A stretch of 64,000 nucleotides of DNA from Gammaproteobacteria bacterium (GTDB lineage: Bacteria; Pseudomonadota; Gammaproteobacteria; GCA-001735895), in the NCBI GenBank assembly GCA_050298595.1, contig JBNKUM010000101.1, positions 112,131-176,130 on the forward strand, given 5' to 3'. Numbering within the stretch: position 1 is the stretch's first letter; the number at the start of each line of letters is the position of its first letter. The notes under the pieces are model-generated. The model saw only the letters and a program-made list of their open reading frames with translations, ran no database searches and was not told the origin of the DNA. Both the position numbers and the translations under genes were made by a program. Shown in pieces: positions 1 through 64,000 of this stretch.

Positions 1-1
1 C

Positions 2-214
2 AGGCGAGAATTTCAGGTCATGCTGATGATCTCTCAGGGTTTAAGTAATAACGAAATTTCAGAGCGTTTGTGCCTTAGCCCCAAAACAGTCAGCACCTAT
101 CGCTCGCGCTTACTTGAAAAGCTGGGCGCGCATAATGAAGTCGATTTAATCCGTATCGCAGTAGAGCAGGGCATGGTTGATTTTGCACAGTCTGACTCTA
201 GTCTCTCTGGCTGA
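2..214 (+). CDS. uvrY: UvrY/GacA response regulator, C-terminal LuxR-type HTH (partial, runs off window start)
   Basis: REFQVMLMISQG..SNNEISERLCLSPKTVSTYRSRLLEKLG is a LuxR HTH; canonical position directly upstream of uvrC. Confidence 0.9.
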   Translation, partial: RREFQVMLMISQGLSNNEISERLCLSPKTVSTYRSRLLEKLGAHNEVDLIRIAVEQGMVDFAQSDSSLSG

Positions 215-260
215 ACCAATAAGCCCTGCGTGGCTGAATTAAAGTCGCCACAGATAATAA

Positions 261-2105
261 ATGGTTAATGAAAAAACAAATAATCAAGCAGATTTTGATG
301 CTCAGACCTTCCTGAAATCTGTCAATAATCTGCCAGGCGTCTATCGCATGATCGATAGCAAAAAGCAGGTGATCTATGTCGGTAAGGCCAAAGACCTAAA
401 GAAACGCCTCTCCAGTTATTTCCGTAAAACAGGCCTGTCTCCCAAGACTCAGTCCATGGTCAGGCATATCAAAGCCATAGAGGTGATTAATACGCGTACC
501 GAAAGCGAAGCGTTAATCCTCGAAAATGATTTGATCAAAAATCTAAACCCACGCTATAACATCCTGTTTAGAGATGATAAAAGCTATCCTTATATTCAAT
601 TAACCAGACACGAATTCCCAAGACTTAAGGTCTATCGTGGCACAACGAATAGCCGTAAGGGGCAATTCTTTGGACCCTTCCCCAGTGTCGCAGCAATTCG
701 CTATACTATTCAGCATTTACAGCGCATTTTCAAGCTACGTAACTGCGAAGATTCAGTGCTTAAAAATCGCAGTCGGCCTTGTCTGCAATATCAAATTAAA
801 CGTTGTACGGCCCCCTGTGTAAACAAGGTCAGCAAAGAAGAGTATCAGCAGCAAATCCATCAGGCAGAACTCTTTCTTAAGGGACAAAATGAAACCCTGA
901 TATCAAACCATGTGGAACTCATGCAACAGGCATCGGCAAATCTTGAATTTGAAAAAGCCGCCGAATACCGAGATAACATCGAACAGCTGCGCAAGGTGAA
1001 TGAAAAACAGTTTGTAACCGGGTTTAGTAGTAATCTGGATATCATCGCCTGTGTATTGCAACAGGAGTACTGCTGCATACAGGTTTTCATGATCCGCAGC
1101 GGCACTTCGCTAGGCAACAAGCCTTTCTTTATTCGTATCAAGCTCGATTCCGAGCCCGCAGAAATCCTCGAAACCTTTCTGGTGCAGCATTATTCGCGTC
1201 ATCCTGTACCTGGTGAGATAATCGTCAATCAGGAACTGGAAAATATACCATTGATGGAGCAAACCCTGTCCAGTTTCGCCAACAGCAAGGTGAGCGTAAA
1301 GAATCATGTACGCGAAAAACGCAAACACGCACTCGAAATGGCAGAGCGCAATGCCGTCGAATCCCTGCAGCGTCATCTGCAATCATCCACTAATTTAAAC
1401 AAGCGCTACCAGTCATTGATCGAAGCGCTGAACCTGACTGAAGCGCCGCAACGTATGGAATGTTTTGATATCAGCCACACTATGGGTGAGGCCACAAAAG
1501 CATCCTGCGTGGTATTCGGGCAGGAAGGCGCGATTAAATCCGATTATCGTATCTATAATATTCGCGATATCACCGAAGGCGATGATTATGCCGCGATGCG
1601 ACAGGTACTTACGCGCCGCTATGACAAACTCAAACATCAACCCGAGAATATGCCTGATGTGATCTTTATTGATGGCGGAAAAGGGCAGTTGCATAGTGCA
1701 CTGGACGTGATGGAAATGCTTGAAGTTTTCGAAGCCAAGCCAGGGCTACGCGTGATCGGTATTGCCAAAGGAGCCGAACGCAGAGCAGGGTACGAAAGCA
1801 TACTCGATGAAAACTATAACGAACTACGAATACCGATGGACTCGCCATCCTTATTACTGATCCAGCAAATCCGCGATGAAGCGCACCGCTTTGCAATTAC
1901 TGGGCACCGTAAGGCCAGAGGCAAAGCGCGTAGAACCTCCCGGCTGGAAGAAATACCCGGAATAGGGGCAAAGCGACGTCAGATGCTATTACAAAAATTT
2001 GGCGGCCTACAGGGAGTGAAATCAGCCGGAATTGAAGAGTTGATGCAGATAAAAGGGATAAATCGCGAGACCGCGCAGATCATTTATGATACCTTTCACG
2101 GCTAG
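261..2105 (+). CDS. uvrC: Excinuclease ABC subunit C
   Basis: GIY-YIG (PGVYRM..VIYVGKAKDLKKR), UVR domain, RNase H-like ECFDISH/DGGKGQ, C-terminal HhH (IPGIGAKRR). Confidence 0.98.
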   Translation: MVNEKTNNQADFDAQTFLKSVNNLPGVYRMIDSKKQVIYVGKAKDLKKRLSSYFRKTGLSPKTQSMVRHIKAIEVINTRTESEALILENDLIKNLNPRYNILFRDDKSYPYIQLTRHEFPRLKVYRGTTNSRKGQFFGPFPSVAAIRYTIQHLQRIFKLRNCEDSVLKNRSRPCLQYQIKRCTAPCVNKVSKEEYQQQIHQAELFLKGQNETLISNHVELMQQASANLEFEKAAEYRDNIEQLRKVNEKQFVTGFSSNLDIIACVLQQEYCCIQVFMIRSGTSLGNKPFFIRIKLDSEPAEILETFLVQHYSRHPVPGEIIVNQELENIPLMEQTLSSFANSKVSVKNHVREKRKHALEMAERNAVESLQRHLQSSTNLNKRYQSLIEALNLTEAPQRMECFDISHTMGEATKASCVVFGQEGAIKSDYRIYNIRDITEGDDYAAMRQVLTRRYDKLKHQPENMPDVIFIDGGKGQLHSALDVMEMLEVFEAKPGLRVIGIAKGAERRAGYESILDENYNELRIPMDSPSLLLIQQIRDEAHRFAITGHRKARGKARRTSRLEEIPGIGAKRRQMLLQKFGGLQGVKSAGIEELMQIKGINRETAQIIYDTFHG

Positions 2106-2120
2106 CAAACTTTGTCAATT

Positions 2121-2681
2121 ATGAAGTTAACACTCCCCACTACGCTAACCTTATTCAGGATTATTCTAATCCCGATATTTGTCCTGGTATTTTACCTGCC
2201 GACAAGTTGGGCGCATGCTGCTGCCGCTATTATTTATGCGGTTGCCAGCGTAACCGACTGGTTTGATGGATATCTTGCACGAGTGTTAAATCAGGAGAGT
2301 GCCTTCGGGGCTTTTCTCGATCCGGTAGCAGATAAGCTGATGGTCGCGGTCGCGATCATACTGCTGGTAGAGGCAAATCCTGGCTTATTGATTGTAATAC
2401 CCTCTATTATCATTATCAGCCGTGAGATCACCGTATCAGCACTTAGAGAATGGATGGCAGAGCTGGGCAGTAGAACCACCGTAAAAGTGAGTTTTGTTGG
2501 CAAGGCAAAAACCACTGCACAAATGTTTTCGCTATTTTTAATGATCTATCATCAGGAATTACTCGGCATACCTATGTATGAAGTGGGCATGGCATTTTAT
2601 TATCTGTCTGCAATCCTGACCATATACTCCATGATGATCTACCTGAAAGCCGCATGGCCAGTGATGCGTAGCAACGGGTAA
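2121..2681 (+). CDS. pgsA: CDP-diacylglycerol--glycerol-3-phosphate 3-phosphatidyltransferase
   Basis: CDP-alcohol phosphotransferase motif DWFDGYLAR...GAFLDPVADK; synteny with uvrC; ATG at 2121 preferred over TTG at 2112. Confidence 0.96.
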   Translation: MKLTLPTTLTLFRIILIPIFVLVFYLPTSWAHAAAAIIYAVASVTDWFDGYLARVLNQESAFGAFLDPVADKLMVAVAIILLVEANPGLLIVIPSIIIISREITVSALREWMAELGSRTTVKVSFVGKAKTTAQMFSLFLMIYHQELLGIPMYEVGMAFYYLSAILTIYSMMIYLKAAWPVMRSNG

Positions 2682-2800
2682 AAGAGACCCTGATTGTTTC
2701 TTGATTGTGAGAAATTTCAGTTGCAACAGAAATAATTCAAGCCCTGAGAACAGGTGTTAAGAAATCTTTAAAAAACATTGAGAAATAGGGTGATTACACC

Positions 2801-2828
2801 TTGACAGAAAAAGCTCAATGGCTAGAAT
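2801..2828 (+). promoter_or_regulatory. sigma70 promoter of the tRNA operon
   Basis: TTGACA (2801-2806), 16-bp spacer, TAGAAT (2823-2828), 12 bp before tRNA-Gly. Confidence 0.85.
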
Positions 2829-2840
2829 ATCGCCTCTTTC

Positions 2841-2916
2841 GCGGGAATAGCTCAGCTGGTAGAGCACAACCTTGCCAAGGTTGGGGTCGCGAGTTCGAAT
2901 CTCGTTTCCCGCTCCA
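2841..2916 (+). tRNA. tRNA-Gly (GCC)
   Basis: GCGGGAATAGCTCAG...CTTGCCAAG...GTTCGAAT...CCCGCTCCA, 76-nt cloverleaf. Confidence 0.98.
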
Positions 2917-2921
2917 ATTTT

Positions 2922-2947
2922 AAGCCTCGTGATAATCGAGGCTTTTT
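2922..2947 (+). terminator. Intrinsic terminator-like hairpin after tRNA-Gly
   Basis: AAGCCTCG-tgataat-CGAGGCTT followed by a T run. Confidence 0.7.
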
Positions 2948-2985
2948 GGTTTTAAAAGCGTTAAAATTATCAAAGACATATCACT

Positions 2986-3059
2986 GGCTGGGTGGCAGAG
3001 TGGTTATGCAGCGGCCTGCAAAGCCGTGGACGGCGGTTCGATTCCGCCCTCAGCCTCCA
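2986..3059 (+). tRNA. tRNA-Cys (GCA)
   Basis: GGCTGGGTGGCAGAGTGG...GCCTGCAAAGC...GTTCGATT...CAGCCTCCA, 74 nt. Confidence 0.97.
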
Positions 3060-3268
3060 TATGTTATGTCATTGTTAACCATTAAACGCTTTTATAGCAT
3101 GTTGTCATTGTGAGCAAAGCGCGGCAATCTTTAGACGGTTGCCACTGCTAGCAAGCAATATCAATCATGAAGTCCACTCAGTACTGCCGGGGTGGCGTTG
3201 TGGTAGACAGTAGTTCTCCGAACTACCATGATATTCAATAAGGGCAATAGATTTACAAGCTACTCGAC

Positions 3269-3355
3269 GCCCGGGTGGCGAAATTGGTAGACGCAAGGGA
3301 CTTAAAATCCCTCGGTGGAAACACCGTGCCGGTTCGACTCCGGCCCCGGGCACCA
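3269..3355 (+). tRNA. tRNA-Leu (TAA)
   Basis: GCCCGGGTGGCGAAATTGGTAGAC...GACTTAAAATC, long variable arm, ...GGGCACCA, 87 nt. Confidence 0.97.
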
Positions 3356-3783
3356 TTTGAAATCAATGATTTATAGATTTTCCCTTCTTTTCTTATTTGA
3401 CTGATGAAAGTCAGTGTAGGCAGTTCAATTCTAAAGATTTATTAATTTTTAATACACTTCTTACCAAGATATTTTGTGTTCCCTAAAATTGTATTCATAT
3501 TTAAAAAAATATTTATAAGTAATTATCTTTAGACCATATATAAATCTTTACCTGAGATTTTAATAAAATTACTCGACGTATTCTTTTATTAAATTATCAA
3601 CCGGTTAAATAAAAAAATTATCAAGGAGGGGCAGTAACATGAATCAGTAAAATTCAACTGAAAAAATTTCTCCTCAGAAAAATTTGTGGGTAGTTTCTAG
3701 TACGAGTAAAGCTACAAGTGTATGGTACAGCGCGATTTGAGCAGCATAAAAGGTTCTAAATCCATAGGCTTTTCTGGTGGTTT

Positions 3784-4160
3784 CTCGTTCCCAAGCACTG
3801 TGTGGGAATGCATATAGCATCTGACGAGTTTGGATTTCACACGCCTTGGCTTTCCTTGCTCCGTAGCATCTTTCTAAAAGACGTGCGAGTCACTTCTTTC
3901 CAACAGCTGAAAGAAGTAACCAAGAAAGCTGCCCTACGCAATCCCTTATCTCGTCAAAAGTAGGGTCAAATCGCGGTCGGGTCAGACCCGTTCCCGACGC
4001 GGCTGTCTCTCAAATGGCATCCTTGCCATTTGACCCCGATTTGACCGTACTTTTACCGCGGGCTTGAAGGGAGAAAAAAGCGGAAAAACAAAATTGTCTG
4101 GAACAATATTGAACAGCTTCAACTGCCCCGAAGGGTGGAGGACAGGAAGTCCAGAATAAT
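3784..4160. repeat. Cluster of palindromic REP/MITE-like elements
   Basis: Hairpins TTCCCA..TGGGAA (3788-3808), GTCACTTCTTTC..GAAAGAAGTAAC (3889-3920), AAAAGTAGGGTCAAATCGCGGTC..GACCCCGATTTGACCGTACTTTT (about 3956-4054), ATTGT..ACAAT and GGAC..GTCC (4088-4160). Confidence 0.6.
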
Positions 4161-4393
4161 GACATCCCAATTAAGTGGCCTGTGGCTCCATGAAAGTTGA
4201 GCCAAACTCTTCACCCCTAATTTTTGATCAAACATCTTTTGAACTCTAAGCATGACCAGTTGATTGCTTACAAACTTTACCTTTTTGGAGAAAAGATTTT
4301 AATAGTAAAATTAACCGTTTAAGTAATTAAACAGTCCTGGTTTTAGATGATATTTTACTATAATCAATAACTTAGTTACGACCGACCCGGTTT

Positions 4394-5115
4394 AGTCGAA
4401 CGTCGAATGAAAAAAAGCACTGAATTTACTGGGGATCCCGGGCAGTTGTGAAAAAGCCAGAAAGACGATGAAAGAAGCTGGTGTTGCCGTTAAACACAGG
4501 ATGAAATACAAGGTCACCACGAACAGTAATCATAAGCAACTTGTTTTCGATAACCTGTTACAGCGAGACTATACCTCCGCCCAGGCGGATCAGGTCTATG
4601 CTGCAGATGTGACTTATATATGGACGCAGGACGGCTGGTTATACCGGGACGTTGTGATTGACCTGTTCTCGCGTAAAGTGGTGGGGTGGAGTATGAGTAG
4701 TCGAATGAAAGCACAGCTGATCTGTGATGCCCTGAAGATGGCAATATGGCGAAGACATCCAAAGCCTGGACTGATCCACCATTCTGATCAAGGCAGTCAG
4801 TATGCCAGTCATGAATTTAGAACACTGCTCCAGATGAATGGGATACGGTGTAGCATGAGACGAAAAGGAGACTGCTGGGACAATGCTGTAGTTGAAAGCA
4901 ACATTGGCACCTTAAAACAGAAACAGGTGCACTGGAGGAACTATCAAACCCGTCTCTAAGCTCAGCAGGATATATTGCAGTACATAGCCTTTTTTTATAA
5001 TGGTTGCCGGTTACATTCGACACTAAATTAAGTCAGTCCGATTGAATATGAAAGACAATTTAATGAAATGAAAAAAGTAGCTTAACTGAGTGTACAAAAA
5101 TGCTTGCCCACGTCA
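4394..5115 (+). pseudogene. IS3-family transposase orfB remnant with right end
   Basis: DVTYI...DLFSRKVVGW...HSDQGSQY...DNAVVES rve core; in-frame stops at 4957 and about 5029; 5' truncated; IR-like GTGTACAAAAATGCTTGCCCACGTCA ending at 5115. Confidence 0.88.
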
Positions 5116-5211
5116 CGGATCACTGGGTAAGAGAGCAATTGTTTAAGATGTTTTGATAGAAGGGCCGGAGCAGAAGAGATTTTAATTCCATAATGGTTGA
5201 GTTTTTGATGA

Positions 5212-5232
5212 GTCAAATGTAAGGCTGACCCG
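5212..5232 (-). repeat. Copy of the Y1-transposase end motif (right-end orientation)
   Basis: GTCAAATGTAAGGCTGACCCG is nearly the reverse complement of GGGGTCAGGCCTTACATTTGAC at 9376. Confidence 0.8.
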
Positions 5233-5594
5233 AATGTTACTAAGTTAAGGTGTACTTCTATCTCAAAATCAACAGATTAACCCAAATGTGGTACCTTTTA
5301 CACGCCAGGTTGCCACATACTAAATTTACTTAACTTAGTTGTCTTTCAAGGCTGATCTCGATTTTTATACAATTTTTGTTTATTGTTATACGAGTAGGGA
5401 GTTTAAAAAGGGGGCATTATAATTCATAAAGCAATTGTTTTTATTGCTCTATGCACCATAATACTGAAAATTTTTTCGCTACTTTTTGACAACTAGAGCA
5501 AAAAATGTAATAAATTGCTTCTACGGATATTTTGTTCGCTGTTGCTCTCTAATTTCTGTAGAGCGTGGTGTCATCCCCACATAGGAAAGTGAAA

Positions 5595-6140
5595 ATGAAT
5601 AAATTCTCTCTTACTGCTTTGATGATGCTTCTGCAGTCGTCAATTGCATTCGCAAAGGATTGCAAGATTCCATATTCTGATAATCCAGATGTTACCTACT
5701 CCATAAATCCAGCTGTTATCGATAAGTGGAATCCTGATTTGAGTTATGCAATTAATCCCGATGTCACCTATTCAATAAATCCAAATTTCACATATAAGTA
5801 TAATCCTGACGTAACTTTCACAATTAATCCAGACCAGACTGTCAAACTGAATCCATTTATTAGCAAGTGGAATGGATATAATGTTTGCACACCAAAAGGA
5901 GAGTTTGTTGGTGCTAGCATTATAGCTAATGAAGATGTTATGGTTTTTTATATCGGTACGAACTGGATTGGCAATTTCATAACCAATAAAAAGAGCGGGT
6001 ATAATTTTTTCAACCGGAAAAAGGAGTGGGAGGGATTTCTTGTGCCGACAAAATCTGCTGGATTTGCTTTTTTTAATCGTGAAAACAAATGGCTATTATC
6101 ATTGACAAAGAAAAAACTATGGGCTCAGACCTCACGATAG
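5595..6140 (+). CDS. Secreted hypothetical protein with 8-aa NPxxTxxI repeats
   Basis: Signal peptide MNKFSLTALMMLLQSSIAFA; RBS AGGAAAG; about 7 NP-initiated 8-aa repeats. Confidence 0.75.
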   Translation: MNKFSLTALMMLLQSSIAFAKDCKIPYSDNPDVTYSINPAVIDKWNPDLSYAINPDVTYSINPNFTYKYNPDVTFTINPDQTVKLNPFISKWNGYNVCTPKGEFVGASIIANEDVMVFYIGTNWIGNFITNKKSGYNFFNRKKEWEGFLVPTKSAGFAFFNRENKWLLSLTKKKLWAQTSR

Positions 6141-6350
6141 ACACCATATTTTCGATTTGTTGATTTAGTGAATTTTCCAGAGCCAGGGATAAAAAATGGT
6201 CTGATCTCAGGAATTTGTGTCCAGCATCTCTCTTGGCAATATGGCGGGCACTATAAATTGGAGCAGGTTAAGGGGGGGTGTAGCAATGCAACGATAAGTC
6301 GGGCCGAATATGCTTATGTAACTCAGATGTAAAATGTTGGGCCTAACTCC
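6121..6350 (+). mobile_element. Internally deleted (MITE-like) copy of the Y1 transposase element at 9376-10314
   Basis: 6121-6220 aligns to 9376-9475 and 6244-6350 aligns to 10204-10314; the middle of the gene is missing. Confidence 0.85.
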
Positions 6351-6545
6351 GAGGAACTAAAATCATTAAGATTATTTTTTTATCCAGGATTTGTAAACCC
6401 TGGCTTTGTTCCGGGCCTGACGAGACTATGATCGACGACAATTAATATCCTTACACACCTTCCATTTTTTGTGGTCCATTAATACATTTCCTTATTGAAA
6501 TATAGATTTCAAATGAATAGCTATGATTTTATTTTGGGTATGGTC

Positions 6546-6713
6546 GAGATGACTATGAATATCGTACGCTAAAAAGCTTATATGATTTTATTGTCTACGC
6601 GGTTTTGCTAATTGTAAGACAGCTGTATTTCATCTAAATTTAAGCGGTTGATATTATTCTTCGTGGTTGGAGTGTATATAATGGGGTCAAGTTTCAATTT
6701 TGAGGTGTCAAAT
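6546..6713 (+). repeat. ~170-bp imperfect direct repeat, copy 1 (copy 2 at 8674-8839)
   Basis: GAGATGACTATGA.TATCGTACGCTAAA.AGCTTATAT...TCTACGC.GTTTTGCTAATTGTAAGA..GCTGT...CATCTAAATTT is shared by both copies. Confidence 0.85.
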
Positions 6714-6898
6714 AATATTCAAACTCCGTGTGACTCTCTTTCGCTACTCAAGGGAGAGATAAGAGAATTTTATAATAAATATGCTCCCTTTACATATCAT
6801 GAGTGGGAATAAATAGAGAACAAGATGAAGCATATTAAGAATTTAGCGCAATTTAAGTATTACATTCTTCGCGCTGGACACATAATCACCTGTAAGGA

Positions 6899-7285
6899 GT
6901 GTATGCATTGAAATTATCACTACGCAGCATTGGTTTAGCTTCAGGTTTATTTTCTCTGCCATCGTTTTTTAATGAACACTATGCATTACCTGGCTACACA
7001 TGCGATGGAAATAACAATTATATCAAATTCCCATATTTTTTATATGTAAATGGTACTGAAATTTTACAAACAGATGATATTGATATTAAGGGCTACGAAT
7101 TGATCAACCCTTTTAAACTAGATAAAGTTGAAAAAAATCAAAATAAAAACACCAACTTTAATAAAAGAAAGCTTTATGGCGACGAGAAAGGAGATGTTGA
7201 ACTAAGCTCTTATCTCTTTGAAGGTGATTGCCACGGTAGTAGTTGTTCATTACAAGGGACCTTACATTCAACGCTAACAAGTTGA
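6899..7285 (+). pseudogene. Degraded hypothetical gene
   Basis: 128-aa ORF without a good start; coding-like sequence with stops upstream. Confidence 0.35.
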
Positions 7286-7339
7286 CAAAAAGTGCAATGG
7301 TAAAAAAATCACATAGTGAGTTTCTGTATGAGTGATAAC

Positions 7340-7410
7340 GCATCTGAAAAAAACTGCATCGTAACAAATTTTACTGCGCAATATTTTTCCACTGAGTTGG
7401 GTGGTCAAGC
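7340..7410 (+). repeat. Degenerate integron attC-like site
   Basis: AACT(G)CA ... TGAGTT pairing with one extra G, inner stem, ends TGAGTTGGGTGGTCA; the R boxes are decayed. Confidence 0.45.
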
Positions 7411-7603
7411 AGTAGAAAAATTAAAGTGAACTTTTAAGGGTAATAAATGGATAATAATTCTCTACAAAATGTGATCCTACTTGAATATTCTTATTGTTAT
7501 GCTTAAAAAAGTCGGTTTTGTACAGGTAGAAGCGCATCGTGAATCTTGTTGCTTTTTAGATTTTAATTTTTCTACACCCTGATTATGTTCACAAAATTGA
7601 TGT

Positions 7604-8104
7604 ATGGAAATGATAAAGAAAAGTATTGATAGTTACTTATTTCGCGCCAGAAAATCCGGAACGTGTATTAATAAGCAAGACCTCGAGTTACTTAATTTCA
7701 AACTAAATGGGTTAATTCCAGATTGGTATGCTGAAGCAGTGACACAGCTCCCTATTTCCGGAATTGAAGTGGGTTGGCTAGCTTTCCCAGAAGAAGTAGA
7801 TTTTGATGGAATTGAGTGGGTTACTCTTCTAGATGCCAAGTTATTAAGTGAGTGCAATCTAGATAGTTACCTGGGGAATTTACTCCGCCCACTGGGTTAT
7901 TTTTCATTTGGTTACGGCTCATCGTGGTCAGGAAATTGTTTTGTTTTTAAACCAGAAGAAGGTAACGATCCACCTGTATATGAGGTCTGGCATGACGCTG
8001 CACGTAACTCGGACGAAATGTTAAACGCAATCGAAAATAAAAAAGGCGTGAAATTGGTTTCTGAATCATTCAGTAGTTTCTTTAATGATGCTATTTGTGA
8101 ATAA
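7604..8104 (+). CDS. SMI1/KNR4 (SUKH) family protein
   Basis: LNGLIPDWY...FSFGYGSSWSGNCFVF...DPPVYEVWHD...LVSESFSSFF matches the SUKH pattern. Confidence 0.7.
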   Translation: MEMIKKSIDSYLFRARKSGTCINKQDLELLNFKLNGLIPDWYAEAVTQLPISGIEVGWLAFPEEVDFDGIEWVTLLDAKLLSECNLDSYLGNLLRPLGYFSFGYGSSWSGNCFVFKPEEGNDPPVYEVWHDAARNSDEMLNAIENKKGVKLVSESFSSFFNDAICE

Positions 8105-8492
8105 AGAACATTAAAATAAGGGTGTGTCCTGCGCCTGTTGCGACCTATCCTATTGTTGAACAAGCTGTTTGTGATGGTTGATAGGCGATATAAAGGAAAA
8201 ATATTTTCGAAACTATGGAGTCAGAATTTACATTATACGTCCCTGGTCGGTAGCAGATAATGAGAGTGAAAAGCTAATTAAGTGTGTCCGTATGTGAAAC
8301 CCAATATTTGAATTCCTATTAGATTGTGTTGACTAACTGGGAAGAGCTTTCGTCAGTGTGCTGGCTGCCAGGGATACTTTCTTCCTTGAACTAAAAATTT
8401 CGACTGTTAGACGGACTCTGGTTTTTGAACAGGTTGAGAAGGTCTCTATGAAATTCACCTTTAGTAATATTCATACAGGTGATTATTTTTTT

Positions 8493-8650
8493 GGTTCTTC
8501 GTAAAACAGTGTAAAAACCAAGTGAAATATAGACAATACTCCAATCCAGATAATTATATTTGACCTATGGAAATAGAAGAGCATTCCAGCCAGCTTTTAG
8601 GCATCAATACGCCCTGGGAGATCAGTCAGGTTGAACTCAATTTCATGGCT
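8493..8650 (+). pseudogene. ISL3-family left end and transposase N-terminal fragment
   Basis: IR-like GGTTCTTCGTAAAACAGTGT; MEIEEHSSQLLGINTPWEISQVELN from 8567 resembles the ISL3 Tnp N-terminus (QLLGL..PW.V..VEL). Confidence 0.6.
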
Positions 8651-8673
8651 ATTGTTTTCTTTGGAGTATAGTG

Positions 8674-8839
8674 GAGATGACTATGAGTATCGTACGCTAA
8701 ATAGCTTATATATTTTTTTATCTACGCTGTTTTGCTAATTGTAAGATGGCTGTTAATCATCTAAATTTTAACTCTGAATATTATACTTCTTAGTGGTGGT
8801 TCAAATAATACGGCAAGTTACTTTTTCGTGATGTCAAAT
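8674..8839 (+). repeat. ~170-bp imperfect direct repeat, copy 2
   Basis: Aligns to 6546-6713; followed by TGACCTGACCCC at about 8856-8867. Confidence 0.85.
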
Positions 8840-9020
8840 CTAAGTCATGACACTATGACCTGACCCCGTTAATTTTTCCTCGTTTGAAGTGATAGAAAGA
8901 AACAATATATTATGAGATCGCGTATATAAGGCTTCTGTTTCAAATCAGAAGCAATATTACAGCAATATATTTTTTGTTTTTAAAAGTTAAGCTTTGGATT
9001 AGAAGAGAATAGCAAACCCA

Positions 9021-9344
9021 ATGACACGGATAATAATTAGTCTATTATGTGTATCAATTTTTAGTGGCTGCACATCCAGTAATGGTAAACCGATCACCGG
9101 TAAGGAGTTATATGGATTCTATTGTGCTGGCTGTCATATGGAAAGCGGGGCTGGCCATTTTTTACGGGGTATCCCGCCGTTAACTCAAAACAAAATTCTC
9201 AATCCAACACCGCTTCAACCTTCTCAGCTCAGGCGTAAGCTCAAAACTAGTCCAAGCCATAATAGGACAATACCGCCCTTTGGCAACATCAACGATGAGC
9301 AGGAAAGATTGATCTTGCGGTATATACAATCGCTGTCCGAGTGA
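9021..9344 (+). CDS. Monoheme c-type cytochrome lipoprotein
   Basis: Lipobox FSGC; heme-binding motif CAGCH. Confidence 0.8.
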   Translation: MTRIIISLLCVSIFSGCTSSNGKPITGKELYGFYCAGCHMESGAGHFLRGIPPLTQNKILNPTPLQPSQLRRKLKTSPSHNRTIPPFGNINDEQERLILRYIQSLSE

Positions 9345-9392
9345 TATTTTCCCCTGGTTTTTCCTGACTAACTCAGGGGTCAGGCCTTACAT

Positions 9393-9421
9393 TTGACACC
9401 AGGTTTTCGATTTGGTAATTT
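9393..9421 (+). promoter_or_regulatory. sigma70 promoter of the Y1 transposase, with the -35 box inside the left end repeat
   Basis: TTGACA (9393-9398), 17 bp, TAATTT (9416-9421) preceded by TG. Confidence 0.6.
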
Positions 9422-9451
9422 TCTGAATTTTCCAGGTCAGGGGGCAAGAAA

Positions 9452-10297
9452 ATGGCCAGACCTCTACGAATTGAGTTTGCGGGGGCCTTATACCACATCA
9501 CATCTCACGGCAATGCACAGGGCGAGATTTTCCTGAATAATGCTGATCGGATAAAGTTTCTTGATATATTAAGTCAAGCTGTTATTCGATATGACTGGTA
9601 CTGTCATGCCTATTGCCTGATGGATAATCATTATCACCTTCTGATTGAAACCGGCACACCAACACTGTCCAAAGGAATGAAATATCTCAATGGCTCCTAC
9701 ACGCAGTCTTTTAACCGGCTGCATCAACTCTTTGGGCATGTTTTTCAGGGTCGTTATAAAGCCATACTTGTTGACAAAGAAAGCTATCTACTGGAATTGT
9801 CGCGCTACATCGTCCTTAATCCAGTCAGGGCTCTGATGGTGCGCAGTGCAAAAGAATGGCGCTGGAGTAGTTATCGAGCAACAGCAGGCCAGACTGAAGC
9901 TCATCCCTGTTTAACGATTGACTTGGTATTGTCCCTTTTGGGGAAAAGACGCAGAAAAGCACAGGAGAACTATAGGGCTTTTGTTGTAGAAGGCCGCAAT
10001 CAACCCTCTCCCTGGGAAAGACTTAAGAATCAAATCTATTTAGGTAGTGATCAATTTGTAGAAGATGTGCAGAGTAAGTTGGATCCAGATCAATCACTCA
10101 AGGATATTCCCAGAAAACAGAAACGGGCGGCACAGCGACCACTTAGCGATTACGCCAAGAAGGGTGTTGAGAGAAATTCAGCGATGGCACAAGCCTACCT
10201 TAGCGGGTACTACACATTGGAGCAGGTAGGTGAGTATTTTGGGTGCAGCTATGCAACGGTAAGTCGCGCTGTAAAAGCTTTTGAGACTCAAATGTGA
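9452..10297 (+). CDS. REP-associated tyrosine transposase (RAYT)-like Y1_Tnp protein with C-terminal HTH
   Basis: MARPLRIEF..YHIT, HUH motif MDNHYHLL, GHVFQGRYKA, catalytic Tyr in RYIVLNPVRA, WRWSSY, C-terminal HTH YTLEQVGEYFGCSYATVSRAVK. Confidence 0.9.
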   Translation: MARPLRIEFAGALYHITSHGNAQGEIFLNNADRIKFLDILSQAVIRYDWYCHAYCLMDNHYHLLIETGTPTLSKGMKYLNGSYTQSFNRLHQLFGHVFQGRYKAILVDKESYLLELSRYIVLNPVRALMVRSAKEWRWSSYRATAGQTEAHPCLTIDLVLSLLGKRRRKAQENYRAFVVEGRNQPSPWERLKNQIYLGSDQFVEDVQSKLDPDQSLKDIPRKQKRAAQRPLSDYAKKGVERNSAMAQAYLSGYYTLEQVGEYFGCSYATVSRAVKAFETQM

Positions 10298-10741
10298 AAT
10301 GTAAGGATGACCCTGAAGCTCGCAAAAGCCTGTTCTTAGAGTCCATTTGCTCAGCCAGAAAATCAAGGAAGGGGGCCGCCGGGAAGATGCTGTTCGTTCT
10401 TGACCGAATCCTACGGTGACTGATAGGTTTTAGGATAAGGAGCCGATATATCGTCTCAGAACTAAGTTAGCCACTAATTCTAGAGATTTCCCGACTAAGA
10501 AAGTAATTATTTCATGAATTTCACGTTTTTTTCACGAAATGGAATTAGAATAATTTCAGGGATGAGAAAGAGCCGATCTCTTCGGTTCTTAATAAAAAAC
10601 CACATTTGTTGAGTATTATGGATAGATGTGCGGCATTATACCTACAAGCATATAATTGTCTTCCCACATCCCTTATAACTACTTAACAAATATCCAGGAT
10701 GAATTGACAACAGTTTAGTTACAACCGAAAGGGTGTATTTT

Positions 10742-11020
10742 ATGAGTAGTATTGTATTAGCAGTTATATCCTTAAGCCTTGCCTTTGTTTTAATGGTCAT
10801 GTGGATCCGGGCTCGGAGAGCTGCGCTTCGAGCTGAAGTTGTGGCATACGGGTTGCGTGCTCAGGATGACAGAGATGAAGATACCAAAACTAATCTGATC
10901 AACAGGCATAAAGAATATAATGTGGCTATCAGTAAGCTGGATCAGATGGGACAGATTAAGCGTGATAAGTGGGGCCATTGGGTCTGGACAGAATCGGGGC
11001 AGCAATTGGGCCAGGGATGA
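10742..11020 (+). CDS. Small single-TM hypothetical protein, paralog 1
   Basis: N-terminal TM helix; 53/92 gapless identity (hand count) to 14466-14744. Confidence 0.8.
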   Translation: MSSIVLAVISLSLAFVLMVMWIRARRAALRAEVVAYGLRAQDDRDEDTKTNLINRHKEYNVAISKLDQMGQIKRDKWGHWVWTESGQQLGQG

Positions 11021-11184
11021 TGTTTGATTTGGCTATCAAAATGATAGCCCGTTAAACCCACAATAATCATTTAAAATATCCAGTCAATTTTGATCTTAAG
11101 TACCCGGAGTTTGATTATCTATCAGACGGCCTTTCAGTAATTAAGTAAGAACTCACTCTATAGAAACAACTGGGGAATTAATAA

Positions 11185-11895
11185 ATGATTATAGCCAGAC
11201 AACCAATTGATCTTCACTGCCCTGAAACCGATATCTATCATCGATTGTTATCACTGGATGGCAAACACATAGTGGAGCTGGGTTGTGGCAGCGCCGATAT
11301 TACTCGAGACATTGCTTCTTCAGGTAGTGGTCGAAAAGTATGGGCGTTTGAAGTCGATGAGATAGCTCATCACAAAAACTTACAAATCACTGACCTGCCG
11401 AATGTGACTTTTGGTCTTGCTGGTGCGCAGGAGATTCCATTGGCTGATGCATCGATGGATGTCGTTTTTATGTTTAAATCGATGCACCATGTTCCTTTAG
11501 ACCTGATGGATCAATCGCTGCTGGAAATACGACGAGTGTTAAAGCCTGGTGGGCTGGCTTATATCTCTGAACCTGTCTTTGACGGTGAGTTTAATGAAGT
11601 TCTACGTTTATTTCACGATGAGCAAAAAGTCCGTCAAGCGGCTTTTAGTACATTGGAAAGAGCAGTTCAGGACAATCAGTTTATTCTGCTCGAAGAAGTT
11701 TTTTTTACAACCTCGATGAAATTCGCCAATTTTTCTGAGTTTGAAAATAAAGTCATCAAGGCAACTCATTCAGATCACAAATTAAGCAATGTACTGCACA
11801 AGCAAGTTAAACAAGCCTTTGAAAAACATCTTGGTGATGAGGGTGTTCACTTTAAACAGCCTATTCGTGTGGATCTATTACAGCGGCCGATTTGA
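11185..11895 (+). CDS. Class I SAM-dependent methyltransferase
   Basis: IVELGCGSA motif I; EIPLADASMDVV; EIRRVLKPGGLAYISEP. Confidence 0.9.
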   Translation: MIIARQPIDLHCPETDIYHRLLSLDGKHIVELGCGSADITRDIASSGSGRKVWAFEVDEIAHHKNLQITDLPNVTFGLAGAQEIPLADASMDVVFMFKSMHHVPLDLMDQSLLEIRRVLKPGGLAYISEPVFDGEFNEVLRLFHDEQKVRQAAFSTLERAVQDNQFILLEEVFFTTSMKFANFSEFENKVIKATHSDHKLSNVLHKQVKQAFEKHLGDEGVHFKQPIRVDLLQRPI

Positions 11896-11959
11896 CCCTG
11901 TATTGAAGCAAGCGAGACTAGTGTATGGGGCAGCAGGAATATGACCGTTTTTTATGAGT

Positions 11960-11987
11960 TTGAAAATTCAAAACAGCATGCTATATT
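11960..11987 (+). promoter_or_regulatory. sigma70 promoter of the dapA leader
   Basis: TTGAAA (11960-11965), 16 bp, extended -10 TGcTATATT (TATATT at 11982-11987). Confidence 0.6.
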
Positions 11988-12025
11988 AAGGTCTCGAATT
12001 GAAACTTAACAAGATTACTAAATAA

Positions 12026-12109
12026 ATGTTTACACTTCCCAGCCTGTCTAAACAAAAACGCTGCAAAAAGGTGATATCCTTTGCGGCTATGGTTGCTGTG
12101 TGTAATTAA
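12026..12109 (+). CDS. Putative Lys-rich leader peptide (MFTLPSLSKQKRCKKVISFAAMVAVCN)
   Basis: 27-aa ORF with 4 Lys codons in a 7-codon window, overlapping alternative RNA hairpins upstream of dapA; weak RBS. Confidence 0.65.
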   Translation: MFTLPSLSKQKRCKKVISFAAMVAVCN

Positions 12110-12126
12110 AAAAAACGATTTAATAC

Positions 12127-12164
12127 AAAAAGCCCGGTCGCAGAAATGCTACCGGGCTTTTTTT
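12127..12164 (+). terminator. Attenuator terminator upstream of dapA
   Basis: AAAAAGCCCGGT-cgcagaaatgct-ACCGGGCTTTTTTT, ending 27 nt before the dapA start. Confidence 0.85.
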
Positions 12165-12191
12165 ATGCCTATAGAAAATTCGGAGAAAACT

Positions 12192-13064
12192 ATGTTTTAC
12201 GGTTCATACGTCGCTTTGGTCACCCCTTTTAGAGCTGGCACCGTCGATGAGAAAGCCCTGCGCTATCTGGTTAACTGGCAGATTGAGCAGGGTACTAATG
12301 GTCTAGTACCTGTTGGTACTACGGGGGAGTCTCCTACGGTTACAGAAATGGAACATAAGCGAATCATCGAGGTGGTCGTAGAGGAGGCTGCTGGCAGAGT
12401 ACCTGTCATAGCTGGCGCGGGTTCTAATAATCCAGTGGAAGCGTTGACTTATGCAAAAACGGCTGAAACATTGGGCACAGATGGAATTCTCTGTGTGGCG
12501 GGTTATTATAATCGTCCTTCGCAAGCTGGGTTGTACGAGCATTTTAAATATCTCCATGATCAGACAGATATACCCATTATCATTTACAACATTCCCCCTC
12601 GTACCATCGTTGATGTCGAACCAAATACGATGGCTAAACTGGCTGCTTTGCCACGTATAGTTGGTGTCAAAGACGCCACGATGGATTTATCACGCATCAG
12701 CCGCGAGCGATTATTGATTAGCAAGGAGTTCAGTTATCTATCTGGTGAAGATATGACTGCGCTCGCGTATAACTCGATGGGAGGCAGTGGTTGTATCTCG
12801 GTAACGGCAAATATTGCGCCCGGGCTTTGTGCTGACTTGCATACTGCCTGTCAGAGTGGAGATTATCAGCGGGCATTAGAGTTACACGAAAAGTTGATGC
12901 CATTGCATCAGGCATTATTCGAAGAACCAAGTCCATCGGGTATCAAATATGCGCTATCACTTAGCGGACAGTGTAGTGATGAAGTACGTTTACCTATACT
13001 GCCTTTAGGTCAGCATGCCAGAGATAATATTAAGTCAGCGCTTGAAAATTTATCGCTCATATAA
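12192..13064 (+). CDS. dapA: 4-hydroxy-tetrahydrodipicolinate synthase
   Basis: ALVTPF, GTTGESPT, YYNRPSQ, IYNIP, Schiff-base Lys in GVKDAT, SGED; RBS GGAG before ATG at 12192. Confidence 0.92.
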   Translation: MFYGSYVALVTPFRAGTVDEKALRYLVNWQIEQGTNGLVPVGTTGESPTVTEMEHKRIIEVVVEEAAGRVPVIAGAGSNNPVEALTYAKTAETLGTDGILCVAGYYNRPSQAGLYEHFKYLHDQTDIPIIIYNIPPRTIVDVEPNTMAKLAALPRIVGVKDATMDLSRISRERLLISKEFSYLSGEDMTALAYNSMGGSGCISVTANIAPGLCADLHTACQSGDYQRALELHEKLMPLHQALFEEPSPSGIKYALSLSGQCSDEVRLPILPLGQHARDNIKSALENLSLI

Positions 13065-13503
13065 CGAAGTGAATTGCAGTAAGAGTTTGTGAATTCTGGG
13101 TTTGACCACCTGCGTTACTTTTCAAAATCTTACTAACATACCCTGTGGAATCTGACCTGTGGATATCTCAAAACTTGAAGTATTCGCTGAAGAGTTGATT
13201 AGTTGCTTTTAGCCTCAGCATTCGATATGCCAGGGGCAGCTTTGATCTGTATGTGCTTCAGATCCCGCCTTACTGGGCTTACAGGCTGCTCCGCACTTTG
13301 AGTTATATTTCTTGCCAGGCAGGAGTATGTCTAAAAAGTTGCGCATTGATTGCACATCAGCCTGTAAGGCCATAGATACAACATGATCATAGGATAACTG
13401 AACAGAGGCACCCTTGTTATTAGCAACTTCTATTTTACTCTTTGGGTTAACAAGCCTGGTGCCAGGAATCAACATCTCAGGCACCTATAAATAATATGGC
13501 AGG

Positions 13504-14064
13504 TTAATTTTGAGTAGGCCTGTACTGCTCAACATAACCACTGCCAATTGCTGAAAAAGGAAGCTCAAGTTCTAACTCTGGAACTCTTTTGCCTATCCAG
13601 GCTACGAACGTATTACTATTAGGCCCGGGGAATGCATGGTATTCATCTTTCCATGGGTAATCCTGTACCGCCTGTTCAATTTCATCAATCATTTCATCAA
13701 CGCCGCTACCATGATGTTCTTTGAGTAAGACAGGTTTCGCTCCATACCAGTACCGGTCTGGTATGTCTATTTGTGCTGCAACTACTGGTTGGCCACGATG
13801 ATTTCTCCAGCCAACAACGTCGTAGACGGTGTATTCTGATTCGCCACTTCGTTTGGCTGCCACCCAGGTGTGTATGGCAAACCAGCCTCGCCATCCCCAG
13901 GCATCTGCACCGTAAATATGTATTACCGCTTCGTTATTAGTCGTCGGATCAGGTGCAATACCTGCTGATTCTCTGCTGGCAGTGCGCCAATCATTACTCG
14001 TTGAGCAACTGGAAATGGTAATTGTCATGACTACAAATAGAAAGTATAAGATAGACTCTTTCAT
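13504..14064 (-). CDS. DUF3750-like lipoprotein
   Basis: Lipobox ISSC; WRGWFAIHTW, PDRYWYG, YPW..Y..PGPNSNTFVAW. Confidence 0.8.
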   Translation of the reverse strand: MKESILYFLFVVMTITISSCSTSNDWRTASRESAGIAPDPTTNNEAVIHIYGADAWGWRGWFAIHTWVAAKRSGESEYTVYDVVGWRNHRGQPVVAAQIDIPDRYWYGAKPVLLKEHHGSGVDEMIDEIEQAVQDYPWKDEYHAFPGPNSNTFVAWIGKRVPELELELPFSAIGSGYVEQYRPTQN

Positions 14065-14465
14065 GTTTGAGGTGAGTTTGTTAATATTATTTTCAGACTG
14101 TCATCGAGAAGGAAAGTCCAACAATTTTTAAAATTTAAGTATTTTTTACTTAAAGAGAAAAGTTTTCACTCGTTAACCATTAAGATCATAATGCAATTAT
14201 GTTCAGGTAGAGCTCTGACTAAACAACTTGAAAGCATATTTTTATCATTATGTAACAATAAATTTGACTAAAGCTTTTCTAAATTGTCTGTAGTCAAGAG
14301 TAAAACTGGTACGGCGTTTATCCATAAATGTAGTATGTTTCTAAGGATAAAACTTACTTTTTGATGTAAATTCACAAAATTAGAATTTCCAATGACGTTT
14401 ATACACTTAACAAACTTGGTAAATGTATTTACAATGAAAAAATTATTAACATATTAGAAAAAATT

Positions 14466-14744
14466 ATGGGTGGGTTTATTGTGGCGATTATTTCTTCTGC
14501 CTTTGCAATTGTCTTTTTGGTAATGTGGCTTCGTGCTCGGAAAGCAGTTAGTGAAGCCGAAGTTGTTGCCTATGGCTTACGATCCCAGGACGATAGTGAT
14601 GAAAACACTAAAACTAGCCTTTCAATAATGGAAGCAGAATATGATGCTGCGATTGACAAGCTCAGCGAGATGGGTGAAATCAAGCGCGATGAATGGGGGC
14701 GCTGGGTGTGGACAAAAACTGGACAACCCTTAGGTGAAGACTAA
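14466..14744 (+). CDS. Small single-TM hypothetical protein, paralog 2
   Basis: Paralog of 10742-11020 (AEVVAYGLR.QDD, IKRD.WG.WVWT). Confidence 0.8.
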   Translation: MGGFIVAIISSAFAIVFLVMWLRARKAVSEAEVVAYGLRSQDDSDENTKTSLSIMEAEYDAAIDKLSEMGEIKRDEWGRWVWTKTGQPLGED

Positions 14745-14767
14745 GTTAATATAATAAGTTAACTGTT

Positions 14768-15702
14768 GAGCCTTTTGCAAAACTTCAGAAACCAGTGAAT
14801 ATATTAGCCAGAAAAAGCTAAAAGGAGAAGTGCCTGATCCCATTTGTTAAAATGGGGTTCACCACAAACAGATAAAAAAACCCAATGAGAAATCAGGCTC
14901 CAATCTCTCAGACACCTTTATCATTATCCAGTATCTGGCATCATCTTCAAGGACATCTTTTCCCCTGGATACAGGAAGAACTCCCGGCGCTGACCAGAAA
15001 GCAACAGAATTATCGAAATCCTGGAAATAACGCAACTGAAAACGCATTTGCCCTATTCAGGTCAGGTTCCTGGTCGACCACAAAAATGTCGTGAATCCAT
15101 AGCTCGCGCCTTTGTTGCCAAAGCGGTTTATAACCTGAACACCACTGAAATGTTGATAGACAGTTTTAACTCTAATATTTCACTCCGTCGAATCTGCGGA
15201 TGGGAGAAAAGAAGTGAGATACCCACTAGTTCCACCTTTTCACGGGCTTTTGCAGAGTTTGCCTGGTCCAGGCTGGCTGAGCGAGTTCATCAAGCCATCA
15301 TTGAGCAGCATCTTGGGAATTATTTGATTTACCATATTTCACGGGATTCAACCGCCATCACCGCACGGGAGAAGCCAGAGATACAACAGAGGTGCCTTAA
15401 TGGATGTCGCCTATGATTAACCCTTGATCAAAAAGCACAGTGAAGCATTAGGACATGTTCCATTGATAGATGAAAACCCTCGAACAACAGATCGCAAAGA
15501 AGAAATAAAAGATGGGCTACAAAGCAAACGATATGCCAGTTATAAAACAGCGCAAGACATTCGTTATAATGAGCGCAGCACTATTGAACGAGTGAATGGT
15601 CGGCTCAAAGATGAGTTTGGCGCACGAATGGTGCGAGTCAGAGGTCATGTCCCACCTGATGTTTGGTGTTATCGCCCAACGGTTGATCAATGGCTTATAT
15701 AA
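14768..15702 (+). pseudogene. Fragmented DDE transposase (IS5/IS1182-like)
   Basis: Three frameshifted pieces: LFPWIQEEL; GRP..CRESIARAFVAKAVYN..LRRICGW..STFSRAF..HISRDSTAI; RYNERSTIERVNGRLKDEFG; IR-like GAGCCTTTTGCAAAAC at 14768. Confidence 0.8.
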
Positions 15703-15770
15703 TATTTCTTTTGTATTAATACAGTTTTAATTGCTTATAATTACGCGGTTTTTAGATGTGCGTATAAAAA

Positions 15771-16805
15771 ATGAGCAATTCATTCTCTGGTGGTGAAACA
15801 CCTGAAAAAGCAGCCGAATATTTCAGGCTGTCACTGTCAAAACTGGGCGAACTTAAATGGCCATTAACTGCTATAAACTATTCTCTTATCTATAATTACT
15901 TCGCAGGTGAAACAGTCGCTCTAAATGAAGAGCTTGATGGCTTAATCGCTAGAAATACCCCACTTACCTCAGATCTCGCAGAAAAATTATTCACCCAGTT
16001 CATTTGCAATTGCAGAGAAGTTGTAAATGAAGATTTGCATGCTGAAATTATGAACACCCTCTCTAGTGTTTTGGGGGCGTTTGTTGATTTGGCGGGGCGT
16101 ACTGCTCAGTCAAATTCATTTCTTCAGGGGCATATTGAAAAACTGGAAGCAGCTTCTGAACCTGCTGAGGTATTGAAAATCGCTTCTGAAATTATTCGTG
16201 AAACCACTAGTTTTATGGATGCTACTCAATCGTTTGAAGAAAGTTTACGCGATACGACTAGTGAAATTGATCAGTTAAAAAGTGAACTCGATAAAGCCAG
16301 ACAGCAGGCATTTAATGATGCTCTGACTGGATTAACGAATCGTCGTGGATTTGATAATGCGCTAGAGGAATTCATCAGTGAAGCCATGGAGAATGGCTCT
16401 CCAATGTGCTTATTATTCATTGATATTGACCATTTTAAGAATATAAATGATACCCATGGACATCTGGTAGGAGATAAGGTTTTACGAGGACTTTCAAAAT
16501 TACTGGTCAATCAAATGCGCGGTAATGATGTTTTATCTCGCTATGGCGGTGAAGAGTTTGCTGTAATACTGCCTAATACTCCGATAACTGGAGCGTTTAC
16601 GGTAGCTGAAAACCTGAGGTTATCTGCCCAAAAGCTTCGGTTAACTCACGTAAAAACAGGGGCTAGACTCACTGACATCACCATTTCAACAGGTGTAGCC
16701 TGCTATCGTAAGGGAGAAAGCACTGAAGATTTCATCAATCGATGCGATAAAGCGTTATATCATGCCAAGCACCTGGGAAGAAACAAAACCGTGACTGCGG
16801 AATAA
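15771..16805 (+). CDS. Diguanylate cyclase (GGDEF) with helical N-terminal domain
   Basis: DALTGLTNRR, DIDHFK, RGND I-site, RYGGEEF. Confidence 0.93.
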   Translation: MSNSFSGGETPEKAAEYFRLSLSKLGELKWPLTAINYSLIYNYFAGETVALNEELDGLIARNTPLTSDLAEKLFTQFICNCREVVNEDLHAEIMNTLSSVLGAFVDLAGRTAQSNSFLQGHIEKLEAASEPAEVLKIASEIIRETTSFMDATQSFEESLRDTTSEIDQLKSELDKARQQAFNDALTGLTNRRGFDNALEEFISEAMENGSPMCLLFIDIDHFKNINDTHGHLVGDKVLRGLSKLLVNQMRGNDVLSRYGGEEFAVILPNTPITGAFTVAENLRLSAQKLRLTHVKTGARLTDITISTGVACYRKGESTEDFINRCDKALYHAKHLGRNKTVTAE

Positions 16806-16823
16806 TATTCCTGAATATGTTCA

Positions 16824-17010
16824 GGGCATCTCTGATCAATCATGTTATGTCTCTGTAAGGTCTGAAGCATACAGATCCAGGTTGCTTTTCGCAGATAAAG
16901 GTTGCTCTTTTTACAGCTTCTTGCCAGGCAGACGCATGCCTGCTAAGTTGTGCCTTGATTGTGCTTCAGTCTGTGAGCTAGAGATACAACATAATTGATC
17001 AGAGGAGCCC
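16824..17010. mobile_element. 187-bp MITE with ~31-bp terminal inverted repeats
   Basis: GGGCATCTCTGATCAATCATGTTATGTCTCT versus reverse complement of the right end, GGGCTCCTCTGATCAATTATGTTGTATCTCT; flanks CA / TA. Confidence 0.85.
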
Positions 17011-17013
17011 TAG

Positions 17014-18849
17014 ATGGTTCAGAAAATCCTGTTCCCCTCAATTTTCATAGTTTTAGGCTGGGGGTTTTGGGTCAGTCCTGACTTTAAAGTTATTAGCGCC
17101 GGCGTCGCAATCTTTCTTTTTGGTATGCTTTCGCTAGAAAATGGATTTAAGGTGTTTACTGGAGGCACTCTCGATAGAATCCTCAAAAAATCCACCGATA
17201 AACGCTGGAAGAGCCTTACTTTCGGCGTAATTTCTACCAGCATTATGCAATCCAGTTCGCTGGTTTCAGTGATTACTATCTCTTTCCTCAGTGCCGGTTT
17301 ACTTGGGCTTTCCGAGGGTATTGGTATCATTTTCGGTGCCAATCTTGGTACGACTACCGGCGCGTGGCTGGTCGCTGGATTTGGACTTAAGGTAAATATT
17401 TCTGCTTACGCCATGCCGATGTTGGTATTCGGTACCTTATTGATTTTTCAAAAATCAAATACGATGAAGGGAATAGGGTATGTATTGGCGGGGCTGGGTT
17501 TTTTATTTTTAGGCATCCATTATATGAAAGAAGGTTTTGATGCCTTCAAGAATACGCTCGATCTCACTCAATTTGCGGTTAGTGGATTTTTAGGTCTATT
17601 GCTCTATACATTGATTGGTACGGCAGCTACAGTGATTATGCAATCGAGCCATGCCACACTGGTTCTTACCATAACCGCATTATCCATCGGTCAGATTAGT
17701 TACGAGAATGCACTTGCTCTGGCGATAGGGGCGAATGTCGGCACAACTATTACCGCTATTATTGGATCTTTAAGTTCCAACGAAGAGGGGCGGCGTTTAG
17801 CAGGAGCACATCTGGTGTTTAACCTGGTAACCGGTTTGATTGCGATTTCCTTTTTACGACAATTGCTCTGGCTTGTTGACTGGATTAGTCAAAATCTGGG
17901 GATAAGCAACGATGATTACACATTAAAACTGGCCGTATTCCATACCTTATTCAATCTGGTCGGCATTGTTGTCATGCTACCGTTTCTTGATCGTTTGGTC
18001 GTTATGTTAAATCGCATCATTCCGACTCCCGCCCCAGCCCGCTTAAAAGCGCGCTTTTTACACGATTCTACCATTGCCTATGCCGATACAGCGACCGAAG
18101 CTGTGCGCAATGAAACTTTTCATATGTGGGAGAACACGCTAGATGTCATTGCCCATGGTCTGCGCCTGCCACTGGATAAGATTCTGGATACCAATATTGA
18201 AATCAGCTCTCTGGTGCATGACTTACCGGTACGTAAGGAGGTTGATATGGACCGCTATTACGACCTTAATATCAAAGGGCTTTACAGCGACATCATCGCT
18301 TATATTAGCCGGGCGAGTTTTAGCTGGGAAATGGAACAGTCAGGCGAGATACATTGGTTACGCAGGGCTAATCAGGATATGGTCGACGCCATTAAGGATA
18401 TTAAGCACTTACAAAAAAATCTTTTGCGCTACGCTAGTTCTCAGAATTCTGTCATAAAAACACAATATGACAAACTTAGAGTTCAGATTGCTACCTTATT
18501 ACGTGAACTCGAATCCATACATCGTGCAGAAACCACTGATCTACCATCGTTAATGATAGATCAGTTAAAGCTGGATTCAGACAGTAGATACTCAGAGCAA
18601 AGCCTTCAGATCAATCAATTTATACGTGAGCGCAAAATCTCTGCGGAAGTAGCAACCTCTCTGATGAACGATCAGGCTTATGTATACAATGTTTCACGTA
18701 AATTAATTGAGATGGGGCAAACGTTATTCGTTAAGCAGAACAAAGATCTCAGTAGTGCTGAGAAAATTGTTCAACTTGATGATAATGAGCTAAGGGAAAT
18801 TCACGATTTTCATCACGAAGAAAATGAGGCTAATTCAAATGGGAAGTAA
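17014..18849 (+). CDS. Na/Pi cotransporter family protein
   Basis: Two QSSS/QSSH repeats, GANLGTT/GANVGTT, C-terminal PhoU-like helical region. Confidence 0.92.
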   Translation: MVQKILFPSIFIVLGWGFWVSPDFKVISAGVAIFLFGMLSLENGFKVFTGGTLDRILKKSTDKRWKSLTFGVISTSIMQSSSLVSVITISFLSAGLLGLSEGIGIIFGANLGTTTGAWLVAGFGLKVNISAYAMPMLVFGTLLIFQKSNTMKGIGYVLAGLGFLFLGIHYMKEGFDAFKNTLDLTQFAVSGFLGLLLYTLIGTAATVIMQSSHATLVLTITALSIGQISYENALALAIGANVGTTITAIIGSLSSNEEGRRLAGAHLVFNLVTGLIAISFLRQLLWLVDWISQNLGISNDDYTLKLAVFHTLFNLVGIVVMLPFLDRLVVMLNRIIPTPAPARLKARFLHDSTIAYADTATEAVRNETFHMWENTLDVIAHGLRLPLDKILDTNIEISSLVHDLPVRKEVDMDRYYDLNIKGLYSDIIAYISRASFSWEMEQSGEIHWLRRANQDMVDAIKDIKHLQKNLLRYASSQNSVIKTQYDKLRVQIATLLRELESIHRAETTDLPSLMIDQLKLDSDSRYSEQSLQINQFIRERKISAEVATSLMNDQAYVYNVSRKLIEMGQTLFVKQNKDLSSAEKIVQLDDNELREIHDFHHEENEANSNGK

Positions 18850-19090
18850 GAAACTACTTAAAAAACTTGGCGATTTTTTTAACCTTGATACGAGAGACAG
18901 ACAGAAACGTAAGGATGAGTTGAATGAGCTACTGGCGCGCTTAAAGAGTAAGGAAGAAGAACTCAAAACGGAGCGTGAGCTGGAGACTGATGAAACTCAA
19001 ATACGCCAACTGGATAAAAAAATTGATCTGGTACATAGCCAGCGAAAGAAAGGTATTTCCGTGTTAAAAGAGATTAATAACGAAGTCTGA
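18839..19090 (+). CDS. Small coiled-coil hypothetical protein
   Basis: MGSKKLLKKLGDFF...; charged and helical; overlaps the end of the upstream gene. Confidence 0.7.
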   Translation: MGSKKLLKKLGDFFNLDTRDRQKRKDELNELLARLKSKEEELKTERELETDETQIRQLDKKIDLVHSQRKKGISVLKEINNEV

Positions 19091-19214
19091 GCTGGTTTTT
19101 CCGATTTCTATTTGCCAAAAACTGCAGCAAAATTTCATTTTCACTCCTTCTGCGCTATCTTTAATGCTGAATTCATAAACCTGGATCAAACAGGGGGGTT
19201 CAGGATCTGCCACT

Positions 19215-20711
19215 ATGTTCTCATTCAGTAAAACCTACAGTGATGGTGAGAATAGCTATCGTCTGATCAGTGCCTTATTTTTAAGGTTACTGGCAGTTAT
19301 CTATTTCATCGCCTTCTTTTCCTTAGCACCACAAATAACCGGCCTGGTTGGTGAGCATGGGATACTTCCACTTAGTCCCTGGCTTGATTTCTTACTTGTT
19401 GATCTAGGATGGTCAGCGTTCCTTCATTTTCCCATGCTGTTCTGGCTGGATCAGAGCGATCTGTTTTTACAATCTATTGCCTGGGCAGGCTGTGCACTTT
19501 CATTTTTACTGTTATTTAATTTATGGCCACGCAGTACCCTGATTATTTTATTTCTGTTTTACCTTTCCCTGGTTAAAGCAGGGCAAACCTTCATGAACTT
19601 TCAGTGGGATGGATTATTACTGGAGGCAGGCTTTCTAGCGATTTTTTTACGTCCGGATTCTAGAATTATGATTTTTCTGTTTCGCTGGCTGTTATTTCGC
19701 CTGCGATTTATGTCGGGGATTTCAAAGTTGGTGATGAATGATCCTTCCTGGTTGGGAATGACAGCATTACTGTATTACTTCGAAACCCAGCCTTTACCTC
19801 ATGTTGGTGCCTGGTATTTTCACAACTTGCCCGAGATTGTTTTAATAACCGCTACTGTAGCGGTTTTGATCATAGAAATCGTATTACCTTTTATGATGTT
19901 TATGCCCAGGCGATATCGCTTTATTGCAGCCTGGATTACGTTGGGATTACAGCTGCTCATCCTGCTTTCCAGTAATCACAACTGGTTTAACCTGTTGAGT
20001 ATTATGCTTTGCCTGTTTTTATTCGACGACAAAGCTATTTCAAGAATTCTACCCCATTCCTTGCAAAGTTGGTTACTCAATGGCTGGAAGTGGCGTTTGA
20101 AACGGCCGATTTCGACATTAAGCGCCAGCTTTAAGAATCTCCTGGCTGTGATTATTGTAGTTGCTGGGGTGTTGAATACAGCAAGAATGTCATTCGCTAC
20201 TCAGTTTGGAGTATTCACTTACGATGCGCTTGATCTGCTGCAACAATGGCAAATCGTCAGTACCTATCACGTGTTTCCCACCATGACCAGGCGCCAGCTA
20301 GAACTAAAGATAGAAGGTTCGATAGATGGGCAGCATTGGAAGGAATATAAGTTTATCTATCGGCCCGATGATCTTGATAAAAGACCTGACATCATAATTC
20401 CACATCATCCACGGCTAGACTGGATGATGTGGTTTGTGACCCTGCATCCGCGCTTTATACCCTGGTTTGATGCTTTTCTAAGCGGTTTACTGGAGAATTC
20501 TCCTACGGTTACCGGGTTACTTAAAACTAACCCATTTGCCGATCAGGCACCAGAAATGCTACGTGTTAAAGTCTGGCATTATCAGTTCACCACCCCAGAA
20601 GAACGCGAAAAAACGGGTAACTGGTGGAAACGAAGTTATCTGGGACTGTTTACACCTTTACCGGGGAAGTACAAAATTGGTTCAAGAGATATTGGAAAAA
20701 AAAGGATGTAA
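19215..20711 (+). CDS. Lipase maturation factor family protein
   Basis: FQWDGLLLEAGF, RFMSGISK, YYFETQPLP, PRLDWMMWF. Confidence 0.92.
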   Translation: MFSFSKTYSDGENSYRLISALFLRLLAVIYFIAFFSLAPQITGLVGEHGILPLSPWLDFLLVDLGWSAFLHFPMLFWLDQSDLFLQSIAWAGCALSFLLLFNLWPRSTLIILFLFYLSLVKAGQTFMNFQWDGLLLEAGFLAIFLRPDSRIMIFLFRWLLFRLRFMSGISKLVMNDPSWLGMTALLYYFETQPLPHVGAWYFHNLPEIVLITATVAVLIIEIVLPFMMFMPRRYRFIAAWITLGLQLLILLSSNHNWFNLLSIMLCLFLFDDKAISRILPHSLQSWLLNGWKWRLKRPISTLSASFKNLLAVIIVVAGVLNTARMSFATQFGVFTYDALDLLQQWQIVSTYHVFPTMTRRQLELKIEGSIDGQHWKEYKFIYRPDDLDKRPDIIIPHHPRLDWMMWFVTLHPRFIPWFDAFLSGLLENSPTVTGLLKTNPFADQAPEMLRVKVWHYQFTTPEEREKTGNWWKRSYLGLFTPLPGKYKIGSRDIGKKRM

Positions 20712-20715
20712 AGCG

Positions 20716-21060
20716 ATGAAAAAAATTTGGCCGTTAGTCTGTTTAATATTTTTGCTGGAAGGCTGTAGTTATGCGGACGTTGTTATCACGGGGCCTGTGT
20801 CCGATGAAATCGACTCTGCAAAAGTTACCGTCTATTATGACAAATTACCACAGTGCGACATCACCACAGTTGCATATATCCGAGTGCCGGGTGATTTTTT
20901 AAACCGACAGAGCTTGATCAATGCATTTAAGCAAAAAGCTTCTCAGCTGGGCGCTACTGCCGTCCAGGTTATAGATATACAAAAAACTGGGGCCTCCAGC
21001 TTTAATGGCTCTGCTCGCGCAATACAATGCGCGTCGAGTCAAACTATGGATTCAGATTAA
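20716..21060 (+). CDS. Small lipoprotein
   Basis: MKKIWPLVCLIFLLEGC lipobox; KQKASQLGATAV resembles YbjQ/RcsF-like small folds. Confidence 0.7.
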   Translation: MKKIWPLVCLIFLLEGCSYADVVITGPVSDEIDSAKVTVYYDKLPQCDITTVAYIRVPGDFLNRQSLINAFKQKASQLGATAVQVIDIQKTGASSFNGSARAIQCASSQTMDSD

Positions 21061-21062
21061 TA

Positions 21063-21185
21063 TCAGTCTGAATTCAGATCTTCTTTAGTGTCGTCGTCAT
21101 CCTTGTTTTCTTCGCTGTTGTCATCAGCATCTAATATTCTTTCCTTATCTTCATCGGTTAAAATGACTGTATCATCCTCTGCCAT
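21063..21185 (-). CDS. 40-aa highly acidic small protein (absent from the ORF track)
   Basis: MAEDDTVILTDEDKERILDADDNSEENKDDDDTKEDLNSD; SD GAGGTG; starts 16 nt after the upstream gene. Confidence 0.6.
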   Translation of the reverse strand: MAEDDTVILTDEDKERILDADDNSEENKDDDDTKEDLNSD

Positions 21186-21201
21186 AACTACACCTCTTGT
21201 T

Positions 21202-22365
21202 TTATTTGCCGGGCCAGTAATCTGTGGCAATTGCCTGACCCAAATCGGCCTTTATCAGTCGTTTACGAACCTTTTGTAGATGGTCTATCAACTGTGGTTC
21301 GGTTTTTTCGTAAGCGTCTGCGTCAGGAGATCGTTTTACTACAACCCCGAGCAATTCGGTTATCGCATTGCCTATAGAGTTCTGGCTAATGGTCACAATC
21401 CAGCTTCCGGAGTCATTCCTATATATTAGTTGTTTAAACGCAGGTTGCCAGCGAATTGCATTGGCATATTTTGCATCTTTTACACATTGCTCTCGTACAA
21501 TCTTGGCTGTGCTTAAAAAGTCGTTGTTAAACAGTAGCTTATCTGTCACCTGTTGTGGGAAATAAACATCTTTGGGTATAGGTGCATTGCGAGTAGAAAC
21601 CTGAGTGAAAAAGGTTCGATAAAAATCGATGAAACCCTGAAGCAGTAAATCATATTCACGCCAGAACTGTACCTGTTGAAGGCTATCGATACCGCCACTT
21701 ATTTCCCAGCATGGCAGTCCCTGGGGGTAACCAGTAAGCTTGATTTGAGATTGTTCGCTGCTGGCCGGTTTGAGGATTTCCAAATCCAGCGTATCAAAAA
21801 AAGCTCGGTAAACATCACGCATAAAGCTCTGGAACAGGCTGTGCTGTCCGCCATCGGTGAGGTTTGGGTTATCGGGATCAGCAAGCGGTGCTTCGTGTAG
21901 CTGCTGCTTATCGAACACAATAAAATGATTATGCAGCATGCGAATGCTTGGAACACCCGGTGATGTCATTGGCCAGGTAGCATCCAGACTGGCTTCTCCA
22001 CACAGGATCAAATGTTTTTGGGGATCAGGAAAAACTTCATGCATATAATCGATCAGAATCTGATTCATCCGATTCCATACGTTACGTACATTTTCTGGTA
22101 CCTGTGTACGCCTTACCGGGCGACCCAGTGGATCTAGAATTATCTGTGACGTGTTGTAGATAATCGAGGTATCGAAAATATTGGAGTGTCCCAAAGCTTT
22201 TCGATACATTAACAGGTTTTCCGCATTCTGCAGCAATCCGTTATTGTTGACCAGATCGTTGAGGTTTTCAGTGCTGTTGAAAAATTCGTTTGGCTTCATA
22301 CCCTCGGGTACGTCCAGTGGAATAGGGCGAAAAGGGGTACTGATTTCTCGGGGGCCGATCTGCAT
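21202..22365 (-). CDS. Conserved-looking hypothetical protein (387 aa), possible HIT-like HxH motif
   Basis: Long ORF with RBS GGAG; RMLHNHFIVF. Confidence 0.75.
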   Translation of the reverse strand: MQIGPREISTPFRPIPLDVPEGMKPNEFFNSTENLNDLVNNNGLLQNAENLLMYRKALGHSNIFDTSIIYNTSQIILDPLGRPVRRTQVPENVRNVWNRMNQILIDYMHEVFPDPQKHLILCGEASLDATWPMTSPGVPSIRMLHNHFIVFDKQQLHEAPLADPDNPNLTDGGQHSLFQSFMRDVYRAFFDTLDLEILKPASSEQSQIKLTGYPQGLPCWEISGGIDSLQQVQFWREYDLLLQGFIDFYRTFFTQVSTRNAPIPKDVYFPQQVTDKLLFNNDFLSTAKIVREQCVKDAKYANAIRWQPAFKQLIYRNDSGSWIVTISQNSIGNAITELLGVVVKRSPDADAYEKTEPQLIDHLQKVRKRLIKADLGQAIATDYWPGK

Positions 22366-22456
22366 TTATAACTTGCTCCGGTAAATAGAAGCGGACTAGG
22401 ATACCGCAATTCAAACTCTCTGGGACTTCAAAAAAATTTAGCATGCTATTGATCAA

Positions 22457-23314
22457 ATGAATCTATCCAATAACAGCAAAGGAATTTCGCTTGCTTTACT
22501 GGGCATTATCACATTAAGCCCAGATAGCCTGTTGATTCGTTTGATTGATACCGATATATGGACTACTACTTTTCTTCGCAGTTTATTTGTTGGACTTTCT
22601 TTGCTGGTGTTTATGCTCGTCTTCTATCGAGGTGAGACGTTGCGGCAGTTTAAACAAATGGATCGCTATGCTTTATTAACCATTGTATTTATAGCCGGTA
22701 CTAATTTCTTTTTTATAGCTTCTATACAAAGTACAAGCGTTGCACACACTCTGATAATCGTGGGTGCCGCGCCAGTAGTGGCTGCTATCCTTGGTCTGGT
22801 TTTTATTCACGAAAAAGTCACTCGGCAAACCTGGATTACTATTGTTGTCGTCATTATCAGTCTGATTTTTGTTGTATACGACAACCAGAAAAGTACTTTG
22901 ACAGGAGACCTGTATGCCCTGGTCGTGCTTTTTTTGTGGTCTAGCGTATTCATTTTTGGCAGACTTACCACTACAAGTAATATGCTTGGCGCTATGTGTA
23001 TCAGTGGTTTTATCAGCGCTAGCTGGTCCTATCCATTGGCGAATTTATCAGGTCTTGCCACTCATCAGTTTGGGCTTAGCTTATTGCTTGGTTGTCTGGT
23101 CGGTGCAGCCTTATCACAAATTACCCTGGCTCCTCGATTCATCCCAGCTGCAGAGGTAGCGGTTTTTATGCCACTGGAAACCGTGTTTGGTAGCTTGCTG
23201 GTATGGTGGGTTCTAGGTGAATATCCTGGCTTACTTTCTTTTTTTGCCGGTAGCATTATGGTATTGGCAATTATGTTGAGCAGTTACGTTCAGATAAAAC
23301 ACTCAACTTCTTGA
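22457..23314 (+). CDS. DMT/EamA family transporter
   Basis: About 10 TM helices; APVVAAILGLVFIHEKV and PAAEVAVFMPLETVFG..WWVLGE. Confidence 0.88.
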   Translation: MNLSNNSKGISLALLGIITLSPDSLLIRLIDTDIWTTTFLRSLFVGLSLLVFMLVFYRGETLRQFKQMDRYALLTIVFIAGTNFFFIASIQSTSVAHTLIIVGAAPVVAAILGLVFIHEKVTRQTWITIVVVIISLIFVVYDNQKSTLTGDLYALVVLFLWSSVFIFGRLTTTSNMLGAMCISGFISASWSYPLANLSGLATHQFGLSLLLGCLVGAALSQITLAPRFIPAAEVAVFMPLETVFGSLLVWWVLGEYPGLLSFFAGSIMVLAIMLSSYVQIKHSTS

Positions 23315-23364
23315 AGTTTAAAGCACGTGATATAGTCCAAAGCCTCAGCTAAAGGAAATTCCTC

Positions 23365-23961
23365 ATGAAATCAACAGATGATGTATTTATTAATTCGGTC
23401 AGGCAGTGGTTTGAAAAAGCTGTGCTGGGGCTGAATCTGTGTCCTTTTGCCTTTCGTCCTTATAAGCAGGGGACGATTCATTTTGAGTTGAGTCATGCAG
23501 TGGATGATGAAACTTGTCTCACTGATGTGCATGACCAGCTGTCAAAAATGGAAAAGGATGAGTCGATTGAAACAATGATATTAATCATTCCTCATCACCT
23601 GACTCACTTTGATGATTATAACCAGTTTATGGCTTTGGCAGAACTTTTACTCGAACAACAAGGTTGGGAAGGTGTGTTCCAGATAGCCAGTTTTCATCCT
23701 GACTATTGCTTTGAAGGAGCCGAGCCAGATGATCGTGCTAACTGGACCAATCGCTCTCCATTTCCATTGCTACATCTCATTAGAGAGCAGTCGATATCCG
23801 ATGTGATTGACGCTAATGCGAATGTAGAGCAGGTGCCTCATACCAATATTAAAAAACTAAATTCTCTGGATGATGCAGCCATGCGCGAGATATTTGGTCG
23901 ACGTTTTGAAGATTCAGTATCCAGAGTATCTAACCCTGAAGGTAAAAAAATACCGGAATAA
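23365..23961 (+). CDS. DUF1415 family protein
   Basis: WFEKAVLGLNLCPFA, QIASFHPDY, TNRSPFPLLHLIRE. Confidence 0.88.
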   Translation: MKSTDDVFINSVRQWFEKAVLGLNLCPFAFRPYKQGTIHFELSHAVDDETCLTDVHDQLSKMEKDESIETMILIIPHHLTHFDDYNQFMALAELLLEQQGWEGVFQIASFHPDYCFEGAEPDDRANWTNRSPFPLLHLIREQSISDVIDANANVEQVPHTNIKKLNSLDDAAMREIFGRRFEDSVSRVSNPEGKKIPE

Positions 23962-24193
23962 ATCCAGTATTTTCCCAGCTATTCAAAAGGTGATCAGATT
24001 CGGTGAGTCGAGTGGCGCTGTCCTGGGCAGGGTCTTTTTCTTTTACTTCAGGTTGTTTTTTTGATTCCTGTGTCATGATTATGTCCGCCTGTTAATTATA
24101 ACATCTAGATATTCGCATGTACTAATATGCTAACTCAATGGCTGTGATTGTAGAACAATAAAGGGATAGGGTAGAATCAGCAAAATTTTTGGG

Positions 24194-24619
24194 ATGTCAT
24201 TAGCTATGAAATTTTCCTTATCCAGTTTCGGTTTACGCTTTCTGTTTTCAGCCATTTTGTTGTTTACAACCTATAACCCGGAAGGCTATTCCTACTTTCA
24301 CTGGGTGAAAGAGGTCTTTCCTTCTGTATCCATTGAACAGGCATTTGTTGGCGTCGTACTTATCATTGGCTACGTCATTTACCTTCGTGCAACCTTACGC
24401 TCGCTAGGTGTCATCGGTTTAGCGCTGGCTTTTGCTTTTTTTGGTCTGTTAGTGGGTATGTTATTCAAATGGGGCTGGATTAGTCTCGATGGTCAAAAAA
24501 TGCTGTCTTATGTAGTAGAAATACTGCTTGCCGTGATACTCGCGGTAGGTATGTCCTGGTCACATATTCGTCGCCGTTTGTCGGGGCAGGCGGATATGGA
24601 TGACGTCGATGAAAGCTAA
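24194..24619 (+). CDS. Membrane protein (DUF6524-like)
   Basis: TYNPEGYSYFHW, RATLRSLG, GMSWSHIRRRLSGQ.D.DDV. Confidence 0.75.
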   Translation: MSLAMKFSLSSFGLRFLFSAILLFTTYNPEGYSYFHWVKEVFPSVSIEQAFVGVVLIIGYVIYLRATLRSLGVIGLALAFAFFGLLVGMLFKWGWISLDGQKMLSYVVEILLAVILAVGMSWSHIRRRLSGQADMDDVDES

Positions 24620-24706
24620 TCTGGCCCCTAATTATACTGGCACCTTGTAAAATTGATAATTTACTTCTAGAATCAGTTGTAACTTAATGAAAATATAAGA
24701 AATCTT

Positions 24707-26668
24707 GTGAGAGGTTTTATCAACAATCTTTTAGCTACCAGTATCGGCAAAATTTGTATACATTGTTTACTGATATTTGGGTTTCTCAATATATCACTGG
24801 CTCATGCTTCCATAGAAGAACAGAGAGTTCTTTTTAAAAAGGCCGAACATGCTTTGCTTAAAAATGACAAACTCGAGTTCGCTTTAATTAAGAAACGTCT
24901 TAAAGATTACCCAATTACAGCCTATCTAGAATACGATCAAATTCGTAAACGGCTTAAAAAAACAAAACCCAAAGAAGTAAAAGAATTTCTTGAACAATAT
25001 AAAGGTTACCCATTTGTCTATCATTTACGCAGCCAATGGTTGAACCTGCTGGCTAAACAGAAAAAGTGGAAAGAGTATCTGGATTTTTATGATGGTCGTA
25101 ATGAAACTCGCTTTAAATGCCAGGCGTTAAATGCACGTCTTAATACTGGTACTAAACTGCTAGGTATCAATAAGGAAATTCGAGCCATCTGGCTTTCCGG
25201 TTATTCACAACCCGAACAATGCGACCCAGTGTTTAAGCATTTTATCAAAACTGAAAAAAATCCTGAACAGGCAATATGGTTGCGTATTGAAAAAGCATTT
25301 AAAGCCAGGCGTCCCTCACTTGCGAAGTATCTGGCCAGGCAACTCAATACTAAAGATCAAAAGCTGGTCGAAACCTGGTATCAGGCGCACAAAAATCCAG
25401 AAGACAGCTTCACCAAACTTAAAAAGTCAAGAGACAACCTGCTTAATCGAAAAATTATAATTCATGCTCTGAATCGACTAGCTCGTAGGGATAGCCTTAA
25501 AGCACAACAATTCTGGCAGCAGGTTAAAGATAAATATAAATTCGATATCAAACAAAAACAACAAATAGAAAAACGTATAGCCCTGTCTTCAGCTTACCAG
25601 CATAAAGCTGAAGCTAAACAGCTTCTTGAACAATTACCTGATGAGCTTAAATCGGATAACGCTTATCTATGGCTGGCTCGAATCTATTTACGTGACGAAG
25701 ACTGGATAGGCCTTATAAAAACCATCAATGCTATGCCTGAGCGTCTAAAAAAAGAAGCCGAGTGGACCTACTGGCAAGCACGAGCCTACGAAGAAGCAGG
25801 GCATGAAATTAAAGCAAAAACACTCTTTAAGGGCTTATCCAATCGTAGTACTTATTATGGTTTTTTAGCTGCGGATAAATCTAAAAATGATTATGTGATC
25901 AACCAACAGCAACTGACCTCTCGCAGCTTGGCAGAGGATGAAAAATTATTACTCGATAACAAACCACTATTACGCGCTCGTGAGCTTTTCTTTGTGGGAC
26001 GAAATCTGGAAGCTCGGCGTGAATGGTTCCAGGGAATTCGTAACCTTAAGACGGAAGAAATCAAGCAGGCCGCTCAAATGGCCTTCTCCTGGAAGTGGTT
26101 TGATAATGCGATCAAGACCGTGGCTAAAACGAAACATAGAAATGATTACGATCTTCGTTTTCCAATGCCTTTTCAGGATGAAGTGATGCATCAGGTTAGC
26201 AATCACAATCTTGATGCGGCTGTTGTTTACGGCATAATTCGCCGAGAAAGTTTATTTGACCCACTCGCCAGATCTCAAGTTGGGGCGTTGGGGCTAATGC
26301 AATTAATGCCAGCTACGGCCAGAAATGTTGCGAAGTCTCTGGGGCTAAAAAAACCAGTGCAAAATGACATTTTAAATATCAGTAACAATATCAAGCTGGG
26401 TACTCAATATTTTAAAACAGTACTAAACCGTTTTGATAATAATATTCCGCTGGCGGCTGCAGCATATAATGCTGGCCCCAAAAATGTAAAAAAATGGCTA
26501 CCAGAAGATGAACCCCTTCCTGCTGATCTATGGGTTGAAACGGTTCCATTTAAAGAAACTAGAAATTACATACAGGCAGTTTTGGCCTATGCCACTATCT
26601 TCGATAAGCATCTGGGACAAGAGGTCACTATCTCAAGTCGTATGGACGATGTTCGAGCGGCTTACTGA
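24707..26668 (+). CDS. slt: Soluble lytic murein transglycosylase Slt70-like
   Basis: Superhelical N-terminus; RRESLF, GALGLMQLMPATA, AAYNAGP, ETRNY. Confidence 0.92.
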   Translation: MRGFINNLLATSIGKICIHCLLIFGFLNISLAHASIEEQRVLFKKAEHALLKNDKLEFALIKKRLKDYPITAYLEYDQIRKRLKKTKPKEVKEFLEQYKGYPFVYHLRSQWLNLLAKQKKWKEYLDFYDGRNETRFKCQALNARLNTGTKLLGINKEIRAIWLSGYSQPEQCDPVFKHFIKTEKNPEQAIWLRIEKAFKARRPSLAKYLARQLNTKDQKLVETWYQAHKNPEDSFTKLKKSRDNLLNRKIIIHALNRLARRDSLKAQQFWQQVKDKYKFDIKQKQQIEKRIALSSAYQHKAEAKQLLEQLPDELKSDNAYLWLARIYLRDEDWIGLIKTINAMPERLKKEAEWTYWQARAYEEAGHEIKAKTLFKGLSNRSTYYGFLAADKSKNDYVINQQQLTSRSLAEDEKLLLDNKPLLRARELFFVGRNLEARREWFQGIRNLKTEEIKQAAQMAFSWKWFDNAIKTVAKTKHRNDYDLRFPMPFQDEVMHQVSNHNLDAAVVYGIIRRESLFDPLARSQVGALGLMQLMPATARNVAKSLGLKKPVQNDILNISNNIKLGTQYFKTVLNRFDNNIPLAAAAYNAGPKNVKKWLPEDEPLPADLWVETVPFKETRNYIQAVLAYATIFDKHLGQEVTISSRMDDVRAAY

Positions 26669-26682
26669 TTAGCCAGGCTGTT

Positions 26683-27345
26683 TTAATCTGCAGGCATGAG
26701 GTGATCGATAAACCCTTGCTCAATCAGGTAATGCCATGCCTGGATTATATTCTCAGGAAACTCATGAGGAGCCTGATACCCAAGAGCAGGATATTTCTGA
26801 ATCCTTTCGATATCACCAACCATTTCATTGATAACTCCCAGGATGCCAACAATATTTGATACCTGTTGAGGAAAGCTGAGGGTGGGACAGGAAACATACG
26901 AGGTGATTTCGGGCCACTGTGCTTCAGCGGTTAATTTAATCCTGAGTAGTGCATTGGGTTTGGATACAAAGGTCACGGAATTAACTCCCGCAAGCAATTT
27001 TTTTGAGAAGCTAATGTTCTCACCAAAATTTGTGGCTTCTGTCTCCAGTATGATGCAACTGTCATCAACGCCATTAGATAATGCACGTTTCCGGAAAATG
27101 ATCGCTTCAGGGGGTGACCAGATATGTTTTGTCCAGTTCCCTGTTTTGCCACTGATAACAAGCTTATCGGAAAAACCTGATTCGATCAGGTGACAGGCAT
27201 GATCGCAAACTCTGAGATCATAAGAACAGCAAATTACTATCGCATCGGATTTCACTTTTCGATCAAATGAACTCAGGTATTCCCAGAGTTCAGTTGATTT
27301 TTTGATTGTTACTGTATCTATCCGATTATTTTTCATTTCTACCAA
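26683..27345 (-). CDS. YdcF/DUF218 family protein
   Basis: DAIVICCSYDLRV, ISGKTG, EA.IF, ILETEATNFGENI. Confidence 0.85.
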   Translation of the reverse strand: MVEMKNNRIDTVTIKKSTELWEYLSSFDRKVKSDAIVICCSYDLRVCDHACHLIESGFSDKLVISGKTGNWTKHIWSPPEAIIFRKRALSNGVDDSCIILETEATNFGENISFSKKLLAGVNSVTFVSKPNALLRIKLTAEAQWPEITSYVSCPTLSFPQQVSNIVGILGVINEMVGDIERIQKYPALGYQAPHEFPENIIQAWHYLIEQGFIDHLMPAD

Positions 27346-27353
27346 TAGAAGTG

Positions 27354-28265
27354 CTAACTAGCTGCCTGTTGCTGCGAGTCAGATGGTTCTATTTCCCAGG
27401 TTCTCTTTAATGCCTTGTTGAAGGCACCAATGATGGGGTCATTGGCTCTTTTTTTAAGATAGATAAAGTCCAGACTGACAGTCGGAATATCGATAGGTGG
27501 AATATAGAAATATCCATCCTTTTCTCCCTGCTGCGCAATATCCTTACGGACAATCCCTATACCGACACCCGCCTTGATCATGCTGTGAAGTGCATCTTCC
27601 TGATCGGAAACCAGAACCTTTTCGGGCTTGCAACAGTGTGCCTCGAATAACGACTGGATGGCACTAAAGTAAGCACAATTCGGCGAAGTATAAACCCATG
27701 GCAGTTGTGCCAACTTTTCAATCGAAGGGGAGGGTATTTTATTATGCCAATCTATTGGTGCAGCAACACAGAGCTGGACCTCTGTAAGTGGCAGCGTCTG
27801 CATCTGCGGATCATCGCACTCACCGGAGATAAAAGCACCATCTATACGGCCGACTCGCACATTCTGAATATTGGTCTCTGTCATCCCTGATAGAAAATTC
27901 AATTCAAGGCGAGGGTAATGAGAGGTCAAATCTCGTTGCAGCAGTGGTAATCTTAAAAATTCCGCGTCGTTGTTCAATCCGATACTGATTTTACCGAGCA
28001 GTTCATCCTGCATACCTTTGGCAAATTGAACAAATTCACCAGCAGCCGCCAAAGTTTGCTCAGCACGCGGTAAAAGCTTTTCTCCCGCTGTCGTGAGTTG
28101 CATGCCTTTGGGTGTACGGTGAAACAGGGTGACGCCCAGCTCTTCCTCCAGCGACTTAATATGGGCGCTGATGGCTGGTTGACTGGTAAATAAGCGGTCG
28201 GATGCTCGCGTTAGATGGCCTTCCTCGGCCACCGTGATAAAAGTTTTCAGGTGGTATAATTCCAT
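27354..28265 (-). CDS. LysR-family transcriptional regulator
   Basis: LKTFITVAEEGHLTRASDRLFTSQPAISAHIKSLEEELGVTLFHR. Confidence 0.95.
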   Translation of the reverse strand: MELYHLKTFITVAEEGHLTRASDRLFTSQPAISAHIKSLEEELGVTLFHRTPKGMQLTTAGEKLLPRAEQTLAAAGEFVQFAKGMQDELLGKISIGLNNDAEFLRLPLLQRDLTSHYPRLELNFLSGMTETNIQNVRVGRIDGAFISGECDDPQMQTLPLTEVQLCVAAPIDWHNKIPSPSIEKLAQLPWVYTSPNCAYFSAIQSLFEAHCCKPEKVLVSDQEDALHSMIKAGVGIGIVRKDIAQQGEKDGYFYIPPIDIPTVSLDFIYLKKRANDPIIGAFNKALKRTWEIEPSDSQQQAAS

Positions 28266-28442
28266 ATCAGGATTCTCGCTTGTATGCTTTTCATGACATT
28301 ACGGCAAGTACACACGAATCTGCCGAGTTTCGCCATCACATTTTCTGATCAACTGAATCAGATAAAGCAATAGACATGTTCGACAGGCATATTCAGATAT
28401 TCATACGGCTATATCCTTATTTTCTCATAGATAACCAGAATT

Positions 28443-29021
28443 TTAGCGGCCCCTGAATGCTAGAATTTTACGCAGTTGTCTTCCATGCACGACCTGATGT
28501 ATAGCAGACATTATGAGCCACTGGCAACTCCAGGGTCTGGTTTGCATTTCAATCTTGTAAGTGCTTTTGGCCTCCTTATCGATAAAATTGCTCAAACAAG
28601 GATAAACACTGTTTTTACCGACAGTGCGAGTGACAAACTCAGACGCTGATAACACAAAACTGGTACCACTGGGTCAGATGACATTAAGGTTGTTAGCCCT
28701 AAAAAACCACCCTTGGTATAAGCCGAAAAATCAGCACTGCGTTTGCCATTAAAATGAGTGAATAACATCAGCAGCATATCCTCATAATTAGCACTACTTT
28801 TGGTGAAGTTTTGCACTGTACCGGGGCCGTTATCGATGATAATCCCCGCTTTATCATCCAGCCATATCAGGTAACCTGTAGACGCATGAGGATCTAGTAG
28901 TTCCGGATCACGGGTGCCAAGCATTTGTAGTTTAACGCTATCTGATTGACAGCTACCAGCAGAAGCTTACCCAGCAAACGCCAAACAACTAACAAGCAAT
29001 AGTTTGGCAGTATAGGCGCAT
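28443..29021 (-). pseudogene. Degraded MBL-fold hydrolase (RNase Z/arylsulfatase-like)
   Basis: MLGTRDPEL..ASTGYLIWLD...IIDNGPG; HxHxDH decayed to THFNGKRSAD; frameshifts. Confidence 0.65.
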
Positions 29022-29183
29022 AATTTTTTTATTTATATCAGTTTAAATATAATGCTTAAAGCGCGATACAAGATATCTATAATTGCAGGGATCTTGATGA
29101 CAATAGATTTAAACGATAGCCATATGACTGCTGGCTCCGAAAGGAAAAACTATTTTCTAAGGCAAAATTTCAGATGCAAGTGG

Positions 29184-29654
29184 CTATAGCTTTACATATT
29201 CACTGATAGTATCTAGCAGCCATTCAGTAACGGAGACATACCTGACACCTGTTAAAGTGTCATTTCTATCAAAGTAGACAACTTCTCCGGTTTGAGTAGC
29301 GACACACAAATGATTACCTTTGATATCTTCCGTGAAAGGTATCCAATCTTCTTGCCAGTTATTTTGTGAAAGCACACCGACCTCAGTAGAATCGTTAAGA
29401 GTTTCTATGGTATCAACTGAATCATCGACAGACATGAGCTTTTCATGGTTCTTTGGGTTGAAATCACCAGTGTAACTTTCACCTTGACCATTATGCCAGT
29501 TCCAAAGGGCTTTGAGATCGGCAGGTAAAACATCATACAAAGGGCCAAACTCAGCGTCCATGTATAAGTCTGGCACACCTGGCTCCAGTGAGTTGTGAAG
29601 TTCGGGTTTTTTTTGCTTGATCAGTTCGCCAAGTTGTTCTAAATGTTTTGTCAT
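29184..29654 (-). CDS. SMI1/KNR4 (SUKH) family protein
   Basis: LPADLKALWNWHNGQ, WIPFTEDIKGNHLCV, GEVVYF, SVTEWL. Confidence 0.85.
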   Translation of the reverse strand: MTKHLEQLGELIKQKKPELHNSLEPGVPDLYMDAEFGPLYDVLPADLKALWNWHNGQGESYTGDFNPKNHEKLMSVDDSVDTIETLNDSTEVGVLSQNNWQEDWIPFTEDIKGNHLCVATQTGEVVYFDRNDTLTGVRYVSVTEWLLDTISEYVKL

Positions 29655-30321
29655 ATCAGTCTTGATTTATAATTTTTCGATAGAAGGAACCCTTCATAGC
29701 AGATTGTAGAAGGTTTGCCATATTTTTCACCCATAATAGATCCATACTAAATTAGCAGTTAAACTATTGTCAATGTACTATTTTGATCTGTTAATCATCA
29801 CTAGAACAAATAGTTACTAGCATATTTTCAAGAAAATTCTACTATTACAATATATCTTTTGTTGAATTTATTTAGTGAAGTATTCATGGATTAAGAAATT
29901 GGATAAATCTCTACAGGTCAATCATCCCTCGGCTCTGGATTAGCTTCACTTTATTCCCCTTTTAATTTTGTCTGTTGTTTGACTACTTCTGATATTTGTC
30001 CTATCGGGTTGCGTGTTTTGATCGGAGCGCAAATACCTGGAGCCATAGCAACTGGTTTATAAACCTTAAGCGAGTTTTTTATTGTCGTTAAGAATTCAGG
30101 CGCTTAAAAGAAAATACCAGGTGCTCTGGACAAAATGTGGGGATACTGCTTATAGGATTAGCATGCAATTACTTATAAGCTCATCGACTGATGGATTGCC
30201 TGCCACTGTGTTTAATCTTGACACGTACGTGAAAAATCGCAACACTACTAAAAAAACGAAGAACAAGTCTGAATTCCCTGCAGTTAGACGTCTTTGATCT
30301 TAATAAAGGATATTTTGATTA

Positions 30322-30897
30322 ATGATTAATGCTGCAATCGACCACATTTGTTTTCAGCTCAACCAGTACCTGACGAAGGTATACGGTTTGAATGAGGATG
30401 TGGTTGTCATCTCGAATATCCTTGAGCAGGATGGCTCAGTCTCTGCCCATATAAATAATAAAATCGTTGTTTCACTGGTCAATATCGAAAAGGATAGCAT
30501 CCCATTTCGCCAGCAGACAGTGGGCCCAGCTGGGGCTACCCGTTCTCTGGTTACCGCCCGCCCACTGTATTTCAACCTGTATCTAATGGTGGCCAGTTAT
30601 TTCAATGGCAGCAACTACCGGGAAGGCCTCAAGTTCATATCTACCACCCTCAGCTATTTCCAGGGGCAGCCGGTTTTTAACCAACAGAACTCTCCAGGCC
30701 TGGACAGTGGTATTGAAAAGTTGATTCTCGAAATCGAAAACCTCGATCTGAACAATCTCAGTAACCTGTGGGGAGTTCTCAGTGGTAAGTACCTGCCTTC
30801 GGTTTTATATAAAGTCAGGATGATCAGCTTTGACGCCGAAGCCGTCATCGATCAGCCAACCAGGGTATCACAACCTGATTCCCAACTCGATTTTTAA
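30322..30897 (+). CDS. eCIS cap/terminator protein (DUF4255, Afp16/Pvc16-like)
   Basis: SLVNIEKD, PLYFNLYLM, NLWGVLSGKYLPSVLYKVRM; first gene of the cluster. Confidence 0.85.
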   Translation: MINAAIDHICFQLNQYLTKVYGLNEDVVVISNILEQDGSVSAHINNKIVVSLVNIEKDSIPFRQQTVGPAGATRSLVTARPLYFNLYLMVASYFNGSNYREGLKFISTTLSYFQGQPVFNQQNSPGLDSGIEKLILEIENLDLNNLSNLWGVLSGKYLPSVLYKVRMISFDAEAVIDQPTRVSQPDSQLDF

Positions 30898-30911
30898 TGA
30901 GGAGATAACAG

Positions 30912-31778
30912 GTGGCCATGTATCAAACTTTATTGAATATCAGGATTGAACATGGTTTTTATCAGAGTGGCATTTGCCACAGTCTGAAATTTCGTCCGAC
31001 CGGGAATACCAGTTGTTTACTGGATAACTGTAATCTGCTGTTAAAAAAAACTGACAGTGGCATCCAGATTATCTACCAGACTTCCAGCCTGGAAGCATTA
31101 CAGGCCTACGCAGAAGATGAAACCACACCGTTACAGTTTGATTTTAAGGTCTATGCCTCTGACCCCTATTTTAGAAGTTACTCCGAGCCTTATGCAGATC
31201 GCGACCAGCGTATTCTGTATTTCTCAAACCAGCGAACGCAGTTTGACGTGCAGATGGGCCTGATGCAGGATGACTATGCCTCGCCACAGGACTGGATCAG
31301 TTTCGATGCGCCAGAGTTGCAGGACATCATTGAACCAGAGGATAGCCTGCTGCCGCCTGAGTTCGTCATTCATATCTCTGCTTTGACTGAGCAGGGGCTT
31401 CAACTGGAACATTGGCTTGCCGCGTCAACCCCTGCCTACACTATTGCCTTTAAGTCACGGGAGAGATATTGGATATATTACCTGCTCGGTGGTATGGCGC
31501 ACGACAACTATTACATCCTCGACCAGGACAGGCACATAGAATTTGATGCTCTCGGTCAGGTAAAACTCGCGGACCGGAAGCAGGCCTATGCCTTCCGCTC
31601 CAGGCATAGTATCCCGCTTAATGATTACTATGCATACCGGTTTCAATTGAAGGAAAGGAATGCTGGTGGTGAAAGAGTAGTGATCAACCGTCTACCGGTC
31701 GCCAGTATCTCTCACATTGGAAAAGAAGTGATTGCCGAACAGGAAGCTATCGTATCGGAAATTTATATCAACGGCTAA
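30912..31778 (+). CDS. eCIS-associated protein (possible cap adaptor)
   Basis: Lies between DUF4255 and sheath; Y..LLNIRIEHGFY start and SEIYIN end resemble genes found at this slot in Bacteroidetes-type CIS loci. Confidence 0.55.
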   Translation: MAMYQTLLNIRIEHGFYQSGICHSLKFRPTGNTSCLLDNCNLLLKKTDSGIQIIYQTSSLEALQAYAEDETTPLQFDFKVYASDPYFRSYSEPYADRDQRILYFSNQRTQFDVQMGLMQDDYASPQDWISFDAPELQDIIEPEDSLLPPEFVIHISALTEQGLQLEHWLAASTPAYTIAFKSRERYWIYYLLGGMAHDNYYILDQDRHIEFDALGQVKLADRKQAYAFRSRHSIPLNDYYAYRFQLKERNAGGERVVINRLPVASISHIGKEVIAEQEAIVSEIYING

Positions 31779-31795
31779 ACAACATAGGAAAAATC

Positions 31796-33331
31796 ATGGG
31801 ACAGATGAAAACACCAGGCGTATATATTGTTGAAAAGAGTGCCTTTCCAAATTCGGTAGTCGAGGTTGCCACTGCCGTTCCAGCTTTTATCGGTTATACC
31901 GAAAAAGCGGATAACAAAGGTAAAACCTTACTTAACAAACCATGGCGCATTACCTCAATGTCAGAGTTTCATAATTATTATGGCTTTGCGCCAATGCCAC
32001 AGTTCAGTATTGATCAACTGAGCGCAGATGGGGGAGAAGAGTCGGACTTTTCTGTGGCTGAAACCAACTATGTATTAAACCAGAGCGCTGGAAAATATCT
32101 GCTGTATTACAGCATGCTGCTGTTTTTCCAGAACGGCGGTGGGCCCTGCTATATCGTATCTGTAGGGAGCTATCAGGACGATATTGAAGCTGACCGATTA
32201 CAGAAAGGAGTGGGCTTATTGATAAAGGAGCAGGAGCCTACCATGGTAGTGATTCCTGAAACCGTCCTGCTGGACGAACCGAGTAGCATCAGCGTACAAC
32301 AGGCTGCACTGGCGCATTGCGGCGGCAAGATGAAAAGTCGTATCGCGATACTCGATATCTGGGGTGGACAACGTGATCGGCAGGATCCTTCCGGCGATTG
32401 CATCGAAAACTTTCGTTCTGCGCTGGGTATTAACTACCTGGATTATGCAGCTGCCTATTATCCCTGGGTGAATACAACCATCGTGCAGGATAAAGACCTG
32501 AACTATGAAAATATTGTGAACCAGGATGTATTGCAAACACTGATGCGCGAGGAGCTGTCGATACCAGATACCATCGATGAATCAACGCCTCCAAAAATTG
32601 CACAACAGGCCCAATCGATTACCGATATTAGCAACAAATGGGAAGATGTAAGCGGTGATGAAGCCTGGTCTCAAAAAAACCTGCTGGGCAAAAGCCTGCT
32701 GGCAATGAGTCCGCTGTACGGCAGTATCCTCGCTGCCATTAAGGCAAAGCTTAACCTGCTACCACCTGCCGCAGCAATGGCCGGAGTTTATACCATGGTG
32801 GATAATTCTCGTGGTGTGTGGAAGGCCCCTGCTAATGTGTCCCTGAGTGCGGTAGTGTCCCCTGCAGTGAATATCACCCATGATGAACAGGAAGACCTGA
32901 ACGTGAATACTCAGGGAAAATCGATCAATGCAATTCGAAGCTTTATCGGTGAGGGCACTCTGGTGTGGGGTGCAAGAACGCTGGATGGCAATAGCCTGGA
33001 CTGGCGTTATATAAACGTGCGTCGCACCATGATTATGCTGGAGGAATCGATTCGTCTGGCGGCTAAGGCCTATGTATTCGAGCCTAATGTTGCCAATACT
33101 TGGGTCACCATCAAGAGCATGATTCGCAACTTCCTCACAGGTATCTGGAAACGTGGCGGGCTAGCAGGAGCGGTACCAGATGATGCCTTTAGTGTGCATG
33201 TGGGCCTGGGTGAAACTATGACCTCGGAGGATATACTGGAAGGCATACTGCGCGTTACCGTGCTGGTTGCGGTGAGCCGCCCAGCTGAATTCATTGAGAT
33301 AACCTTCCAGCAACAGATGCAAAAGTCATAG
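31796..33331 (+). CDS. Contractile tail sheath protein (Afp2/3/4-like)
   Basis: KTPGVYIVE, TAVPAFIGYT, RGVWKAPAN, VWGARTL, YINVRR, RPAEFI. Confidence 0.96.
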   Translation: MGQMKTPGVYIVEKSAFPNSVVEVATAVPAFIGYTEKADNKGKTLLNKPWRITSMSEFHNYYGFAPMPQFSIDQLSADGGEESDFSVAETNYVLNQSAGKYLLYYSMLLFFQNGGGPCYIVSVGSYQDDIEADRLQKGVGLLIKEQEPTMVVIPETVLLDEPSSISVQQAALAHCGGKMKSRIAILDIWGGQRDRQDPSGDCIENFRSALGINYLDYAAAYYPWVNTTIVQDKDLNYENIVNQDVLQTLMREELSIPDTIDESTPPKIAQQAQSITDISNKWEDVSGDEAWSQKNLLGKSLLAMSPLYGSILAAIKAKLNLLPPAAAMAGVYTMVDNSRGVWKAPANVSLSAVVSPAVNITHDEQEDLNVNTQGKSINAIRSFIGEGTLVWGARTLDGNSLDWRYINVRRTMIMLEESIRLAAKAYVFEPNVANTWVTIKSMIRNFLTGIWKRGGLAGAVPDDAFSVHVGLGETMTSEDILEGILRVTVLVAVSRPAEFIEITFQQQMQKS

Positions 33332-33395
33332 GTGGCAGGTGACTGGTTTAACAATACTAACTCGTTATTTAACTCAATTTTTATAGGAAACAATC

Positions 33396-33854
33396 ATGGC
33401 TGATGATGGATCTGCACAATCAACAAACGTATGGCCCATACCTAAATTCTACTTTCAGGTGAAGTGGGATTCTGAGGTAATGGCATTTCAGGAAGTGAGT
33501 GGTCTGGATGCCGAGGCACAACCGATAGAGTATAGAAGCGGTGATAACCCGGAATTTTCGGTGATCAAGATGCCTGGCATCAAAAAGTATGGCAATGTCA
33601 CAATGAAAAAAGGTGTTTTCAAATCGGATAACAAGTTCTGGGACTGGTTTAAACAAATCAAGATGAACACGATAAAACGTATTCCGGTGACGATCAGTTT
33701 GCTGGATGAAGCAGGTGCACCAACGATGGTATGGACATTGGCGAATGCCTGGCCCACCAAGGTGACAGGTACTGACCTTAAGTCGGATGGCAACGAAGTG
33801 GCGATCGAAACTATCGAAGTCGCTCATGAAGGGATAACCATCGATAATTCATAA
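33396..33854 (+). CDS. Tail tube protein (T4 gp19-like, Afp1)
   Basis: FQEVSGLD, IEYRSG, KMPG, VTMKKG, NAWPTK, EVAIETIE. Confidence 0.95.
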   Translation: MADDGSAQSTNVWPIPKFYFQVKWDSEVMAFQEVSGLDAEAQPIEYRSGDNPEFSVIKMPGIKKYGNVTMKKGVFKSDNKFWDWFKQIKMNTIKRIPVTISLLDEAGAPTMVWTLANAWPTKVTGTDLKSDGNEVAIETIEVAHEGITIDNS

Positions 33855-33924
33855 ATTATACGAATAAAGGGGGCTGAATTGACGTTAAGGCTCAGCCTCG
33901 TTTCGCTTTGTTAGAGGGAGAGTT

Positions 33925-34380
33925 ATGACGGATGATTCCTATCCACCTTCGGCTTTTTATTTCGAAGTCGCGTTTGATAAAAAATCGGGGTTATCCGATA
34001 CCTCGTTTCAGGAGGTCAGTGGAATAAAGGCGACGATAGAAACCGAGACCTATACCGAGTTAGGAGAGAATGGATCGGTGCACCATCTGCCAAAAACGCC
34101 AACTTATGACAATCTGCAACTGAAGCGTGGTATAGCCGATGCTATGTCACCATTGGTGATATGGTGCAGCTCGATATTTAATGGAGATTTTTCCAGTCCA
34201 ATCAAGCCTAAGGATATGTTGATCTATCTGATGAATGAAAACAAATTACCCATTCGCGCCTGGAGCTTTGTTAATGCCTTTCCGGTGAGCTGGAATATAG
34301 ATAGTTTCAATTCCACCAAGAACGAAGTTGCGATAGAAACCATAGAGCTGCGTTACAGCAGTTTTTCCAGAGTAATCTAA
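33925..34380 (+). CDS. Second tail tube protein (Afp5-like)
   Basis: FQEVSGI, ELGENG, LKRG, NAFPVSW, NEVAIETIEL. Confidence 0.92.
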   Translation: MTDDSYPPSAFYFEVAFDKKSGLSDTSFQEVSGIKATIETETYTELGENGSVHHLPKTPTYDNLQLKRGIADAMSPLVIWCSSIFNGDFSSPIKPKDMLIYLMNENKLPIRAWSFVNAFPVSWNIDSFNSTKNEVAIETIELRYSSFSRVI

Positions 34381-34384
34381 CTTT

Positions 34385-34555
34385 ATGTCGATCGAAATAA
34401 AACAGATGATTATTAAATCCACTCTGGTGGATGAACGCAGGAATCAACTCCATTCAGAATATGAAAATTTTGATATCGAGGAGATGAAGCAGCAGCTCAT
34501 GGAAGCATGCCGGGAAATGATTGAACAAAACCTGATCGAGTCGCAGGAGCGCTAA
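34385..34555 (+). CDS. Small eCIS protein (DUF5908/Afp6-like plug), absent from the ORF track
   Basis: MSIEIKQMIIKSTLV...MEACREMIEQNLIESQER, 56 aa, fills the gap between the tube and LysM genes. Confidence 0.8.
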   Translation: MSIEIKQMIIKSTLVDERRNQLHSEYENFDIEEMKQQLMEACREMIEQNLIESQER

Positions 34556-34562
34556 ACATTTC

Positions 34563-35246
34563 ATGACGACAGGGAAGAAAGACAAACTGACGATCTGCAG
34601 TTGCACAGTCGATAGCGACGGCAATATTACTGCGAACAAAGATGATGTTTTCGAGTTCATGCTCAATCCCTCAGAGTATGATCATTCCTACAATATTTCT
34701 TACAATAAATCCGAAGCCATTGGTCAACTGGCTTCGGATATGAAATTCAGCAGCATCAAACCACAAAGCTTAAAGTTTAGCACCCTGCTCGATGGCACTG
34801 GAGCGATAGCAGATTCAGGTGGCAGTAGCAAAGACGTCAAGGATCAGGTCAAAGCGCTTAAGGCTATTGTATATAACTACGATGGCTCAGAGCATCAGCC
34901 CAATTATGTGCGGGTGTTATGGGGTAGTCAGATTTTCTTTGGTCGGCTGGATTCTATGTCGGTCGATAATACCCTGTTCAAACCGAGCGGTGAGCCGCTG
35001 CGCGCCAAGGTCAAGATGTCTTTTAGCGGCTTCATGAGCAAGGAAGAAGAAGCATTAAGGGCTAATCGATCCTCCCCAGACCTAAGCCATCTGCTTGAGG
35101 TGAAAGCGGGGGATACACTACCGCTACTGTGTTACCAGATCTATAAAGACAGTTCCTATTACCTGGAGGTTGCCCGAGTGAATAATTTAACCGACTTTCG
35201 AGATCTTAAGCCGGGTAGCAAGCTCCACTTTCCACCGCTGAGGTAA
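34563..35246 (+). CDS. Tube initiator with LysM domain (Afp7-like)
   Basis: LNPSEY, LDGTG, TLFKPSGEPLRA, VKAGDTLPLLCYQIY..VARVNNL. Confidence 0.92.
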   Translation: MTTGKKDKLTICSCTVDSDGNITANKDDVFEFMLNPSEYDHSYNISYNKSEAIGQLASDMKFSSIKPQSLKFSTLLDGTGAIADSGGSSKDVKDQVKALKAIVYNYDGSEHQPNYVRVLWGSQIFFGRLDSMSVDNTLFKPSGEPLRAKVKMSFSGFMSKEEEALRANRSSPDLSHLLEVKAGDTLPLLCYQIYKDSSYYLEVARVNNLTDFRDLKPGSKLHFPPLR

Positions 35247-35248
35247 CA

Positions 35249-37039
35249 GTGCCACAGTCACCGAATGTCGATAGTAGCGACGTAGTTAAACTCAGTATCT
35301 CTAGCGCAGGTAGCCCGCTAGATGATGCGATAAAGATAGCCTCAGTTTCAGTGACCAAAACTATTAACAGGATTCCCTATGCAAAAATCATTCTGCTGGA
35401 TGGTGATATGCCGAATAAGGATTTTCCACTGAGTAACAGCGATGACTTCAAGCCGGGCAGCGAGATCAGTATCAATGCGGGCTATGGCGACTCTGAAGAA
35501 ACGATCTTTAAAGGCATTATTGTGCGCCACGGTATAAAAATCAGTGGGGAAAATTATTCGCGTCTGGTAATTGAATGCCGCGATAAAGCGGTGGCGATGA
35601 CCATCGGACGGCATAACGCTAATTATATCGATTCAAAAGACAGCGATATTATCTCTAAACTGATTGGCGAATACAGTGGACTCAGTGCTGATGTGGACAG
35701 CACCACTACCGAATACCCCGAACTGGTGCAGTATTACTGTAGCGATTGGGACTTCATGCTGTCGCGCGCCGAGGCAAACGGCTTGCTGGTGTGTATTGAG
35801 AATGCCAGTGTTGCAGTAAAGGCACCGCAGACCAGTGATACACCTGAATTGAAACTCACCTATGGTGAAGATCTGATTGAGCTGGATGCCGATATGGATG
35901 CGCGCTGGCAGCTCACTGAAGTCAAAAGTGCCAGTTGGGACCCAGCCGAACAGGCCGTGGTGGAAGAGCAGGTTGCTGCACAAACATTGAACGCTCAGGG
36001 TGACCTGCAGGCAGCCGATCTGGCGAAGGTTATTGGGCTGGATTCATTCCGCCTGCAAACTCCCGCACGACTGGATAAAACGGCATTAAAGGACTGGGCC
36101 ACCGCGCAGCAGGTCAAGGCCGGATTAGCACGAATCCGTGGCAGTATGAAATTCCAGGGCAGCGCCAGCGCAAAAATCGGTTGTATGATCGAACTCGATG
36201 GGGTTGGCGAACACTTTAATGGCAATGTATTTGTCAGTTCAGTAAGACACCAGATAGACAGCCATAACTGGATAACAGAGGTGGACTTTGGCATGTCTCC
36301 CGACTGGTTCGCCGATCAGCGTGATCTGATGGCAGCGCCTGCCTCGGGCCTGCTACCGGGGGTCGATGGTCTGCAAATCGGCGTGGTGATGAAGCTGGAT
36401 GGCGATCCCGGTGGTGAAAACCGTGTGCAGGTGTCGGTACCAATACTACAGGCGGAAACCGAAGGCGTGTGGGCGCGGCTGGCGAATTTCTATGCTTCCA
36501 ATAGCTTCGGTACTTTCTTTATCCCCGAGATAGGCGATGAAGTGGTACTGGGGTATTTGAATAATGATCCCTCAAATCCGGTGATACTGGGTAGCCTGTA
36601 TAGCAGTAAACAGGTTCCGCCCTATGATCTCAGCGCAGACAATTTTACCAAGGCTATGGTTACCAGTAGTCAGCTCAAGATCGAATTTGATGATGACAAG
36701 AAAGTCATCAGCATCATCACGCCAGGCGATAACCAGGTGGTGCTCAGCGATGATGCTAAGTCGATCCTGTTGCAGGACCAGAATGGTAACAAGGTAGAGC
36801 TGAATAGCGATGGCATCGTACTGGATAGCCCTGGTGATATCAGTATCAGCGCAAAGGGAAAGGTCAGCATCGATGCAACCGGTGAATTAGCAATGAGTTC
36901 AAAAGCCGATGTGTCACTTGAAGGGATGAATGTTAAGCAGGAAGCAAAGGCTGGATTCACAGCAAAAGGCAGTGCCAGCGCTGAGTTGTCGGCCTCAGGG
37001 AATACCACCATTAAGGGCGCGATGGTGATGATTAACTAG
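35249..37039 (+). CDS. VgrG-like spike (Afp8)
   Basis: VQYYCSDWDFMLSRAEANG, WARLA, FFIPEIGDEV..G, C-terminal beta-helix repeats. Confidence 0.95.
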   Translation: MPQSPNVDSSDVVKLSISSAGSPLDDAIKIASVSVTKTINRIPYAKIILLDGDMPNKDFPLSNSDDFKPGSEISINAGYGDSEETIFKGIIVRHGIKISGENYSRLVIECRDKAVAMTIGRHNANYIDSKDSDIISKLIGEYSGLSADVDSTTTEYPELVQYYCSDWDFMLSRAEANGLLVCIENASVAVKAPQTSDTPELKLTYGEDLIELDADMDARWQLTEVKSASWDPAEQAVVEEQVAAQTLNAQGDLQAADLAKVIGLDSFRLQTPARLDKTALKDWATAQQVKAGLARIRGSMKFQGSASAKIGCMIELDGVGEHFNGNVFVSSVRHQIDSHNWITEVDFGMSPDWFADQRDLMAAPASGLLPGVDGLQIGVVMKLDGDPGGENRVQVSVPILQAETEGVWARLANFYASNSFGTFFIPEIGDEVVLGYLNNDPSNPVILGSLYSSKQVPPYDLSADNFTKAMVTSSQLKIEFDDDKKVISIITPGDNQVVLSDDAKSILLQDQNGNKVELNSDGIVLDSPGDISISAKGKVSIDATGELAMSSKADVSLEGMNVKQEAKAGFTAKGSASAELSASGNTTIKGAMVMIN

Positions 37040-37094
37040 CCGCTGTCAGAGCCTGTTAACACTAATTAAAAAAACAACAAATGAGGGTAATGCT

Positions 37095-37394
37095 ATGCCA
37101 CTCGCAGCCAGAATAACCGATATGCATACCTGTCCTATGCAAACCCCTGCGTTGCCACCGATTCCGCATGTTGGAGGTCCGGTGATCGGTCCTGGTGTCG
37201 CTACCGTATTAATCGAAAAATTGCCCGCTGCTGTGCTCGGCGATAGCTGTGTTTGTGTTGGCCCGCCAGATACCATCGCCAAGGGTTCTGCCACGGTGAT
37301 GATCGGTAATAAACCAGCAGCACGCATGGGCGACACTACAGCACATGGTGGCAGTATCGTCATCGGTGCGCCGACCGTGATGATAGGAGGGTAA
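37095..37394 (+). CDS. PAAR-domain spike tip (Afp10)
   Basis: AARITDMHTCP, PAAVLGD, PAARMGD..AHGG. Confidence 0.95.
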   Translation: MPLAARITDMHTCPMQTPALPPIPHVGGPVIGPGVATVLIEKLPAAVLGDSCVCVGPPDTIAKGSATVMIGNKPAARMGDTTAHGGSIVIGAPTVMIGG

Positions 37395-37395
37395 T

Positions 37396-37821
37396 ATGTC
37401 CGATACGGATAAAGCATTTCTTGGCACAGGCTGGAGCTTTCCCCCCGAGTTTCATAAGTACGCTGGCGGGCCGGGCGTGAAAATGGTGAGTGAAGAAGAC
37501 GATATCGTCGAAAGCCTGAATATCCTGTTGTCTACCCGACCTGGTGAGAGGGTCATGCAACCTTCTTATGGCTGTGCTTTGCATGCGCTGCTATTTGAAA
37601 GCATCAATGAAACCAGTCTGACCGAAATCAGAGATGTCATTGAACGAGCGGTGCTGTTTTATGAGCCGCGTATTACCCTGCATAGTATCGACTTCGATAC
37701 GGGGCAGGAGCTGGATGGCAGGCTTGGAATCCAGCTTAATTATACGGTGCGTAAAACCAATACTCGTAGCAATATGGTGTATCCCTTTTATTACCTGGAA
37801 GCAAGTCAGGTTCGTATTTGA
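37396..37821 (+). CDS. gp25-like baseplate wedge / sheath initiator (Afp9)
   Basis: FLGTGWSFPP, LSTRPGERVMQPSYGC, EPRI, NMVYPFY. Confidence 0.95.
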   Translation: MSDTDKAFLGTGWSFPPEFHKYAGGPGVKMVSEEDDIVESLNILLSTRPGERVMQPSYGCALHALLFESINETSLTEIRDVIERAVLFYEPRITLHSIDFDTGQELDGRLGIQLNYTVRKTNTRSNMVYPFYYLEASQVRI

Positions 37822-37858
37822 TGATTGAACATTATAGTGCGACAAAAGGACATTGAGA

Positions 37859-40800
37859 ATGGACTGGAAAGGCATAGCTGTCACCGACGGAAGCGAGCAG
37901 CAGGATCGACAGTCAGCTGCGTTGCAGCCAGATTATTTTAATGTCGATGAACTTTCATTTGAAGCATTGCTGGCAATGGGGTCAGAGTTTGCTTCAGTTA
38001 TAGATTTCCCTACACTTAAAAACGAAATCGACGGCAACTGGGGAGAATTGTTCAGGGCTGATGAAGCAGTAATCATGGCATTAATCCTGAGTATCGATTT
38101 AAAAAAATTAGAAGCTGATTTCCTGAGGATTTCTACTTCAGATACCGTTAAACTCCACGGCTTTTTGCTTGATCTCGCACAGCAGATTGATCTCTGGTTT
38201 AGCCAGCTTAGTAGCTGCCAGCAGCAATCAGCGCAGTTGCTTGCGCACAGGATCGCAGGCCAGATCGATGAGCGACTGGCTGCAGAACTGCAACAGCTAT
38301 ACCGTATTTTCGGAGCGAGAGAAACCAGCCCACTCGCTATCAATGCTGAGGAATTCGCCAGTGTGTGGCGTTTGAGCGAATTCACCAAAGCTGACCCGGT
38401 TGAACAGTCAACAGACTCTGATGCAATCTTCGGCAAAGAAACCATACAGCAGTTGAAAACTTCCTTTTCTGTTTTCTCCAACTCTATTTCCTATCTTAAA
38501 CAATCAACGGCAATATTGCTGCAGCAAAGCCTGAATAGCGGAATGCATGACCCCGCCATCGGTCTGTTTATTGTTTTCATTCGCCTGTACCAGAAAGCGC
38601 AAAAAAAATTAAATACATTCACCTCGCGCCATCTAGACCTGTATTACCAGCAGATCCTTAGATGCAAAAAACGCAAGCCCGTAGCGAAGAGTTATTACCT
38701 GCTGTTAGAGCCACAGCCACGCAGTGAAAGGATATGGGTCGAACCGGGTACTAAATTCAGTGCGGGTAAGGATTCCGAACTGAATGAAATAATTTATCGT
38801 AACGATGAAGGGCTGCTGCTGAGCGATGCGAGAGTTGCCTCCCTTGCCACACTGTATCTGCAGCACGACAGTCTGATCTCTCCAGAATCTGGGCTTGGCT
38901 ATGTCACGCGGATGAAATCTGCGACACCAGCTCTGGCCTCTGCTGAAGAGTCGCAACAACCCCTGTGGTCCCTGTTTGGCGCAGAGCATGCCGGCATGAA
39001 AGAAGTGACGGATAGTGATGCCAGTATCGGGTTTTCCATCGCCTCATCTTTGTTATTGCTGGAGCAGGGCCAGCGCAATATCGATATGGCCATTGAAATT
39101 GAGCCAGAGCAAAACGGCGATCTGGATATGCAGCTTGAGAACCTGCTGCAGAGTGATTCTATCAACAATTTTAAACATCAGTTCAGTGCGCTATTCGCTC
39201 GATACCTGCTGACTTTTAAGGGCGGTTTAACATCACAGCAAAAAGCACAGATTTTTGACAAGGCAGAATCTCTGTTACCCGAACGACAACTGCAGGAATT
39301 CACCTCCCTGCTGTATCAGGACTGGCAGGGGCTTTTCTACAGGTTATTGAGCGAGGCTTTTAGCATTAGTCTGACATCTGAAGAAGGCTGGCTGGATGTG
39401 CTGGACTATAAGTTGTTGCCGTACTCGGAAACAACATCAGTGAAAAAGACTGGGCTAAGGATTCAGATTAGTCTGGGGCAGGAATTGCCATCTGTTACCA
39501 ACTACTGTGAAGCGGTACATGGTTTAGGTCTGCACAGCGAATTACCGGTGATGCGATGTGTTATCAATCCGCTAAGTCATTTTTATCCCTATTCAGTTTT
39601 TCAGGGCCTGACTATTGCAGCCCTTCAGCTTAGTGTTGACGTAAGCGGCATTAACAAGCTGCTGGCATACAATCAACATGGGCAGCTTGATCCTTCGAAA
39701 CCCTTCCAGCCTTTTGGGCCCTTGCCGGGCGATAGCTCTTACTTCGTATTTGGCAATTATGAGGTTGCTAGCAAGCCATTAAATGAGCTGACCTTAAATC
39801 TTGACTGGGCCGAACTGCCGCGTGACAGTGAAGGCTTTGAAGGATACTACCGAGGCTATCAGACTCAATTTACAAACAATGCATTTAAAGCGGCATTTAG
39901 TGTGCTGGCTGATAGTCACTGGCAGCCTGGTGATCCAGCCGACAGGGATTGTTTTGAGCTATTTCAAAGCGTATCAGGTACGAATAGCCTGCTCACTACC
40001 AGTGTCTTACGAATAATCCAGCTTGAAGCAAGCAAGCCGATAGATAGTCGTATATCCGAAGCGAGTTATGAGTTTGGCCTGGGGGCACGTAATGGTTTTT
40101 TCCAGCTATCACTGAGCGATCCCGCGCAGGCCTTTGGTCATGCCGAATATCCTGCGCTATTAACCCAGATATTGACGGTCAATGCCAGAATCAAAAAACC
40201 AAAGGCGTTGCCCAACCCCCCGTATACACCCACTCTCAACGGCTTGTCATTGGGTTATAAGGCGAGCAGAACGATTAAACCGATGCAACAGCTGGATGAA
40301 ATTACAGGGCACAACGACCAGATCTTTCAAATGCATCCCTTTGGTAGCGAGGCTATCTACCCGGCAGTAGCTGATAAGCCTTGCTATCTTATGCCGCAGT
40401 ACGAGCATCAGGGTAATCTTTTTATCGGACTGTCGGCTAAAAATCTCAGTGGACCGCTTAGCCTGTTATTTCGCCTGTCAGAACAAATGCTTCAACAAAC
40501 TATATCAACTACTAACGGTTTTGACTGGTACTACCTGAGCCAGGATTGCTGGAAGCAGTTACCACCAAACCGGGTGCTTTCCGATACCACCTATGGTTTT
40601 ATTGCTTCGGGCAGGGTCAGTCTGGATCTTCCCAGTGATATCAGGATTGGCAATAGTGTAATGCCAGGGGAATACTTCTGGTTGAGAGTTTCCACCAGAG
40701 ATGGCGCAGGCTTGTTCGCGGGTTGTTATACCATCCACTGCAATGCACTAAAGGTAACCCACGAGATCAATCCCGAGATAGATGCAGAGGAAAGTCCAGC

Positions 40801-41671
40801 GTCACCGATCAAATGGACAGCGGAACGCAAGCTGCCTGGCGAAGGCTCAATCAAACAGGGCGGTGCTGGATTCGGTGGTCGCAGCAGGGAAAGTGATCGT
40901 CAGTACAACACTCGCATCGCTGAGCGCTTACGTCATAAAAATCGAGCACTATTACCCTGGGATTATGAGCAGTTGATCCTCGAACGTTTCCCTGAGGTGT
41001 TCTTGGTTAAATGTTTCAACAGTATGTCAGCTAAGGATAACGCGATACGCCCTGGCCAGGTATTGATCGTAGTAGTACCTGAGCGTTCTACACAAGCGGA
41101 AGAGGGATGTACTGGGGGGATGTTCAACCTGCAGAAACTACAGCAGATAAATAGTTACGTAAGTAATCTCAGCTCACCATTTGCCAGCATAGAAGTCTGT
41201 AATCCACACTACGAAAAGATACAGCTGCGTTGTAGCGTACGCTTCAACGATAGTATGAGCGAAGGGGTTAATATCAATCGCTTAAACCAGCAGGTCTCGG
41301 ATTATATCTGTCCGTGGAATAAGACCGGTTATCAGGCAAGGTTTGGCTGGAGTATCCGGCAGCAGGATATCGAGTCCTACATCCGCAGTTTGAGTTATGT
41401 TGACTTTGTCACCAATTTTTCGTTGCTGCATATTACCGTAGATCGACATGGTAACTACAGCCTGTTCGATAGCGTAAAGGATGTATCTAAGAAGCTGGCT
41501 GTGATTCGGCCACATTACCCATGGAGCCTGGCGTTGCCTGCTGAACAACATTTTATCGAAACCCTGTCGCGGGCAAGATCGATCCCTGCAGAAATTACCG
41601 GGGTAGACGAACTTGCGGTCGGAAGCACCTTTATTATAAGTGGAAGCATTGGTCATGGCGAAAAAGAATAG
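37859..41671 (+). CDS. Baseplate J-like protein (Afp11)
   Basis: DPAIGLF, RHLDLYYQQIL, FQPFGP, RIAERLRHKNRA, DYEQLILERFP. Confidence 0.9.
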   Translation: MDWKGIAVTDGSEQQDRQSAALQPDYFNVDELSFEALLAMGSEFASVIDFPTLKNEIDGNWGELFRADEAVIMALILSIDLKKLEADFLRISTSDTVKLHGFLLDLAQQIDLWFSQLSSCQQQSAQLLAHRIAGQIDERLAAELQQLYRIFGARETSPLAINAEEFASVWRLSEFTKADPVEQSTDSDAIFGKETIQQLKTSFSVFSNSISYLKQSTAILLQQSLNSGMHDPAIGLFIVFIRLYQKAQKKLNTFTSRHLDLYYQQILRCKKRKPVAKSYYLLLEPQPRSERIWVEPGTKFSAGKDSELNEIIYRNDEGLLLSDARVASLATLYLQHDSLISPESGLGYVTRMKSATPALASAEESQQPLWSLFGAEHAGMKEVTDSDASIGFSIASSLLLLEQGQRNIDMAIEIEPEQNGDLDMQLENLLQSDSINNFKHQFSALFARYLLTFKGGLTSQQKAQIFDKAESLLPERQLQEFTSLLYQDWQGLFYRLLSEAFSISLTSEEGWLDVLDYKLLPYSETTSVKKTGLRIQISLGQELPSVTNYCEAVHGLGLHSELPVMRCVINPLSHFYPYSVFQGLTIAALQLSVDVSGINKLLAYNQHGQLDPSKPFQPFGPLPGDSSYFVFGNYEVASKPLNELTLNLDWAELPRDSEGFEGYYRGYQTQFTNNAFKAAFSVLADSHWQPGDPADRDCFELFQSVSGTNSLLTTSVLRIIQLEASKPIDSRISEASYEFGLGARNGFFQLSLSDPAQAFGHAEYPALLTQILTVNARIKKPKALPNPPYTPTLNGLSLGYKASRTIKPMQQLDEITGHNDQIFQMHPFGSEAIYPAVADKPCYLMPQYEHQGNLFIGLSAKNLSGPLSLLFRLSEQMLQQTISTTNGFDWYYLSQDCWKQLPPNRVLSDTTYGFIASGRVSLDLPSDIRIGNSVMPGEYFWLRVSTRDGAGLFAGCYTIHCNALKVTHEINPEIDAEESPASPIKWTAERKLPGEGSIKQGGAGFGGRSRESDRQYNTRIAERLRHKNRALLPWDYEQLILERFPEVFLVKCFNSMSAKDNAIRPGQVLIVVVPERSTQAEEGCTGGMFNLQKLQQINSYVSNLSSPFASIEVCNPHYEKIQLRCSVRFNDSMSEGVNINRLNQQVSDYICPWNKTGYQARFGWSIRQQDIESYIRSLSYVDFVTNFSLLHITVDRHGNYSLFDSVKDVSKKLAVIRPHYPWSLALPAEQHFIETLSRARSIPAEITGVDELAVGSTFIISGSIGHGEKE

Positions 41672-42443
41672 GAGCACATTAAAGCGTTACTTTAGAAAAG
41701 GTGCACTGCCATCGGAGGACCAGTTTGGCGATTTGATCGACTCTACGTTGAATCCCATTGATGAGGGCTTTGATAAAACACCTGAAGAAGGATTCAAGAT
41801 TTCATTAGTGGGCGATCATAAACGTCTAATCAGTTTTTTTAAATCAGAAGCGGCCAGGGATGTCGTGTGGAGCATTGACTATGATCGTGACACTGATCAT
41901 TTACTGATTAAAAATCCACGTGCCGATAGTAGTGCTACACCAGCCATGAGCTTTGATGAGAAAGGGCGTGTTGGGATTAATAAGCCTGACCCAGCCTATG
42001 AGCTGGATGTTGCAGGCGTCATCGCTGCACAGGGGCGTATCGGCGCTAATCCTGACGATCAGAAAACTGTTGCCGCTGATGGACATTGGCATAGCATCAC
42101 GGGCGCATTAAGCGGTTGTCATGCCTATGAAGTGATGGCCGGAGTGGGTAACAAGGGTACTGGCAAATACGCGTTGATGAATGCATTGGCAATGAATACC
42201 TTCAATCCAACGGGGTGGTTATTTAACTTTCTCAATCGTAAAAACAGGATACGCTACCAGCAGGCTTATTACCTGAGTCGTGGCAATCGCATGCAGCTGC
42301 GCTGGTTAGGGGAGGGTGATCATTATTATCTGCAGATACGCACTGTATGTAGTTATGGTGCCGAAGTAAAAATCAGATACTACCTTACTCAACTGTGGTT
42401 CGATGAAAACATGAGCGAATCATGGGCAGGGCATTCATCATGA
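41655..42443 (+). CDS. Short tail fibre/adhesin-like protein (Afp13-like)
   Basis: N-terminal RSTLKRYFRKGALPSEDQFGDLIDS fibre-attachment-like motif; GRVGINKPDP..LDV repeat. Confidence 0.7.
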   Translation: MAKKNRSTLKRYFRKGALPSEDQFGDLIDSTLNPIDEGFDKTPEEGFKISLVGDHKRLISFFKSEAARDVVWSIDYDRDTDHLLIKNPRADSSATPAMSFDEKGRVGINKPDPAYELDVAGVIAAQGRIGANPDDQKTVAADGHWHSITGALSGCHAYEVMAGVGNKGTGKYALMNALAMNTFNPTGWLFNFLNRKNRIRYQQAYYLSRGNRMQLRWLGEGDHYYLQIRTVCSYGAEVKIRYYLTQLWFDENMSESWAGHSS

Positions 42444-42473
42444 GAATGAGTAATGCAAAGCTGGAGCCTAATA

Positions 42474-44969
42474 ATGGCTGAAGCGATATCGATAAAAAGG
42501 CAGAAAAGCAGCGTAAGTGATAGCAGCTTTGATAGCCTGAGGCGTGAGGCTATTCAATTGATTGAACAGGTTTCTGGCCTACGCTGGACTGATTACAATC
42601 TGCATGACCCAGGTATTACTATTCTTGAGCAATTTATTTTTGCAATCACCGATTTAATCTATCGTACAGAATTTGCAGTTGAAGATTACCTGACAAGCGC
42701 AGACGGTAGCATCGATTTTAAAGCTCTGGCGCTGCATCCACCCGAGCAGGTATTCAGCTGCCGCCCATGCACTGAACTGGACTATCGCAAGTTGTTGCTG
42801 GACGCTGTTCCTGTGATTGATAACGTCTGGCTTAAAGCAATTTTCCCTGAATCGCAACAGCGTGGTTTGCAGGGGCTTTACCGCTTATTGGTAAAACTAC
42901 CGCAGGGACTGGATCAGCAGCAGAGTGACCACGCCACCGAACAATTGCGTAGGGCATATCATCGTAATAGAAACCTGTGTGAGGATATTGAAGATATTTC
43001 AATTGTTGAAAATCTGGCGTATGAACTATGTGCCAATATTGAAGTGAGCAGTGCGAGACAGCCTGCCGATATCCTCGCGCAAATTTACTTTGAGTGCACG
43101 CAGCAACTGGCCAGTAGTGTCACAGTTACGCGCTTCGACGAATTGTCTGAACGCGATCTGCCTTTCGATGAGCTTTTCGACGGACCCTTCACTGAGCATG
43201 GTATATTCCTCGATGAAAATCTGCCCGAGCTGCAGAGTGAGTTCATGGTTTCCAGTTTATTTGCCAGCATCAATGCGATTGATGGCGTGGATCATGTTCA
43301 GCAACTCTATCTGAAAAAAGATCAGCAGGATTTTTATGACCTGATCGAGTCTGGTGACACGAACAGCGCCTTTAGCCTGCAGTTGCCACAAAGTCAGGAT
43401 GAAATCCGGGTTGTACTTACTACTAATGGACGGGTATTAGATGTCGAACTGCATGATTTTTTTGCGCGTTTTGACGAGGTCAATATCAATTACCATAAGT
43501 CACGTTCAAGCGTACAGCAACTGTCATTACTGTATTCACCAGTCGAGGCGGTGAAGCGGCCATTAAACCGATATTACAGTATTCAAAACCAGTTCCCAGC
43601 CAATTATGCTATCAATGCTCTGGGTGTTGCCCAATCAGCCTCTACCGCAGTCAAGGCCAAAGCCCGCCAATTGAAATCCTACCTGCTAATTTTTGAGCAG
43701 TTATTGAGTAATTTCCTGGCAAATCTGGATTCGATATCATCCTTGTTCTCGACACAGAGCGAAGTTCGCGAGACTTACTCATTTCAGCCATTGACTGAGC
43801 AACAGATAAATGATCTGCAAACGCTTTATCCACACAATCCTTTCGAGGTTTTCCCCGGGATCATTGCTCGTTACGATAATAACAATAATCGAAAAAGTCG
43901 CTTGCTCGATTATCTGCTGGCTTTATACGGAGAAAGTTTTACCCAGAACTCGCTCAGGCACTTTAAAAATATTTATGCAAAAAATGATATTGATGAAGTT
44001 ATCGTCAACAATAAGATTCGCTGGCTTAGATTGGTGGTTGAACTGGGCCGTGATCGTGCGGCAGCAGACGATTATACAGCGCCACTACAGGGCAGGCATG
44101 CAAGCAGCGGCCTGCTGACACGGGTTGCTCTGTTGTTGGGTTTTGAGCCACGCAGCGAGCGTTCTTTTACCATGGCGATACTCAGTCAGGGGAAAACGCT
44201 TTGCCATCATCACGACTACCAGAGACTGAAGGCGGACAGCCAGGAGCTCAAGCTTATCAATCCAGATCAGCTGGATGCATCCAGTCGTAACAGCTTCCAG
44301 CCGGTATTTTTGCAGGCGTTGGAAAAAGATTTTTCAACGGCTGAATTACGCAAGTCATTATCCGATATCTTTCCACTGAAAAAAGGCCTGTTAAGCGATG
44401 TATTGTTCACCAGAGGTATCAATATCGATAGCTACCGGGTTGGCCGTCTCTCATCAAATGAAGAGTATATACTCACTTTGTTGATTGACGAGGACCAGTA
44501 CTGGTACCTGGCAAGCTTTGACGACCGTACCAGCGCTGCCAGCGCTGCCAATAGACTAAGGCAGTATTTATTGCGACTCAATCAGAAGAGTGAAGGGTTG
44601 CACATCATTGAGCATATCCTGCTGCGGCCATCAGCAACGCACACCCATGCGACAATCGGTTTTTCAGAACAAGATGATTTTTTCTCCTTGCAATTGAGTG
44701 CAATATTTCCTGGATGGTCAGTGCGTTGTGCCGATGAACAATTCCGTATGCTGGCCGAGGAGACCCTGCGAATTAACCTGCCTGCGCATATTTACCCGCA
44801 TATCTACTGGCTCGATTTTGCTGCCATGTATGAGTTCGAAACGCTGTATCAACGCTGGCTCGAGCTGAAGCGTGAACCAGATTCCAAGCCTGGAGAACTT
44901 GATTCCAGCGCTCAGTCGTTAATAGAGTTTCTGCTAGCGCAGAGACAGCAGTCGAAAAGTGGAGGATGA
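42474..44969 (+). CDS. Baseplate protein (Afp12-like)
   Basis: WTDYNLHDPGITILE, DYRKLLLD, RNLCED, QLKSYLLIFEQ, EGLHIIEHILLRP, PAHI. Confidence 0.88.
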   Translation: MAEAISIKRQKSSVSDSSFDSLRREAIQLIEQVSGLRWTDYNLHDPGITILEQFIFAITDLIYRTEFAVEDYLTSADGSIDFKALALHPPEQVFSCRPCTELDYRKLLLDAVPVIDNVWLKAIFPESQQRGLQGLYRLLVKLPQGLDQQQSDHATEQLRRAYHRNRNLCEDIEDISIVENLAYELCANIEVSSARQPADILAQIYFECTQQLASSVTVTRFDELSERDLPFDELFDGPFTEHGIFLDENLPELQSEFMVSSLFASINAIDGVDHVQQLYLKKDQQDFYDLIESGDTNSAFSLQLPQSQDEIRVVLTTNGRVLDVELHDFFARFDEVNINYHKSRSSVQQLSLLYSPVEAVKRPLNRYYSIQNQFPANYAINALGVAQSASTAVKAKARQLKSYLLIFEQLLSNFLANLDSISSLFSTQSEVRETYSFQPLTEQQINDLQTLYPHNPFEVFPGIIARYDNNNNRKSRLLDYLLALYGESFTQNSLRHFKNIYAKNDIDEVIVNNKIRWLRLVVELGRDRAAADDYTAPLQGRHASSGLLTRVALLLGFEPRSERSFTMAILSQGKTLCHHHDYQRLKADSQELKLINPDQLDASSRNSFQPVFLQALEKDFSTAELRKSLSDIFPLKKGLLSDVLFTRGINIDSYRVGRLSSNEEYILTLLIDEDQYWYLASFDDRTSAASAANRLRQYLLRLNQKSEGLHIIEHILLRPSATHTHATIGFSEQDDFFSLQLSAIFPGWSVRCADEQFRMLAEETLRINLPAHIYPHIYWLDFAAMYEFETLYQRWLELKREPDSKPGELDSSAQSLIEFLLAQRQQSKSGG

Positions 44970-47900
44970 GGTTTTACAGATGAATCATCAACACCTGATC
45001 GATAGTGCCATTTTTGATATAGCTTACAGCGATGCAGCCATTGCTGCTGAACTGCAGGTGCCTGTTGATAGTTTTGTTAAAACCGATCTATTGCAGCTGA
45101 TCGATCAATTATTTGATGAAACAGCTGACCGGCAAAATGTGTACCGTATTGATCGTCTAGAGCTAGATCTGGGTGACATTCCGAGTAAAGATTATAAACA
45201 TGTCATGCGCCAGAGGCTGCGTCAGAAATTGACCCTATGGCTGTCTGATCTACGCGATTCACAGAAATACCAACAGCTCGATAATAAACATTTTATCGAT
45301 CATAAACATGCCCAGCAGGAAGCCCTGTTTTATTTTCTGCAACACGGCTATTTGCCCTGGTATGCCAAGATTGATAGTGCCAGTGTGCTGCAGGGAGTTT
45401 TCACAGATAGCCTGCAATTAAATCCAAATAGAATGATAGATTTTATTTGTAACAGTAGAGGCCATAACAGCATAACAGAAAGGTTGCTGAGTCAATTTTC
45501 CATCCAATCTATCCAGCAACTGGCCAGACTACTGTCCACATCGCCGTCTAAAGAGGCACATAACTACCTTGCAAAATTACGACAGGCAAGTCCTGAAACT
45601 AACGATGTCGGTGCTTCAATAGACATAGCAGAAGATAGAAAATATTTGCAGGCGCTGTTGGTTTCAGCATTATGCAGTGGTGATTTTTCGAAATTGGAGA
45701 GCTTCTGGCCTCAGTTGATCATTCAGGATGCAAAGTGGCTGGAGCAGACGCTTCGTTATTACGCGCAGCAGAAAAAATTACGTCATCAGATTGCTGTTGG
45801 TTTTTCTCCACAAATGTGCGAACAGTTATTTGCCCTGCTTGAGCCGATTCATTACCCCTTTATCTTGCAGCTCATCTCGCAGATGCAGGAGTTGCAATCG
45901 CTAGAACTGACTTCGCCAGTTACTGCTACGCAACAAAGACAAAATGTTGTTGAATTCACACTGACATATCTGCTGGTGGAACGTGGCAGCAATTTTAATA
46001 AAAAGTCTTACCTTGGCAGCCTGATCCGTCAAATGTCGATTTCCACTAATCAGCAGGAGTCAGCTTTACTATCGAACCTGATCCAGCAAATGGATCAGGT
46101 GCCGCGGACTTCAGCGTTAGCGTTAAAGATGTACCAGCTACTAGAGGAGCTGAACCTTGAACTCGAGGGCTGTGAAGTAAATCCCCCGCAATCCACTGTG
46201 GAGCATGAATTATATGCACAGTATGAGCTGTTAGAAAACGCACTGCTTGACGTAACTGCTATCGGACAGAATACCGAAACTCAATTGCTGGAGGCGATAC
46301 AGGCACTGAAAAAATCGGCGCCGTTGCTATTAGTACACCTTTTGCACAGACTACAAATGGCGACTTCCAGTAATCAGCAGGAGTCAGCTTTTCTATCCAG
46401 GCTGATCCTTCAAATGGGTCAGTTGCCCGGCACTTCTGCATTAGCAGATGAGCTGCAGCAGCTAATAGGCGAGCTAAACCTTGAACTAATGAGCCGTGAA
46501 ATAAATCCACCACAGACCCTTAAACAGAATGAATATTATGAGCAGTTACAAAATGTACTGCTTGACGAAACGTCTTTCGGACAGAATATCGAAACGCAAT
46601 TACTTGAAGCGATACAGGCACTGAGAAAATCTGCGCCCTGGTTATTAGTACGCCTGTTGCACAGGCTGCTGCAAATGGCGACCTCCAGTAATCAGCAGGA
46701 GCCCACTTTTCTATCCAGCATGATCCGGCAAATGAAGCAGTTGCCGGGTAGTTCTGCATTAGCCGCTGAACTGCAACGGTTACTAGGAGAGCTGACCCCG
46801 CCCCCTAAAGAGAATGAATTATTTGCACAGTATGAGCGGTTACAAAATGCACTGCTTGACGAAACGGGTTTCGCACAGAACATCGAAACACACTGGCTTG
46901 AGGCGATACAGGCACTGAAAAAATCCGCGCCCTGGCAATTAATACGCCTGTTACACCGGCTACAGATGACGACTTCCAGTAATCACCAGGTGACGGCTTT
47001 TCTATCCAGGCTAATCCAGCAAATGGATCAGTTGCCCTGGACTTCTGCATTAGCAGCTGAGCTGCAACAGCTAATTGGGGAGCTGAAGCCTGAGCAGATA
47101 AGCGGTGAAGTAAATCTCCCACAGCCCCCAGTGGCGAATGAATTATTTGCACAGTATCAGCTGTTACAAAATGCACTGCTTAACGAAATTAGTATTGCAC
47201 AGAATAACGAAACGCAATGGCTTGAGACGATACAGGCTCTAAAAAAATCCGCGCCGTGGTTATTAATACGCCTGTTGCACAGACTGAAAATGGCGACTTC
47301 CCATAATCAGCAGAGGTCAGCTTTTCTATCCAGGCTGATCCAGCAAATGGATCAGTTGCCTCGGTCTTCAGCATTCTCGGTTGAGCTGCAACAGCTAATT
47401 GGAGAGCTGAAGCTAGAACTAATAACTCGTGAAGAAAATCCTCCGCAACCACCAGTGGAGAATGAGTTATATGCCCAGTATGAGCTGTTACAAAACGCAC
47501 TGTTTGACGAAACTTTTATCGGAAAGAATAGCGAAAGGCAATTGCTTGAAGCGATACAGGCACTGAGTAAATCCGCACCCTGGTTATTAATCCGCCTGTT
47601 GCAAAGACTTCAAAGTGTCAATCCAGCCAGTTTACCAGGTTTTAAAAATATCCCCCTGGCACTGCTGCACGAGCTGACCCATACCTTACTGTCGTTAACG
47701 ACTCAGTCGAGTGACTACAGGCCATCCGATTTAATGCTTTCGCTGAAAAAGCATGCTAGCACTTCCTGTGATCAGCATGCTTTCTATCGGCGTATCCTTG
47801 GGTTTATAGCGAGGAATGAAGCTATAGATTTTGATCAGCTGGCCAAAGCACCTAAGGAGCCAATTGCAGTCAGCCCTGCGCTGGATATCCAGAAGGAGCC

Positions 47901-49041
47901 TATCCAGAACGTTCCCGACACTCAGCAGTCATTGCCTGCTGAAACCCTGTCGCGGCAACAGGCTGAGCAGATTTTAGTCGATCAGTTGTGTGATGAGTTA
48001 TGCCTGCTTCCTCGCACAGAGTCAGCTGTTATTCGGGCTATTGAAGTATTGTCTGATCAACAATCCCCACGTCTGCGCCAGATGCTGCAACAGGCTCTAC
48101 TCAATCCAGAGCTTATACAGTGGATGGCTGATAAGCTACCAGAACACATCCTGGTCAAGCTTTTATCGCTGATGGCTGTGGTTAACTCTGGCGCCTTATT
48201 GCAATGCGCCGAACTGATTAACAATGCAGCAGCCAGGCATATCCCGATGCAACAACTAACAATGATTAAATGGCGCTTTATCTATTCCTATCTGAGCGAT
48301 ACCGGCTATCGATTTAATCCAGGCTATTTTATTCGCGCTTACGTGAAAAACCTGAAAAAGGAAACATCGTCCAACGATTTTGAGTTACAGCTCACTCAGG
48401 CACTATTGCAAAACAGAATGCCTGTTACGCAACCTATGACGCGCCTGATCAATGAGTCGCTAAACATTAAAGATAATGCTCGGGTATCTGAAACCACACT
48501 CGAGATAAGTGAAAAGCAAAGCGATGAGCCTGCCATCGTCGAAGATATCTATATCACCAACGCGGGCCTGGTGCTGGTCGCACCCTATCTGCCCAGATTA
48601 TTCGAGCAACTGGGGCTGACTGAAAAATCTGCATTCACAAATCGTGACGCTGCCGAACGTGCTGTACATATGCTTCAGTTTCTGGTCAACGAGCAATCCA
48701 CCAGCCCTGAATTTGAAGTGGTACTGAATAAATTATTATGTGGGGTAAAAGCGGGAAAACCTATATGTCGAGGTATTGAATTGAGCGAGCAGGAAAAGCA
48801 GCAACTCGAAAGCCTGTTACAGGCGATTACCCAGCACTGGAAGGCGCTCTCCAATACCTCTATCAACGGCCTGCGCGAATCCTTCCTGCAACGTGGAGGA
48901 CGCCTGAAATTAAAGGATGATGCCTGGCATCTGTCGGTGGAACCTCGTACCTTCGATATGTTGCTGGATCAGGTTCCCTGGTCTTACTCAACCATTAAAT
49001 TCGCCTGGATGGAACGGGTGATCTTTGTGGAGTGGCGCTGA
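44959..49041 (+). CDS. Contractile injection system tape-measure protein (Afp14-like)
   Basis: N-terminal IDRLELDLG..FLQHGYLPW; C-terminal ITNAGLVL..PYL..LNKLLCG..W..L..SINGLRESFLQRGG..DMLLDQVPWS. Confidence 0.88.
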   Translation: MEDEVLQMNHQHLIDSAIFDIAYSDAAIAAELQVPVDSFVKTDLLQLIDQLFDETADRQNVYRIDRLELDLGDIPSKDYKHVMRQRLRQKLTLWLSDLRDSQKYQQLDNKHFIDHKHAQQEALFYFLQHGYLPWYAKIDSASVLQGVFTDSLQLNPNRMIDFICNSRGHNSITERLLSQFSIQSIQQLARLLSTSPSKEAHNYLAKLRQASPETNDVGASIDIAEDRKYLQALLVSALCSGDFSKLESFWPQLIIQDAKWLEQTLRYYAQQKKLRHQIAVGFSPQMCEQLFALLEPIHYPFILQLISQMQELQSLELTSPVTATQQRQNVVEFTLTYLLVERGSNFNKKSYLGSLIRQMSISTNQQESALLSNLIQQMDQVPRTSALALKMYQLLEELNLELEGCEVNPPQSTVEHELYAQYELLENALLDVTAIGQNTETQLLEAIQALKKSAPLLLVHLLHRLQMATSSNQQESAFLSRLILQMGQLPGTSALADELQQLIGELNLELMSREINPPQTLKQNEYYEQLQNVLLDETSFGQNIETQLLEAIQALRKSAPWLLVRLLHRLLQMATSSNQQEPTFLSSMIRQMKQLPGSSALAAELQRLLGELTPPPKENELFAQYERLQNALLDETGFAQNIETHWLEAIQALKKSAPWQLIRLLHRLQMTTSSNHQVTAFLSRLIQQMDQLPWTSALAAELQQLIGELKPEQISGEVNLPQPPVANELFAQYQLLQNALLNEISIAQNNETQWLETIQALKKSAPWLLIRLLHRLKMATSHNQQRSAFLSRLIQQMDQLPRSSAFSVELQQLIGELKLELITREENPPQPPVENELYAQYELLQNALFDETFIGKNSERQLLEAIQALSKSAPWLLIRLLQRLQSVNPASLPGFKNIPLALLHELTHTLLSLTTQSSDYRPSDLMLSLKKHASTSCDQHAFYRRILGFIARNEAIDFDQLAKAPKEPIAVSPALDIQKEPIQNVPDTQQSLPAETLSRQQAEQILVDQLCDELCLLPRTESAVIRAIEVLSDQQSPRLRQMLQQALLNPELIQWMADKLPEHILVKLLSLMAVVNSGALLQCAELINNAAARHIPMQQLTMIKWRFIYSYLSDTGYRFNPGYFIRAYVKNLKKETSSNDFELQLTQALLQNRMPVTQPMTRLINESLNIKDNARVSETTLEISEKQSDEPAIVEDIYITNAGLVLVAPYLPRLFEQLGLTEKSAFTNRDAAERAVHMLQFLVNEQSTSPEFEVVLNKLLCGVKAGKPICRGIELSEQEKQQLESLLQAITQHWKALSNTSINGLRESFLQRGGRLKLKDDAWHLSVEPRTFDMLLDQVPWSYSTIKFAWMERVIFVEWR
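46033..47613 (+). repeat. Five tandem in-frame repeats (324, 318, 291, 324, 324 bp) inside the tape-measure gene
   Basis: Units start at 46033, 46357, 46675, 46966 and 47290 (M.TSSNQQ.SAFLS...LEAIQALKKSAPWLL.RLLHRLQ). Confidence 0.95.
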
Positions 49042-49042
49042 T

Positions 49043-50407
49043 ATGAACATAGCCCAGTCAGACCCTGCCTTACTCAATGCGCAAACCCTGGAGCATGAAA
49101 TCGACTGGTTTAATCAGGTGTTACAGACGCGTATCGAACTGTATTTTGAACAGGGTTCTAAATATCAGGATGTGCGCGACCTCAGGCCCCCTGAGCTTGA
49201 AAATGATCAATCCGAATACGCACAGCTGGTAAAGCAGTACCAGATGACATTCAACGAGCGCATTGTCCTGATTTTGGCGATGATCCCGCATATCCGTCCA
49301 AATGTGCTTGATCTGTTATTTAGCCGCAACCAAAACCTCGACCGTGGCTATGCTGAATTCGGTGGCTGGAATGGTAAGCAGCACGGTGGTTTTTTGCCTA
49401 CGGGTGAAACCGCCGCGTTTATCCTTGCAGGCAATGATTTGCCTCAGCGCTTTCAAGTTATCCAGCTATTCGAGAATGATCACTTTTTTGCCCAGTCTGC
49501 GCTTTTACGTGTCGAACGCCAGAGTAAAAGCGAGCCGTTTCTCAGCGGCGCGCTGATATTAGCCTCCGATGTTCTGGCACGCTGTACCTCGGGTATTTCG
49601 CATAAACCCGATTACAGCATCAGCTTTCCGGCCAAGCTGATTACTACACAACTCAGTTGGGATGATCTGGTGCTAGCACCGTCGGTGCTGGAAGAAATCG
49701 CCATCATCAAAACCTGGATGGAAAAATCCAGCCATATCATGCAGCACTGGGGGCTTGAAAGAACCATCAAACCGGGCTACCGCAGCCTGTTTTACGGCCC
49801 ACCGGGTACCGGTAAAACCCTGACAGCGACTTTGATTGGCGACGAACTGGGGGTGGATGTGTACCGTATAGATCTGTCTATGGTGGTGTCTAAATATATC
49901 GGTGAGACGGAAAAAAACCTGGCTAATGTGTTCGACCAGGCGCAGCATAAAAACTGGATCCTGTTCTTCGACGAAGCCGATGCGCTGTTTGGCAAGCGCA
50001 CGCAGGCTTCAAGTTCTAATGATCGTCACGCCAACCAGGAAATCTCCTATCTGTTGCAGCGGGTGGAAGACTATCCCGGCATCGTGATTCTCGCGACTAA
50101 CCTGAAGGCTAATATCGATGAAGCCTTTGCTCGACGTTTCCAGTCACTGGTGTACTTTCCGTTACCAGATGTCATGCTACGCCAGCGCCTGTGGGAAAAC
50201 ACCCTTAAAGGTAAAACCGGAAACCTCGCCAATGGTGTCGATCTGGCGCAACTGGCGGGCGAGTATGAGCTTTCAGGTGGAGCTATAGCCAATGTGGTGC
50301 GTTATGGCGCAATCAATGCGCTGCAAATGGATCGTGATAACATCAACCGTGAAGACCTGGTCAAGGGCGTTACCAGAGAACTCAGAAAAGAAGGGAAAAC
50401 GGTGTAA
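49043..50407 (+). CDS. AAA+ ATPase (Afp15/Pvc15-like)
   Basis: Walker A GPPGTGKT, VVSKYIGETEKNL, Walker B LFFDEADALFGKR, AFARRF. Confidence 0.95.
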   Translation: MNIAQSDPALLNAQTLEHEIDWFNQVLQTRIELYFEQGSKYQDVRDLRPPELENDQSEYAQLVKQYQMTFNERIVLILAMIPHIRPNVLDLLFSRNQNLDRGYAEFGGWNGKQHGGFLPTGETAAFILAGNDLPQRFQVIQLFENDHFFAQSALLRVERQSKSEPFLSGALILASDVLARCTSGISHKPDYSISFPAKLITTQLSWDDLVLAPSVLEEIAIIKTWMEKSSHIMQHWGLERTIKPGYRSLFYGPPGTGKTLTATLIGDELGVDVYRIDLSMVVSKYIGETEKNLANVFDQAQHKNWILFFDEADALFGKRTQASSSNDRHANQEISYLLQRVEDYPGIVILATNLKANIDEAFARRFQSLVYFPLPDVMLRQRLWENTLKGKTGNLANGVDLAQLAGEYELSGGAIANVVRYGAINALQMDRDNINREDLVKGVTRELRKEGKTV

Positions 50408-50409
50408 CT

Positions 50410-52362
50410 ATGTTTACTCAGCATAAAGGGATTATCGATATGCTATGCGCACTGGCATTGGCGTTGTTGCTAATCTTGAGCGCACAGCCGTTGCAGGCGG
50501 ACGAGCCAACACAGGCTATGCCAGACGCTAGCACGAAAGCAATCGAGCCAACACAGGCTACGCCAGACGTTAGCGCGAAGGCAACCGAGCCGACTCTGGT
50601 TACGCCAGACGCTAGCGCGAACACAACCGAGCCGACACAGGCTACGCCAGACGCTAGCGCGATCACAACCGACAGTGCGCCGCCTGTTGCCACGGATACT
50701 ACTACCGCTGAAGCCGGTGATGCAACGGAGGATGAGCTGCCGATATGTGATGTGGCATCGATCCAGGCTGGTCTAGATGCATCTGGCTATAATGAAGCAC
50801 AGATAAAGCGTATCCAGCAACAGTTACAGTATGCAGGTTACCTGCCTCAATTCGGTCCTGAAACGATAAAAGCGCTTGCCCAGATGTGTACAGACTTCCA
50901 GATTGAGGCGACTGGCAATATCGCAGTTGAACTGGATGAACGGTTACAGGCGATGGCACGTATCTATCCTGCTGGATGGCAGGTATTAGTCCAGAATGAA
51001 GCATTCAAGCAGTGGCAGGCACAGAAAGCACCTAAGCCAATGGTGCCAAAGTTGGAGCCGCTGCAGTTAACCGGTGGTGGTTGCGGTTGTTCGCGCGAAT
51101 TTAAGACTATGGTCTACGGTTTTTATCCCTACTGGTTAGCGAGTACCGAACCACAGCAGCTCGATTTTAGCCTGTATGATCGCATCAGCTATTTCAAACT
51201 GGAAATCGATAGCAATGGGGATTTTAGCAAGCAGTTGCATTGGGATGATAAATACCATATCGCCGATTTTATTAACCTTGCACATAAACACAGGGTTAAA
51301 GTCGATCTGACTTTGCAAGCCAGCGGCTGGCGGGACTGGTCGTCGAAAATGGAAGACGATGCGGTTTTCAATATTGCTGATATGGCGACACAAACCTATC
51401 ATGCTACCGATACACAATGGCTGCGCAAGTTACTGCCTCTGGTTGAGGATGACTCCAGCGTTCGCGCCGATGGGATCACTCTGTTTTTCGATGACTATGC
51501 CAGGTATGACGATAGTGCGCGACTTGCCGATATCGTCAACCGTGTTGCCGACAGACTCCAACAATCATCCCCTAAATCCAGCCTGAATGTCATGCTGCGC
51601 CTGGATTGGTCGCAAATCGATGACTTGTTGCACGAGCAGCCGGCAGAACCGCTGGACAAAATCTGCCGTCCATTAGCTAGCCCGACTATCGAGTGTATGA
51701 TAGTGAATGACCGGGTCGAGCATGTACTGATTTACCTGACGCAAGATACCAGCACTTCCAAGAAGCAATTACGCCAGGCTATAGAAAATGCCTACCACGG
51801 AGATACACGCAGGATTGCGCTAAAAAAAATCCTGCCTGTTATTCCGCCACCAGGCGATGCTGAAAAGACCGTGCAATTCGAGGACGACCTGATCTACTTC
51901 GAATACAATTTTGCCGGTGTCGCGTTGTGGCCTATACCCCTGGCCGACACCGATAGTGATGCGGCAGCGCTACTTGATCAAAGCCTGCTCAAACTGTACC
52001 CAGACACAACCAACGTCAGTCCAATTGTCACTAAGGTTGATAGTTACGCGCCCTGGTTATGCCAGTTTACCTGTCCCAACCGCTGGCTGTTCCGTACTAC
52101 CTTCGACCTGCTCGCCGGACTGCTGATGCTGTATATCGTTTTCGTGGTTTTAAACTGTAGCATGCGAGAATTGTATCAACGCTACTTTGTTCATTTCGTC
52201 ATAGCCTGCTTGTTGACCGCAACAATCCTGCTAGTATCACTGGTATGCGATCCATTCTGGCGTGAATGGGCGGAGTATGTCGTGATCGGCTTGCTGTTAT
52301 TTCTAATAATCGGAATTATCTGGCGTTACGTCAGGAAAGCCATGCAACCGCGATTGCCCTGA
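50410..52362 (+). CDS. Exported, C-terminally membrane-anchored protein with PTQ repeats, PG-binding-like segment and degenerate GH18-like barrel
   Basis: Signal peptide; IKRIQQQLQYAGY..FGPETIKAL; VYGFYPYW..DFSLYDRISYF..INLAHKHRVKVDL..ADGITLFFD..FAGVALW; 3 C-terminal TM helices. Confidence 0.7.
   Translation: MFTQHKGIIDMLCALALALLLILSAQPLQADEPTQAMPDASTKAIEPTQATPDVSAKATEPTLVTPDASANTTEPTQATPDASAITTDSAPPVATDTTTAEAGDATEDELPICDVASIQAGLDASGYNEAQIKRIQQQLQYAGYLPQFGPETIKALAQMCTDFQIEATGNIAVELDERLQAMARIYPAGWQVLVQNEAFKQWQAQKAPKPMVPKLEPLQLTGGGCGCSREFKTMVYGFYPYWLASTEPQQLDFSLYDRISYFKLEIDSNGDFSKQLHWDDKYHIADFINLAHKHRVKVDLTLQASGWRDWSSKMEDDAVFNIADMATQTYHATDTQWLRKLLPLVEDDSSVRADGITLFFDDYARYDDSARLADIVNRVADRLQQSSPKSSLNVMLRLDWSQIDDLLHEQPAEPLDKICRPLASPTIECMIVNDRVEHVLIYLTQDTSTSKKQLRQAIENAYHGDTRRIALKKILPVIPPPGDAEKTVQFEDDLIYFEYNFAGVALWPIPLADTDSDAAALLDQSLLKLYPDTTNVSPIVTKVDSYAPWLCQFTCPNRWLFRTTFDLLAGLLMLYIVFVVLNCSMRELYQRYFVHFVIACLLTATILLVSLVCDPFWREWAEYVVIGLLLFLIIGIIWRYVRKAMQPRLP
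50503..50670 (+). repeat. Four 42-bp tandem repeats (EPTQATPDASAKAT-like)
   Basis: GAGCC(A/G)AC...CCAGACG(C/T)TAGC...(A/G)CAA(C/T)C repeated 4 times in frame. Confidence 0.95.
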
Positions 52363-52409
52363 TCATTTAGTGAGCAATCAACTTCATCATCGAAGCAAAG
52401 GAGAAAGGA

Positions 52410-53072
52410 ATGAAAACAGAAATACACAAAACAGCGATGCGCTCGACAGCCCGGCCAGCAAGCCTGCAGCGCAAACCACCAACCCAAACCCAGACGTTAG
52501 TTGACCGGCGTAGCAGTAGCGCTTTACAGCGCCGCCTGGTGCATAACATCGATAACAGCCCGGCAATGATGCTGCAAAGCAGGCAACTCGAACAGACCCA
52601 TACCCCTGCCATACAGCGAGTCGCCGAGGAAGAGGAAGAGCTGATGCAGGGCAAGTTTGATAGTGTACAACGCCAGATACTTGAAGAAGAAGAGCCGTTG
52701 CAGGGAAAGTTTACTCAGACATTACAGCGCCAACCGGACAGCACTGCACAGAGCAACAACACTGGCATGCCGGATAACCTCAAGTCCGGTATCGAATCCC
52801 TTTCCGGCATCGATATATCCGACGTGCGTGTGCATCACAATTCCAGTAAACCTGCACAATTGAATGCACTCGCCTATGCCCAGGGCAATGATATACATCT
52901 TGCATCCGGGCAGGAACATCACCTGCCGCACGAAGCATGGCATACGGTGCAGCAACGCCAGGGCAGGGTGCAACCGACAATGCAGATGGAAGGCCAGCAG
53001 ATAAACGATGATGCGGGACTGGAGCGTGAGGCTGACGTTATGGGGGCGAGGGCATTGCAGTATAAAAAATAA
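52410..53072 (+). CDS. DUF4157 (eCIS core) domain protein
   Basis: [53 protein letters not shown]. Confidence 0.92.
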
Positions 53073-53098
53073 ACAAACTATCAAAAGGAGTTTGAATT

Positions 53099-54235
53099 AT
53101 GCAACATGCAAAATGGTGGTTGTTATCAGTAACGCTATCGATTGTATTAACGGCGGTGCTGCTCAGCCTTTGGGTACAGATGAATCAATACATCATTGAA
53201 CCCACGCAGTTGGTTAGCGAACAGGCAACTAACGATTATCTTGCCGCCAACTGGGAAAATCATGCGCAGACTAATGGTGAAGCGACGATCAAGATCAAAA
53301 CGGGTGTTTTTATCCAGTCACTGAAATTCTTCGATTCCACCGAGGTCAACCTGAGCGGTTATATCTGGCAGCATTATCAGGATGGTGTACACGACCACAT
53401 TAAACCCGGCCCCGGTGAAGTCGGTTTCATCCTGCCTGAACAGGTTGACTCGGGTAGTGATATCGTGCCGCGCGAGGTTTATCGCATACACGATAACGGA
53501 GAGGAAGTTATTGGTTGGTATTTCGAGGCGTCATTACGCCAGCCCTTCGATTATGTGGATTACCCCTTCGATCATAAAACCGTGTGGCTGCGTATGTGGC
53601 ACAAGGAGTTTTACAGAAACATCATCCTGGTACCCGATTTCGAGGCTTACCAGGCTACTGGTCTTAACGATATCTTCGGTATCGAAGAACAGATCGTACT
53701 CGGTACCTGGGAGCGTAAAAATACCTATTTCGATTACCACTTATTGAATTATGACAGCAACTTCGGTATTCCCGATTTCATCGGTCAGCAGGGTTTTCCC
53801 GTGTTGCATTATAACTTTATCGTCAAGCGCAAATTCGAAAATGCTTTTATTGTTTACCTACTGCCATTGTTTCTAGTGGCGACCTTGCTGTTCGCCGCGC
53901 TGTTGACGGTGACAGATAGTAAGGAACTGTCCGGGCGCTTTGGTTTTAATGCCTCTGGATTTATCGGAGCCTGTTCGGCGCTATTCTTTGTCGTCATGCT
54001 GGCGCATATCCAGTTACGCGAGCAATTCTCGGGGTCAGGGATTGTTTATATCGAGTATTTTTATATCTTGATGTATGTCTTGTTAGTGACGGCCACGGCA
54101 AATGTATACCTTTTTTCGATCAGACAAGGGAAGTGGTGCTGGTGGGTGCTTTATGGGGACAATGTACTTATAAAGGTTGCGTATTGGCCAGTGGTGCTGG
54201 GGTGTTTGATTTTAATTACTTTGGGGGTTATGTGA
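53099..54235 (+). CDS. Prokaryotic pentameric ligand-gated ion channel-like protein
   Basis: IKTGVFIQSL..LSGYIWQ, Pro-loop FDYVDYPFD, then R.....IVYLLPL and 4 TM helices; extra N-terminal TM/signal. Confidence 0.7.
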   Translation: MQHAKWWLLSVTLSIVLTAVLLSLWVQMNQYIIEPTQLVSEQATNDYLAANWENHAQTNGEATIKIKTGVFIQSLKFFDSTEVNLSGYIWQHYQDGVHDHIKPGPGEVGFILPEQVDSGSDIVPREVYRIHDNGEEVIGWYFEASLRQPFDYVDYPFDHKTVWLRMWHKEFYRNIILVPDFEAYQATGLNDIFGIEEQIVLGTWERKNTYFDYHLLNYDSNFGIPDFIGQQGFPVLHYNFIVKRKFENAFIVYLLPLFLVATLLFAALLTVTDSKELSGRFGFNASGFIGACSALFFVVMLAHIQLREQFSGSGIVYIEYFYILMYVLLVTATANVYLFSIRQGKWCWWVLYGDNVLIKVAYWPVVLGCLILITLGVM

Positions 54236-54329
54236 TGTGTAGGAGATGTGGTAGAGGTTTGTATTATAGGGGGCGGAGTATATGCAGCGGGTATAGGTGA
54301 CTATGTAATACGTAGATGTACTGTTTAGT

Positions 54330-54600
54330 GAATTAGAACAATGGCTGTATACTGGGGATTCGGACGATCTGAAAAAGCGATTTATGGATGATTAAAGCGG
54401 AGTTGTTAAGTCTACCAGGGATAGGTGGCGTATAGCCTGAGGCATAGTTTTGCGACTCATTTGTTGGAAAGGAGAACGGATCTCAGGCATATCCAGACGT
54501 TGCTATGGTGTGCAGTTCGAAAATAACGGAGATTTACACCCGCATAACATCTAAAGGATTTCAGAATTTGAAATCACCTTTGGATGATATGGATGTTTGA
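54330..54600 (+). pseudogene. Tyrosine recombinase (integron-integrase/Xer-like) C-terminal remnant
   Basis: LRHSFATHLLERRTDLRHIQTLL from 54437, then frameshifted SSKITEIYTRITSKGFQNLKSPLDDMDV*. Confidence 0.85.
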
Positions 54601-54755
54601 AGAGGTACACATATACCGCCGATTTGGTGAGATATGTGCACCTTTCAGTAAAGATACAGTGTAAATAAAATACACTGGTAGTTGATACTTGTTTTGTTAT
54701 AGGTAACTGAAAAAAATCCTATAACAACCACTAAGAAAATTAAAAGGTTTGAGAT

Positions 54756-55322
54756 ATGTATGCACAAGTAGAGAAACCTAAAGAGTATGGAGGTAGGTCG
54801 GTTGCAAATTCTGTAACCCAGAAAAAAGGTAATGCAAAAGAAAGTTTTGGGTTTGTCGATAATCGACCTGAGGTTGTTGCTCAAAGAACGTTGCATGAAA
54901 AGATGGATAAAAGTTCAAGAATGTTACTACAGCGATTCAATTCAAAGAGTAGTGTTAAGGTTTTAGCTTGCAGCAGTGGTATTATTCAAAGAGTGACAAA
55001 TCCAGATACATCAAACGAATACACTTCCTCAGATATTGAGACACTCTATAAATCGGGTGATATCACTGTTGAATATAGTCATCGTTTTGATGGATGGAAC
55101 TTTGATAAAGATCCAATAGAAAAAACAGTGCATAATTATTCTTTTAAGTTAAAAAGAGGTACGATAGTTGTCGGTGTATTACACTTGCATTTTGGTGGAG
55201 ATCCAAAAACAGAAGGTACCTATCTGACTGGTTCAAAAATAAAATCTAATGATTTTGGAAGTACATTGACATATAGTCCATCTTCGACTCTTGAAAAGGA
55301 AGGTAAAGGAAAAATACCATAG
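54756..55322 (+). CDS. Candidate eCIS cargo/effector with N-terminal leader
   Basis: MYAQVEKPKE..RSVANSVTQKK...FGFVDNRPEVVAQR.L leader and ..IQR linker, as in DUF4157-type proteins, followed by an unknown ~110-aa domain. Confidence 0.65.
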   Translation: MYAQVEKPKEYGGRSVANSVTQKKGNAKESFGFVDNRPEVVAQRTLHEKMDKSSRMLLQRFNSKSSVKVLACSSGIIQRVTNPDTSNEYTSSDIETLYKSGDITVEYSHRFDGWNFDKDPIEKTVHNYSFKLKRGTIVVGVLHLHFGGDPKTEGTYLTGSKIKSNDFGSTLTYSPSSTLEKEGKGKIP

Positions 55323-55560
55323 TAATGGTTAATTGCGTCCGTATATGTCCGTGTTTACGGTTATCTTCTTCGATTATTTGAAAATGATCAAAAACTCTAT
55401 TGGGTGCTGTTATTGCGGGTAGAACGAATTTACTGGGGTTGATTGGCTTTATGAATAGCATGGTTGAAACCAAGTATTTATACTACTCAATATCATAAGC
55501 CAGATAGTTCTAGATCCAGTATTATATTTGGATATATAATTACTTAAAGGTATTCTAATA

Positions 55561-55656
55561 TGGAGCTATAGATTTCAGGGAGCGAAAGTAATGGGAGAAG
55601 TTTCAAATTGGAACTATAAATTTCAGGGTACGAAAGTAATGGGAGAAGTTTTAAAT
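55561..55656 (+). repeat. 48-bp tandem duplication covering an RBS and start codon
   Basis: TGGAGCTATAGATTTCAGGGAGCGAAAGTAATGGGAGAAGTTTCAAAT / TGGAACTATAAATTTCAGGGTACGAAAGTAATGGGAGAAGTTTTAAAT. Confidence 0.95.
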
Positions 55657-56787
55657 ACAGCGCAAACTCATGATCGTAGAGGCGGGGACAGATTTGAACC
55701 CGCTTATGCCGATGTCTTATTTTCTGAATGTATTCCAAGAGCTCTCCGAGCTCGCGTTTTAGATATTTCTCCAAGTGGATTGGCGGTTGCCTTATCCTTA
55801 GTAGACAATCCACCAGATAAGGATGTTAGTATATCCTTGGTTGAAGGTAATTCTGAAAACGATAGTTCGATTAAGCTTGGGAAGGCAACGATAAAAAGAG
55901 AGTGGTCAGGTGAAGGCGTGTTTGGTTATGAGAAGGGGATTGCTCTTCGTCTTCATGAGGATATACCTCAGCATATACTAAGTGACCCTTTGTTGAGAGG
56001 AAGAAAGCAAGATGAAAGAACAAACGGGCAAAAAGGCTTACTGTCTCTTGACGTTGAACATCTGAGTAATTACCGTCGCAGCCTGTCGGATTGTCAAATC
56101 AAGTTCTTCATCCTCGCATTGACTGTTGGTATGGGCTTGGCAGGCTCATACTTTGGTTTGACATACCACAGTGTGTCGGCAGGGAAGATTACGGATCCAA
56201 ACCTTGCACTATGGCGTACGTTTCTTGCCGTTTTGCCAGGATGCTTGGCTATTGCCTGTGCATTTATGGTGGTCCATAAGAGCATTTCGATACAACGTAT
56301 AGATGCATATCTTTCCTTAGTAAAAAAATACTCGATTCTGGGGCATTTCCCGCGAGAGTATAGTGGTTGGGAGACCGATTTATGGCGATTCAAGAATATC
56401 CTGTCAACAAGTAAGTGTAGCTATTGTAAAATAAAGGAAAAATGTGATGAAGAAGCAAATAAGCTGATAGCTGATAATCGTAATCGTGATAATCGTAATC
56501 GTGGTTTCACAAGCAATCCTCGAGTAGATCTTTTCCATATAATTGTTCACCTGACTTTCTTTACGATATTGGTCATATCCCTTATCACTGTATTATCAAA
56601 CGTCATTGAGTTTAAGCTGGGAGCTGGCTTACATATGGTGATTGCTGCCATTATAACAATCGTCCTTGTTGGTGTTATTATCTCTTTGGTTTTTATTTTC
56701 TATCATTTGCGCAAAGGACGTTATTCTGTCGACTACTTTAGAAGTTGTTGGCGAAATGTTTTGGCGAAGTGTCGGGAACCTATTTAG
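55591..56787 (+). CDS. PilZ-like domain fused to 4 TM helices
   Basis: RRGGDRF (RxxxR) and DISPSG (DxSxxG); two TM pairs separated by a Cys-containing loop. Confidence 0.65.
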   Translation: MGEVSNWNYKFQGTKVMGEVLNTAQTHDRRGGDRFEPAYADVLFSECIPRALRARVLDISPSGLAVALSLVDNPPDKDVSISLVEGNSENDSSIKLGKATIKREWSGEGVFGYEKGIALRLHEDIPQHILSDPLLRGRKQDERTNGQKGLLSLDVEHLSNYRRSLSDCQIKFFILALTVGMGLAGSYFGLTYHSVSAGKITDPNLALWRTFLAVLPGCLAIACAFMVVHKSISIQRIDAYLSLVKKYSILGHFPREYSGWETDLWRFKNILSTSKCSYCKIKEKCDEEANKLIADNRNRDNRNRGFTSNPRVDLFHIIVHLTFFTILVISLITVLSNVIEFKLGAGLHMVIAAIITIVLVGVIISLVFIFYHLRKGRYSVDYFRSCWRNVLAKCREPI

Positions 56788-56892
56788 CTAATTGCCAGAT
56801 TCAGATCGACATAGTCCATGCAAGCTGCCAATGCTTTTTCATCCAGCATGGCCCTGGGGTTTGAAACGCCCTTCCCAATAATTAAACATTGA

Positions 56893-57430
56893 TAAACCCC
56901 AGCTTAGCTGGGGTGACTCGCATAGGTTTGACCGAGACGATGGTCATAGTAACGTCTTTGCTCGATTAAAAGTAAAGAGGAAACAACCTATGCGAGACTA
57001 TAAGAGTTTGTCTCATACCCGTTGGGATTGTAAATACCATGTTGTGTTTATCTCAAAGAAAAGGAAAAAATTGATATTTGGATCGATACGTAAACATCAG
57101 GGAGAGATATTTCACGAACTAGCAAAACGTAAAGAGGTAGTGATCGAGGAAGGCCATTTAATGAAAGATCATGTTCATATGTCCATATGTGCATAAGTGT
57201 TCCACCCAAATACGCAGTATCAAACGTAGTTGGTTACCTGAAAGGTAAAAGTGCCATATAAATAGCAAAGAAATTTCGAGGTAGACAGCGAAATTTTAAT
57301 GGGGAGCATTTCTGGGCACGCGGTTTTTGCGTTTACACAATGGGTCTGGATGAAGAAATGGTGCTTGAGTATATTAGGAATCAGGAAAAAGAGGATGAAC
57401 ATCGGGATCAATTACGGTTTGGAATATTGG
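56893..57430 (+). pseudogene. tnpA: IS200/IS605-family TnpA pseudogene with left-end hairpin
   Basis: MRDYKSLSHTRWDCKYHVVF, DHVHM, VGYLKGKSA, FWARG; frameshift near 57185 and an internal stop; hairpin ACCCCAGCT-T-AGCTGGGGT at 56896-56914. Confidence 0.9.
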
Positions 57431-57596
57431 GCACCTTGGGTTACTACAGATGAAGGTGGTAAGTTGTAAAAAAATAGGTTTTTGTCGAGCCTTAATGGGT
57501 ATTTTCTCTTCGACTGGATTCAAATGACAAAATGATCCTGCAACCTGTGATATCAGGTTGGTGTTTGAAAGAATCATCTAGGGGAGGGCTTACACA

Positions 57597-58895
57597 TTAG
57601 CCCTTGACCACCCGGTTTCTTCCTTGCTGCTTTGCCTGGTAAAGTGCTGTATCTGCTTGCTGCAGGGCGCTATCTACGCTTTCCTGCTTAGGGTCGATTT
57701 CAACCATCCCAATGCTTACACTTGTTTTGATACGCAATGCCTCACCGTCAATCTCAACCTCGACTCCATGGTAAAAAGCCACACGAATCCGCTCAGCAAT
57801 GTTTTCGACAAGATCCAAATTCCTGGTACGGATTAACGCGGCAAACTCTTCCCCACCGATACGAGCGAACAAATCGCTCTCCCTCAAGTTTGCGTTACAG
57901 ACATTAACAAACGCACATAGCACTTTGTCCCCTATCCCATGGCCGTAGTTATCGTTGATGCGTTTAAAATGATCCAGATCGAACATTAGATAACATATTG
58001 GGATGTCCTTCCCTTCCCGGCGATCCTTCATCACCTGCTCTGCCAATTGCATGAAACTACGCCGGTTTCTTGCACCGGTTAGCGGGTCGGTTTCGGCCAG
58101 ATCTAAGAGGTGCTCCTCACGAATCTTGCGTTCGGTAATGTCGATGGCAGAGCCAACCGCCCACCAGTGATCGCCTCGGCGGATGCGTTCTACATAAAGC
58201 TCGATCGGTAATTCGCTGCCATCCTTACACAGCGCGGCCAACTCCAGCGGTTCTTGCAGCACCAGTTCAGTACCGGTACGGAAAAGTTCCTTCAACCCTC
58301 TGCGTGCTTGTTCGCGTAATGATTCCGGAGTCAGAGTCTCGTGGGCCTTCAGGCCCATAAGTTCGCCCTGGCCGTAGCCAAACAACTTCTCAGCAGCGGG
58401 ATTGACGAACTGAATGCGGCCTAGATCATCGATCAATAAGACCGCGCTTTGTACGGCATCCGTAATGGCCCGCAGCATCGTTTCCTGCTCTGCCAACTCC
58501 CTCTGAGCCTGTTTCAGCTTGATTTGATGGTGCACCCGCAGAAGGGTTATAGCGGCATTGACCGGTTTGGTAATGTAATCCACCGCTCCCAGGCTCAGCC
58601 CCTCTGCCTCATTACCTTCATCCGTCAGGGCTGTGATATAAATAACGGGTATTTGTTCCGTTATGGGATCGCACTTGAGATGTCTCAACACTTCGAAGCC
58701 ATCCATATCCGGCATTTGTATGTCGAGCAAGATCAGCTCAGGCACGGGGCTAGCTCTGGCCAGCCGTAGTGCTCTTTCACCAGTGGTTGCGGCGATGACG
58801 GCAAACTCTTCACGCAGGATGTTCATCATCAGGTGCAGATTTTCCGCAACGTCATCCACGATGAGGATCTTTGGCTTAGCGTTGGATTCTGTCAT
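57597..58895 (-). CDS. REC-PAS-GGDEF diguanylate cyclase response regulator
   Basis: ILIVDD..LLDIQMPDMDG..DYITKP; PAS NPAAEKLFGY; DPLTG..RESD..RIGGEEF. Confidence 0.94.
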   Translation of the reverse strand: MTESNAKPKILIVDDVAENLHLMMNILREEFAVIAATTGERALRLARASPVPELILLDIQMPDMDGFEVLRHLKCDPITEQIPVIYITALTDEGNEAEGLSLGAVDYITKPVNAAITLLRVHHQIKLKQAQRELAEQETMLRAITDAVQSAVLLIDDLGRIQFVNPAAEKLFGYGQGELMGLKAHETLTPESLREQARRGLKELFRTGTELVLQEPLELAALCKDGSELPIELYVERIRRGDHWWAVGSAIDITERKIREEHLLDLAETDPLTGARNRRSFMQLAEQVMKDRREGKDIPICYLMFDLDHFKRINDNYGHGIGDKVLCAFVNVCNANLRESDLFARIGGEEFAALIRTRNLDLVENIAERIRVAFYHGVEVEIDGEALRIKTSVSIGMVEIDPKQESVDSALQQADTALYQAKQQGRNRVVKG

Positions 58896-59040
58896 TTTTT
58901 CTTTTCAAGGCCTCAGCCTCATCGATATCGAAAGGTTTGCTGATGTAGTCAGCGGCACCAAGGTAAAATCCCTCGACCTTCGCATCCGCGTCATCGAGCA
59001 CGAGGACTGTTACCTTATGTATTTTAGACTTTCCTTCCAT
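58876..59040 (-). pseudogene. Internally deleted receiver-domain gene (54 aa)
   Basis: MEGKSKIHKVTVLVLDD joined directly to ADAKVEGFYLGAADYISKPFDIDE. Confidence 0.65.
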
Positions 59041-59042
59041 GG

Positions 59043-62000
59043 TCATTGTGCTTTGTCCTGATGGCTACCCCAGTTATCGAGCAGCAGCAGCGCTTTGTCT
59101 GTTTCAAATTTTTCCATCTCAGAGGCAACCTGTTCGATCGCTTCTTCCTGCTTAGTGCCTCTCAAGCTGCAACGCAATTCTCCAAGCAGGGTTTCGGCGG
59201 CACCCAGATCGTTATTCAGCAATGTCCTCAGGCGCGCCAGCTTTGCAGGTAACTCAGTCATATCCAACGGCGTGGCGGCTACTGGCTGGCTGGACAGGAC
59301 AAGCCCGTCAAGCTCCAGCATCACGTCTGACAGGCGCCGGGCGAAGCGTTCGAACAGCAGAGTTCCAGGTCGCTCGCCCTGTTTGAGCAAATCGTCCAGT
59401 TCGGTGACACAGTCGGACAGCGCAGTGGCACCGATGCTACCACTGATACCCCTGAGAGCATGGCAATAGGCCTCACCCGCATCGAGGCCCTGTTCATCTA
59501 TGATCCTCTGCAGCGTCTTCGCTGCATCGCTGTAACGAGCGTGAAAACGTTGCAACTGGCGTCGGTAGGCATCCGGCTTATCGCCGATACGGTGAATACC
59601 CTGAGCAGCATTCAGATGTTGCAGCGCCAGCAGGTCAGTGTTACCCGAAGCTTTGTCCTGTTGCGTTAGCTCCGCCTGTTTGGCCGCCGTGCGCCGTTCT
59701 TGCGGGATATCTATCCACTTGCCTAGTACCCTGGCCAGTCGCTCCGGGTCGATGGGCTTGATCACGTGGTCGTTCATGCCCGCATTGAATGACTTCTGCT
59801 TGTCTTCCGCCATTGCCATGGCTGTCATGGCAATGATGGGGGTACGGGCAAACCAGTCGTCTTCCTTCTCTGACAGGGCGCGGATGCGACGACTGGCTTG
59901 CAGGCCGTCGAGTTCCGGCATCTCGATATCCATGAGAATGGCGTCGTAGCAGCTTTGCTGTGCTTTTTTTACCGCTTCCAGGCCATTCACCGCAACGCTT
60001 ACCTCGATATTCATACTGTGTAGCAATTCTTCGGCGAATTCGCGATTGATCTCGTTGTCCTCCACCAAAAGCAGATGGGCGCCGACATAGGGCGCCAGTG
60101 TATCGGACACTTCTGCTCCGCGGGTTCTGTACGGCGGCTTTAGAAGCCTGACCTGTTTGAGTGTCGACAACAGTGTGTCGAGCAATAACGAAGGCGAAAC
60201 CGGCTTGGTTAGAAAGGCATCAATACCCGCATACTCCGCGGTCTCGGCCATATTTTCAAGACTAAAGGCGGTCACCATAATCACCTTTGGCCGGGGATCG
60301 ATACGGGTATCGTCATGGATACGTCGGGCGGTTTCATCGCCGTTCATCTGCGGCATGCGCCAATCCATCAACACGATGTCGTAAGGCGCATCCTGCGCCC
60401 CGGCCAGCCTTTCAATAGCAGTCTTACCGTCGGCAACATCATCAACATCGAGATGGAATTGCTGAAGGGTCTCACTGAGAATTTCGCGCGAAATCGCATT
60501 GTCGTCCACCACCAGTACGCGCACTCCTTTGAGCAACGCCCCCGTCTGCTGAAGCAGAATTTCCCGGTAGGCGATCGATTTTTCCACCAGGCCCAGGCGC
60601 ACGGTACAGCCCATGGTAGTGCCCTCGTCGGGGGCGGAGCGCTCTATCCACACGTCCCCGTGCATCAAGCCTGCCAGGTTCTTGCTGATGGTCAGCCCCA
60701 GACCGGTACCACCAAAGCGGCGCGTGTGACTCTGGTCGCTCTGGGTGAATTTATGAAACAGGCGCTGTTGTTGCTCGGGCGTCATGCCGATACCAGTGTC
60801 ACGCACCGAGATGCGCAGTGTCACCGAGTCGGCATCGCTTTCCTGTAGTGCCAGGGCAAGTTCCACCTCACCCTCTGCGGTGAACTTGATCGCGTTGCTG
60901 CACAGGTTGAGCAGTATCTGTCCAATCCGTAGGGGATCGCCGATCAGCAGCACCGGAAGGCTGACATCGTGGCGCACCATAAATTCCAGTCCTTTCTGAT
61001 CGGCCAACAGGGCGATAGTGTCGACCGTCTGCTGCACTACCTTACCCAGATCGAATTCGATAGCCTCAACCTCCAGTTTGCCTGCCTCAATCTTGGAAAA
61101 GTCGAGGATGTCGTTGATGATACCGAGCAGGGATTGAGCGGCGCTCTGGGCCTTGATCAGGTGATTGCGTTGACTCGGTGACAGATCGGATCTAAGCGCC
61201 AGATACAGCATGCCAAGGATGGCATTCATCGGCGTGCGAATCTCGTGACTCATGCTGGCGAGAAAATCCGACTTGGCCCGCGTGGCGGTCTCGGCCATCT
61301 CCTTTGCCTTTGCATGCTCGACGGTTTGCCATTGCAGCTCACTGGTACGCTGCCTCACCCGTTGTTCCAGCTCTTTGTTCAGTTTTCGCAGTGCCTCCTG
61401 ACTGTCGCGCAATTGCCGGTGCATGGTATGAAATGCATTGCCCAGCACATCAAACTCTGTTTTAGGGGTCAGGGTATAGGTGAAGTTGCCCCTGGCAATC
61501 TGCTCCGCAGCAGTTGCCAATTCTGTCAGGTAGGCGGTCATCTGGTTAAAAGCATGGCCCAGGGCATCCTTTTCCGAAAGCGGCTGAAATGTCTGGCGCA
61601 GGTCGCCATGAGCAATCAGGGTGGCTACACCAGCCATCTTGTCGAGATTGGCCACCATTTTTTGAAATGCCTGTAATAATAATCCGATCTCATCCTGGGA
61701 TTTCAGCGCCTTTGCCGTTGCAAGCGGAGTGAAATCGAATTCCCCCCTGGAAACGCGATTTGCAACCGACACAACCGTATTCAGTGGCCTGGAAATATTT
61801 AGCCTGACTAACAGCAGGAGCATCAGTGTTTCGACAGCGATCAGCACCACCAGTACTAGCACGACTGCGATAGTGATTTCCCTTACCTGAGTCACCACGA
61901 ACTGGTTGGAGAAAAACACTCGACATGTACCGACTATTTCACCATTGTAGACAACATCGACCTGCGATTCTTTTTGCGAGTTGAATTCATCGGGAAAATG

Positions 62001-62354
62001 GATGGACTGCTCATCACTACCGCTCAGATCGACAATTTCCCCTGTCTGCGGATCTTTACCAAAGAACATCTCCTCATGCAAATCGTCAATGGTATGAATG
62101 GCCAGGATGTCGGGGTCACTGAGATAGGATAAGATCACTGCCTTTACCTGTTTATTATCCAACTCCCATAATGGATTTCGCATGCTGATAGCTTGCTGTT
62201 TCAGGACCTGCTCAGCTTTGTTTTCCAGCAACTGGCTGAATTTATTCTCCTGATGACGAATGATCAAAATTCCAAGTGCAGATACGATAATTGTTGTCAC
62301 CAGAGTAATCTGAATGACAAACTTCGTCCCGATACTTTTTTTTGCATTCAACAT
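59043..62354 (-). CDS. Hybrid sensor histidine kinase (TM, HAMPs, HisKA, HATPase, 2 REC, Hpt)
   Basis: [36 protein letters not shown], two REC domains, [13 protein letters not shown]. Confidence 0.96.
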
Positions 62355-62381
62355 GCTTTTTTGCAGATAAAGTAAGGAGTA

Positions 62382-63275
62382 TCACTCATTCCCATACGTT
62401 GTAAGGTCAAGCCATAATTCCTTGTTGTCGAGATCAATTCCAGGTGGGAGAAATGGATTTTCGATAGTAAACAGTCTGCGCCCTTTAACCTTTGCCTGGT
62501 CAATAATAGGTTTATGGTATTTCCAGAAAAAATCATCAAAGGATCCATCATCCATCATCATGCGCAACCCCCGTTCCAGACGTTCGGCAATTTCGGGATG
62601 TTGACTATTAACGAAGTAATATACCGGATAGGGATAGTATAGAAGAATATTTTCCTCGATCCATAAATCCGGAAGCTTATCTTTACGCAGGTTATACTCG
62701 GGCGGGGCCTCTCCGATGCCTCGTGAAAAGAAATCAAATCTGCCCGCGATCAACATTTTAAACAGGCTTTCATATTCTTTCCCGGTCACAACGGTAAATC
62801 CGTTATGCTCTAAAATCGGTATATCACCCCAGCCAAGGCCTTGTCCAACGCGCAATTGTTTCAGTTCATCCAGGGTTTTTATTGCAGCAAATTTTTGCTG
62901 GTCTTTACGGTTAATAAGAAGAATACGGTAGCCTAAAAGCCCCTTCATCAACGGGATAGGAACAGTGATATAGTCCTGCAGCATCGTCATTTGCAGTATC
63001 GGCCCCCTGTAGACGTTCAACTCCTTACCTTTTTTCAATTCAATTTCTGCCCGCGCAGGGTTATATATAACCCTGGACGGTTGCATGGTATAAGGGCCAT
63101 ATTCCTCAGCGGTCTTTTTCATTACCTCATAAAGCAGCTTAATTTCGTACATACGAGTATCCGGTTCTGCAAATGTGTAGTATTTAATGGTAAAGTCTTC
63201 ACACCACCCACTCTGCCCACCGAGCATAAAAAAACTGACAACAACCACCTTTAGAGTAAAAATACTATTTTTCAT
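62382..63275 (-). CDS. Extracellular solute-binding protein (family 3-like)
   Basis: Signal peptide; PIPLMKGLLGYR, GQGLGWGDIPIL, LFKMLIAGRFDFFSRG, LAERLERGL-type C-terminus. Confidence 0.85.
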   Translation of the reverse strand: MKNSIFTLKVVVVSFFMLGGQSGWCEDFTIKYYTFAEPDTRMYEIKLLYEVMKKTAEEYGPYTMQPSRVIYNPARAEIELKKGKELNVYRGPILQMTMLQDYITVPIPLMKGLLGYRILLINRKDQQKFAAIKTLDELKQLRVGQGLGWGDIPILEHNGFTVVTGKEYESLFKMLIAGRFDFFSRGIGEAPPEYNLRKDKLPDLWIEENILLYYPYPVYYFVNSQHPEIAERLERGLRMMMDDGSFDDFFWKYHKPIIDQAKVKGRRLFTIENPFLPPGIDLDNKELWLDLTTYGNE

Positions 63276-64000
63276 CTTACATACCCCAATTATCTATTAT
63301 ATTAAAAGATTGCCTATGAGGCTCAGCTATTGATCGTGTGTTCTGCATAATGAAAACCATTGTAAAATAAAAAGAGGGGCCATCATGCCGAAAACAAACG
63401 AATCAATTGCAAAAGAGCCTTGCACTGTAAGAGTTTCCTGACCACCAGGGAATCGAAAAGTGGTGCAGTTACGCGCTGTATTCACTGGATTGATCCACAG
63501 GGTATGTTTACCCTTGATCTAGCAAGTGAATTCGCCACTGCTGCGTCGGTCAATCCATTCAGAAGCGACAGGTAGGCCATACCGGAACGAAGTGCTGCGG
63601 CATACTGTTTTCTATCGATCAGAGATTTCATGATTCGTCTCCCTTCTGGACATGTCATATCAATTGATCGCGCTAGGTCACGTCGCTTATCACGAATGTA
63701 CTACAAGTATAGGTCACCATATATTAGAGCGCCATGTTAAAAAGGCCAGTGCAGCAGAGGCTCGCCGCAAGCCGCGCCGATGGGGGCAAGGCCCGCTTAA
63801 GCGCACCAGACCAACTTTCATAGCTTGTTTCCTGCAATGAAATGCTTCATGCAATAACAGAGCCCTGTTCCCGAAACAGTTTCACACAGGCATCGACGAC
63901 TATCACGCCATAAATAATTTAATACCCACCAATCGAAAAAGAAATTAATCTTAATCAATTCAGCTCCGGTTTCAATTAAAAGAAAGCAGGTATCTGAGAT

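Follow-up and report, generated by a model that had tools for sequence, protein, structure and literature searches.

The window, that is, the whole stretch of 64,000 nucleotides analysed here, carries an island in which a Y1 transposase gene and a series of short end repeats (TIRs, of left type, L, and right type, R) lie amongst unrelated genes. Synteny with genomes G001, G004 and G010 stops at about position 3357 on the left side of the island, which ends at about 10500, and right-flank synteny resumes at about 10503; between the same flanks, the content differs in these three genomes. By this comparison the end copies sit in a strain-variable tRNA-Leu island. Its features are the following, with strand where assigned and scores from the end matrix described below.

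3269..3355 (+): tRNA-Leu(TAA), left island border, in a Gly-Cys-Leu cluster after uvrC-pgsA
4401..5115 (+): IS3-family remnant, a separate element (ORF 4468-4959; NF033516 over cut-off; 88% to G001:C225)
5211..5232: right-type TIR with a 1-nt deletion (score 27.6)
5340..5360: decayed right-type TIR before the NP-gene promoter; homology to G001:C3 starts inside it
5595..6140 (+): NP-repeat secreted protein (24 matches including itself; no Pfam family)
6121..6350 (+): internally deleted TIRtron, comprising L (6121-6143), leader, 3' end of the coding sequence and R (6328-6350)
6370..6682: repeat X, derived from a NarL/LuxR-type response regulator gene on the minus strand (its promoter region and 5' stub)
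6683..6727: L-R TIR dimer ending the X copy, with L at 6683-6705 and a decayed R at 6706-6727; aligns with other X-L-R copies
6899..7285 (+): 128-aa ORFan (only itself among 12 candidates; no Pfam or PADLOC match)
7604..8104 (+): SUKH/SMI1-KNR4-like protein (PF09346 at E 1e-3, below cut-off)
8217..8239: diverged solo left TIR with linker AAACTAT (score 6.3; alignment)
8637..8809: second X copy, preceded by another dispersed repeat (8485-8640)
8810..8868: L-R dimer, with decayed L at 8810-8831, R at 8832-8854 (score 19.7) and an extra tip copy, CCTGACCCC, ending at 8867
9021..9344 (+): cytochrome c lipoprotein, preceded by a promoter region of its own (PF13442, PF00034)
9376..9398 (+): consensus-perfect left TIR (score 39.6), supplying the -35 box of the TIRYT promoter
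9452..10297 (+): TIRYT/TnpA-Y1 subclass 2.1.2 gene, 281 aa (PF01797, alignment)
10293..10314: right TIR with a 1-nt deletion, overlapping the TIRYT stop codon (score 24.5)

In Rfam only the tRNAs of the window exceeded the threshold, PADLOC gave no match for the five island proteins, a plasmid search returned only two records at E<=1e-30, and a search of viral contigs returned none.

The TIRYT protein matches PF01797 (E 2e-10) and, weakly, HTH_28/HTH_23 in a profile search, and the alignment shows the motifs NHYH, FQ, YIVLNP and SS together with a C-terminal HTH. An AlphaFold model is weak (pLDDT 62), and a PDB sequence search yielded weak HTH matches only, plus 4ER8 at E 0.24. Compared with Table 1 of Quentin et al., 2018 (PMC6006769), these motifs and the HTH are the set of TnpA-Y1 subclass 2.1.2, which is RAYT Group 1 of Bertels et al., 2017 (PMC5581495), the most IS-like RAYT group, for which the accessible portions of both papers give NH[YF]H, FQ, Y..LNP, SS, an HTH_23/28 tail and no GTAG REPs. 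The HuH triad (H60-Y61-H62) and Y119 are intact, as in the HUH/Y1 enzyme of a TIRtron, the unit described by Di Nocera, De Gregorio and Rocco, 2013 (PMC3733652) as a Y1 gene flanked by GGGGWSAS TIRs. The left end at 9376, GGGGTCAG, fits this TIR, and GGGGWSAS ends flank the gene in most of 54 related loci. Judged by motifs and ends, gene and repeats together are a TIRtron of subclass 2.1.2. The first-pass annotation had proposed an unrecognised Y1 class whose end motif belongs neither to IS200/IS605 nor to classical RAYTs; the motif is the published TIR, and the TIRtron/TIRYT family, described in 2013, was equated with subclass 2.1 in 2018. Two other assignments were rejected: a classical RAYT/REPtron, as the ends lack GTAG, single ends do not fold (z -0.95 and 0.40) and NF047646 scores 66 bits against a cut-off of 80; and IS200/IS605, with its short Y...Q TnpA and subterminal hairpins in place of TIRs, as the protein here has 281 residues, Y..LNP and TIRs. 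The suspicion that the enzyme is decaying, based on an H where R is usual, was correct as to the residue (R19H, with R in 13 of 14 aligned proteins); the catalytic residues are, however, intact, and a dN/dS of about 0.13 against the closest relative indicates purifying selection.

Ends were scored with a matrix built from 85 gene-flanking ends (48 distinct) of the 54 related loci, with the window excluded and one indel allowed; across these loci the 23-bp ends are conserved between genera. Scores of at least 14 were reached in the region 3400-10400 by 5211R, 6121L, 6328R, 8832R, 9376L and 10293R, six copies in 7 kb against a mean of 0.1 and a maximum of 2 in 100 first-order shuffles, and by one copy in the remaining 57 kb. 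The gene and repeat coordinates agreed on re-checking, as did the bracketing of the gene by the repeat at 9376 and its reverse complement at 10293-10314. Four of the diverged copies reported upstream (5211, 6121, 6328, 8832) are strong; 6683 (score 7.9), 8217 (6.3) and 5340 (below 0) are weak by score and credible by comparison, with 6683 being the left half of a dimer that aligns with better-kept dimers in G000 and G001, 8217 sharing the linker AAACTAT with the left end at 6121, and 5340 aligning with a clean right end (score 19.4) before the same gene in G001:C3. The reading of the left repeat as the source of the -35 box is borne out by a TAnnnT 17 nt after TTGACA, which 39 of 64 distinct left ends have and none of 38 right ends; a consensus scan did not list the TIRYT promoter because its -10 box in the window, TAATTT, is weak. 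CCYGGTTTT, in contrast, does not qualify as an end-related motif: its three copies (p about 0.01 against shuffles) compare with a genome rate of 0.75 per 7 kb, and the segment 4263-4395 belongs to another repeat family. Dispersed copies, a further TIRtron trait, number 51 at a score of at least 17 in G000 against 7 in the shuffled genome, and are only moderately clustered (17 versus 6.8 expected, p 0.004).

By alignment, the copies upstream of the intact gene comprise an element with an internal deletion, a pair of L-R dimers fused to a dispersed promoter fragment, as well as solo ends. The deleted element is 74% identical to both ends of the intact one and 70% over the aligned 3' part; as the local copies are only about 70% identical to the intact element, they are old, and we do not attribute the array in the window to the adjacent enzyme. 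That 6121-6350 forms a single element had escaped the first-pass annotation. The promoter fragment, X, is intact at its source, G000:C85, and has 24 matches in G000, 31 in G001, one in G012 and none in 11 other congeners. Its copies at 6509-6713 and 8637-8839 had likewise not been recognised as a dispersed repeat. The arrangement TIRYT-R-X recurs in the window, G000:C56 and G001:C6, and in about eight X-L-R copies the shared sequence mostly ends at R; many X copies carry no TIR, so that X has spread by other means too. A structured RNA or hairpin in the X core was rejected, as it does not fold (z about 0). The dimer at 6683-6727 folds with z -2.0/-2.6; a contig of run X1 spans the one at 8810-8868 and agrees with it throughout.

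The four genes of the window are co-oriented, each with a leader of 150-300 bp, and their boundaries bear on the proposal that the ends bound and array passengers. At L6121, the native 3' end of the NP gene, common to G000:C107 and G001:C3, is replaced by a linker and the left TIR, and upstream homology of the cytochrome c gene, whose homologues in G010 and G011 are TIR-free, stops 10-20 bp after R8868; its 3' boundary is uninformative. NP and SUKH follow X-L-R units at two other G001 loci, and G001:C72 holds two 84% SUKH copies, the first directly after such a unit. The proposal is partly right: two junctions lie at ends, and relatives have polarised, site-restricted arrays; the boundaries of SUKH do not coincide with ends, and neither precise excision nor a circle nor a dedicated attI/Pc was seen. 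In relatives the pattern is clearer, and it suggests that the ends are sites where neighbouring genes are cut, joined and reshuffled.

Related loci extend this picture. Additional Y1 copies within 10 kb, present at 22 of the 54 loci, lie on the same strand in 32 cases and on the opposite strand in 3. A replication-strand cause of this polarity, such as the lagging-strand template that sets the orientation of IS200/IS605, was not supported (22 of 38 Y1 loci on the G-rich strand, p 0.42; in G000, 11 of 13 against a gene baseline of 63%, p 0.08, with noisy skew over 10-20 kb). In a whole-genome pattern scan, near-perfect ends fell at one locus in 10/10, 5/5, 5/6 and 3/4 cases in four Undibacterium genomes, and ends in this genus are confined to one or two loci per genome; in G042, six near-perfect ends are spread over four loci. 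At the gdh-linked Undibacterium locus, ends alternate with modules of one to three genes in about 10 species, the cargo comprising TA pairs, regulators, hydrolases and NucS-like proteins. Shared modules make up 33 of the 61 that lie between elements, the other 28 being unique, and at least six match nearly tip-to-tip in new neighbourhoods (Bro-N, LysR trio, CcdAB, Phd/ParE, hydrolase, tail-tube). In Undibacterium, modules thus recur tip-to-tip with their order changed. The two Undibacterium array loci had no passenger module in common except an IS110. A module-edge count of 107/222 was inflated by masking and left out of the tests.

Junctions at the ends follow a pattern. Tip-spanning duplications occur at 42 of 161 ends, compared with 13 of 2160 random sites, and of the 36 short cases, 27 have an inner junction that matches GGGGTCA|G (position 7|8), a break at C^TGACCCC. 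The same passenger end is joined to differing linkers or TIR subfamilies in the locus pairs L046/L048, L030/L045 and L050/L204, which a crossover inside the repeats cannot yield. Some apparent non-self stubs are another TIR subfamily; a 47-nt flank common to L011, L032 and L045, tried as non-self, is probably such a second subfamily (GGGGTCACCCATTAG), also found in L017 and L052. GGC beside an inverted repeat triggers Illumina errors. Since ends often lie at contig ends and one duplication adjoins Ns, some of the self-duplications may, with this trigger, be assembly artefacts. Legible in the DNA itself are the enzyme class, the conserved 23-bp ends and their local clustering, the polarity on one strand, the left end's overlap with the -35 box in the manner of autoregulation, and rearrangement junctions that coincide with the ends or lie a few bases beyond them.

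We consider it probable, with reservations, that the TIRtron ends in the tRNA-Leu island of the window form an old cluster, now eroded, which arose through local nicking and joining by TIRYT enzymes and not through a recombinase that handles cassettes precisely. On the model of E. coli TnpA-REP, TIRYT would bind an end, probably via its C-terminal HTH on the inner part, nick single-stranded DNA at C^TGACCCC inside the end and at loosely chosen outside sites, and join the products. The incoming unit would carry a short linker, sometimes a longer flank, and land at or beside a resident end; repeated rounds would leave duplicated tips, half-elements and L-R dimers and would build arrays of uniform polarity, where adjacent genes that carry promoters of their own may become truncated, transduced or reordered. 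RecA acting between direct repeats probably contributes to the shuffling, and RecA or assembly artefacts explain part of the pattern. The process looks largely inactive in the window at present. The predicted junction resembles the C^T cut of E. coli TnpA-REP, an HUH enzyme nicking single-stranded DNA (Ton-Hoang et al., 2012, PMC3333891; also PMC8266576), and its iREP-I site TGCC^TGA; in the accessible text of PMC3333891, that enzyme nicks loosely chosen sites far from the recognised repeat, and strand transfer is proposed for tandem copies. E. coli REPs are, however, GTAG hairpins separated by short REP/BIME linkers (PMC3333891), whereas single TIRs do not fold and flank genes of 0.3-5 kb.

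It is also conceivable, although we think it unlikely, that the copies are ordinary debris: TIRtrons and their miniatures would have entered a permissive tRNA island time and again, each insertion independent of the others, favouring sites just after stop codons, with passengers arriving by other routes and later shuffling due to RecA between direct repeats and random deletion. Insertion-site selection of this kind predicts what is seen at gene ends, where, for both orientations, 3' ends are close to TIR ends (medians 33 and 55 bp) and 5' ends about 115-155 bp away (median R-to-start about 155 bp). In this genus the copies are old and in part orthologous between species, and the island also holds the IS3 remnant and other repeats. 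Circles and empty sites were looked for and not found: the main population of two runs shows no joint at an end in assembled contigs, which drop rare variants, one divergent contig of depth 2.1 joining back to 9376; contigs of runs X1, X2, X5 and X6 (four of the eight listed) contain no excision joint at an end and no circle; and searches with five regions of G000 and two of Methylotuvimicrobium yielded no filled/empty pair that was clean, the remnants at G000:C30 and C90 being old and common to congeners. Independent insertion does not account well for confinement to a single locus in Undibacterium, the 32:3 polarity with no apparent replication-strand rule, the fixed inner junction at 7|8, passenger ends joined to different linkers, or an NP 3' end that was replaced rather than merely interrupted.

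Integrons consist of IntI, attI and attC and form one-locus arrays of unrelated, variable gene modules with palindromic separators. The arrays here are likewise at one locus, with unrelated variable modules between palindromic units, and a dedicated system can be imagined in which TIR dimers play the part of attC and TIRYT excises R-gene-L circles and reinserts them at a primary site, the host keeping an adaptive array. The gdh-linked arrays of about 10 species with their varied cargo, strong folding of 94-bp L-R dimers (z -6) and purifying selection on TIRYT fit such a system, which we nevertheless hold to be improbable. The enzyme is of HUH type and not a tyrosine recombinase, a heuristic of limited sensitivity found no attC, passengers bring their own promoters and occur in both orientations (34 plus versus 18 minus before L) whereas integron cassettes are for the most part co-oriented and promoterless, linkers and junctions vary, LL and RR neighbours and transposase fragments are frequent inside the arrays, no circle was seen in the run contigs, and most related loci are a single element among housekeeping genes. 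The integron-like cassette system inferred in the first-pass annotation is accordingly not upheld, given the retained promoters, the two orientations and the lack of a circle or clean empty site. That a true integron array eroded and was later invaded by TIRtrons whose TIRs overwrote the attC sites is scarcely credible: NP homologues are attC-flanked cassettes in L185 and L187, with TIR-type repeats at the array edge of L185, and three IntI exceed the cut-off in G000 (on C89, C75 and C99), but no intI was found in the island, the attC heuristic (limited in sensitivity, with 3 of 5 control loci recovered) found none in 3300-10600, NP in this genus has a long upstream region of its own without an attC-like pair, and congeners carry cytochrome c as a resident gene without TIRs.

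Beyond local nicking and joining in the window, TIRtrons in general might be an HUH-based gene-accretion system that nicks at C^TGACCCC and joins loosely cut DNA into polarised, strain-variable arrays of promoter-carrying modules, a wider reading that we put forward tentatively, as possible and short of probable. The window would then be an eroded example and the gdh-linked Undibacterium locus a live one. The element is known, and its putative local array-building is apparently undescribed so far: no paper dealing with gene capture or with arrays of TIRtrons came up in a literature search mainly of journals outside subscription. The accessible text of PMC3733652 likewise has TIRs that may overlap gene ends and single, dimeric and clustered TIRs elsewhere in the genome, and does not report passenger modules, single-locus polarised arrays, linker junctions, a cut site or biochemistry. 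A link between the same subclass and gene diversification has precedent in the tnpA-REP (Group 1) fragments among the expanding prochlorosin genes (bioRxiv 10.1101/2020.03.09.984088); a diversifying role was proposed there, the causal claim was later withdrawn by its authors, and, unlike here, no TIRs were found at those loci. If ends do accrete genes, bacteria would have, in addition to integrons and pdif modules, one more way of forming strain-variable arrays, which attC-based annotation would miss. It would be a counterpart of integrons that works by single-strand chemistry, and it would give a function to subclass 2.1/Group 1, the RAYT group that is largest and most widespread and whose role the consulted sections of PMC6006769 and PMC5581495 leave open. 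Otherwise, what the window holds is ordinary debris of mobile elements from a family already described. The reading offers testable specifics, namely the 23-bp end as substrate, a predicted cut at C^TGACCCC and a predicted linker and end joined at a resident end, with the Undibacterium arrays as a culturable model locus. As to how an end might be recognised, Quentin et al., 2018 (PMC6006769, accessible text) doubt that the HTH reads the TIR, whereas in the alignment of 14 proteins the recognition helix appears to change with the inner TIR.

The gene at 9452-10297 lies between inverted repeats of 23 and 22 bp (at 9376 and 10293, respectively) and encodes a protein that scores under the REP-transposase cut-off in a profile search. 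A new class of Y1 element had been proposed in the first-pass annotation; the element is in fact a TIRtron, the name coined by Di Nocera et al. 2013 for RAYT-like genes between GGGGWSAS terminal inverted repeats (TIRs), in a paper that already remarked on TIR dimers and clusters (PMC3733652). TIRtrons constitute subclass 2.1 of Quentin et al. 2018, and the protein in the window matches their motif table for subclass 2.1.2 (PMC6006769), which equals RAYT Group 1 of Bertels et al. 2017 (PMC5581495). We refer to the transposase as TIRYT. The enzyme had been suspected of decaying on account of a histidine in place of the usual arginine; the protein alignment shows the substitution (R19H) to be genuine, but the catalytic residues are intact and dN/dS against the copy in congener G001 is ~0.13. 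In the genome of the window (G000), the gene is the sole full-length member of its subfamily. Across an alignment of 14 related proteins, the recognition helix of the helix-turn-helix (HTH, residues 262-275) varies together with the inner TIR type, SYATVSRAV accompanying CCTTACATTTGACA, HYSRISKIV TCTTGCCTTTTGCC and HYMTVSRAV TTCTAACATTAATAC, and this covariation suggests that the HTH may read out the TIR directly.

Of 54 related loci, drawn from several genera of proteobacteria, most are bordered by the same ends, and we derived an end matrix from these loci. Scanning with this matrix gave six strong copies in 3400-10400 of the window, where shuffles gave 0.1, and a single one in the remaining 57 kb, in agreement with the recurring end copies initially noticed upstream of the gene. 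The copies placed at 5340, 6683 and 8217 score weakly, although alignment to better-preserved copies supports them. The assignment of the -35 box to the left end is corroborated by relatives, where a TAnnnT box lies 17 nt downstream of the -35 in 39/64 left ends and in 0/38 right ends. A CCYGGTTTT motif, also thought to be related to the ends, was unconvincing.

The ends and the genes between them (passengers) are located in a variable island that spans from tRNA-Leu (3355) to ~10500.

Order of elements in the island, all of a single polarity (L and R, left- and right-type ends; tip, outer terminus of a TIR)
IS3 remnant
R
R
5595-6140, NP-repeat secreted protein gene (NP gene)
6121-6350, deleted element
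6370-6682, dispersed repeat X
L-R dimer
ORFan
SUKH-like gene
solo L
another repeat
8637-8809, repeat X
L-R dimer with extra tip
cytochrome c lipoprotein gene
L-TIRYT-R; TIRYT gene 9452-10297, 281 aa, Y1 HUH protein with weak C-terminal HTH

The GC content is 38% in 5116-10314 as compared to 42-46% in the flanks. Congener G004 carries different genes and no TIR between the same flanks, and the content differs again in G001 and G010. Subfamily remnants in G000 are 54-79% alike across the 3' part and two of them occupy sites orthologous with congeners, and TIRtron activity is therefore old. The window is an eroded, ambiguous example, and the stronger case is found in Undibacterium.

The end is present in 19/61 sampled Undibacterium genomes. 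Near-perfect ends are nearly confined to one locus in four genomes (10/10, 5/5, 5/6 and 3/4), six are spread over four loci in another (G042), and a second array locus is visible with a looser matrix. The gdh-linked locus consists of alternating ends and gene modules (1-3 genes each) that encode TA pairs, regulators, hydrolases, NucS-like proteins and unknowns. Out of 61 modules at 14 loci, 33 are shared and 28 unique; several shared modules match nearly tip-to-tip amid new neighbours, one of them inverted. Genes beside ends occur in both orientations, with 3' ends at median distances of 33 and 55 bp from TIR ends and 5' ends at ~115-155 bp. Across the related loci as a whole, 32 of the 35 extra Y1 copies found within 10 kb (22 loci) have the same strand orientation, a polarity for which no clear link to the replication strand was found. 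Across 401 genomes sampled from the class, 26 carry the end pattern, mostly in 1-5 copies.

In the window, the native 3' end of the NP gene and its downstream DNA, common to G000:C107 and G001:C3, are gone and replaced by a short linker and a left TIR; the native downstream DNA does not resume in the window past the deleted element. The upstream homology of the cytochrome c gene ends 10-20 bp past the right end at 8868; its relatives in G010 and G011 have no TIR, and their mutual resemblance reaches somewhat further upstream than that with the window. These two breaks lie at or close to ends; the SUKH boundaries in the window do not coincide with ends. In G001, the NP gene follows an X-L-R unit at one other locus and a SUKH copy follows X-L-R at a second.

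Repeat X derives from a response-regulator gene, of which it comprises the promoter and a 5' stub (intact source at G000:C85, 286293-287139). Matches to X number 24 in G000, 31 in G001 and one in G012; another 11 congeners gave no match. About eight copies terminate in the same L-R dimer, their mutual similarity being mostly lost at its right end, and many others have no TIR. The arrangement TIRYT-R-X was found three times (window, G000:C56, G001:C6). X also contains a doubled TACGCT-N5-GCT motif and has no fold.

The last flank bases and TIR start are repeated just outside the TIR at 42/161 strong ends as compared to 13/2160 random positions, and a finer pass over 61 loci gave such repeats at 50/175 ends. 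The junction GGGGTCA|G fits 27/36 short repeats; read on the opposite strand it corresponds to C^TGACCCC, where we infer that TIRYT cuts. For E. coli TnpA-REP, cleavage is reported at C^T, with TGCC^TGA among its sites and some cuts >400 nt away from the repeat, and tandem BIME amplification by strand transfer has been proposed (PMC3333891). On balance we favor local HUH nick-and-join at or around the ends, assisted by RecA, as the most likely origin of the polarised clusters. Such joining would copy ends along with short linkers and truncate flanking genes or drag them along, and its local repetition with the help of RecA would build up polarised clusters. The sequences themselves show the component parts, their clustering and polarity and where the junctions lie, whereas the activity of the enzyme, its cut site, binding by the HTH and the transduction of flanking genes are inferred. 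That the clusters are plain insertion debris acted on by RecA appears rather unlikely: orthologous passenger ends are attached to differing linkers or TIR subfamilies, which favors illegitimate joining over crossover within the repeat. TIR ends break assemblies, and part of the self-duplications may be artefacts; diverged copies in G000 (C90, C62 and window 8855-8867, the last of which a contig of sequencing run X1 spans with no difference) argue that some are real. A precise integron-like system is doubtful. No circles were found in contigs of four of eight sequencing runs, and no clean empty sites in searches with seven regions. Of 10 metagenomic loci with NP homologues, at least two hold them as attC cassettes, and G000 encodes three IntI, so some cargo may have come via integrons first. 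A heuristic search of the island found no attC; an overwritten integron array as the source of the island itself is highly improbable. The element is already known; we did not find its array behaviour or the inference of its cut site in the open-access literature.

Several further observations concern the TIRs and the island. In Undibacterium (L019:9925, L027:1395, L207:5546) and Nitrosomonas (L024:3278), an IS110-family element (PF01548, PF02371) abuts the TIR at one fixed point, replacing the GGGG before TCAGG, which makes it a candidate TIR-targeting IS110. The right TIRs of two Methylotuvimicrobium copies (L035:10847, L044:10839) are interrupted internally by other inserted DNA; several elements may use TIRs as targets. 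A second repeat type starting with GGGGTCACCCATTAG, probably another TIR subfamily, was seen in several genera at a distance of 35-90 bp outside the left TIR (loci L011, L017, L032, L045, L052). Further subfamilies with inner sequences GTCTAGCTTTTAGC, GTCTTGTCTTTTGCC and GTCTTTGATTTATGA cluster locally in G000 (C78 50582-61988, C94 190626-199571, C23, C21). The attC cassette array at locus L185 holds an NP-repeat gene and has a TIR dimer with duplicated tips at its edge (3147-3290); the NP-repeat protein family (window 5681-5833; 24 matches) has an invariant C..C, repeated NP[DN]VT[YF]SINP and no Pfam family. The island contains five more dispersed repeat families (3800-4200, 4263-4395, 7383-7588, 8109-8205, 8485-8640), each with copies elsewhere in G000, and a 23-bp inverted repeat at 3956-4054. 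Paralogous small membrane-protein genes (10733-11020 and 14466-14744) lie on either side of a methyltransferase-dapA-like block, and the block with both genes is conserved among congeners.
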